A stretch of DNA of 39,736 bases from assembly GCA_049597355.1 (NCBI GenBank), contig JBMYMN010000001.1, positions 1 to 39,736 of the forward strand. The letters are read 5' to 3'. The DNA comes from Luteolibacter sp. Lineage in GTDB: Bacteria > Verrucomicrobiota > Verrucomicrobiia > Verrucomicrobiales > Akkermansiaceae. Under the pieces are notes generated by a model. That model had not been told where the DNA came from, searched no databases, and saw nothing but the letters and a program-made list of their open reading frames with translations. This document shows, piece after piece, positions 1 through 39,736 of the stretch (positions are counted from its first letter, which is position 1; every line of letters starts with the position of its first letter). A program made the translations under genes and the position numbers.

Positions 1-56
1 GATTATGAGTGATTCATGAAAAACTTTGTTTTTGTTGTATTTCTACTTGCTTGCAT

Positions 57-97
57 AGTGTGTTTCAGTGTACTTCAATACCACTGAATGCCCCACT
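57..97. promoter_or_regulatory. Possible MraZ operator boxes upstream of mraZ
   Basis: AGTGT at 57 and 67 (10-bp period), followed by inverted CCACT at 81 and 93, just before the mraZ start. MraZ is known to bind short GTG(G)-type repeats about 10 bp apart upstream of its own operon. The match is short. Confidence 0.35.
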
Positions 98-104
98 TGT
101 GCCC

Positions 105-557
105 GTGAGTGAATTTGAACAACGTTACAAAGGCTTCAAGCCGGCGAAAATGGACTCGAAGTATCGGGTTTCCATTCAGCCTGCTTGGCGCCCCGAGCCG
201 GGCCGCTCCCTTTTTCTGTTGTTCTCCAAAGAATACGACATGCCTTTGGTTAAGGCGCTCAGTGAAGCAGCCTACGCCGAGCGGGTTGAGATCATCAACA
301 ACAGCGACAAGACACCCGCCGAGAAGGGCAAGATGCTCGGCAAGCTTGCCATGCTCTGTCGCGAAGTCGCCCTTAACGATCAGGGTAAGCTCTTGGTCCC
401 CAAGGACCTCAGCGAGAAGGCTGCCATCGACGCTGACTCCGAAATTATGCTCGCCGGCCGCGGCACCCATTTTCAGGTCTGGAGCAAAGCCAATTTCGAT
501 AAGGTCCTGGAGATCGAAACCGGTCAAGAGGACGACGATGAGCTTGGGATCTTTTAG
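105..557 (+). CDS. mraZ: Division/cell wall cluster transcriptional repressor MraZ
   Basis: Two SpoVT/AbrB-like repeats (KMDSKYRVSI; LNDQGKLLVP) and GRGTHFQVWS. First gene of the dcw cluster. Start probably GTG at 99 or 105, not 9. Confidence 0.92.
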   Translation: MSEFEQRYKGFKPAKMDSKYRVSIQPAWRPEPGRSLFLLFSKEYDMPLVKALSEAAYAERVEIINNSDKTPAEKGKMLGKLAMLCREVALNDQGKLLVPKDLSEKAAIDADSEIMLAGRGTHFQVWSKANFDKVLEIETGQEDDDELGIF

Positions 558-716
558 ATCCAAAAGCCTGCAAACGTTTTCACCAATCAACCAATTCACC
601 AGTTACGCAAGCGCAATCCAAACTCCGGTTCCCGCCGATTCACCCACTCATTATGGCTTCCTACCATCTACCCAACTCTTTCTCCTTCAGTTTGTGATCT
701 TGTGTCACCCTCCAAC

Positions 717-997
717 ACTGGCGCCTGAGCCGGCTCACTCTTGCGTGAGTCCATACGCAGCCGTGCAGGCGCCAGTCTTGGTCTCTTCTCCACCACTCTC
801 CCAGTGGTGCCAAGCGCAAGGGACGGCGCAGGGCACCACGACATATCGGGATGTCTGTGCCACTTCTGGTTGGTTGCTGGCGCAGCATCCCGGGGATTTT
901 CTGGCTGGGCGTTTGAAGCTTCTAGGGACAGAGCTTCATGCGTCGATTGCTACGATGGTCCGTGCGGCTTCTGGCTGGTTGTCCGCGCGGCCATCGT
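717..997 (+). ncRNA. Candidate structured cis-regulatory RNA in the mraZ-rsmH leader (tandem two-hairpin module, 105-nt period)
   Basis: Stems at 717-727/766-776, 804-811/832-839, 847-862/878-892, 908-920/932-944 and 952-967/983-997. Loop motifs AGGGAC (819, 924) and CTTCTGGYTGGTTGY (863, 968) each recur exactly 105 nt apart. The copies differ by compensatory changes. G-U wobbles indicate the + strand. Confidence 0.7.
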
Positions 998-1011
998 CAT
1001 CTCTCCAAACG

Positions 1012-1968
1012 ATGAAGCCCGACCCCACGGCGAAAGCCGGCGGGGTCTCTTCGTATCATGCCCCTGTGTTTCCTGCAGAGGTGATCGAGTGGATGCAGCC
1101 TGCTGAAGGTAGTTTTATCATCGATGGAACTCTTGGTGGCGGCGGTCACAGTGAGTTGTTTCTGAAGGCTGGAGCGAGAGTGCTGGGTGTTGATCGCGAT
1201 CCGGAAGCGCTGGCCCATGCGAGCCAACGTCTGGCGGCCTTCGGCGATCGCTTTTGCTCATGGGAGGGTAACTTCTCCGATGTGGCCGACGACCCGAAGA
1301 TTGGTATGGCCGATGGGCTGTTGCTCGATCTCGGCGTATCATCGCGCCAGCTCGACTGTGCCGAGCGTGGCTTCTCCTTCATGCGTGACGGCCCCCTAGA
1401 CATGCGCATGGGCCCCAGTTGCCCGCACGATGCTGCCGAAGTAGTCAATGAGTGGCCTGAACACGAATTGATTCGCATTTTGCGCGAATACGGTGAGGAG
1501 AAGAAGGCTCACCGCATCGCTGCGGCCATCACCGAGCGCCGTGCCGACAAGCGATTTGCCACAACCCTCGATCTGGCCTCTTGCATTGAGAAGGCTGTCG
1601 GTAGGCAAGGTCGCATCCATCCAGCCACCCGCGCTTTCCAGGCCATTCGCATGGCGGTGAATGAAGAGCTTGAGAGTTTGCAGCGCACACTTGAGGCAGT
1701 TCCCGGTCTCCTGAAGCCGGGTGGTCGTCTGCTGATCATTACGTTCCACAGCCTCGAAGACCGCATGGTTAAGCACTTTCTTAAGCGGCGCTCTACCGAG
1801 TGGATAGACAGTCCTGCGTGGCCCCAGCCACGCCGCAATCCCGAACATCACTTTAAGCTGCTGGCCCGCAGGGCGATCGCTCCGACCGAAGCAGAGGTGA
1901 ATGCGAATCCGCGCGCTCGCAGTGCGAAGCTCCGCGTTGCCAGTCTACTTGAGCACCAAACATCATGA
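1012..1968 (+). CDS. rsmH: 16S rRNA m4C1402 methyltransferase RsmH (MraW)
   Basis: HAPV, IDGTLGGGGHS, DLGVSSRQLD, RGFSF, HPATRAFQAIRMAVNEEL, ITFHSLEDRMVK, NPRARSAKLR. Start taken as ATG 1012, but the frame stays open upstream (in-frame ATG at 955). Confidence 0.97.
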   Translation: MKPDPTAKAGGVSSYHAPVFPAEVIEWMQPAEGSFIIDGTLGGGGHSELFLKAGARVLGVDRDPEALAHASQRLAAFGDRFCSWEGNFSDVADDPKIGMADGLLLDLGVSSRQLDCAERGFSFMRDGPLDMRMGPSCPHDAAEVVNEWPEHELIRILREYGEEKKAHRIAAAITERRADKRFATTLDLASCIEKAVGRQGRIHPATRAFQAIRMAVNEELESLQRTLEAVPGLLKPGGRLLIITFHSLEDRMVKHFLKRRSTEWIDSPAWPQPRRNPEHHFKLLARRAIAPTEAEVNANPRARSAKLRVASLLEHQTS

Positions 1969-2309
1969 ACCGTCGCAAGCAACAGCCCATCAGGATTTCT
2001 GCATCTGCTCTGATTGCGGTCATTCTTGCGACTTCTATCGCTGCAGCAGGCGGAATCCTGTATGTCTATTGTAAGAATCGTCAAATCCAGATCAGTCGCG
2101 AGATTGATGAGATTTCGCGTACCATTGAACACTGTAAGCTTGAGATCCGCTCGACTAGCATGCGGACGGATCAGCTACTCAACCGCTATCTGATCCGCAA
2201 GCGTCTCCAAGAACAGGGATCCAGGCTGAGGCCGATCAATGTCGCGGTCGTAGAAGAGATTCAATTGAAGACTGAAAAACCCGATAGCGTTGCTTCCGCA
2301 GTTCCCTGA
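1965..2309 (+). CDS. ftsL: Cell division protein FtsL-like
   Basis: Basic N-terminus, one TM helix, then a coiled-coil-like segment. Canonical position between rsmH and ftsI with overlapping start/stop codons. Confidence 0.7.
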   Translation: MNRRKQQPIRISASALIAVILATSIAAAGGILYVYCKNRQIQISREIDEISRTIEHCKLEIRSTSMRTDQLLNRYLIRKRLQEQGSRLRPINVAVVEEIQLKTEKPDSVASAVP

Positions 2310-4252
2310 TGTTGTCCTCGCCCTTTCAAGTCCGTTGCTTGCTGCTGTGCTTGATCCTGATGGTCGCGTTCAGTGCTCTTTCGGCTCGACTGATTCAGAT
2401 CCAGCTTGTGGACCGCCAGCGATACGCTGAAAGCTCGCACAAGGCCTTTCATCGTGTCGAGCGCCTACCTGCAATGCGCGGTATGATTGTGGACCGTCAC
2501 GAGGAGCCACTGGCCAAGAGTGTTCCGGTTTCCACTCTTTACGTCGACAAGAACCATCTTCGTGACCCCAAGGTTGTTAGCTACGGCCTGGCCTATCAGG
2601 AGGCAAGCATGGAGAAGGGTTGGGATATTCTCGATGACAAATCCCGCGCACAACGCATCCGCTCGCTTCGTGGTGAGATTCTAGCTCATCATTCGCCAGA
2701 AGATATTGTCGAGCGCCACTTTGATTTTGCAGTTAGCATTTTAGCGCGTCCGCTTCAGTTGAAGCGCAATGAGCTTCGTGAGCGCATTCAAACCAGTCGC
2801 GGTACTTGGGTGCCCGTTGTCAAGGATCTGCCCGAGGATGTGGCTGAGGATCTTCGTCAGGTGGTGTCAGAAAACTGGATCGAGGGTTTTGCCTTTCAGA
2901 ATTCAATCAAACGTTGGTACACCACACCTAACCGTGCGTCTCACCTTATTGGTTATACGGGTGAAATTGAGAAAGTGGGGGAGGACGGCCAACCTGAATA
3001 CAAAGTGGTTGGTCGTTTCGGCGTCGAGCGCACGATGGAGGACTGGCTCACAGGACGTGATGGTTGGCGCGAGCACAGTCGAGATGCACGTGGTCTCTTG
3101 ATTCCTGGCGATGAGTCCAGTCTGTTTCCACCGCGTTCAGGGCTCAATGTACAGCTGACCATTGATATGGGTCTGCAGTCCATCGTCGAGGAGGAACTCG
3201 AGAGTGGCCTCAGACAATTCAATTCAAAGAAAGGGGCGGTGGTAATGCTTGACCCCAAGACTGGTGAACTGCTTGCGATGGCAAGTCGCCCGCACTTCAA
3301 TCTCAACAAACGAGATAAGATTGTTGAACATGGCTACAATTACGCCTTGCAGGCGGTTTATGAACCAGGATCAACCATCAAAATGGTGGCGGCTGCTGGG
3401 GCTCTCGATCAAGGCTTGGTCTCGCCTAATACAATCATTCACTGCCACTGGGGTAACTATCGTAATGGTCCGGTGGTGGTGAAGGATGCATATCCCAAAG
3501 GAGATCTCAGCTTCACTGAAATCCTGAAGAAGTCGAATAACATCGGTACGTATAAGATGGGTTTGATGTTGGGCCCGAATCGTTTCTACCGCTACCTCAG
3601 GGATTTTGGTTTTGGTAGCAAGACAGGTATTGCGCTGAGTGGCGAGAGCGCTGGTTTAGCGCGTAATACTGGTAACCCTGTCGATTTCTCCCGCGCCACA
3701 TTCGGCTACGCAACCAATGTCACGCCGCTGCAGCTAACGGCCGCTTACGGCGCAATTGCAGGCGACGGCAAACTGCGACGCCCGCAGGTGGTGAAGGCCG
3801 TCGTTGCAAATGACGGCAGCCTAGTCGAGCGCTTCCAATCACAGCCCATACGTCAAGTAGTCAAGTCGAGTACCGCGAAGCGCATGCGTCAGGCTCTCAA
3901 GTCCGTGACTCAGGAAGGAGGCACTGCCATCCGCGCCGCAGTTTCTGGTTTTGAGGTCGCTGGCAAAACCGGAACCTGCCGCAAATACGTGCCCGGAGTC
4001 GGCTATATTGATGGTCACTACATTGTCTCCTTTGTGGGCATGATGCCCGCTGAGGACCCGACCTTCGTGTGCTTGGTGGTCATCGATGATCCCCGTCCCA
4101 ACGACGAAGAGCTTAAAATCTACGGTGGCACAATTGCCGCACCCATCTTCAGTCGAATTAGTACGCGCGCTGCGAGTTACCTCAACCTCGAACCTACCGA
4201 AGAAATAGAACCAGCTGAACCCGCTCTGACGGGCGTGGCATCCAATCGATGA
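2309..4252 (+). CDS. ftsI: Class B penicillin-binding protein FtsI/PBP3
   Basis: N-terminal TM, RGMIVDR, GVERTME, YEPGSTIK (SxxK), KSNNI (SxN), GKTGT (KTG); dcw position. Confidence 0.95.
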   Translation: MLSSPFQVRCLLLCLILMVAFSALSARLIQIQLVDRQRYAESSHKAFHRVERLPAMRGMIVDRHEEPLAKSVPVSTLYVDKNHLRDPKVVSYGLAYQEASMEKGWDILDDKSRAQRIRSLRGEILAHHSPEDIVERHFDFAVSILARPLQLKRNELRERIQTSRGTWVPVVKDLPEDVAEDLRQVVSENWIEGFAFQNSIKRWYTTPNRASHLIGYTGEIEKVGEDGQPEYKVVGRFGVERTMEDWLTGRDGWREHSRDARGLLIPGDESSLFPPRSGLNVQLTIDMGLQSIVEEELESGLRQFNSKKGAVVMLDPKTGELLAMASRPHFNLNKRDKIVEHGYNYALQAVYEPGSTIKMVAAAGALDQGLVSPNTIIHCHWGNYRNGPVVVKDAYPKGDLSFTEILKKSNNIGTYKMGLMLGPNRFYRYLRDFGFGSKTGIALSGESAGLARNTGNPVDFSRATFGYATNVTPLQLTAAYGAIAGDGKLRRPQVVKAVVANDGSLVERFQSQPIRQVVKSSTAKRMRQALKSVTQEGGTAIRAAVSGFEVAGKTGTCRKYVPGVGYIDGHYIVSFVGMMPAEDPTFVCLVVIDDPRPNDEELKIYGGTIAAPIFSRISTRAASYLNLEPTEEIEPAEPALTGVASNR

Positions 4253-5751
4253 AATTGCGCCAACTCATCGCTCCACTCAACGGAGCCCTGCTCTGCGGTT
4301 CTTCAGATCATGAGATCGGAGGCTTGAAGGTGTCCTCGCGTGATGTGGTAGAAGGTGACCTCTTTATAGCGGTTGCTGGTATCCGTCATGACGGTCACGA
4401 CTTCATCAACGATGCACTCGAGTCGGGTGCAGTCGCTGTGGTCGCAGAGAGACCAGCCCCTGCAGAATTTGCCAATGGAGTGGCTTGGGTGCAGGTTGAG
4501 GACAGCCGCCATGCCATTGCTGAAATGGCTGCCGTGTTTCATGCCCAACCTGCGAATGAAATGATTCTGGCCGGGGTTACCGGCACGAATGGCAAGACCA
4601 CGACTACGTTTCTGATTCATCATATCATGAAGACGGTGTGGCATCAGGCAGGTCTGCTTGGCACCATCATGGTTGACGATGGAGTCAGCACTCAAACGTC
4701 TACCCATACCACTCCGGCTGCCCATGAATTGACCCAATTTTTAGCCCGCATGCGCAACCATGGGTGTCGCGGAGCAGCGCTGGAGGTGTCTTCTCATGGT
4801 ATCGATCAACAGCGGGTCGCTGCGATAGGATTCGATGCCTGCGTCTTCACCAATCTTAGTCAGGACCATCTCGATTACCACGATACACTTGAGAACTATT
4901 TTCGGGCCAAAGCCTCTTGGTTTGCGGCTCTCGCAAACGACCCCAGGGGCAAAAAGCCCGTTGCTGTCATTAACACCGATGACGCCCATGGGCTGCAGTT
5001 GGCGGATTCTCTTAGCGATAAGGGAATGAAGGTCAGCCGTTACGGCTTTGGGGTGCACTGCGATTACCGAGCAAATAATCTACGGCAGACAGCACGCGGA
5101 ATGGAATTTGAACTCAGCACCCCATCCAAGCAATGGCTGGTGCGAGCTCCCTACATTGGACGCTTCAATGCATACAACATGCTTGCCGCCATCACGGCAG
5201 CTCAAGCCTGTGGTATCAAGCCACGTGACGCCGTAGCTGCCCTTGCAAACGCCCCCCAAGTCCCCGGCCGCATGCAACTAGTCGGCAATGCAGGTGGTGC
5301 CAGTGTCTTCATTGATTACGCCCACACTCCTGACGCGCTTGAAAATGCCTGCATGGCAATCAAGGAGCTTGATCCACGTCGTTTGATCACAGTATTTGGT
5401 TGTGGCGGCGACCGCGATGTTGGAAAGCGTCCTCTGATGGCACAGGCTGCCGCTCGCCATAGCGAAGCGCTGGTCATTACCTCCGATAATCCGCGTTCCG
5501 AGGATCCCGAGGTCATCATTGCCCAGATCGAAGCGGGACTGAAAGGTAGTGCCCATATCAGTATTACTGACCGCGCTGAAGCCATTGAATACGCAATTCG
5601 GAATGCACGTTCCGGAGATATCATCCTGATCGCCGGTAAGGGGCATGAAACCTACCAGCAGTTTGCCACCAAAACCATCGACTTCGATGATCGCAAGGTG
5701 GCGTCCAAGGCCCTGCGCGACCGCGCGGAGAGCATTTCTAAGAATCGATGA
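4249..5751 (+). CDS. murE: UDP-MurNAc-L-Ala-D-Glu--meso-DAP ligase MurE
   Basis: GVTGTNGKTT, LEVSSHG, DHLDYH, DYAHTPD, FGCGGDRD, DNPR (meso-DAP-type specificity motif), AGKGHE. Confidence 0.97.
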   Translation: MKLRQLIAPLNGALLCGSSDHEIGGLKVSSRDVVEGDLFIAVAGIRHDGHDFINDALESGAVAVVAERPAPAEFANGVAWVQVEDSRHAIAEMAAVFHAQPANEMILAGVTGTNGKTTTTFLIHHIMKTVWHQAGLLGTIMVDDGVSTQTSTHTTPAAHELTQFLARMRNHGCRGAALEVSSHGIDQQRVAAIGFDACVFTNLSQDHLDYHDTLENYFRAKASWFAALANDPRGKKPVAVINTDDAHGLQLADSLSDKGMKVSRYGFGVHCDYRANNLRQTARGMEFELSTPSKQWLVRAPYIGRFNAYNMLAAITAAQACGIKPRDAVAALANAPQVPGRMQLVGNAGGASVFIDYAHTPDALENACMAIKELDPRRLITVFGCGGDRDVGKRPLMAQAAARHSEALVITSDNPRSEDPEVIIAQIEAGLKGSAHISITDRAEAIEYAIRNARSGDIILIAGKGHETYQQFATKTIDFDDRKVASKALRDRAESISKNR

Positions 5752-7136
5752 AAGCCCTAACTGCCCAACAATTTGCTGAGATTCTTGGTGCCGAAGTTTT
5801 CGGTGATCCGGATGCTTCGGCCACGGCAGGGGTTTCCACTGACACCCGTGATATGAAACATGGGTGTGTCTTTTTTGCTCTCCGTGGAGAGAATTTTGAT
5901 GGAGATCAGTTTGCCGCCGGCGCTCTGCGGGGCGGGGCCAACGTTGTCATCGTTCATCAGTGGCGGGGTGGAGCGCCGGGCGCGGGCAAGGCGGTCATCA
6001 AAGTGAAGGACACTCTTCGTGCGCTTCAGAAGTTCGCTTGTTGGTGGCGCCGTCAACTAGATCAACTCAACACCGATCGCTCTCCCTTACCGGTTGTTGG
6101 TATCACTGGTTCTAACGGCAAGACGAGCACCAAGGATTTTACTGCCGCCGTGCTGAACCGTAAGTTTACGGTCAGTGCCACTCGAGGTAACCTCAACAAT
6201 CATATCGGTGTGCCGCTCTCTGTGCTATCTACTTCAGAAGCACATACAGCCGCTGTCTGGGAGATGGGAATGAATCATGCCGGTGAAATCGCACCCCTCT
6301 GTGAGATTGCGAAACCGCGCTACGGCATCATCACCAACATTGGTACCGCTCACATTGAGAATCTGGGTACCCGCGATATGATTGCTGAGGAGAAGGGAAG
6401 TCTTGCCCGTGCTCTGCCTGAGGACGGCATACTCTTTTTGCCTGCGATTTGCGAATACAATACCTATTTCCGTGATCGGACTCGGGCAGCTATTGTTTCC
6501 GTAGGCAACGGCCGTGGTTTGGTGCGTGCTGAAGAACTCGTGTTCGAAAGTGACCGCACCATCTTTCGGCTCATCATCGAGGGTGTCGGCAGTGAAGAAG
6601 TAGTCCTACCTGTAGCTGGTCGACACATGGTCACCAATGCTTTGTTGGCCGCCGGAGTTGGATGGAAGCTGGGTATCGAGATTGAGGAGATTGCAGCCGG
6701 ACTCTCCGAGAGTGTGCTCAGCGGTGGCCGTCTCCGCCGCTATCTCTGCGGCGGGGTGCAGGTGGTCGATGACAGTTACAATGCCAACCCTGAGTCCATG
6801 CTCGCCGCAATTGAAACGCTCGAAGATCTCCCGCTTGATGGGGGTGGCCGCAAGTTCATCGTGCTTGGTCAGATGGCCGAACTCGGACGCCATGCCGAAC
6901 AGGCCCACCTTAAGATCGGGCGAACCGCTGCCGAACACGGCCTTGAGGTTCTTGCTGTCGGGGAAGGTGCTGCCGGCATTGCTGAAGGCGCGGGCAGCGC
7001 CCCCTATTTCAAGGATTTTGAAAAAGCCTCTTCCTGGCTGAAAAGCAAGGTCGCTGAGGGCGACGTGGTGCTCTTTAAGGGTAGCCGTGCTGCTGCGGTT
7101 GAAACCTTGATGAACTCGGTGTTTCCACAGAACTAA
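5748..7136 (+). CDS. murF: UDP-MurNAc-tripeptide--D-Ala-D-Ala ligase MurF
   Basis: GITGSNGKTSTK, NLNNHIGVP, EMGMNHAGEI, DSYNANP, KGSR. Confidence 0.97.
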   Translation: MKALTAQQFAEILGAEVFGDPDASATAGVSTDTRDMKHGCVFFALRGENFDGDQFAAGALRGGANVVIVHQWRGGAPGAGKAVIKVKDTLRALQKFACWWRRQLDQLNTDRSPLPVVGITGSNGKTSTKDFTAAVLNRKFTVSATRGNLNNHIGVPLSVLSTSEAHTAAVWEMGMNHAGEIAPLCEIAKPRYGIITNIGTAHIENLGTRDMIAEEKGSLARALPEDGILFLPAICEYNTYFRDRTRAAIVSVGNGRGLVRAEELVFESDRTIFRLIIEGVGSEEVVLPVAGRHMVTNALLAAGVGWKLGIEIEEIAAGLSESVLSGGRLRRYLCGGVQVVDDSYNANPESMLAAIETLEDLPLDGGGRKFIVLGQMAELGRHAEQAHLKIGRTAAEHGLEVLAVGEGAAGIAEGAGSAPYFKDFEKASSWLKSKVAEGDVVLFKGSRAAAVETLMNSVFPQN

Positions 7137-7148
7137 TTTGTTAAGCGA

Positions 7149-8363
7149 ATGTTACCCCTGATTTACGATTTTTGGCTGCAAGCATTCGAGGCGGAACTGG
7201 CTGCGGATGAGCCTGGTTGGGCACATGCTTGTAAGTTTCTCAACCTGTTTCAATACATCACTTTTCGTGCGGCAATGGCTGGATTGCTGGCTTTCATGAT
7301 CTCGTTGGTGATCGGGCCACGGGTAATCCGCAAGCTGATTTCACTCAAGGTGGGTCAGCCAATCCGTACTGCAGACGAAGTGCACAAGTTGGCCGAGCTT
7401 CATGGTGGCAAGATCGGTACGCCTACGATGGGCGGTGTTCTGATTCTGGCTGCCGTGGTCATCGGAGTCTTGGTCTGTGGCCGCCCGCTTAATCCCTTTG
7501 TTGCGGTCTGCGTGTGTACCATGGTGGCCTGTGGTCTGATTGGCCTACTGGACGACTACAAGAAGGTCAAACAGCGCAAGTCTGATGGACTCAGTGCGCG
7601 GGCAAAACTCGTCGGTCAGCTCATCATTGCGGTGATTGCTGTCTGCTTCATTTACTTCAAGCCTGAGATTTCCGGTTTCGGTGCTGATCATTCCAACCTG
7701 AACGCACCCATCACCGGCTTTCAACTCGGAGGCGAGCCGATGGGTATCGATGACATCTGCTTCCCACTGCTTAAGGTGCCGGTAATCAAACTCGGCATCT
7801 TTGTCATTCCCTTCTTTGTGATCATCATTATCGCCACTTCCAATGCCGTCAATTTGACCGATGGTTTGGATGGCTTGGCGACGGGATGCACCATTAGTGC
7901 TTCACTGGCTTATGCCCTCCTCGCTTACCTTGCAGGCCATTACTTTATGGGGGTCGAGTATCTGGTCATTCCCCACAATCCCCTCATTGGTGAACTTGCG
8001 GTATTCATGATGGCGCTGGCTGGTGCCGCCTTTGGTTTTCTCTGGTTCAACTGTCATCCTGCCAAGGTGTTTATGGGTGACACCGGTTCGCTTGCCATCG
8101 GAGGTGCCCTCGCTACGGCTGCCATCTGTACAAAGCAGGAATTGCTGCTGGTGATCATTGGTGGGGTCTTCGTGATGGAGGCAGCATCCGTGATCCTTCA
8201 GGTCGGCAGCTTTAAGCTTCGCAAGAAGCGCATCTTCAAAATGTCGCCCATCCATCATCACTTTGAACTCCTGGGCTGGCATGAAAGCCAAGTCATCATC
8301 CGTTTTTGGATTTTCTCTATCATGCTCGCCCTCTTCGGATTGGCCCTCCTCAAGATTGCATAG
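7149..8363 (+). CDS. mraY: Phospho-MurNAc-pentapeptide transferase MraY
   Basis: GTPTMGG, LLDDY, SNAVNLTDGLDGL, VFMGDTGS, PIHHHFE; multiple TM helices. Confidence 0.97.
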   Translation: MLPLIYDFWLQAFEAELAADEPGWAHACKFLNLFQYITFRAAMAGLLAFMISLVIGPRVIRKLISLKVGQPIRTADEVHKLAELHGGKIGTPTMGGVLILAAVVIGVLVCGRPLNPFVAVCVCTMVACGLIGLLDDYKKVKQRKSDGLSARAKLVGQLIIAVIAVCFIYFKPEISGFGADHSNLNAPITGFQLGGEPMGIDDICFPLLKVPVIKLGIFVIPFFVIIIIATSNAVNLTDGLDGLATGCTISASLAYALLAYLAGHYFMGVEYLVIPHNPLIGELAVFMMALAGAAFGFLWFNCHPAKVFMGDTGSLAIGGALATAAICTKQELLLVIIGGVFVMEAASVILQVGSFKLRKKRIFKMSPIHHHFELLGWHESQVIIRFWIFSIMLALFGLALLKIA

Positions 8364-8383
8364 GCCTAACTCTAAACCTATTT

Positions 8384-9694
8384 ATGAAACTCAAGGATAA
8401 GCGTATTGCCATTCTCGGTGCCGGCCGCAGCGGCCGGGCAGCGGCGAAGCTTGCCCTGAGGGAGGGAGCGAAGGTGTCGGTTTGGGATCAGGCAGGAGAA
8501 GAGGTGTTTACTGGCTTTCCCAACGAGGTGGATATCCACCCGAGAGCGGATGAAGCGGCTGCCAACACCATCGATAGCGAACTCCTAATCGTAAGTCCCG
8601 GCATCGACACCTATGGTTCCTACGCTGCGGCCTACTGTCAGAATGTTAAGGAGGTCATCGGGGAGGTCGAGCTGGCAGCTCGTCTCTATCAGGGACGCAT
8701 GATTGGCATTACCGGTACTAATGGCAAGACAACCACAACGGAATTGGCATCCTGCATGCTCAAGCAGGCTGGCTTGGGTGGGACGGCCTGCGGTAACTAC
8801 GGTCTTCCCTTCTGTGAGGTGCTTCTTCGTGATGATTTACCGCAAGCAGTGGCGCTTGAACTCAGCTCCTTCCAGTTGGAGACCATCGACAGCCTTCGGC
8901 CTAACGTCGCTGTGTGGCTGAACTTCGCTCCAGACCACATGGATCGCTATCCCACAATTGAGGCCTATAAGAGGGCCAAGCTGCGTATCTTCAACAATCT
9001 TTCTGATGGTGATGTGGCTGTGATTCCTGCGGGTGAGTCACTGCCGGATATACCCGCTAAGACTGTAACATTCTCCACCGAGGATGAAAAAGCAGACTGG
9101 TACTCCGATGGTGAAGAGATCCGTCATCACAACGAAGTAGTACTTCATATGGCCGAGGACACCGCGCTTCGTGGCATTCACAATGCAGAAAACCTGATGG
9201 CAGCCATGGCTGCTTGCAGGGCCCTCGATATTCCCTTGGCTGTGATCTGTCAGGCACTGCGCGGATACTCCCCACCCATCCATCGCTGCGAACTCATTCG
9301 CACGCTCGATGGAGTGGAGTATCTCAATGACTCCAAAGCTACCAATGTGCACGCCTTGATCAGTGCAGTAAGGTCGCAGACCAAACCAGTGGTGCTGATC
9401 TGCGGCGGCAAGAACAAAGGACTCGATTACTCCGGCCTCTTGCCGTTGTTGCGCGAAAAGACACTGCTGGTCGTTACTTTCGGTGAGATTGCAGCAACCC
9501 TGGCGAATGCCTTCAATGGAGCCAGTCCATGTGAGCAGGTTGAGACCCTCGCTCAGGCCTTGACGAAGGCCCGTGATCTCGCGCCTCGCGGAAGCGTGGT
9601 GTTACTTTCTCCTGGTACATCCTCTTTTGATCAGTTTTCGGGCTACGAGCAACGTGGCGATTACTTTCGTGAACTGGTGCACCAACTCTCATAA
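8384..9694 (+). CDS. murD: UDP-MurNAc-L-Ala--D-Glu ligase MurD
   Basis: ILGAGRSG, VSPGI, GITGTNGKTTTT, LELSSFQL, DHMDRY, NDSKATN, LSPGTSSFDQF. Start ATG 8384. Confidence 0.96.
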   Translation: MKLKDKRIAILGAGRSGRAAAKLALREGAKVSVWDQAGEEVFTGFPNEVDIHPRADEAAANTIDSELLIVSPGIDTYGSYAAAYCQNVKEVIGEVELAARLYQGRMIGITGTNGKTTTTELASCMLKQAGLGGTACGNYGLPFCEVLLRDDLPQAVALELSSFQLETIDSLRPNVAVWLNFAPDHMDRYPTIEAYKRAKLRIFNNLSDGDVAVIPAGESLPDIPAKTVTFSTEDEKADWYSDGEEIRHHNEVVLHMAEDTALRGIHNAENLMAAMAACRALDIPLAVICQALRGYSPPIHRCELIRTLDGVEYLNDSKATNVHALISAVRSQTKPVVLICGGKNKGLDYSGLLPLLREKTLLVVTFGEIAATLANAFNGASPCEQVETLAQALTKARDLAPRGSVVLLSPGTSSFDQFSGYEQRGDYFRELVHQLS

Positions 9695-9726
9695 TCTAAC
9701 AGAAACAGTAACAGATACTACATACA

Positions 9727-10548
9727 ATGAAAATCAAAACTCTACCTACCAAACGCAAAGCCGTCACCAAGGGTGTCTTCCGTAAGCTCCAAGCGGTGAC
9801 CCAAGGACGTCGGCGTAAACAGCGAGCCGCCACTACCACAAACGCTCGTGATTTTGAGGATGGTCAGGCCAGTGCGCGCATTGGTCGTGCCCTTTTTGTC
9901 ATTCTGCTCATCCATGTCTTGGCGGTGGCAATGATCTTTGTGCATCACCAATTCCTCAGCGATCGTTCAATGGGGGAGGATGTGGCTTCCAAGCCGACAG
10001 TTCACACGAAGATGGTCCCAGCGACTTCACCTCAACCTGTTCCGGCTTCCGGTGTGATCCATTCACAGATGGCTCCCGACGAGACGCCCTACATCGTGAG
10101 TCAGGGTGAAAGTTACTCCAGCATCGCCGCCGCTCATCAGATTTCAGAGGAGGACCTACGCGAACTCAATGGGAACGCCGCCATCCGTCCAGGTTACCTG
10201 CTCAAGATTCCGGTCAAGCGGGTAGTCATCAAGACGCCCCAATCGCAGCAAACAGCTCAGTTAGTCATGGTTAAGCCCCGGCAGCCCGCTTCTCAGTCCA
10301 CAACTCCGATTGCAGCATCTCCGATACCCGCACGTGATCAGGGCCTTGTCGAGGCCGTCGACACCCAGAATGCTCCTCGTGCCGTGCCGGTGAATACCAA
10401 TAGTGGTGGCAAGTATATCGTCAAGAAGGGCGATACGGTATGGGGTATCGCCAGCCGCCATGGGGTGAATCAGACGAAGCTGATGGAAGTCAATGGTATC
10501 TCCGATCCACGAAAACTACGTCTGGGTATGTCACTCAGAATTCCCTGA
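9727..10548 (+). CDS. Membrane-anchored protein with two LysM peptidoglycan-binding domains
   Basis: Basic N-terminal tail, one TM helix (ALFVILLIHVLAVAMIFV), Pro/Ser/Thr linkers, LysM repeats YIVSQGESYSSIA...LKIP and YIVKKGDTVWGIA...LRIP. Confidence 0.9.
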   Translation: MKIKTLPTKRKAVTKGVFRKLQAVTQGRRRKQRAATTTNARDFEDGQASARIGRALFVILLIHVLAVAMIFVHHQFLSDRSMGEDVASKPTVHTKMVPATSPQPVPASGVIHSQMAPDETPYIVSQGESYSSIAAAHQISEEDLRELNGNAAIRPGYLLKIPVKRVVIKTPQSQQTAQLVMVKPRQPASQSTTPIAASPIPARDQGLVEAVDTQNAPRAVPVNTNSGGKYIVKKGDTVWGIASRHGVNQTKLMEVNGISDPRKLRLGMSLRIP

Positions 10549-10584
10549 CAGTTCCAGCCCCAATCCTTCGTACTTTTCACCAAC

Positions 10585-11733
10585 ATGGCACGGCATTATT
10601 CCATCATTCTCTGCATTGCAGTCGCCTCTTTGGTCGGCCTTGGTTTGGTGATGCTTGCGAGTACAAGTGCCTGGGTCAGCGGGCTCCAGAATCCATACTA
10701 TTTTCTCAATCGGCAGGCCTATTATGTCATCGGCGGATTGGTCATCGCGATCTTTGCGGCCCTGACGCCGATCGAGCGCTTTCGCAAATATTCACCATGG
10801 TTTTTGGGAGTTGTCTGCGTTATGCTATTGCTGTGTTTTGTTCCCGGGATTGGTATTGAGGAGCATGGCTCCAAGCGATGGATCCGTATGCCCGTAATCA
10901 GCCAGTTTCAGCCTTCCGAGTTGGCAAAGGTCGTAGTGGTGGTCTGGTTGGCGAGTTGGTTTGCCCGTTGGCAATCTGAAGCACACACTTTTTGGCGCGG
11001 CTTCGTCGTGCCTGGTATGATCATTGCAGTTCCGCTTGGTCTTATTGCTTGCGAGACCGATGTTGGGTCGGCCATGACCCTGTCGGTAACTTGCGGTGCC
11101 ATCTTTTTCTGCATGGGATCTCGTTTGGTCTATATGGTGCCCACCACCATTGCTGCCTGCGGAGCAATCTATTGGTATTTGGTAAACAATGCGAACCGCT
11201 GGGGACGAATCGAGGCTTGGTTAGATTTGGAGAATCCGGTGCATCAACTTGACCGTGGCATGCAGCAATGGCGCGCGTTACTGGCTCTTGGTAATGGAGG
11301 CCCGACCGGGGTCGGTCTTGGCAACGGAGTGGAAAAATTTGGAACACTGACCTTTGCTCACATTGATTTCATCTTTCCAGTCATTGGTGAGGAACTCGGA
11401 CTTGCATGCACTTTGGTTGTGGTTTTGCTCTATTTCATGATCGCTATTGCTGGTTGTGGGATTGCAATGCAGGCCAACAGTGTCTTTAACCGTTGCCTGG
11501 CGCTTGGTTTGACTTGCCTGATCGTAATACCTGCAATCCAAAATATCGGTGTGACCACGGCTCTGCTTCCCAACGATGGTCTGCCACTGCCTTTTGTCAG
11601 TTTCGGCGGTACTAGTCTGGTCTTGAGCTTGGCTGCAGTTGGTATGCTAGTCGGTATTCACCGTCGTTCTCACGTGAAACCAGTTCGTGAATTTCCACTG
11701 AAATCGGAGAAGCGTCTGGCAGTACGCTTGTGA
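10585..11733 (+). CDS. ftsW: SEDS peptidoglycan glycosyltransferase FtsW
   Basis: GSKRWI, QFQPSELAK, AHIDFIFPVIGEELG, GLPLPFVSFGGTS; about 10 TM helices; dcw position. Confidence 0.94.
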   Translation: MARHYSIILCIAVASLVGLGLVMLASTSAWVSGLQNPYYFLNRQAYYVIGGLVIAIFAALTPIERFRKYSPWFLGVVCVMLLLCFVPGIGIEEHGSKRWIRMPVISQFQPSELAKVVVVVWLASWFARWQSEAHTFWRGFVVPGMIIAVPLGLIACETDVGSAMTLSVTCGAIFFCMGSRLVYMVPTTIAACGAIYWYLVNNANRWGRIEAWLDLENPVHQLDRGMQQWRALLALGNGGPTGVGLGNGVEKFGTLTFAHIDFIFPVIGEELGLACTLVVVLLYFMIAIAGCGIAMQANSVFNRCLALGLTCLIVIPAIQNIGVTTALLPNDGLPLPFVSFGGTSLVLSLAAVGMLVGIHRRSHVKPVREFPLKSEKRLAVRL

Positions 11734-11769
11734 GTATTGTCTGAAGATCACAGGTGTCTAAAAAGTAAG

Positions 11770-12350
11770 ATGAGCCGCGTTCTGGTAGTGGATGTGCCTA
11801 CCTAACAAGATGAATGAAATGAGGTCAGCCAATGCCTTTGTATTCTTTTTTGTAGTAGTGGCGGATGCCAACGGTAAATGAGAGTTGTGAACATTGGATC
11901 GCACTTCTTTTGGTAGTGCGCTGCAGGACACCAAGCATCCCTTGCTGAAAGAAGATTTCTCACAGTGAACAAGGGAAGTCGGCAGAAGTTATCGCAATGT
12001 CGCGATCTCTACCACGGGCTATGGTGATATTATTGGGGAAAAGCACTCATGGACTCGTCATAATCTTGGCTATGATGATCGTGCTATTGACGCTTGTTAC
12101 ACTTTTGCAATGGATCGTTAAGCTAGCGACTGATTTCTCATTTGTGCAGTAGCTTAAAAGCGGTTTCGTTGTGTAAGTCCGCACAGTATGTCGCCACATG
12201 CGAGCAGGCGATGTGTCTGTTGCAGGCCACATGTATGCACATGGTCTGGACGGCTTCAGTATTGGCTTAGAAGAATTCAGCAAAGCTGAGTCAAGCAATA
12301 GAGAATTGGTTGGTCTCGATGAATTTAGGATATGCCATCAAAGCCTGCCA
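11770..12350 (+). pseudogene. Probable decayed response-regulator receiver + Hpt-like gene
   Basis: Fragments in three frames with internal stops: MSRVLVVD (11770); VVVADANGK*EL*TLDRTSFGSALQDTKHP...REVGRSYRNVAISTTGYGDI (11852-12031), with receiver-domain motif spacing; KLATDFSFVQ*LKSGF...AGD...AHGLDGFSIGLEEFS (12120-12281), resembling an Hpt His helix. Recognised by eye only. Confidence 0.5.
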
Positions 12351-12393
12351 GAAAGACACTCAAGTAAAAATGAAAATGGACGGTGGTGGTATG

Positions 12394-12434
12394 TTGACAA
12401 AACCTTGGAGCTTGAACAGTCTCGCGAAGTTCAA
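12394..12434 (+). promoter_or_regulatory. Putative sigma70 promoter of the pilB/gspE operon, with an overlapping inverted repeat
   Basis: TTGACA (12394-12399), 17 nt, CAGTCT (12417-12422). TTGAAC-N11-GTTCAA (12412-12434) overlaps the -10 element. Confidence 0.45.
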
Positions 12435-12488
12435 TTCGACTCTATGAGCTGGAGCGACTGAATCAAACCCTTGCCCAGACAAAGCCCC

Positions 12489-14165
12489 GTGTTTTCTAAC
12501 GAAGATTATCTTGCCCAACTGCTGGTCGAGGCTGGCCTAGTAACTGCGGAACAAGTAGAATCAGCAAAGAACTCTCTCGCGGGTGGCTTGTCTGTCATCG
12601 ATGCCCTGCTCAACTCTGCCACGCTCGGTCAGGAAGACCTTGCCAATACGCTCGCGCTGAATGCGGGTATGGATTTCGTGTCTCTTAAAGATTCAGAAAT
12701 TGATCCCTCATTGGTTGAGCAAATTCCGGCTGAAATCGCCCAGCGATTCCTGTGTATCCCGATGAAGGACGATGGCCTGACCCTCAGGGTGGCCATCGCG
12801 GATCCTCTCAATTTCGAAACCCTCGACAGTTTGCCGACGATCGTGGGCCGCGAGTTGGATTTTGCTTGTGCCACAATCAATGACATCAGTGAGCATCTTT
12901 CTGAGTTATACTCGGTCGAAGGCCCAGCAACGCGAAAGCAGGATGGTATTCTAGTCAATTCCACCGATGAGGAAGACGGCAGCGAGCGCGAAGATGCCCC
13001 AATTATTCGTTTGGTAATGCACATGCTCACTGAGGCGATGCGCATGAAAGCATCGGACATTCACATTGAGCCGCTCGAAACTTCTGTCCGCATTCGCTAT
13101 CGTCTCGATGGCAAGTTGGTGCATACGGACAGTCATCCCAAAAAGCTTCTACCCTCTATCATTGCCCGCCTCAAAGTGATGAGTGGCACCATGTCCATCG
13201 CGGAAAAACGTCTTCCGCAGGATGGCCGTATTCAGCTTAAGATGGGTGATAAGGATGTTGACCTCCGTGTTTCGTCGGTCCCTTCCAATCATGGCGAGTC
13301 CATTGTCATGCGTATTCTCGATAAGACGGCCTTATTACTTGGTTTGCCTGAACTCGGCTTTTTCTCCGACGACCAGCAGAGCTTTGAGCAACTGCTCGGG
13401 CTTCCCGACGGTATCTTGCTGGTCACAGGCCCCACCGGTTCGGGCAAGACCACCACGCTCTATGCCTGCCTCAACGTCATCAACAAGCCTGACAAAAAGA
13501 TTATCACCGTTGAGGATCCGGTAGAATATGAACTTGCTGGCATCAACCAGGTAATGGTGAAGACCGACATTGGTATGAGCTTCGCTGCCGCACTCCGCGC
13601 GATGCTGCGTCAAGCGCCCAATATCATCATGGTGGGTGAGATTCGGGATGTTGAGACTGCCAATATCGCAATCAATGCCTCACTCACCGGTCACTTGGTA
13701 TTCTCAACTCTTCACACCAACGATGCTCCTTCAGCAGTTGCGCGTCTCTCAGATATTGGCGTGAAACCCTTCCTGATTGCCTCCGCAGTACGTGCTGTTT
13801 TAGCTCAGCGTCTGGTGCGTAAGCTCTGCCCGATCTGCAAAGCACCGGCTGAACTCACTGACAAGGAGTTACGCGCACTTTCCCTTGATCCTTCGCGTAT
13901 CGTCGATGCCGAGATTCATGGGCCGGTTGGTTGTGATCGTTGTCGTGGTCAGGGATTCAAGGGGCGGATGGGTATTTTCGAGATGTTTTCGGTCGATGAT
14001 GAAGTTCGCCAGATGATCAACTCTAACCTAACCACCGGCCAGCTCCGCCGTCGTGCCCGTGAACTTGGGATGCGCACCCTCCGGGAAGACGGCATCCGCA
14101 AACTCCTTGCAGGGATGACCTCGGCCGATGAAGTCATCCACGCTACCATGTCCGATATGGACTGA
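12489..14165 (+). CDS. GspE/PilB family secretion/pilus assembly ATPase (copy 1)
   Basis: ASDIHIEP, IAEKRLPQDGR, Walker A GPTGSGKTT, VEDPVEY, LRQAPNIIMVGEIRD, TGHLVFSTLHTND, CxxC...CxxC. Start GTG 12489 or TTG 12471. Confidence 0.95.
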   Translation: MFSNEDYLAQLLVEAGLVTAEQVESAKNSLAGGLSVIDALLNSATLGQEDLANTLALNAGMDFVSLKDSEIDPSLVEQIPAEIAQRFLCIPMKDDGLTLRVAIADPLNFETLDSLPTIVGRELDFACATINDISEHLSELYSVEGPATRKQDGILVNSTDEEDGSEREDAPIIRLVMHMLTEAMRMKASDIHIEPLETSVRIRYRLDGKLVHTDSHPKKLLPSIIARLKVMSGTMSIAEKRLPQDGRIQLKMGDKDVDLRVSSVPSNHGESIVMRILDKTALLLGLPELGFFSDDQQSFEQLLGLPDGILLVTGPTGSGKTTTLYACLNVINKPDKKIITVEDPVEYELAGINQVMVKTDIGMSFAAALRAMLRQAPNIIMVGEIRDVETANIAINASLTGHLVFSTLHTNDAPSAVARLSDIGVKPFLIASAVRAVLAQRLVRKLCPICKAPAELTDKELRALSLDPSRIVDAEIHGPVGCDRCRGQGFKGRMGIFEMFSVDDEVRQMINSNLTTGQLRRRARELGMRTLREDGIRKLLAGMTSADEVIHATMSDMD

Positions 14166-14227
14166 TCGCATTATCGTTTGCTTTTTTCTATCTGCCTTAG
14201 CCCGACCACCACTTACTCACCCACCAT

Positions 14228-15898
14228 ATGGATAACCAACAGATCATCGATCTCTTCCAGTCACGCGGTCTCGTCGACCCCTCGCTGGCGCAGGATATCT
14301 TGGCTGAGGTTGAGCAAAGTGGCAAAGAGATTGGCGAGATCCTCGCTGATTTTGAAGTGGTTCAGCACCGCGATGACATTTGGCCGATTGTGGCGACCGA
14401 ATTGGGAACGGAAGTAGTGGATATTCGTGACTGGCATCCTGCTGACGCTTTACTTGCATTGGTTCCTGCAGGCACTGCCCGTCTACACGGAGCGCTACCT
14501 GTTAAATTCGATGATGATGGATTGAGTGTCGCTCTAGTTGATCCGCTCAACCCTCAGGTGTTAGAAGATCTCCGGTTCGCCTTGGAACGCGATATCCGCA
14601 TCGTGGTGGCTCCTGATTACCTCGTCGAATCCAAGATCAACGAGTGCTACGGCGGTGAGGGTAAGGCGATGCAGGATATCCTTAGTCAGTTCGAGCTAAG
14701 TTCCATCGACCTCAGTGATCAGGACCTCGAGAACGAGGTCAATTCCGCTCCAATCATCCGCTACGTCGACCTCGTCCTATATCAGGCAATTAAGGAGAAG
14801 GCCTCAGATATTCACTTCGAGCCTTTTGAAGATGACTTCAAGATTCGCTATCGGGTTGATGGCGCGCTCTATGAAATGGCGCCGCCGCCAGTGCACTTGG
14901 CTATGCCAATCATTTCCCGTGTCAAGGTGATGGCCAACATGAACATTGCCGAGCGGCGGGTTCCTCAAGACGGCCGCATCGTCAAGCAGGTTGGTGAGAA
15001 GCATGTGGACATGCGCGTGTCCTCATTGCCCACGATCTACGGTGAATCCATTGTGTTGCGGGTGCTCGACCGCGCCTCGGTCAACCTCTCTCTAGACAAC
15101 CTCGGCTTGCCCAACCACATCTACGATTATATCTCGGATACCATCGAGAAGCCCAATGGTATCTTTATCGTCACTGGTCCCACTGGTGCGGGCAAAACCA
15201 CCACTCTTTACGCCGCTCTGCGCCGAATTAACACCATCGATTCCAAACTTCTCACTGCCGAAGATCCGGTGGAATACGATATCGATGGCATTGTGCAAAT
15301 TCCAGTCAATGAGGCCATCGGCTTGACCTTCCCGGGCGTGTTGCGTGCCTTCCTTCGACAGGACCCAGACCGCATCATGGTCGGAGAAATGCGAGATAAA
15401 GATACCGCTGCCATTGGTATTCAGGCCGCGCTTACTGGTCACTTGGTGCTTTCCACCCTTCACACCAACGACGCGCCGGGGGCGGTCACCCGTCTTCTTG
15501 ATATGGGATGCGAGCCCTTCCTTGTGGCTGCTTCTTTGGAAGGCGTTCTGGCTCAGCGTCTTGTTCGTAGCATCTGTCCGGACTGCAAGTCCGCCTATGA
15601 GCCGACTGAAGCTATTCTCAGCCAACTTGGTGTTTCCGCTCACGAATTAGGCGACAAAGAGTTCTACACGGGTGCGGGCTGCGACAGTTGTGGCCAGACG
15701 GGCTATCGCGGACGTCAGGGCCTCTATGAACTGCTCGACATCAACGACACCTTGAGGGAACTCATCACCAGTCGTGCCCCGACCGTTGTGATTAAGCAGA
15801 AAGCCATTGAATTGGGTATGAACACCCTCCGCGAAGATGGCCTGCGCAATATTTATCTCGGCAACACAACCATTGAAGAAGTATTGAAGTATACCTGA
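14228..15898 (+). CDS. GspE/PilB family secretion/pilus assembly ATPase (copy 2)
   Basis: ASDIHFEP, IAERRVPQDGR, GPTGAGKTT, AEDPVEY, LRQDPDRIMVGEMRD, TGHLVLSTLHTND, CxxC...CxxC. Confidence 0.95.
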   Translation: MDNQQIIDLFQSRGLVDPSLAQDILAEVEQSGKEIGEILADFEVVQHRDDIWPIVATELGTEVVDIRDWHPADALLALVPAGTARLHGALPVKFDDDGLSVALVDPLNPQVLEDLRFALERDIRIVVAPDYLVESKINECYGGEGKAMQDILSQFELSSIDLSDQDLENEVNSAPIIRYVDLVLYQAIKEKASDIHFEPFEDDFKIRYRVDGALYEMAPPPVHLAMPIISRVKVMANMNIAERRVPQDGRIVKQVGEKHVDMRVSSLPTIYGESIVLRVLDRASVNLSLDNLGLPNHIYDYISDTIEKPNGIFIVTGPTGAGKTTTLYAALRRINTIDSKLLTAEDPVEYDIDGIVQIPVNEAIGLTFPGVLRAFLRQDPDRIMVGEMRDKDTAAIGIQAALTGHLVLSTLHTNDAPGAVTRLLDMGCEPFLVAASLEGVLAQRLVRSICPDCKSAYEPTEAILSQLGVSAHELGDKEFYTGAGCDSCGQTGYRGRQGLYELLDINDTLRELITSRAPTVVIKQKAIELGMNTLREDGLRNIYLGNTTIEEVLKYT

Positions 15899-15961
15899 TG
15901 GTGATTAAACTAATAATTCTCCATACTGCCCTTTACAAAACCCCGCCCAATCTGACTAGTC

Positions 15962-17254
15962 ATGGCAACATTCCAATACATTGCTCTCGATGCCAAAGGA
16001 GAGCAAAGCGCTGATACAATCGAAGCCTCATCAGAAGCTGAAGCCATTCAACATTTGCGCGCCAATGGCCTCTATCCCACCCACATCCAGGAAGAGGGCA
16101 AGGCAGCCAAACCCAGTAAGGCAGCGACAGCCAGTAAGCGCAAACAGAAGGCCGGCGCCAAACCAGCTGCGCTCAAGGGCCAGTTTGGACTTAAAGTGAA
16201 GCCCAAGAACTTGATGATTTTTACGCGCCAGTTGGCAACTCTCATTGATTCTGGTTTGCCACTTGTGCGTAGTCTGACCGTGCTTGAGAAGCAAGAGCCC
16301 AACGCATTGCTCAAGCACACTGTCAATCAGCTCGCCGATAACGTTCAGGGCGGTTCGACCTTCTCAGAGTCACTTGCCCAACACCCTAGCATCTTTAACA
16401 AGCTTTATGTCAACATGGTCAAAGCTGGTGAGCTTGGCGGTGTGCTCGAGTTGGTTTTAACCCGTCTTGCGGAATATCAGGAAAAAGCTCAGAAGCTGAA
16501 AAACAAGATCGTATCGGCCATGGTTTACCCCATCATCGTGATGCTGATTGCGGTCGGCATCTTGGTGTTCCTGATGATTTTCATCGTTCCCAAGTTCAAG
16601 GAGATGTTCAACGAGAACGACCAAACCTTGCCGCTGATCTCTCGAATTGTTTTCGGCGCGTCTGAATTTTGTCTGCAGCGGGCGGTTCTCGGTCTGCCCA
16701 ATATCGTTTTCGTATTGATAGGTCTGTTTGTGATCTACTTTTTGATGACTCTTTGGGGGAAAACCAAGGGCGGCCGCTATGTTGTCGATTCCATGAAACT
16801 CAAAATGCCCGTCATCGGCGACCTTCAGCGCAAGAGTTCAGTGGCCAGATTTTCCCGTACTCTCGGCACCTTGGTGACGTCCGGGGTACCTATTCTTCAG
16901 GCTCTTAATATCACGCGCGATACAGCTGGTAACGTTGTCTTATCAGATGCAATCGAGAAAGTTCACGAAGCGGTCAAGGAGGGTGAAAGCATCGTGGCGC
17001 CGCTTCAGGCATCGGGCGTATTTCCCAATATGGTGATCTCCATGGTTGATGTGGGTGAGGAAACCGGCCAATTGCCAGAGATGCTTTTGAAAGTTGCGGA
17101 TGTTTACGATGACGAAGTCGATTCTGCAGTAGCTGCGCTAACCTCAATTCTAGAGCCGATCATGATCGTGGTGCTCGCCTTGGTGGTTGGATCCGTGGTG
17201 TTCGCACTGTTCCTGCCACTGATCAAGATGGTATCCAGCATGGGCGAAGGTTGA
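15962..17254 (+). CDS. GspF/PilC family inner-membrane platform protein
   Basis: FTRQLATLIDSGLPL, MVKAGELGGVL, AMVYP, FSRTLGTLVTSGVP, VGEETGQL, LEPIMIV; three TM helices. Confidence 0.95.
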   Translation: MATFQYIALDAKGEQSADTIEASSEAEAIQHLRANGLYPTHIQEEGKAAKPSKAATASKRKQKAGAKPAALKGQFGLKVKPKNLMIFTRQLATLIDSGLPLVRSLTVLEKQEPNALLKHTVNQLADNVQGGSTFSESLAQHPSIFNKLYVNMVKAGELGGVLELVLTRLAEYQEKAQKLKNKIVSAMVYPIIVMLIAVGILVFLMIFIVPKFKEMFNENDQTLPLISRIVFGASEFCLQRAVLGLPNIVFVLIGLFVIYFLMTLWGKTKGGRYVVDSMKLKMPVIGDLQRKSSVARFSRTLGTLVTSGVPILQALNITRDTAGNVVLSDAIEKVHEAVKEGESIVAPLQASGVFPNMVISMVDVGEETGQLPEMLLKVADVYDDEVDSAVAALTSILEPIMIVVLALVVGSVVFALFLPLIKMVSSMGEG

Positions 17255-17285
17255 TGTCGCCAGTCAAATACGCTATCTTATCAGT

Positions 17286-17849
17286 ATGAATCGAAAAGTC
17301 GAGGTGTCCCAGCGTGGCTTTACGCTGATCGAGATGATGACGGTGATTACCATCATCGTGATTCTCGCTGGTATCACGGTGGCAGGTATGAGCTACATCA
17401 CTGACAAGCAGGCCAATGCCAAGGCCAAGGTTGATATCGAACTGCTCTCTAGTGCTATCGAGAAATATAAACTCGATTATGGTGACTATCCGGGATTCGC
17501 TGAAAATACAGATCCCGCAGGTGACATCAGTGAGGAGCTATACAATGCCTTGTTTTACGATGGATGGAACTACAAGGAGAACGAGGTGGGTGATGAAACC
17601 GACATCTACCTTAAGGAACTAGATCCCCGCAGCGGCAAGCAGACATGGGTCGCCAAGACCAATAGCAATCAACCTCCCATGGACCTGAAAATTACCGATC
17701 CTTGGAGCCGCACCTACCGCTATCGCAAGGGTCTTGATGCCCAAAATCCAGACTTTGATCTATGGTCTATGGGGAAAGATGGTACCAGCAACTTCACCAA
17801 CCCCGACAAGTCGGATCCGGACAACAAGGATGACATACGCAACTTTTGA
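17286..17849 (+). CDS. GspG-like pseudopilin
   Basis: Class III signal QRG|FTLIEMM with Glu+5; C-terminal DPWSRTYRY and DLWSMGKDG motifs typical of GspG. Confidence 0.88.
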   Translation: MNRKVEVSQRGFTLIEMMTVITIIVILAGITVAGMSYITDKQANAKAKVDIELLSSAIEKYKLDYGDYPGFAENTDPAGDISEELYNALFYDGWNYKENEVGDETDIYLKELDPRSGKQTWVAKTNSNQPPMDLKITDPWSRTYRYRKGLDAQNPDFDLWSMGKDGTSNFTNPDKSDPDNKDDIRNF

Positions 17850-17867
17850 TGTAGTTGGTCTGACCTG

Positions 17868-18314
17868 ATGAGCGAGGAAGTCAATTCAGCTGTGTCAAAA
17901 AGAGTCCGGGCTAAAGCCTCCGAGAAGAAGGCTAATGGGGCTGCAAAAGCAGGCAAGAAAATCGCCCAAAAGGCGAAAAAGAGGTCTGCCAAGAAGTCCA
18001 TACCCGAAAAAAAATCAAAGGTTGGATCTGCAGACGTCGATAGTTCGCAAGCGGCCAAGATAGAGGATAGTCATGCTTCGGGTGGCAAAGTCTCCAATCG
18101 TCGGCATATGCGCGGCAACGGCTCTTCCAAATCCACCCAGGCGTCCTCCAACCACGACCCTGAGCTCCTTGCCAAATACGCATGGAAGATTTATCTGGCT
18201 GAGATCAGCGAGGAGGGAGTCACAATGACTGACGACCCAGCAGCAAAGGTATTGGCCCATCGTTGCTTCGATCTCGCCGCTATCTTTCTGGACGAGAAGA
18301 AACGTAAGTCCTGA
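17868..18314 (+). CDS. Hypothetical protein with a Lys/Ala/Ser-rich basic N-terminus and a helical C-terminal domain
   Basis: ATG 18 nt after the pseudopilin stop. Low-complexity basic N-terminal half; amphipathic C-terminal segment DPELLAKYAWKIYLAEISEEG. Confidence 0.75.
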   Translation: MSEEVNSAVSKRVRAKASEKKANGAAKAGKKIAQKAKKRSAKKSIPEKKSKVGSADVDSSQAAKIEDSHASGGKVSNRRHMRGNGSSKSTQASSNHDPELLAKYAWKIYLAEISEEGVTMTDDPAAKVLAHRCFDLAAIFLDEKKRKS

Positions 18315-18437
18315 GCTCTGCAAGCCGCTAACGGGATCGCAGCGTACCCTCCATCACCAAAGCTATTGGACTAACCATTCGCCCTGGAAAACTGCAGAGC
18401 AGCGCAGCGAGTGTAAGCAATGCGCAAGAGCATGAGA

Positions 18438-20180
18438 TCAGTACACGTCGCGCTGGTAACGCTTGGCCTTTTTCATGGCGATAACGTAATCCTTGGCCTC
18501 ATCGACCGATTTTTTACCATGGTCGATGATCAATTGGTGCAGTGCCGCATCGACATCCTTGGCCATGCGTGAGGCATCGCCGCAAACGTAAAAGGCAGCG
18601 CCTTCTTCCAGCCATCGCCAGAGTTCGGCACCTTGTTGGATCATGAGGTGTTGCACGTAAACCTTATCGGTCTGGTCACGCGACCATGCGAGATCCAAGC
18701 GCTCGAGTGTCCCATCAGCAAAGAAATTCTCGATTTCTTCTTTATACAGATAGTCGGTGGCCGAGTGAGGATTGCCGAAAAACAACCAGTTTTTACTCTT
18801 GGTCTCATTGATGCGGAGTTGCTCGAGGAAGGCTCTGAATGGAGCAATACCAGTGCCGGGACCCACCATGATCACTGGAGTGCTGGCATCCTCGGGCAGG
18901 CGAAAGTTTTTGTTTTGATGAACAAAGACCAGCGGACGGGTCTCGCTATCGATGCGATCCGACATAAAGGTCGAGCAGACACCACCACGTTGGCGGCCGT
19001 GTGTCTCGTAGCGAACCACGCCCACGCAAAGATGGACTTCACCTGGATGCGCGTTGGGGCTGGAGGCAATCGAATATAGGCGCGGCTGAAGCTTCTTCAG
19101 CACAGAGACGAACTCTTCTGCATCGCTGAAGTCCGCAGGATGGTCGATAACCAGATCGACGAGTTCACGGCCCCAACAAAAATCCTTGTAGGCTTGGGCG
19201 TCGTCGGATTCGACCAGCGAACGCAGAAAGGGTGAACCGCTGTAGGCCTGCCACTTTTTAACCACAAGCTTACTGAGAGCCCCGATGTCGTAATGTCCCA
19301 TCAGGGCATCGCGGAGTGGGATTTCTCTGCCATCTTTGCCGGGAACATCCTCGGCTTTGAAGGGCAGGTTGGAGATAATCTCATCTACCACCCTTGGGTC
19401 GTTGCGTGGAACCACAGCCAAGGCGTCACCGACTTCGTATTCGAGGCCGGAGTCTTCGATCAAGAATTCCAGATGATGGGTCTGTTTCGACCCAGGGCCG
19501 TTGAGATTACGATTATGGAGCACCGTGGATGGGAAGGGCCTTTTCTTGGAATAGCCTACACTGACTTCCTCTTCCTCATTCTGATCATGAGTGACGGCGG
19601 TTGGGCTTAACGCGGCCAGCACTTCGGCCGACCATTGGGCATAAGGTTCGTCTGGATCCACATCTACATCCATACGTTCGCGGATTGGGGTGGCGCCCAA
19701 CTCGGCAAGTCGTTTGTCAAATTCGATACCGCATTGGCAAAAGTCCGGATACTCGCTGTCTCCCAGTGCTAGGACTGAGTAGTTCAGACCTTCTAGTTTA
19801 GGGGCGCTTTCGCCCATAACCCAGTCATGAAACTCAATGGCATTATCGGGGGGTTCCCCGTCTCCATAAGTTGAAACGATGATCAATAAATTCTGCTCCT
19901 TGGCCAGCTTGTCGCGCTCATAATTTGCCATGTCGGCGATGGAGACTTCGAAGTGGTGCTTTTTTAGGGTCTTCTGGAGCTTCTTTGCGAGTCCCTCGGC
20001 ATTGCCGGTTTGAGTGCCATACAGTACCGTTACAGGAGCCGCACTTGCTGATACTGACGGCGGCTTCACCTCAGCAAGAGCCTTGGCAAGGAATTCATCC
20101 AGCCAAGCCCGTTGCGCGGGAGTGAAAGGAGCGTCTTCTGGAAGCTTGATCTTCAATTGATGATGTTGATGCATGCCCAT
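18438..20180 (-). CDS. cysJ: Sulfite reductase flavoprotein alpha-like diflavin (FMN/FAD/NADPH) reductase
   Basis: Flavodoxin motifs YGTQTGNAE and STYGDGEPPDN, RLYSIASS, GVCSTF, MVGPGTGIAPFR, YVCGDASRMAKDV, C-terminal RYQRDVY. Confidence 0.9.
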   Translation of the reverse strand: MGMHQHHQLKIKLPEDAPFTPAQRAWLDEFLAKALAEVKPPSVSASAAPVTVLYGTQTGNAEGLAKKLQKTLKKHHFEVSIADMANYERDKLAKEQNLLIIVSTYGDGEPPDNAIEFHDWVMGESAPKLEGLNYSVLALGDSEYPDFCQCGIEFDKRLAELGATPIRERMDVDVDPDEPYAQWSAEVLAALSPTAVTHDQNEEEEVSVGYSKKRPFPSTVLHNRNLNGPGSKQTHHLEFLIEDSGLEYEVGDALAVVPRNDPRVVDEIISNLPFKAEDVPGKDGREIPLRDALMGHYDIGALSKLVVKKWQAYSGSPFLRSLVESDDAQAYKDFCWGRELVDLVIDHPADFSDAEEFVSVLKKLQPRLYSIASSPNAHPGEVHLCVGVVRYETHGRQRGGVCSTFMSDRIDSETRPLVFVHQNKNFRLPEDASTPVIMVGPGTGIAPFRAFLEQLRINETKSKNWLFFGNPHSATDYLYKEEIENFFADGTLERLDLAWSRDQTDKVYVQHLMIQQGAELWRWLEEGAAFYVCGDASRMAKDVDAALHQLIIDHGKKSVDEAKDYVIAMKKAKRYQRDVY

Positions 20181-20213
20181 TTCGTGCCAAATGGGGTGTT
20201 GGATACTGATTTC

Positions 20214-20585
20214 TCAGGATTTCCAATTCAAGGCACCCTTCTTGAGTGCGTAAATATAGGCCAGAGCCAGAATACCTGCAAATCCAGACATGCTCACCAG
20301 CGCCGTAGCCCCGTCAGCCAGAAGATCACGAAATTGGACTGCCCAAGGATACATGAAAACCACCTCAATGTCGAACAGCACAAAGAGCATGGCCACAAGG
20401 TAGAACTTAACTGAGAACCTTGATGCGCCATCGCCGATGGGTTTCATGCCGCACTCGTAGGCAAGATCTTTATTTGGAGCCTTACGACCCGCACGGCCCA
20501 GAACAACGCTAAGCGTTAAAACGGTCGCCGCGAAACCAGTAGCGATGATGACTTGGAACAGGACGGGGAGGTAGTTCTCAGGCAT
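20214..20585 (-). CDS. nuoA: NADH-quinone oxidoreductase subunit A
   Basis: YECG, FSVKFYLVAMLFVLFDIEVVFMYPWA, KKGALNW; three TM helices. Start ATG 20585. Confidence 0.95.
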   Translation of the reverse strand: MPENYLPVLFQVIIATGFAATVLTLSVVLGRAGRKAPNKDLAYECGMKPIGDGASRFSVKFYLVAMLFVLFDIEVVFMYPWAVQFRDLLADGATALVSMSGFAGILALAYIYALKKGALNWKS

Positions 20586-20686
20586 GGTCAATTGTAGATT
20601 ACCTAGTGTAGTTCAGGGCATTTGCCAAAAGCTTATTTGGTAAATTGTTTATGGTCGCTGTTCTCTCAAACTGAGAAGAGGCATAG

Positions 20687-20717
20687 AAAAAGCCCACATC
20701 CGCGAGGATGTGGGCTT
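20687..20717 (-). terminator. Intrinsic terminator after the 105-aa gene
   Basis: 12-bp perfect stem AAGCCCACATCC/GGATGTGGGCTT with a 4-nt loop; U-tract on the minus strand. Confidence 0.85.
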
Positions 20718-20752
20718 GGGTTGAATTTAATAAGGTTGCTTACGATGGACAG

Positions 20753-21070
20753 TTAGTCTTGGGCAGCAGCCTCCTGCTCGGCGGCATAGGCGCTGGAAGC
20801 CTCATGAACCCGGTCAGTACCCTTGTATTCCTTGCCGATTTTCTCGACGAGACCACGGGTGACCAAATTCTGGAGTTTCTCGTAAGCACGAAGGCGGAGC
20901 ATTTCTTCTCCACCACTGACGGCGTTGCGTTCCTTGAGGTTGGCGAAAACGGCCTCGAAGAGATCGTTGAAGCCAAATACTTCCTTCCCGGACAGCACAT
21001 TGCAGAGTTCGTCAGTGACGTGATCGGGCAGGCGGCGCGAGAAGCGGGTACGTTTGGAAGAGATTGCCAT
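20753..21070 (-). CDS. Small hypothetical protein, possibly winged-helix DNA-binding
   Basis: Clean 105-aa ORF with its own terminator and a TACAAT -10 element. Helix-rich, with LQNLVTRGLVEK followed by a short beta-hairpin-like segment. Confidence 0.8.
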   Translation of the reverse strand: MAISSKRTRFSRRLPDHVTDELCNVLSGKEVFGFNDLFEAVFANLKERNAVSGGEEMLRLRAYEKLQNLVTRGLVEKIGKEYKGTDRVHEASSAYAAEQEAAAQD

Positions 21071-21128
21071 AACGAGGCTTATTGTAGACTCTTTCTAAAG
21101 AAAAGCGACTAAAAAGACGAACATTCAT

Positions 21129-21167
21129 TTCAAAATATTTGAATAATTAATCAAGATTAAATATTCA
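21129..21167. promoter_or_regulatory. AT-rich palindromic operator-like site
   Basis: TGAATA-A-TTAATC-AA-GATTAA-A-TATTCA (21140-21167, 12 of 13 arm pairs match) overlaps TTCAAA-ATA-TTTGAA (21129-21143), in a divergent intergenic region. Confidence 0.55.
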
Positions 21168-21216
21168 GTATCATGAACTTTATTGAGTTGGGGAGATGTT
21201 TTATCGTGTTGCTCTC

Positions 21217-21244
21217 TTGACAGAACCCGGAATTTGGCGATTCT
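21217..21244 (+). promoter_or_regulatory. Putative sigma70 promoter of rpmE
   Basis: TTGACA (21217), 16 nt, GATTCT; 45 nt upstream of the start codon. Confidence 0.45.
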
Positions 21245-21289
21245 CCCCGCCCAGCGCGTCGGTAACGTGTTGGATTACCCTATTTCCCA

Positions 21290-21559
21290 ATGAAAGCAGA
21301 GATTCATCCCGAGTACAACCCCGTGGTCTTCGTTGACATGACCACCGGCAAGCGCTTCATCGCGCGATCGACCAAGACCTCCGATAAAAAGGAGACCATC
21401 GATGGCGTCGAACACAGCGTGATTTCTATCGGTGTCACCTCCGATTCGCATCCATTCTTCACCGGATTGGCCCAGTTCGTGGATACTGAAGGTCGCATCG
21501 ATAAGTTCCAGAAGCGTTTCGGCGCGGTTCGCCGTGCTGGTAAGCCCAAGTTGGGCTGA
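21290..21559 (+). CDS. rpmE: 50S ribosomal protein L31, type B (Cys-free)
   Basis: MKAEIHPEY..VVFVD, SDSHPFFTG, VDTEGRIDKF; no cysteines. Confidence 0.96.
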   Translation: MKAEIHPEYNPVVFVDMTTGKRFIARSTKTSDKKETIDGVEHSVISIGVTSDSHPFFTGLAQFVDTEGRIDKFQKRFGAVRRAGKPKLG

Positions 21560-21578
21560 TCCTGCAAACCGATTTCTC

Positions 21579-21616
21579 ACACTCCGCGGTCCTGCCGGAC
21601 CCGGAGTGTTTTTCTT
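21579..21616 (+). terminator. Intrinsic terminator after rpmE
   Basis: ACACTCCG-C-GGTCC / GGACC-CGGAGTGT hairpin followed by TTTTCTT. Confidence 0.8.
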
Positions 21617-21649
21617 GCCGAGGTTCCAGGGATCTAGAAAGCTCCTGCC

Positions 21650-22423
21650 GTGCTCGCGAAGAGGATCATTCCCTGTCTCGACGTCACCGATGGCCGTGTG
21701 GTCAAAGGGGTCAACTTCGTCGATCTGATCGATGCTGGAGATCCGGTGGAGGCGGCCATTGCCTACAACGAGCAGGAGGCCGATGAACTGGTCTTTCTCG
21801 ATATCACCGCCTCTTCCGATAACCGTAACACCATGGTTGAGGTGGTGCGCCGCACTGCCGAGCACTGCTTCATCCCGCTGACGGTGGGTGGTGGCATCCG
21901 ATCGGTCGATAACATGCGCGAGATGCTTTTGGCTGGAGCCGACAAGGTTGGCATCAACACCTCGGCGGTGAAGAACCCCGGATTGGTAGATGAGGGCGCC
22001 AAGGCTTTCGGTAGTCAGTGCATTGTTACCGCGATCGATGCGAAACGCGAAGGCCCTGGCAAATGGGGCGTTTACACTCACGGTGGCCGAACTCCAGTGG
22101 GACTGGACGCGGTGGAATGGGCTAGAGAGGTCTGGAACCGCGGAGCGGGTGAAATCCTTCTCACCAGTATGGATGCCGACGGCACCCAGGCGGGCTATGA
22201 CATCGAGCTGACCGCCACCATTTCGAGTGCAGTGGGCATTCCCGTGATTGCCAGTGGTGGTGCGGGGAATCTCCAGCACATGGTGGACGTCCTCGATGAG
22301 GGCAAGGCTGACGCCGTATTGGCGGCGAGTATTTTCCACTTTGGCACCCACACGGTGGGCGAGGCCAAGGAATATTTCAGTGAGCGGGGAGTACCCGTTC
22401 GCCCCCGATTCCGGCAGGCCTAA
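21650..22423 (+). CDS. hisF: Imidazole glycerol phosphate synthase cyclase subunit HisF
   Basis: [67 protein letters not shown]. Confidence 0.98.
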
Positions 22424-22431
22424 TTCAAGGC

Positions 22432-23151
22432 TTATCGGTGTCGACTGCGGATGCGCAGCACGCCGGCAAACATCCTCCAGCTGTCGATAAGTGGGAAGAC
22501 CTTGCCTCCCTTCTTTTCGGCCCAGTTGATGGGAATCTCGAGCCAACCGAAGCCTTTTTGCTTGAGGGCGGTCAGTAGTTCGGTGTCGATGCAGAAGCCA
22601 TCCTCTTGCAACGAGCCCGCGACTTCACGGTAATGCTCACCGCGGATGACCTTGGCACCGCATTGGGGGTCCTCACAACTCAGGCCGAGGAGCATTCGTA
22701 CAACCAGCAGATAGCCGTGGTGGAAGATACTGCGGTAGAAACTCTCGTGAATTTCGGTCTGCTCGGTGCGCTTGCGGATGCCGATGACCGATTTGTCCTC
22801 TTTGGCCGCCCTCTGGATTAGTTTGAGCATATCCTCGGCGGTGGTGCTGCCATCGCAGTCGACGAAGGCCAGCCAGTCGGAGTTTGCATCCGCGTTCCAA
22901 GCGCCTCGGATGGCCGATCCCTTGCCGCGATGTTCTCCACGGTGGATATCGATCTCGGGAAAGGTGGCGCGGTGCATCTCGCGCAGGGCTTCGAGAGACT
23001 CGATTTCTCTCGGTGTAGAGCCGTCATCCGAAATTACCCATCGAATGTGCAGATCAGACCCAGCGCAGGCCTGAGCCAAACTCGGAGCATACTCCTCCAA
23101 GCGGGCGGAGTCATTCCACACTGGGGTTACGATCAGGACGGATTGAGACAA
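22432..23151 (-). CDS. Family 2 glycosyltransferase, polyprenyl-phosphate glycosyl synthase (DPM/DPG)-like
   Basis: IVTPVWND, SDDGST, HRGKGSAI, FVDCDGS (DxD), DPQCGAK, FCIDTELL, EIPINW. Start uncertain (TTG 23151 or ATG 23184). Confidence 0.88.
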   Translation of the reverse strand: MSQSVLIVTPVWNDSARLEEYAPSLAQACAGSDLHIRWVISDDGSTPREIESLEALREMHRATFPEIDIHRGEHRGKGSAIRGAWNADANSDWLAFVDCDGSTTAEDMLKLIQRAAKEDKSVIGIRKRTEQTEIHESFYRSIFHHGYLLVVRMLLGLSCEDPQCGAKVIRGEHYREVAGSLQEDGFCIDTELLTALKQKGFGWLEIPINWAEKKGGKVFPLIDSWRMFAGVLRIRSRHR

Positions 23152-23214
23152 AACAGAGAATAAGGCGTGTGGAAGGATTACCATTGCGAGCTTCGGGGAT
23201 CTTTCATCGTATCC

Positions 23215-24753
23215 ATGAGACAGATGGAGTTGTTAAAAAAGTCACCCACGCAGCGCGCGTTGCTCACCCTTGCATGGATCGGGGTGATCGTCACGGCAGC
23301 TTTCCTGCGTTTTGACGATTTGGCTGAGCGCCCCATGCACGCCGATGAGGCCACCGGCGCGCGCATCATGGCCAAGCGCATGGAAGAGCAGGGGGGTGAG
23401 TTCAATCCCAAGCACTATCACGGTCCGTTGCTCGCCGATCTGACCATGCCGGTATGCTTGGTTCGCGGTGAATCGACCTGGGTTGAACTGACCAAAGGCT
23501 CACTTCGATTTGTGACTGCTGCCGCCGGCCTGTTGTTGGTTCTGGTTCCCTTGCTGTGGCGTCGCCGATTTGGCGATGTGTCGGCATTGGCGGCCGCCAC
23601 TCTCATTGCCACCTCTCCACTCCTTGTTTACTTCAGCCGGATGTTCATCCACGAGTCCTTGTTGGTGCTATGTGGTGCAGTCCTGCTGGGGTTGGTCTTG
23701 GCCTTTCCGCGCTGGGGGCTTCCAGGGCTGGCGCTGGGTTTGATGTTTGCCGCCAAGGAGAGCTTCGCCATCAGTGTCCTCGCTTGGTGTGCGGCCATCG
23801 GCTTGCTTCTGCTGCAAGAGTTCAAAAGCCTGTCCAAGGAGGTCATCGTCGACTGGCTGCGTAAATACGGCAAAGGCTTGATCATTTCCGCTGGGGTGGC
23901 GGCCTTCACGGCATTGATCTGCTACACCCATGGCTTTACTCATCTCAAGGGTGCCACCGATGCCGTGAAGACCTACTTCGTCTATGAGACGGTGAGCGGG
24001 CACGACAAACCCTGGAGCTACTACTTCAAGTTGCTCGCACTGCCCGAGAAGGCAGCGGGTGTCTGGTGGTATGGCACGCCGGTGCTGCTGCTCGCACTCT
24101 ACGCCTACGCCATGAGTTGGACGAGCCAAGTGGATCGTCGTCAACGCCACTGGATCCACTTCTTGGCCTATTCAGTGGTATTCCATCTCATCATCTATTC
24201 CATCTTCGCATACAAGACCCCTTGGTTGGCCTGCTTCCCTTGGGCGCTGACCTGCTGGTTGGCGGGTTTGGCCTTCGTCAACATCGGTCAGCGTGCCCGC
24301 TGGGTCCAGGCAGTGCTCGTGCTCTTTCTCGCGGCCACCCTCTGGAGCCAGGCCAAGCAGACCCGCCATGCATGCGATCGCCTGCATTCGGATGCCCGTA
24401 ACCCCTATGCCTACGTGCCCAGCCGCAGCAGCTTGGAGACCATGGAGACTTGGCTTGGAAAGTTGCGTGCCATGGATGGGGGAGACCCGCTTCATTCGGC
24501 AGCGGTCGTCGGACAGGATTATTGGCCCCTGCCGTGGTATGTGCGCAGTTTTGATCAGGTCGGGTATTGGGCGTCGGCTCCCGAAGGGCTTAAGCGCTTT
24601 CCCGTGGTGATTGTCACTTTCGAGCAGGCCGATGCGGTGGAGGCGCAATTGAAGGACACGCATGCGGTCTTCTCCTATGGGTTGCGCGATGGGGTGCCGA
24701 TTCAGATGTATCTGGCCAATGACGTCTGGAACCAATGGATTAGATCACCATGA
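23215..24753 (+). CDS. Multi-pass GT-C fold membrane glycosyltransferase (PMT/ArnT-like; Agl23/TIGR03663-like)
   Basis: FLRFDDLAERPMHADEA (DE motif after TM1), YHGPLL, SPLLVYFSRMFIHE, AAKES, HDKPWSYY, YKTPW, WPLPWY; many TM helices. Confidence 0.8.
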   Translation: MRQMELLKKSPTQRALLTLAWIGVIVTAAFLRFDDLAERPMHADEATGARIMAKRMEEQGGEFNPKHYHGPLLADLTMPVCLVRGESTWVELTKGSLRFVTAAAGLLLVLVPLLWRRRFGDVSALAAATLIATSPLLVYFSRMFIHESLLVLCGAVLLGLVLAFPRWGLPGLALGLMFAAKESFAISVLAWCAAIGLLLLQEFKSLSKEVIVDWLRKYGKGLIISAGVAAFTALICYTHGFTHLKGATDAVKTYFVYETVSGHDKPWSYYFKLLALPEKAAGVWWYGTPVLLLALYAYAMSWTSQVDRRQRHWIHFLAYSVVFHLIIYSIFAYKTPWLACFPWALTCWLAGLAFVNIGQRARWVQAVLVLFLAATLWSQAKQTRHACDRLHSDARNPYAYVPSRSSLETMETWLGKLRAMDGGDPLHSAAVVGQDYWPLPWYVRSFDQVGYWASAPEGLKRFPVVIVTFEQADAVEAQLKDTHAVFSYGLRDGVPIQMYLANDVWNQWIRSP

Positions 24754-25595
24754 GTTCCGATCCTCTCCAGCAGGCCTTCGTGCATGAGCACGAAGCCATG
24801 AACACCACTTTTACGATCCGTCTGCTCGGCATGGATGAACAGTCGGCACGCAGCCTGGCTCAACTCTGCTTAGAGCGCATCGATCAGCTGGAAGGTCAGT
24901 TGAGCCGTTTTTTGGAGGGCAGTGACGTCTCACGCATCAACGCCCTGCCTGCCGGTGAAACCCTTTACATTAGCGAGCCCTGCCACGAATGCCTGCTGTT
25001 GGCCATGCAGGCGGCAGCACAGACCCATGGACTCTTTGATATCACGCTCGGCAAGCGCATTGAGCACCGCAAGGAGGGCAAGGACGGACCCATGCCCGAG
25101 TTGGAGGGTCGGCTCAAGGTTCACCCGGATGTGCCGGCGGTGACCTGCGAGGAAGCCGGACGCGAAATCGATCTCGGTGGTATCGGCAAAGGCTTTGCCC
25201 TCGATCAACTGCGCGAACTGCTCAACGAATGGGAGGCCGGTGGTGCGCTCATCACTGCCGGTGCCAGCTCCATGCTGGCCCATGGCTCCCAATCGTGGCC
25301 CATCGAGTTGGGAGGAGCCGAGGGTGAGCGCATTGAACTTCAAAACGCTTGCCTCAGTGCATCCGGCACGGGAATTCAGGGCAGTCACTTGGTTCATCCT
25401 TGGGGCGATGAAGCGATGCCGGAGAAACCTTGTGAGCGGGTTTGGGTGGCAGCTGAATCGGCTGCTATGGCCGAGGTATGGTCAACGGCTCTGATGCTGA
25501 TCGAGGCCGAGGAGTTTGAGGAAGCGCTGACACAGGCTACCGGGGTGGACCAGGTGTATGTTCAGCGCGAAAGCCGTATTTGGCAGGTTGATTGA
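24750..25595 (+). CDS. ApbE-family FAD:protein FMN transferase-like protein, divergent, no signal peptide
   Basis: AMNT, LSRF..GSDVSRIN, THGLFDIT, IDLGGIGKGFALD, LSASG, STAL. Start overlaps the upstream stop (ATGA). Confidence 0.85.
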   Translation: MSSDPLQQAFVHEHEAMNTTFTIRLLGMDEQSARSLAQLCLERIDQLEGQLSRFLEGSDVSRINALPAGETLYISEPCHECLLLAMQAAAQTHGLFDITLGKRIEHRKEGKDGPMPELEGRLKVHPDVPAVTCEEAGREIDLGGIGKGFALDQLRELLNEWEAGGALITAGASSMLAHGSQSWPIELGGAEGERIELQNACLSASGTGIQGSHLVHPWGDEAMPEKPCERVWVAAESAAMAEVWSTALMLIEAEEFEEALTQATGVDQVYVQRESRIWQVD

Positions 25596-25601
25596 GCTGA
25601 T

Positions 25602-26342
25602 TTAAGGGGCATTTGGATCCAGTGGCATCTCGTGAAATCGGCGGTCGACATATTGTGCGGGCTTCACGTTTTCGATGTGCCCATCCATGAACAACACTGG
25701 GAAATTGCCATCGGTGAGGAAGAGACGGAGCGTGGCAGAGTTCCACTCGTCGATTTGATCAGGATCATAGCGGTAATAGTAGTTATCGGCGGGTGCGATA
25801 ATGGGGGTTCGGCTTGGATCATCAATGAAGGCCATCGGGACCAGTGTCAGCTCAAGGAGGGCATCTGCGGGAACACTACCATTTTGCGCAAGCTCGTAGT
25901 TTTCGGCTAGCATCAGATTGTATCCATAACCCGGATTGAGTGCGCTCCATTCACGCGGAGTCTCACCCTTCTGAAACAATGGATTACGCAAAAAGAGTTC
26001 ACGACTCTCCCACCAGTCATCATCCCTGAAATCAATGGGATCCGTGGTTTCGAACAACATTGAGCAGATGATTTCGTGCCACAAGGCCTCGCCATCGATT
26101 GATCCATCACCCTGGATGATCTCTCCGCGACATGGCAGCAGTTTCTGTTGGTTGTCCGTCGCGTAGGCGGTGAAGAAGGAACTCATCTGCTTCATGTTGC
26201 TGGCCATCAGCGTTGCCTTGCTTTTGCGGATCATTTGCGTGCCAATGGCAAACATGGCTGCGCCGAGAACCATGATGATGGCAATGACCACCAACAATTC
26301 GATGAGAGTAAACCCTTTGGAGTAATAGCGGTTGATTTTCAT
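25602..26342 (-). CDS. Prepilin-type N-terminal cleavage/methylation domain protein (PVC H-X9-DG-like family)
   Basis: SKG|FTLIELLVVIAII, SNMKQM, GYGYN, C-terminal VLFMDGH; the usual His position of H-X9-DG is Thr. Confidence 0.88.
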   Translation of the reverse strand: MKINRYYSKGFTLIELLVVIAIIMVLGAAMFAIGTQMIRKSKATLMASNMKQMSSFFTAYATDNQQKLLPCRGEIIQGDGSIDGEALWHEIICSMLFETTDPIDFRDDDWWESRELFLRNPLFQKGETPREWSALNPGYGYNLMLAENYELAQNGSVPADALLELTLVPMAFIDDPSRTPIIAPADNYYYRYDPDQIDEWNSATLRLFLTDGNFPVLFMDGHIENVKPAQYVDRRFHEMPLDPNAP

Positions 26343-26370
26343 GGCTGAAGCTGGGTTGATTAATGGGTTT

Positions 26371-27015
26371 TTAAAGCTTGGAGAGGATTTCGATAGCCGC
26401 CTCGTTTTTGTATTTCTCGGCGATGTCTAGGGCGGTAACGCCATCTTTCGATGTTATGGAAGAATCAATCTTTTGGCTGAGGAGATACTCAATCAACTCT
26501 TTGCTGCCACTTGCGGCGGCTTCGTGCAGTGGTGTGCCGCCACGTATGCTTAACGCGTTAGGATTGGCGCCACCACTGATCAGAGCTTTGGAACTCTCCA
26601 GTTGGTTCTTGGCCGTCGCGTGGTGAAGTGGAGTCCAACCGTCCTTGTCGAGCATGTCAGGCTTGGCGCCTGCCTTCAGTAGCGCGGTTATAATCTCGGG
26701 GCTATTGCGATCGATTGCGGCATGTAACGGCGTACGCTTGGACTTGTCGATGGTGTTGGGGTCAGCGCCCTTTTTCAGTAAGAGTTTGGTAACATCAATT
26801 TTTTTACGCAGCACGGCCAACTCGAGTGGCGTGCGCGTGCTCGAACCCTTATGAACACTCCCTGGATGCTTCTCCAAATGTGCTTTGATCTGATCCAGAG
26901 TGCCTTTGGCAATAGCGCGATCGATGGTCGCAAATTCTTCTGCCTGAGCTGGGCCGTAAGCGATAAGGAACGAAGAAATGACGGAAACGAAATACGAAGG
27001 GCGGATGTTAAGCAT
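26371..27015 (-). CDS. Ankyrin repeat protein with a predicted signal peptide
   Basis: Repeats TPLELA, TPLHAA, TPLHHA, TPLHEA, TALDIA; hydrophobic N-terminus ending in AQA. Start ATG 27015, because the longer ORF overlaps the divergent gene. Confidence 0.92.
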   Translation of the reverse strand: MLNIRPSYFVSVISSFLIAYGPAQAEEFATIDRAIAKGTLDQIKAHLEKHPGSVHKGSSTRTPLELAVLRKKIDVTKLLLKKGADPNTIDKSKRTPLHAAIDRNSPEIITALLKAGAKPDMLDKDGWTPLHHATAKNQLESSKALISGGANPNALSIRGGTPLHEAAASGSKELIEYLLSQKIDSSITSKDGVTALDIAEKYKNEAAIEILSKL

Positions 27016-27148
27016 TGTGAGAAGGATGATGTAACTGGAATTTATACGAAAATCGCCTCTCGAGACCCACTTGGAAAGTGCGAAATGCTGAAAGGGGGGT
27101 GACGAGCTCGAGGTAATATGCTTTGGTCTTTTCTGCACCCAAACTATC

Positions 27149-28432
27149 ATGAATATCAATAACCTGAATCGTCGTTCGTTTCTCGGCAATAGCACCCTGG
27201 CAGGCGCCACGGTCCTCGCCGGTTCCGCTTTCGCCCAGAACACGGCCGGAGGCTCCAAAAAACTCAAATGCGTCATCATTGGCTGCGGTGGCCGTGGCAC
27301 CGGTGCCGTGAAGAACTTCCTCGAAGCCTGCAAGATTGCCGGTGTCCAGGGCGAGCTTGTCGCCACTGCGGATGCCTTCAAGGCAAAGTCTGAAAAGCTC
27401 GGTAAGGCCTACGGCCTCGATGCCAGCAAGTGCTTCAGCGGCTTTGATGCATATAAGAAGGCCATCGCCGAAGACTGCGACTACGTCCTGATGGCGACCC
27501 CTCCGAATTTCCGCCCGCTGCACTTTGATGCCGCAGTCGAAGCCGGCAAGCACTGCTTCATTGAAAAGCCTGTTGCCGTCGACCCTGCCGGCTGTCGTCA
27601 AGTCATTGCCACTGGTGAGAAGGCCAAGGCTAAGGGGCTCGCCGTTGTATGTGGCACCCAGCGCCGTCATTCCGCGAACTACCTTTTAAACAAGGCTCGC
27701 ATTGATGCTGGAGCAATTGGTGAAATCAAGGGTGGTGTGGTTCAGTGGAATGGCCGAGTGCCTTGGGTTCGCAAGCGTGAGTCTGGTCAGTCCGATGCTG
27801 ATTATTTGGCCAATAACTGGCTCAACTTCGTTGAAATGTCTGGAGACCACATCGTCGAGCAGCACGTTCATAACCTTGATGTTGCGATTTGGTACCTCGG
27901 CCGTCTGCCCACCTCTGCCATTGGTTTTGGTGGTCGCGCTCGCCGCGTTTCCGGCAACTCCTTCGACTTCTTTAGTGTCGACTACGACTTCGGCAAGGAT
28001 GTCCACATCCACAGCCAATGCCGCCAGATCCACGACTGCTACAACCGCGTGGGTGAAATGTTCACCGGCACGCACGGTGTCTGCCTGGGTGGAGGCAAGC
28101 TCACTGGCAAGGAAGTCAACGTCCCCGAGATTAAGGTCGATACCAAGAACGGCCAGACTCAGGAACACGTTGACATGATCCGCTCCGTGATCGCCGGCAA
28201 ACCACTCAACGAGGCCAAGCAAATCGCCGACTCCACTGCCGTGGCCATCATGGGCCGAATTGCCTGCTTCACCGGCAAGTTGGTGACCTTCCGCGACCTG
28301 ATGGAGCGCGAAGGTTCCGACTTTTATAACCTCACCTGTGGGCCCACTGCTGCCGACTTTGAGAAGGGTGCGGTTACGGCCCCGGCAGAAGAAGCTGTCC
28401 TGCCGGGCGCCTTCGATCCTCGCTTCAGCTAA
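27149..28432 (+). CDS. Tat-exported Gfo/Idh/MocA family oxidoreductase
   Basis: NRRSFL Tat motif, IGCGGRG Rossmann motif, ATPPNFRP, KHCFIEKP, GTQRRH, EQHVHNLD. Confidence 0.93.
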   Translation: MNINNLNRRSFLGNSTLAGATVLAGSAFAQNTAGGSKKLKCVIIGCGGRGTGAVKNFLEACKIAGVQGELVATADAFKAKSEKLGKAYGLDASKCFSGFDAYKKAIAEDCDYVLMATPPNFRPLHFDAAVEAGKHCFIEKPVAVDPAGCRQVIATGEKAKAKGLAVVCGTQRRHSANYLLNKARIDAGAIGEIKGGVVQWNGRVPWVRKRESGQSDADYLANNWLNFVEMSGDHIVEQHVHNLDVAIWYLGRLPTSAIGFGGRARRVSGNSFDFFSVDYDFGKDVHIHSQCRQIHDCYNRVGEMFTGTHGVCLGGGKLTGKEVNVPEIKVDTKNGQTQEHVDMIRSVIAGKPLNEAKQIADSTAVAIMGRIACFTGKLVTFRDLMEREGSDFYNLTCGPTAADFEKGAVTAPAEEAVLPGAFDPRFS

Positions 28433-28453
28433 GCGAGCGTGATGAATCACTCC

Positions 28454-28489
28454 AAGCCTTGGCTGGTGAACCACCGGCCAAGGCTTTTT
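28454..28489 (+). terminator. Intrinsic terminator after the oxidoreductase gene
   Basis: AAGCCTTGGCTGGTG-AAC-CACCGGCCAAGGCTT stem followed by a T-tract. Confidence 0.85.
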
Positions 28490-28653
28490 CGTGCTCGAAC
28501 AGGCACGATGAACCCATCCTCGCGCCAGCCAATCGGGTGGTGCTGCCCAATTCTCTGTGGGCATCGCTGGTAAGCCCTGACAATACCAGCAATGTAGCCA
28601 TCAGGCTGATACCCAACCTAGTTACTTGACAGTGGCATGTGGATGAAATCCGG

Positions 28654-31174
<2,521 letters not shown>

Positions 31175-31213
31175 TGCTGGAAGAGATCAGCTGATCCGCC
31201 AGTATGACGAGCA

Positions 31214-32113
31214 ATGAATCCAACTCGTCGCTCCTTTCTCACTCAAGCTGGTCTGGTCACTGCCGCCGGGCTCATTCCCACTCGCTGGGTAAACGCCAAG
31301 GACCTTGCCAAGGACCGAAAGATCAAGCTTCGCTTCGCGGTCGCCTCGGACCTTCACTACGGCCAGAACCGCACCGACTTCGACGGGATGACCGGCGATA
31401 TGGTGAAATGGATCAATCAGGAGAAGAAGGACAAGGGCCTCGACCTGCTCTTTCTCAATGGGGACCTGGTGCAGGACGATCCGAAACGGCTGATTGAGCT
31501 GCGCGATAAGCACCTCAAGAATCTTGAAGTTCCGTATTACTGCACTAAGGGCAATCATGACTACGTGGACGAGAAGCCGGGATCACCCTCCGAGTCATGG
31601 AAATCCGTATGGGGCTACGACTCCAACCACACGGTGGTCCACAAGGACTTCGTCTTCGTGCTGGCGGATACCTCCGTGCCGGCGAAGAGCAATATCTATC
31701 TCGCTGCTGACAAAGAGTGGATGGCGGGTGAATTCCAGAAGCATGAAAAGTCCCCCGCCATTTTCGCGATGATCCACATCCATCAGCGCAACGGCAAGAA
31801 AGGCTGGCCGGCTCATGGCGTTAAGGACGAAGAAGAAGTGAAGAAGGCGGATGGCGTGATGGATTTGCTGGAAACCACGCCCAACGTGCGTGGCGTTTTC
31901 CATGGTCACAACCACAACGAGACCAAGATGTGGGTGTCGGGTGAGCGCCGTTATTTCTTCGACAGCCACGTCGGGGGCAGTTGGGGGGCGGCCAAGGGAT
32001 ACCGCATCGTTGAAGTGGACGAGGACCACAACATGGTCACCTACCAAGTGGATGGCGCGAAGGGCGAAGAGCTCAATCGCGATCCCTTGCCTCAGTCCGT
32101 GAGGAAGGGTTGA
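31214..32113 (+). CDS. Tat-exported calcineurin-like metallophosphoesterase
   Basis: TRRSFL Tat motif, SDLH, NGD, GNHD, GHNH. Confidence 0.92.
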   Translation: MNPTRRSFLTQAGLVTAAGLIPTRWVNAKDLAKDRKIKLRFAVASDLHYGQNRTDFDGMTGDMVKWINQEKKDKGLDLLFLNGDLVQDDPKRLIELRDKHLKNLEVPYYCTKGNHDYVDEKPGSPSESWKSVWGYDSNHTVVHKDFVFVLADTSVPAKSNIYLAADKEWMAGEFQKHEKSPAIFAMIHIHQRNGKKGWPAHGVKDEEEVKKADGVMDLLETTPNVRGVFHGHNHNETKMWVSGERRYFFDSHVGGSWGAAKGYRIVEVDEDHNMVTYQVDGAKGEELNRDPLPQSVRKG

Positions 32114-32118
32114 GCCTC

Positions 32119-32736
32119 TCAGGGCAGCTCCAGTTCATTGATCGCCGTCATGATTTGATCGGTGACCTTCTCGTAGCCCTCTTTATTGGAGAGGGCCTTG
32201 AGTTCCTCGGGTTTGAGGTGGATGGGCTGGCCGATGACCACTGTGATGCGGGCGAGGCGGATGCGGCCCGAACCGCGCGGCAACACGTCGTTGGCACCAT
32301 AAATGCGCACCGGTTGGATAGGCGCACCCGCTTTGACTGCCACCAAACCGATGCCGGAGGCCGCCTCGCCGATGCTGCCGTCGTAACTGCGTGCACCCTC
32401 GGGGAAGAGAATCACTCGCCACCCACTCTTGAGCTTTCGGATGATGGTCTTGAGTGAAGCCATGTCCGGGCGCTCTTGGTCTACCGGGATGGCATTCCAC
32501 TGGTTGTAGAGCCACTCGAAGAAGCCCTTTTTGAACAGAGTCTTGCGTGCGAGGTAGACCATCTCGTCTTGGTAGAGGTTACCGATGAGCGGGGGGTCGA
32601 GATAGCTCTGGTGGTTGGAAGCGACGAGCACGGGGCCTTCGGTGATGAGATTGTCGCGACCGATCACGCGCAAACGGAAAAGGCCGCGATATGCCGAACC
32701 GAACAACAACCATCCGAACCAGTAAATCCAACGCAT
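32119..32736 (-). CDS. plsC: 1-acyl-sn-glycerol-3-phosphate acyltransferase
   Basis: NHQSYLDPP (HX4D) and FPEGAR motifs. Confidence 0.9.
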   Translation of the reverse strand: MRWIYWFGWLLFGSAYRGLFRLRVIGRDNLITEGPVLVASNHQSYLDPPLIGNLYQDEMVYLARKTLFKKGFFEWLYNQWNAIPVDQERPDMASLKTIIRKLKSGWRVILFPEGARSYDGSIGEAASGIGLVAVKAGAPIQPVRIYGANDVLPRGSGRIRLARITVVIGQPIHLKPEELKALSNKEGYEKVTDQIMTAINELELP

Positions 32737-32741
32737 GACAA

Positions 32742-33389
32742 TCAGGCTTCCAGTCCTTGTTGCTTGAGGATGTCGAGTGCGGCATGGAGTCCGGACTCGA
32801 TGGTGTGCTCGGAGTTGTCTAAGACGGTTGCACCATCGGCTACTTTGAGGGGTGCCGTCTTGCGCTGGCTGTCGGCGGCGTCGCGGGCGGCGATGGAGTC
32901 AATCTCGCCGTCATCCCCGCGGCGCTTGGCACGCACGGCCTCGTTGGCGGTGACATAAATCTTGTAGGGAGTGTCGGGGAAGACCACCGAACCGATGTCG
33001 CGCCCTTCCATCACCACACTACTGTGGTTGAGGTATCCGCGTTGAAGGTCGATGAGGCGTTGGCGTACTACGGGAATGGCGGCAACGGCGGAGACGTTGG
33101 CGTTTACGCCCTCGCTGCGGAGTTCGGTTCCGGGATCTACGCCATCAATACTGATGGTGGAGAGAATGCCATGGCTGCCACACTCGATATCGAGTTGGTC
33201 GAGTAAAGAGGCGATCCCGGTTTGGTCGTGGGGATCCACGCCTCGTTGCAGCGCCTTCCATGTGATGGCGCGATACATGGCACCGGAGTTGACCATGATC
33301 AGCCCCAGACGCTCGGCCAGGCATTTGGCGAGTGTGCTCTTTCCAGACGCCGCAGGGCCGTCGATGGCAATGGCGATGTGGTTATTCAT
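32742..33389 (-). CDS. cmk: Cytidylate kinase
   Basis: IAIDGPAASGKST, SGAMYRA, VMEGRDIGSVVFPD, RDAADSQR. Confidence 0.97.
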   Translation of the reverse strand: MNNHIAIAIDGPAASGKSTLAKCLAERLGLIMVNSGAMYRAITWKALQRGVDPHDQTGIASLLDQLDIECGSHGILSTISIDGVDPGTELRSEGVNANVSAVAAIPVVRQRLIDLQRGYLNHSSVVMEGRDIGSVVFPDTPYKIYVTANEAVRAKRRGDDGEIDSIAARDAADSQRKTAPLKVADGATVLDNSEHTIESGLHAALDILKQQGLEA

Positions 33390-34741
33390 GAGGCGGAGCT
33401 TAGGTCGTAGTCTGAGGGATCGCTGGCGCCACGTTGAACAGCGGCGAGGTGATGACTGAAGCCGGGATAGGAGGTGTTGATGCTCTCCGCACCCTGAATG
33501 ATCGTTTCGCCCTCAGTTGCGTCAGCGAAGAGGCCGGCGATGGCGCCGGCCATGGCGATGCGGTGATCACCGAAGCTTTGTAGCGTGGCACCTTTAAGCG
33601 GGTGGCCGCCTTCGATTTCCATCCCATCCTCAAACTCCTCTACCACACCACCCATGGCGCGTAAGTTGTCGACCACGGTGGTGATGCGGTCGGTCTCCTT
33701 TACCCGTAACTCCTTGGCATTGCGGATGGAAGTGGTGCCGGTGGCCAGAGCGGCGGCGATTGCGATGACGGGCACTTCGTCGATGAGGTTGGGGACCTCA
33801 TGCTCCAAAATCTCGGTGCTCTGCAGTTGCGCGCCTTCGACGACGATGTCTCCCATGGGTTCGCCGGGAACGTTCTGCGGCTGTTCGGTGATGTTGGCAC
33901 CCATTCGCTTGAGCACAGTGATGATGGCGTTACGGGTTGGGTTGAGGCCGACGTTGCGCAGGGTCAGTGTGGCGCCGGGCATGGCACCCGCAGCAACTAG
34001 CCAGAAGGCAGCACTGGAGATGTCTCCAGGTACTGTAAAATCGCAGGCCTTGGGTTGTTGACCACCTTCAATCGTGATGTGATTGCCGTCGATGCTCAGC
34101 TCAATGCCGAAGGAGGCCATCATGCGCTCGGTGTGATCGCGAGTGGTGGCAGGTTGAGTGACGCTTGTTGTTCCCTCAGCGAACATACCCGCGAGCAGCA
34201 CGGCGCTCTTCACCTGAGCACTGGCGACGGGCATGTCGTAGTGGATGGGGGAGAGTTTGGCGGGATGAATTTTGAGCGGCGCGCAGCCCTCCTTCTCACC
34301 GAGGGTTTCGATGTTGGCACCCATCTGACCGAGCGGGACGGTGATGCGGCCCATGGGTCGGCCGGAGAGCGATTCGTCGCCGAAGAGTTCGGAGGTGAAC
34401 GACTGACCAGCGAGTAAACCGGCGAGCAGGCGCATACCCGTACCGGAGTTGCCACAGTCGATGGCCCTGTTCGGTGCGCTGAGCTGCATGGAGCGACCGT
34501 GCAGCTTCAGATTGAGGGGGCCGTGGCCGGGAAGTTCGTCAAGCACCTCGTGGTCGGCGCCGAGGGCCTGCATTGCCCTAAGGGTATGTACACAGTCCTC
34601 GCTGGGTAGGAAGTTATTGATGGTGCAGACGCCGTCCGAAAGACCGCCGAGGATGGCCGCACGATGCGACATACTCTTGTCGCCGGGAACAGTGAATTCG
34701 GCGTGGAGAGAGTGGATGGGGGAGACGCGGAGCTCGGACAT
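33386..34741 (-). CDS. aroA: 3-phosphoshikimate 1-carboxyvinyltransferase (EPSP synthase)
   Basis: PGDKSMSHRA, DCGNSGTGMR, ASAQVKSA, RDHTERM, PGDISSAAF, ELRVKETDRI, GDHRIAM. Start ATG 34741. Confidence 0.98.
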   Translation of the reverse strand: MSELRVSPIHSLHAEFTVPGDKSMSHRAAILGGLSDGVCTINNFLPSEDCVHTLRAMQALGADHEVLDELPGHGPLNLKLHGRSMQLSAPNRAIDCGNSGTGMRLLAGLLAGQSFTSELFGDESLSGRPMGRITVPLGQMGANIETLGEKEGCAPLKIHPAKLSPIHYDMPVASAQVKSAVLLAGMFAEGTTSVTQPATTRDHTERMMASFGIELSIDGNHITIEGGQQPKACDFTVPGDISSAAFWLVAAGAMPGATLTLRNVGLNPTRNAIITVLKRMGANITEQPQNVPGEPMGDIVVEGAQLQSTEILEHEVPNLIDEVPVIAIAAALATGTTSIRNAKELRVKETDRITTVVDNLRAMGGVVEEFEDGMEIEGGHPLKGATLQSFGDHRIAMAGAIAGLFADATEGETIIQGAESINTSYPGFSHHLAAVQRGASDPSDYDLSSAS

Positions 34742-34745
34742 GAAT

Positions 34746-35582
34746 TTAGAGCGAATCGCGGCGATCTTTCGCAGCCTTAAGCCATTGTCGAGCCGCTTCT
34801 TGGTCTTGGGCGTCAAGGATGCGCATGAATTGAATCAGATCGTCAATGGTGCGTTGTAGCGGACCCATCAAGGCCTCGCGATTCTCGCTGAGGATCTCCG
34901 TCCACATATCGACGTTACCGCCCGCCACGCGGGTGGTATCCCTTAAGCCACCGCCACCAAATTGGCCGTCAGCTGGGTTCTCAAGGCAGGTTCGGGCCGC
35001 AGCGGCCGCAAGGACATGAGGTAAGTGGCTGATGTTTGCGACTAGGCTATCGTGGCTGCTACTGTCCATCCAGGTGGTGCGGCAGCCCAGGTGTTGCCAG
35101 AAAGCTTCTAAGGATTGGGTGAGTGGCTCGGGTGCATGCTGATCGTTGGTCAACAGGCAGGCTGCGCCCTCAAAGAGATTGGTCCTCGCAGCGTGGATGC
35201 CACCCTGTTCTGAGCCGGCCATGGGATGACTGCCGATGAAGTGGCGGCCGGTTCCTTCAAGAATGGGGGCGAGGGTTTGGTGGGGCATGCCCTTGACGCT
35301 TCCGACATCAGTAATCAGTGCGTCTTCGGCAAGGCCGGCAGCAATGGCGTCCTGCAAAAGCTTGGACATGGCGCCGACAGGCACGCAGAGAATGACGAGC
35401 TGGGAATCGGCAACAGCTGCCGCGAGATCGGTCGTCGCGTTTTCGATCCCGAGTTGTTTCGCCTCGCTTGCGGTTTCTTCACGACGCGCCCATAGCCGGA
35501 CCTCCTGTTTGAGAGCAAGCGCGATCGAACCGCCAAGCAGGCCGCCACCGAGAATGGTCACTTTATCGAAAGTTTTGGACAT
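34746..35582 (-). CDS. tyrA: Prephenate/arogenate dehydrogenase
   Basis: GGGLLGGSIA, ITDVGSVK, HPMAGSE, HD...SHLPH, GLRDTTRVA, MWTEI. Confidence 0.94.
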   Translation of the reverse strand: MSKTFDKVTILGGGLLGGSIALALKQEVRLWARREETASEAKQLGIENATTDLAAAVADSQLVILCVPVGAMSKLLQDAIAAGLAEDALITDVGSVKGMPHQTLAPILEGTGRHFIGSHPMAGSEQGGIHAARTNLFEGAACLLTNDQHAPEPLTQSLEAFWQHLGCRTTWMDSSSHDSLVANISHLPHVLAAAAARTCLENPADGQFGGGGLRDTTRVAGGNVDMWTEILSENREALMGPLQRTIDDLIQFMRILDAQDQEAARQWLKAAKDRRDSL

Positions 35583-35602
35583 GAATGGATGAAATGACGG
35601 AC

Positions 35603-35637
35603 AATAAAAAACCGAGCCCGTTTGTGCGGACCCGGTT
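35603..35637 (-). terminator. Intrinsic terminator after the lipoprotein gene
   Basis: Minus strand reads AACCGGGTCCG-CACAAA-CGGGCTCGGTT (with G-U pairs), followed by TTTTATT. Confidence 0.75.
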
Positions 35638-35669
35638 GTTGAAAAAAATCACGTCGGTGTCAGCCGCAA

Positions 35670-36074
35670 TCAGGGTACGCGGAAATATTTCTTTTCCGAT
35701 GCGGGGTAAGTGGGGTCTTGAACAAGGGTGCCGCTGGGAATGTCGCGGACATCCACTACCTGCTTGTTGTAAGGGCTGAAGACGAAACCGACTTTGCCGG
35801 GAACCTTACTGGCAAAGGGATAGTCGGTAGAACCCGCCGGATTAGGATTCGGGTTGGGATTGTTGAAATTCGGATTGTTCAGGCGGCTTTGTTGACGCAG
35901 TAGTTCGGCTTCCTGTTCAGCAATGCGCTGGCGCTGGAGTTCCTGTTGCCTAAATTGTTCCTCGGTGAGGTTTGGCTGTGGGCCTGGTTTCGGGCCAGGT
36001 CCGGGAATGGGGTAGCAGGAGGAAAAGATGAAGCCGATGATGGTGGCGCAGGTGATGGTCAGACGTGATTTCAT
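35670..36074 (-). CDS. Putative lipoprotein with Pro-rich linkers and a compact C-terminal domain
   Basis: MKSR + hydrophobic stretch + FSSC lipobox; PG and NP repeats; C-terminal PGKVGFVFSPY...VDVR..PSG..V.DP...FRVP. Start ATG 36074. Confidence 0.82.
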   Translation of the reverse strand: MKSRLTITCATIIGFIFSSCYPIPGPGPKPGPQPNLTEEQFRQQELQRQRIAEQEAELLRQQSRLNNPNFNNPNPNPNPAGSTDYPFASKVPGKVGFVFSPYNKQVVDVRDIPSGTLVQDPTYPASEKKYFRVP

Positions 36075-36265
36075 AGCGTCAGATGGGAGAGAGGGGGTAT
36101 CAGAATGGTCGGATCCGTTAATACGGAAATGTGTAGGAATCATGGGCGTGTTCGCGGTTGAGTCAAGTCAGGTCCGCAGAAAGACTGTTCATAGGACTGC
36201 AGTTCGAGACGGCTTATTCAGTGTTTCTTGATTTCATACGCCCCGCACGCACAGAATCTCTCGCG

Positions 36266-36484
36266 ATGCCAGATGCCACCATACACACTGTCGCAGATGT
36301 TCTCGAGGTCCGCAGCGAGGTGCTCTATCGGGTTTCGCTTCCCAATGGCAAGGAGATCCTGGCCCATTTGGGCAAGGAGCTGAAGGAGGCTGGAACCATC
36401 TTCGAGGTCGGTCAGAGTCTGCTACTGGAAATGACGCCCTTTGATTTCGATGGAGCGAGGATCTTGGGGCTCGCACCTAGCTGA
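36266..36484 (+). CDS. Translation initiation factor IF-1-like OB-fold protein, divergent paralog
   Basis: 72 aa; YRVSLPNGKEILAHL and EMTPFDFDGARI align with IF-1 FRVELENGH.VLAHI and ELSPYDL..GRI. Confidence 0.8.
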   Translation: MPDATIHTVADVLEVRSEVLYRVSLPNGKEILAHLGKELKEAGTIFEVGQSLLLEMTPFDFDGARILGLAPS

Positions 36485-36489
36485 TTCGG

Positions 36490-37836
36490 CTACTTGCCGA
36501 TACAGAAGTTGCTGAAGATCTCCCCAAGCAGATCCTCGGTATCCACCTTGCCGGGGATTTCTCCCAACGCGTCGAGGGCCTCACGCAGATCGATGGCGGC
36601 GAGTTCGAGTTGAGAGGATTGGGGGTCCATCTGGGTGAGCGCCGCGATGAGTGCTTCCTTGGCACGAATCAAACTCTGTTGATGGCGTGCGTTGATGGCG
36701 ACCTGATGTTCGCCCCAGTCGACAATGTTGAACTGGAGTGCCTGATGAATCTTTACGGAAAGTTGATCGAAGCCGTCCTGATTAAGACAGGACACGCGTA
36801 CCGCTGCCGCGTCCTTCCATGACTCATCTTCGCCGAGATCACTTTTGTTAAGGATGAGCACGTGCTTTGAGGAGTCGCGGTGCGATGATGGATCGGCTGT
36901 GCGTTGGATACTTGCATCAGCCACCTCCAGGAGTAAATCAGCCTGTTCGATCTGATCCACGGTGCGCTGGATGCCTTCAGCTTCGATGGCGTCATCCGCT
37001 TCGCGCATACCAGCGGTGTCGATCAAGCGCAGCGGCAGACCATCCAGATTGATGGTCTCCTCAATGGTGTCACGGGTGGTGCCAGCAGTCTCGCTGACGA
37101 TGGCGCGCTCGTAGCCGAGTAGATGATTGAGGAGACTCGATTTGCCAACGTTGGGTGGCCCGTAGATGACCGTGCGCACGCCTTCTCGCAGGATCCGCCC
37201 CTGATCCGCTGTTGCGAGGAGCTTGGTGGTGGTCTCGAGTACTGTCTGCACTCGCCGGTTGAGTTCGCTGCCGGTCTGGGGATCGATGTCCTCATCGGGA
37301 AAATCGATGAATGCCTCGAGATGCGCGAGGCAGCCGAGCAGTTCGTCGCGAGCCTCGGTGGTTTGTCTGCCGAGGTGTCCCTCCAGTTGGCCGCGGGCGG
37401 CGCGCAGTGCCAATTTGGTCTGGGCCGAGATCAAGTCCATCACGCCTTCGGCCTGAGTCAGGTCGAGTTTGCCATTGAGAAAAGCACGGCGTGTGAACTC
37501 GCCGGGGCCGGCGGTTTCAGCTCCACATTCCAGGAAGCGGGCGAGGACTTCGTGGGTGACAAGAAAGCCGCCATGACCTGTGAATTCGATAGTATCTTCA
37601 CCGGTGTAGCTGTTGGGCCCCCGCATCACCGTCAACAAGCCGTCGTCGATGACTTGGCCATGGTCATCGCGCACTCTGCAGTGGCGTGCCTGGTGGGCGG
37701 ACTGTTGGCTCACCTCTGCACCACAGGCCTTGGCGGCAACCTTCAGTGCATTTGGGCCGGATACGCGAATCATGGAGACGGCTCCAGTTCCGGCCGCAGT
37801 CGAGATCGCGGCGATGGTTGTGCCGTTGCTGCTCAT
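36490..37836 (-). CDS. mnmE: tRNA modification GTPase MnmE (TrmE)
   Basis: TIAAIST, PNSYTGED, HGG, PGEFTRRAFLNGKLDL, GPPNVGKSS, GTTRD, DTAG, NKSD, C-terminal FCIGK. Confidence 0.98.
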   Translation of the reverse strand: MSSNGTTIAAISTAAGTGAVSMIRVSGPNALKVAAKACGAEVSQQSAHQARHCRVRDDHGQVIDDGLLTVMRGPNSYTGEDTIEFTGHGGFLVTHEVLARFLECGAETAGPGEFTRRAFLNGKLDLTQAEGVMDLISAQTKLALRAARGQLEGHLGRQTTEARDELLGCLAHLEAFIDFPDEDIDPQTGSELNRRVQTVLETTTKLLATADQGRILREGVRTVIYGPPNVGKSSLLNHLLGYERAIVSETAGTTRDTIEETINLDGLPLRLIDTAGMREADDAIEAEGIQRTVDQIEQADLLLEVADASIQRTADPSSHRDSSKHVLILNKSDLGEDESWKDAAAVRVSCLNQDGFDQLSVKIHQALQFNIVDWGEHQVAINARHQQSLIRAKEALIAALTQMDPQSSQLELAAIDLREALDALGEIPGKVDTEDLLGEIFSNFCIGK

Positions 37837-37838
37837 GA

Positions 37839-38936
37839 TCAGGCGGGCGCCAGCACGGCATCAAGCACTTCGATCACGCGCTGGTTTTCTTCGGGAGTGC
37901 CGATGGAAACACGGATCCAGTCCGGTAGCTTGTAGCCGCTCATGGCACGTACAATGACGCCCTGCTTGAGCATGGCTTGGAAAACCTCGTCACCATTGCC
38001 GCATTTGAGCAGAAGGAAGTTGGCGTAGCTGGGCACATACTCAATGCCGCGCTCCTCCATGGCCTTGCTCAGGAGTTCGAGCCCTTCGGCATTGATAGAG
38101 CGGGTCTTCTGCATGTGCTCGTCGTCGGCAATAGCAGCAAGCGCGCCGGCTTGGGCCAGAGCGTTGGTGTTGAATGGCTGGCGTGCCTTTTGCAGCACAC
38201 CCGCGAGGTGGGCTGGAGCCAGACCGTAGCCGATGCGCAGGGCCGCTAGTCCGTGGATCTTGGAGAAGGTGCGCAGCACGCACACGTTGCGACCCTCGCG
38301 TACGTATTTGAGGACGTCGGGAGGGTTGTCTGGGAATTCGTAGTAGGCCTCGTCAAACACGGCGATGACGTGATCGGGCAGGCGCTCCATGAAGTGGTCA
38401 ATGGCTTCCTGATCGACCATGGTGCCGGTCGGATTGTTTGGATTGGCGATAAAGACCAGACGGGTGTCGTCGGTGATGGCATCGGCCATGCCCTCGAGAT
38501 CGTGGATGAAGTCGGGGTCTGCGACCTCGACGTATTTGGCGCCAAACAGCGTAGCCATCAGCTTGTAGACGACGAAGGCGTGTTCGGCAGCGATGAGTTC
38601 GGTATTGCGGTTGAGAAAGGTGTGGCACAGCAACTCGATGATTTCGTTGGAACCGTTGCCAAGGACGACGTTGTTCTTGGTGAGGCCGTATTTGTCGGCA
38701 ATGGCTTGGCGCAGTTTGTAGCCGCCGCCATCCGGGTAAATATGGGCTTCATTGGTGGCCTGATTGATGGCTTTTACAGCCAGAGGCGAGGGGCCGAGAG
38801 GGTTTTCATTCGAGGCAACTTTGACGATCTGGTCGGGTTCCAGCCCAAGTTCGCGAGCGGTTTCCTCAATGGGCTTGCCTGGCTCATAGGCAACGAGATC
38901 ACAGACAAAGCGGTTAGCGTAGGATTCGAGACTCAT
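37839..38936 (-). CDS. hisC: Histidinol-phosphate aminotransferase
   Basis: YEPGKP, KVASNENPLG, GNGSNE, NPNNPTG, DEAYYEF, RTFSKIHGLAALRIGY, IRVSIG. Start ATG 38936. Confidence 0.95.
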   Translation of the reverse strand: MSLESYANRFVCDLVAYEPGKPIEETARELGLEPDQIVKVASNENPLGPSPLAVKAINQATNEAHIYPDGGGYKLRQAIADKYGLTKNNVVLGNGSNEIIELLCHTFLNRNTELIAAEHAFVVYKLMATLFGAKYVEVADPDFIHDLEGMADAITDDTRLVFIANPNNPTGTMVDQEAIDHFMERLPDHVIAVFDEAYYEFPDNPPDVLKYVREGRNVCVLRTFSKIHGLAALRIGYGLAPAHLAGVLQKARQPFNTNALAQAGALAAIADDEHMQKTRSINAEGLELLSKAMEERGIEYVPSYANFLLLKCGNGDEVFQAMLKQGVIVRAMSGYKLPDWIRVSIGTPEENQRVIEVLDAVLAPA

Positions 38937-38962
38937 GTGGGGACCTGATTCAAAGATGCGGA

Positions 38963-38991
38963 AAGCTAGTGCCATGGATACTGCGGGTCAA
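38963..38991 (-). promoter_or_regulatory. Putative sigma70 promoter of hisC-mnmE
   Basis: Minus strand TTGACC, 17 nt, TAGCTT, lying just downstream of the porin gene's terminator. Confidence 0.55.
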
Positions 38992-39030
38992 ATGCCAAGA
39001 GATTAGGAAAAGCAGGCAAATGAGGAGCAC

Positions 39031-39061
39031 AAAAAAGGGTGGTCGCTGTAGCGACCACCCT
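39031..39061 (-). terminator. Intrinsic terminator after the outer-membrane protein gene
   Basis: Inverted repeat AGGGTGGTCGCT/AGCGACCACCCT with a T6 tract on the minus strand. Confidence 0.88.
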
Positions 39062-39091
39062 GTGTGGGTAATTAAACTTAAACCCAGAGGA

Positions 39092-39736
39092 TTAGAAGCT
39101 GACGCTGACACCGATACCACCAACAAACTCTTGGGGGCTGACGTTGTCATAAACTTCTTGCTCTGAACCCTCCACCGCATAGGTGACGTAAGGAGAGATG
39201 GTTGCACTATCAGTGATTGCCCAGTCGAGGGATACGGTGGTCACCAAGTTGGCGAAGTCACCTGATTCGATGGCGTAACCGAGGGCGGTACCAACCCCGA
39301 GGCTAAGACAATCGCTGAGGTCGAAGCTCTTGCCAAGACCAAGCTCGAGGTAGCCGTTGTTGTTTGAACCAGCCAAATTACCGTAGTAAGCATCGATGCC
39401 GCTAACATCTGTGCTCAGGCCAAGATAGTATTCTTGAAAGTTCGGGGAGAAGGCTGGGTCATCGTAAATGTAGTAGATATAACCGATAGAAGCAGTGAGG
39501 GACCCGAGATCTTTGGAGATATCAAAGTAAACATCAGTTTCGGTTGTGTCATTGCCTCCTGTGTTGAAGTCAGCATGCCAGACGCCGGCACTCAGCGAGA
39601 GACCAGATGCTTCGGTGGCAATATCAAGGCCGGTGGAGACCATGTCGTTACCCTGTTGGATACCACGCCATAGATACTCGTTGCTGTAACCTCCGTTGAT
39701 GGAGTACTCGATTTCTGCCTTGGCAGTGCCGGCCAC
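39092..39736 (-). CDS. Outer-membrane beta-barrel protein, TorF/TIGR02001-like (5' end outside the window)
   Basis: YSNEYLWRG motif, E.D.Y, GYIYYIY, alternating amphipathic strands, C-terminal Phe (GVSVSF). Confidence 0.78.
   Translation of the reverse strand: MAGTAKAEIEYSINGGYSNEYLWRGIQQGNDMVSTGLDIATEASGLSLSAGVWHADFNTGGNDTTETDVYFDISKDLGSLTASIGYIYYIYDDPAFSPNFQEYYLGLSTDVSGIDAYYGNLAGSNNNGYLELGLGKSFDLSDCLSLGVGTALGYAIESGDFANLVTTVSLDWAITDSATISPYVTYAVEGSEQEVYDNVSPQEFVGGIGVSVSF

What the first reader, a model, noticed from the sequence alone, without database searches (positions are those of the whole stretch)
804..997. Tandem two-hairpin RNA module with internal covariation, directly upstream of rsmH in the dcw operon
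Seen: two units sit exactly 105 nt apart (804-892 and 908/909-997). Hairpin A (804-839; 908-944) has unrelated stems but the same loop core AGGGAC (819 and 924). Hairpin B has identical architecture in both copies: 7-bp stem, bulged U, 8-bp stem, 15-nt loop. Copy 1 is CGGGATG-T-CTGTGCCA-[CTTCTGGTTGGTTGC]-TGGCGCAG-CATCCCG (847-892). Copy 2 is ACGATGG-T-CCGTGCGG-[CTTCTGGCTGGTTGT]-CCGCGCGG-CCATCGT (952-997). Eight of 15 pairs differ between copies and every change is compensatory. A U-G wobble is kept at the same position, which fixes the + strand. A third TTCTGGCTGG sits in the linker (899-908). Copy 2 ends 14 nt before the rsmH ATG and buries an in-frame ATG (955). Known: an 'mraW RNA motif' occupies the same position in Actinobacteria, but it is a single hairpin, and I do not recognise this architecture. 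Inference: a cis-regulatory RNA (tandem aptamer or repeated protein-binding site) gating rsmH-ftsL-ftsI-mur genes. GGA loops recall CsrA/RsmA sites, and loop UGG triplets could pair with tRNA CCA ends. Both ligand ideas are speculative.
Basis: partly seen in the sequence, partly recalled or inferred. Interest (0 to 1): 0.9.

Follow-up and report, generated by a model that had tools for sequence, protein, structure and literature searches.

The report
Phage-shared RNA hairpin array inside rsmH
The two hairpin pairs are real, but they lie inside an unbroken, likely translated front extension of the rRNA-methylase gene rsmH rather than in a leader; relatives stack one to eight copies there and unrelated phages carry single copies, so this is likely an undescribed RNA signal that ties transcription of the cell-division and cell-wall genes to ribosome traffic.

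Summary
Observation confirmed: two A+B hairpin units 105 nt apart, 8 of 15 B pairs compensatory, no Rfam family. The setting is not a 5' leader. In 111 non-redundant relatives (records titled Luteolibacter, Haloferula, Akkermansiaceae) the unit forms arrays of 1-8 copies inside the rsmH reading frame: 11 stops in that frame against 265 and 294 in the others, 303 of 309 spacings multiples of three, pN/pS 0.68 against 0.10 in the core with synonymous sites frozen. One locus per genome, so not REP-like. Nine distinct single copies sit in phage-like contigs, sense strand, just after stop codons in late operons; one phage's terminase has prophage homologues only in array-bearing genera. CsrA is absent (0 of 121). 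Best reading, inferred only: a host-factor-bound RNA that pauses or ends transcription when untranslated, making rsmH-ftsL-ftsI-mur read-through depend on ribosomes (0.35); put-like antiterminator and excised RNA are close rivals. The scan noted this array before on other genomes (e1-4151962 and others); I tested it independently here.

The parts
57..76 (+). two AGTGT(G/A) repeats at 10-nt period above mraZ; candidate MraZ operator, unrelated in sequence to the hairpin loops
   Evidence: sequence; AGTGTA/GTGTAC are the top non-A/T 6-mers above mraZ in relatives; operator role inferred
141..557 (+). mraZ (start uncertain; frame open from 9)
   Evidence: Pfam MraZ 27.9 bits; NCBIfam MraZ models below cut-off
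694..702 (+). likely start region of the extended rsmH: GTG-ATC-TTG; ATC 697-699 is the position that reads ATG in relatives (MLFTPP-like start)
   Evidence: A/C-rich, SD-like motif in 1 of 90 relatives; ATC seen in independent assemblies; use as start inferred
712..781 (+). hairpin H0 just below the start; also present in family genera that lack the array
   Evidence: (z -4.1); z below -2 in 41 of 84 loci
804..839 (+). hairpin A, copy 1 (loop core AGGGAC 819-824; the GCAAGGGACGGC variant typical of genus g21)
847..892 (+). hairpin B, copy 1 (15 bp, bulged U, 15-nt loop 863-877)
897..908 (+). U tract plus single-stranded copy of the B-loop motif (TTTTCTGGCTGG)
   Evidence: U at +5..+8 after B in 67-86% of 350 distinct B hairpins; this motif plus hairpin A is the whole unit in genera g21/g50
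908..944 (+). hairpin A, copy 2 (hexaloop AGGGAC 924-929)
952..997 (+). hairpin B, copy 2 (loop 968-982; buries in-frame ATG 955)
   Evidence: 90.6 bits with model R1
694..1968 (+). rsmH with a 120-codon N-terminal extension (694-1053) that carries H0 and the array; catalytic core from YHAPV at 1054
   Evidence: (TIGR00006 317.8 bits); residues 1-123 pLDDT 24-29
1965..2309 (+). ftsL-like gene overlapping the rsmH stop (ATGA); followed by overlapping ftsI, murE, murF, then mraY, murD, an unnamed ORF and ftsW to 11733
   Evidence: ATGA overlap in 79 of 98 array loci; ftsL named by position only

Best explanation
The A+B unit is a conserved two-hairpin RNA that sits in an open reading frame fused to RsmH and likely acts as a translation-gated transcription attenuator: a host factor likely binds its invariant loops, and the folded unit would pause or end transcription unless ribosomes running through the extension keep it open. 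Shown: the fold is conserved by covariation, the loops are conserved as nucleotides, the array keeps the rsmH frame through 52 different lengths while the peptide drifts, and phages use the same unit untranslated right after stop codons. Inferred: that the extension is translated from 694-702; that the unit marks transcript ends in phages (stop codon before it, U-rich tail or a new promoter motif after it); that in the host, slow or absent ribosomes let 1-8 units fold so that RNA polymerase, with Rho or Nus factors, stops above rsmH-ftsL-ftsI-murE-murF, whose overlapping stop/start codons pass the effect on; that copy number sets the strength. The bound factor is not identified.
For: Frame: stops 11 vs 265/294 in 111 loci, and all 11 lie in 4 of the 5 loci with a frame break (two of them with N gaps); 303 of 309 spacings multiples of 3; 0 vs 61/39 stops between the ATG and first unit in 90 loci; 52 extension lengths, 98-317 codons, in 84 loci. 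RNA, not peptide: pS 0.13 vs 0.39 and pN/pS 0.68 vs 0.10 in 8 disjoint pairs; loop A read in another frame in 54 of 407 in-frame units; 18 of 19 pairs with two-sided changes, score 0.451 vs 0.189 shuffled and at most 0.104 slid. Phages: 9 distinct copies outside mraZ/rsmH among 305 loci, all sense to flanking genes, 6 within 21-31 nt of a stop by script and 2 more by eye, next to terminase, portal, head or lysis genes in 7, a PHROG of unknown function in 1, nothing named in 1; 12 of 14 pairs covary among them. At least 5 U in the 8 nt after B in 5 of 9; a motif that precedes six genes of phage G418 follows the unit in 4 of 9. Unrelated phage types share it, and terminase homologues occur in 7 of 77 genomes of the two array genera and 0 of 203 others, which points to a host factor. 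Rho homologues are in 101 of 101 family genomes. rsmH-ftsL overlap in 79 of 98.
Against: No transcript end, pause, ligand or ribosome footprint was measured. The terminator scan finds no + strand site in 1-1100; in hosts the U tract is offset by about 4 nt and only 138 of 350 B hairpins have 5 U in the first 8 nt; window B2 has no U run and 4 of 9 phage copies lack one. Known intrinsic terminators need no conserved loops. Genera g21/g50 keep an array with no B hairpin at all. 6 of 7 prophage terminase loci lack the unit and the seventh has a decayed one, so phages can do without it. No candidate factor co-occurs with the array (RfaH-like paralogue and second Rho are family-wide). 104 of 111 arrays also hold internal in-frame ATGs, so the start is not fixed. 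Kin are not independent, so counts overstate the number of events.
Confidence: 0.35

Rival explanations
1. put-like antiterminator: the nascent two-hairpin RNA binds host RNA polymerase (or a Nus factor) and makes it resistant to pausing and Rho; phages use one copy for long late genes, hosts stack copies to carry transcription through the 11-kb dcw cluster, and the frame is kept only because the array arose below the rsmH start.
For: Two adjacent stem-loops shared by unrelated phages and needing a host partner, as for HK022 put (PMC9378689); always sense; in G418 it precedes an 18-kb gene; one strong copy per phage record in 4 of 4; U-rich stretch a few nt below B could be a pause site.
Against: HK022 put lies just downstream of promoters; here the unit follows stop codons and often precedes a promoter-like motif, and one copy follows a lysis gene with no long ORF after it in the 280 nt held. 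Conservation is in terminal loops, not at the junction of the stems. Ribosomes would strip a translated copy.
Confidence: 0.2
2. The unit is a nuclease-resistant RNA or protein-binding scaffold: it protects transcript ends or is cut out as a small RNA (decRNA-like) that binds a protein or other RNAs in trans.
For: Very stable stems with exposed invariant loops; position at mRNA segment boundaries in phages; E. coli excises structured RNAs from the same operon (PMC6156199 passages); one prophage has a 14-nt complement of the B loop over the next start codon.
Against: No enrichment of loop complements at starts in the genome (0 of 26 and 0 of 43) or at the own rsmH start (-9.4 vs -8.6 +/- 3.3 kcal/mol background, no covariation). 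Does not explain why copies stack only at this place.
Confidence: 0.2
3. Translational roadblock: a protein (RsmH itself, MraZ or another) clamps the loops and slows ribosomes in the extension, lowering RsmH and the translationally coupled FtsL-FtsI-MurE-MurF without any effect on transcription.
For: Array must be crossed by ribosomes; RsmH modifies the P site and changes decoding (PMC2831307 abstract), so feedback is plausible; tandem simple hairpins suggest oligomeric protein binding (PMC2864571 passage on pan RNAs).
Against: Phage copies are untranslated and have no rsmH or mraZ nearby; no mimicry of the C1402 region was found; RsmH acts on 30S subunits, not naked RNA.
Confidence: 0.12
4. 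A phage- or transposon-derived palindrome that landed in the disordered RsmH N-terminus and expands by unequal recombination, with no host function (RPE/BIME-like).
For: In-frame palindromes are known in Rickettsia (PMC10969869 passage); the same spot holds a weak Y1_Tnp-like domain in genera g19/g53; the extension is predicted unfolded; IS200-like ends in one relative share a 10-mer with loop A.
Against: Present in 15 of 15, 15 of 15 and 1 of 1 genomes of three genera with near-invariant loops and many compensatory changes; one locus per genome; ends of the own IS200-like element are different.
Confidence: 0.07
5. Tandem riboswitch or T-box-like tRNA sensor (loop A GAC as an Asp codon, UGGC pairing with the tRNA 3' end).
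For: GAC/GAU kept in 400 of 405 at the third position and UGGC/UGGU in the B loop.
Against: No Rfam match in window, 10 host loci or 9 phage loci; first U of UGG varies; no loop-loop covariation; presence in phage late operons fits no metabolite.
Confidence: 0.06

Closest known systems
mraW RNA motif (Rfam RF01746; Weinberg 2010, PMC2864571)
   Same: Structured RNA at the front of mraW/rsmH in the dcw cluster.
   Different: Actinomycetales only (table row); no Rfam match at E up to 10 or up to 1 in relatives; not reported as a variable, in-frame array or in phages in what I read.
HK022 put RNA (PMC9378689)
   Same: About 70-100 nt, two stem-loops, phage-borne, acts through a host machine in cis.
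   Different: put follows promoters and binds by the fork between its stems; this unit follows stop codons, conserves terminal loops, and is multiplied inside a host reading frame. Binding to polymerase untested.
Ribosome-coupled attenuators and intrinsic terminators (established knowledge)
   Same: GC-rich hairpin with U-rich tail whose folding would depend on a trailing ribosome; translated region whose peptide hardly matters.
   Different: No separate leader peptide or regulatory codon run (in-frame TGG not enriched); invariant loops; up to eight copies; fused to the first regulated gene.
decRNAs of the E. coli mraZ-rsmH-ftsL-ftsI-murE operon (PMC6156199)
   Same: Stable structured RNA inside coding sequence of the same operon.
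   Different: Those overlap functional protein domains and are single; here a dedicated repeat with covariation and phage copies. Excision untested.
Rickettsia palindromic elements, REP/BIME arrays (PMC10969869)
   Same: Palindromic repeats in frame within ORFs; alternating unit types in tandem.
   Different: Those are dispersed over many genes; this is one locus per genome with loop conservation and no cognate transposase.

Membership tests
mraW RNA motif RF01746 | Match to the Rfam covariance model | tested here: not met
mraW RNA motif RF01746 | Position at the 5' side of mraW/rsmH | tested here: met
   (but inside the extended frame)
REP / BIME / RPE | Many dispersed copies per genome | tested here: not met
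   2 copies in own genome; single clusters in the listed matches of 151 genomes (211 matches unlisted) and with model R1
REP / BIME / RPE | Cognate HUH transposase flanked by the same hairpins | tested here: not met
   10 Y1_Tnp loci from 5 genomes carry no unit by motif scan; own element has other ends; L207 no R1 match
REP / BIME / RPE | In-frame residence inside an ORF (RPE) | tested here: met
CsrA/RsmA binding sites | A csrA gene in the host | tested here: not met
   0 of 121 family genomes, control rang in 3 of 14
CsrA/RsmA binding sites | ANGGAN hexaloop (consensus recalled, from no call) | tested here: not met
   first loop base C in 384, A in 19 of 405; the window's two copies are among the A variants
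HK022 put RNA | Two adjacent stem-loops in the nascent transcript | tested here: met
HK022 put RNA | Placed downstream of the promoter it serves | tested here: inconclusive
   about 750 nt below the likely mraZ promoter in the host; after stop codons and before promoter-like motifs in phages; start sites not mapped
HK022 put RNA | Binds the beta-prime zinc-binding domain and suppresses termination | not testable with these tools
   needs in vitro transcription or structure
Intrinsic terminator / attenuator | GC-rich hairpin followed at once by a U tract | tested here: inconclusive
   5 of 9 phage copies, 138 of 350 host B hairpins; none called in the window
Intrinsic terminator / attenuator | Transcript 3' ends at the hairpin, relieved by translation | not testable with these tools
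   only contig-level RNA data
T-box riboswitch | Rfam T-box match and invariant UGGN bulge | tested here: not met
decRNA | Stable structure embedded in coding sequence | tested here: met
decRNA | Released by RNase cleavage as a stable species | not testable with these tools
   no raw RNA reads available
ANTAR dual-hairpin sites | ANTAR protein in the host | tested here: inconclusive
   0 of 5 genomes but the control was silent too
MraZ binding repeats | Short direct repeats at 10-nt period in the mraZ promoter | tested here: not met
   such repeats (GTGTA) lie above mraZ and differ from the loops (B. subtilis pattern from 10.1101/2022.02.09.479790 passages)

The most novel reading that the evidence does not exclude
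The unit is an RNA ligand of the host RNA polymerase or termination machinery, used by many unrelated Verrucomicrobia phages in their late operons and captured by the host, which multiplied it up to eightfold inside the rsmH reading frame so that ribosome traffic decides whether it folds: the first chromosomal, copy-number-tuned, translation-gated polymerase-binding RNA, setting division and cell-wall gene output by translation capacity.
Probability: 0.25. Interest if true: 0.95.

Novelty: categorically new. Interest (0 to 1): 0.8.

Why it matters
It is a structured RNA family that intergenic screens would miss because gene callers place it inside rsmH. It joins three unusual traits: selection on RNA shape and on reading frame but hardly on the peptide, copy number that varies from one to eight at the head of the division and cell-wall operon, and single copies in unrelated phages. 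If a host factor binds it, it gives a direct handle on how PVC bacteria, which mostly lack Shine-Dalgarno signals at this gene, couple division genes to translation, and on a host function that their phages exploit. Both are testable with cultured, harmless Luteolibacter or Haloferula strains.

Tried and rejected
Rfam: nothing near a gathering score in the window, 10 host loci, 9 phage loci except a phage tRNA. Genome-wide repeat: rejected. CsrA: 0 of 121. Kissing loops A-B: pairing can be drawn but variants do not covary. rRNA pairing or mimicry: loop A matches or complements 16S positions near 496-546 (10 nt identity, 8 nt complement in 2 of 3), but about 25 motif-by-rRNA comparisons were made in two orientations and the 8-nt complement is lost in G000 and G342 with no matching loop change; a wider 16S search found nothing because my pattern had a wrong gap length. 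B loop pairing with the rsmH start: no better than background or permuted; no enrichment at other starts. Trp-codon leader: in-frame TGG 54 vs 70 and 45 in non-array extensions. mraZ read-through: stop-to-ATG distance falls in all three frames. RfaH-like paralogue: 119 of 150 family genomes, including array-free genera. Second Rho: family-wide. ANTAR: silent control. INPHARED phages: 2 chance hits, E 4. Wider spread: no strong match outside the family in 150 order and 150 phylum genomes (only 25 candidates per genome were scored, so prophage copies can be missed); the listed pattern hits outside arrays in 401 genomes showed no such stems by eye. RNA runs: three RNA libraries hold small pieces (616-786; a relative's 928-1103; 1731-1988), too little to show expression or ends. 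Dropped before counts: of 11 distinct non-dcw units, L509 (fragment of a host array) and L308 (marginal fold); five frame-broken loci and the window were left out, and the five. Literature: no paper found (zero hits each); some searches gave only the background papers. No supplements were read; motif tables in supplements of large RNA-motif screens could list the element.

Full report
Observation. Rfam has no family for it. The unit occurs only here in the 2.54-Mb genome. Independent assemblies confirm the letters. The genes are mraZ, rsmH, an ftsL-like ORF, ftsI, murE, murF, mraY, murD and ftsW.

Relatives. rsmH loci of 29 same-genus genomes and a pattern scan of the species collection (120 loci listed of about 220, 108 with Verrucomicrobia titles, mostly Luteolibacter, Haloferula, Akkermansiaceae) show the same unit as tandem arrays: 1 to 8 copies in 96 complete spacers. 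In 405 distinct units loop A is C-U-[CGGGAC]-A-G and loop B is CUYCUGGCUGGUUGU, most positions above 94% conserved, while stems vary freely. On a plain MAFFT alignment of 75 units (75 of 86 that passed my filter) 18 of 19 named pairs change on both sides; covariation 0.451 against 0.189 shuffled and at most 0.104 slid (kinship inflates the first control). G-U exceeds A-C on the + strand. A covariance model finds arrays in 15 of 15, 15 of 15 and 1 of 1 genomes of genera g1, g20, g47, weak matches in 7 of 15 of g21, and none or only marginal ones in the other genera. Genera g21 and g50 carry a simpler array: the single-stranded UUUCNUGGCUGG motif followed by hairpin A, two or three times.

The array lies inside rsmH. 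In 111 non-redundant loci the array holds 11 stops in the rsmH frame against 265 and 294 in the others; five loci have a frame break, two of them with assembly gaps; 303 of 309 unit spacings are multiples of three; 91 of 96 complete spacers have an in-frame ATG above the first unit. Only 9 of 111 have an ATG between the array and the catalytic core, so the ATG at 1012 is a local accident. The extension takes 52 lengths from 98 to 317 codons in 84 loci. In the window the homologous ATG reads ATC (697) with GTG 694 and TTG 700 beside it. The peptide is barely selected: pN/pS 0.68 against 0.10 in the core, synonymous change one third of the core's, in 8 disjoint pairs; loop A is read in a second frame in 54 units; AlphaFold gives residues 1-123 pLDDT below 30 from a shallow alignment; no Pfam match. 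Gene callers already join the extension to RsmH (16 homologues of 285-525 aa). Shorter extensions, many with hairpin H0, are general in the family and order, so the array grew inside an older tolerant N-terminus; genera g19 and g53 hold a weak Y1_Tnp-like domain at the same spot. rsmH overlaps the next start as ATGA in 79 of 98 loci, and ftsL-ftsI-murE-murF overlap in the window. Translation of the extension is inferred from these patterns, not measured.

Phages. Two hits with non-Verrucomicrobia titles and several viral and metagenome contigs carry one unit with the same loops and unrelated stems. Among 305 loci, 9 distinct copies lie away from mraZ/rsmH. All are sense to their neighbours and intergenic, 8 within about 31 nt of a stop codon, in terminase, portal, head or lysis regions; 12 of 14 pairs covary in an alignment of these 9 with the window's 2. 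Four phage records searched whole have one strong copy each. In the complete record G418 the unit lies between terL and a motif that precedes six genes, ahead of a 6046-codon ORF. Homologues of that terminase are found as prophages in 3 of 42 g1 and 4 of 35 g20 genomes and in none of 203 others; one of those seven loci has a decayed unit after terL, six have none. Because podovirus-like and lambda-like gene sets share it, the partner is likely a host factor.

Mechanism. I commit to a translation-gated attenuator at 0.35. Phage copies sit where transcripts end (stop before; U-rich tail in 5 of 9, promoter-like motif after in 4 of 9 and a TTGAC-type hexamer by eye in 2 more). A host that puts such units inside a frame it never breaks would make read-through into the division genes depend on ribosomes; Rho homologues are present throughout. 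Against: offset or missing U tracts, arrays without B, no terminator call in the window, invariant loops that plain terminators do not need, and no co-distributed factor. A put-like antiterminator (0.2) and an excised or end-protecting RNA (0.2) fit the same comparative data with opposite or different outcomes; a protein-clamped ribosome roadblock (0.12), a neutral palindrome (0.07) and a riboswitch or T-box-like sensor (0.06) fit less well.

Known kinds. It fails the tests for the mraW motif, REP/RPE, CsrA sites, T-box and MraZ repeats, and resembles put, attenuators and decRNAs in part only. Papers: PMC2831307 abstract and section list; PMC2864571, PMC13245932, PMC6156199, PMC10969869 and bioRxiv 10.1101/2022.02.09.479790 passages; PMC9378689 abstract, introduction, start of results and passages; others as search listings only. 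Searches found no paper on it; supplements were not read. The CsrA, T-box and attenuator consensus features are recalled. Genus names for g-labels come from no call; Luteolibacter and Haloferula come from record titles.

Earlier notes. After my reading was formed, the scan's notes showed that the array, its place inside the frame and, in one note, phage copies were reported from other genomes; they are not independent support. They gave me the decRNA paper.

Verdict. Real, conserved, undescribed in the sources searched, function unshown. Interest 0.8.

Noticed in passing
L204:835-1500, L205:838-1506, L199:871-1503: In genera g19 and g53 RsmH carries a 210-220 aa N-terminal domain with a weak IS200-like HUH transposase match (PF01797, E 5e-4 to 0.012, below cut-off) at the place where others have the array.
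   Followed up: partly
G000:C151:1859-3088 and G000:C195:144-1148: Two Rho paralogues in 96 of 101 family genomes at E 1e-90; the own genome's second copy matched in two pieces.
   Followed up: partly
window 57-76: AGTGT(A/G) repeats at 10-nt period above mraZ across the family, a candidate MraZ operator that differs from the GTGG type.
   Followed up: partly
G418 (L601-L603), e.g. 1947, 9135, 16792, 27129, 39063, 41530: Motif CGCTGCGCCCGTT precedes six genes of a complete 59.6-kb temperate phage, a likely late promoter or activator site; also seen in prophages L608, L609. The phage has a 6046-codon ORF.
   Followed up: partly
L609:1370-1495 (- strand): A decayed unit after terL in a prophage is followed within 30 nt by a 14-nt exact complement of the g20-type B loop that covers the next start codon; single case.
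   Followed up: partly
G000:C94:5279-5797 (L547): RfaH/UpxY-like NusG paralogue beside a GbsR/CudC-like regulator and nucleotide-sugar genes; in 119 of 150 family genomes, not in g19.
   Followed up: yes
e.g. G023:C14:2179-2931, G030:C2:132955-133731: Many relatives hold a second rsmH-like gene of about 40% identity; the own genome does not.
   Followed up: no
L206:1381-2018 (G000:C81): IS200-like gene flanked by 46-nt inverted repeats, each made of two small hairpins; not spread in the genome.
   Followed up: partly
window 558-693; L002:557-700: The window and its closest relative have a spacer about 100 nt longer above the start than other relatives; the relative has three near copies of a 13-mer that the window has once.
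   Followed up: no
window 818-827; G000:C53:16149: The loop of A1 shares the 10-mer AAGGGACGGC with the 16S rRNA near position 496 and with IS200-like ends in L207; no covariation found.
   Followed up: yes
L207:1150-1290 and 2060-2160: Runs of 6-8-nt tandem repeats flank an IS200-like gene in G030.
   Followed up: no
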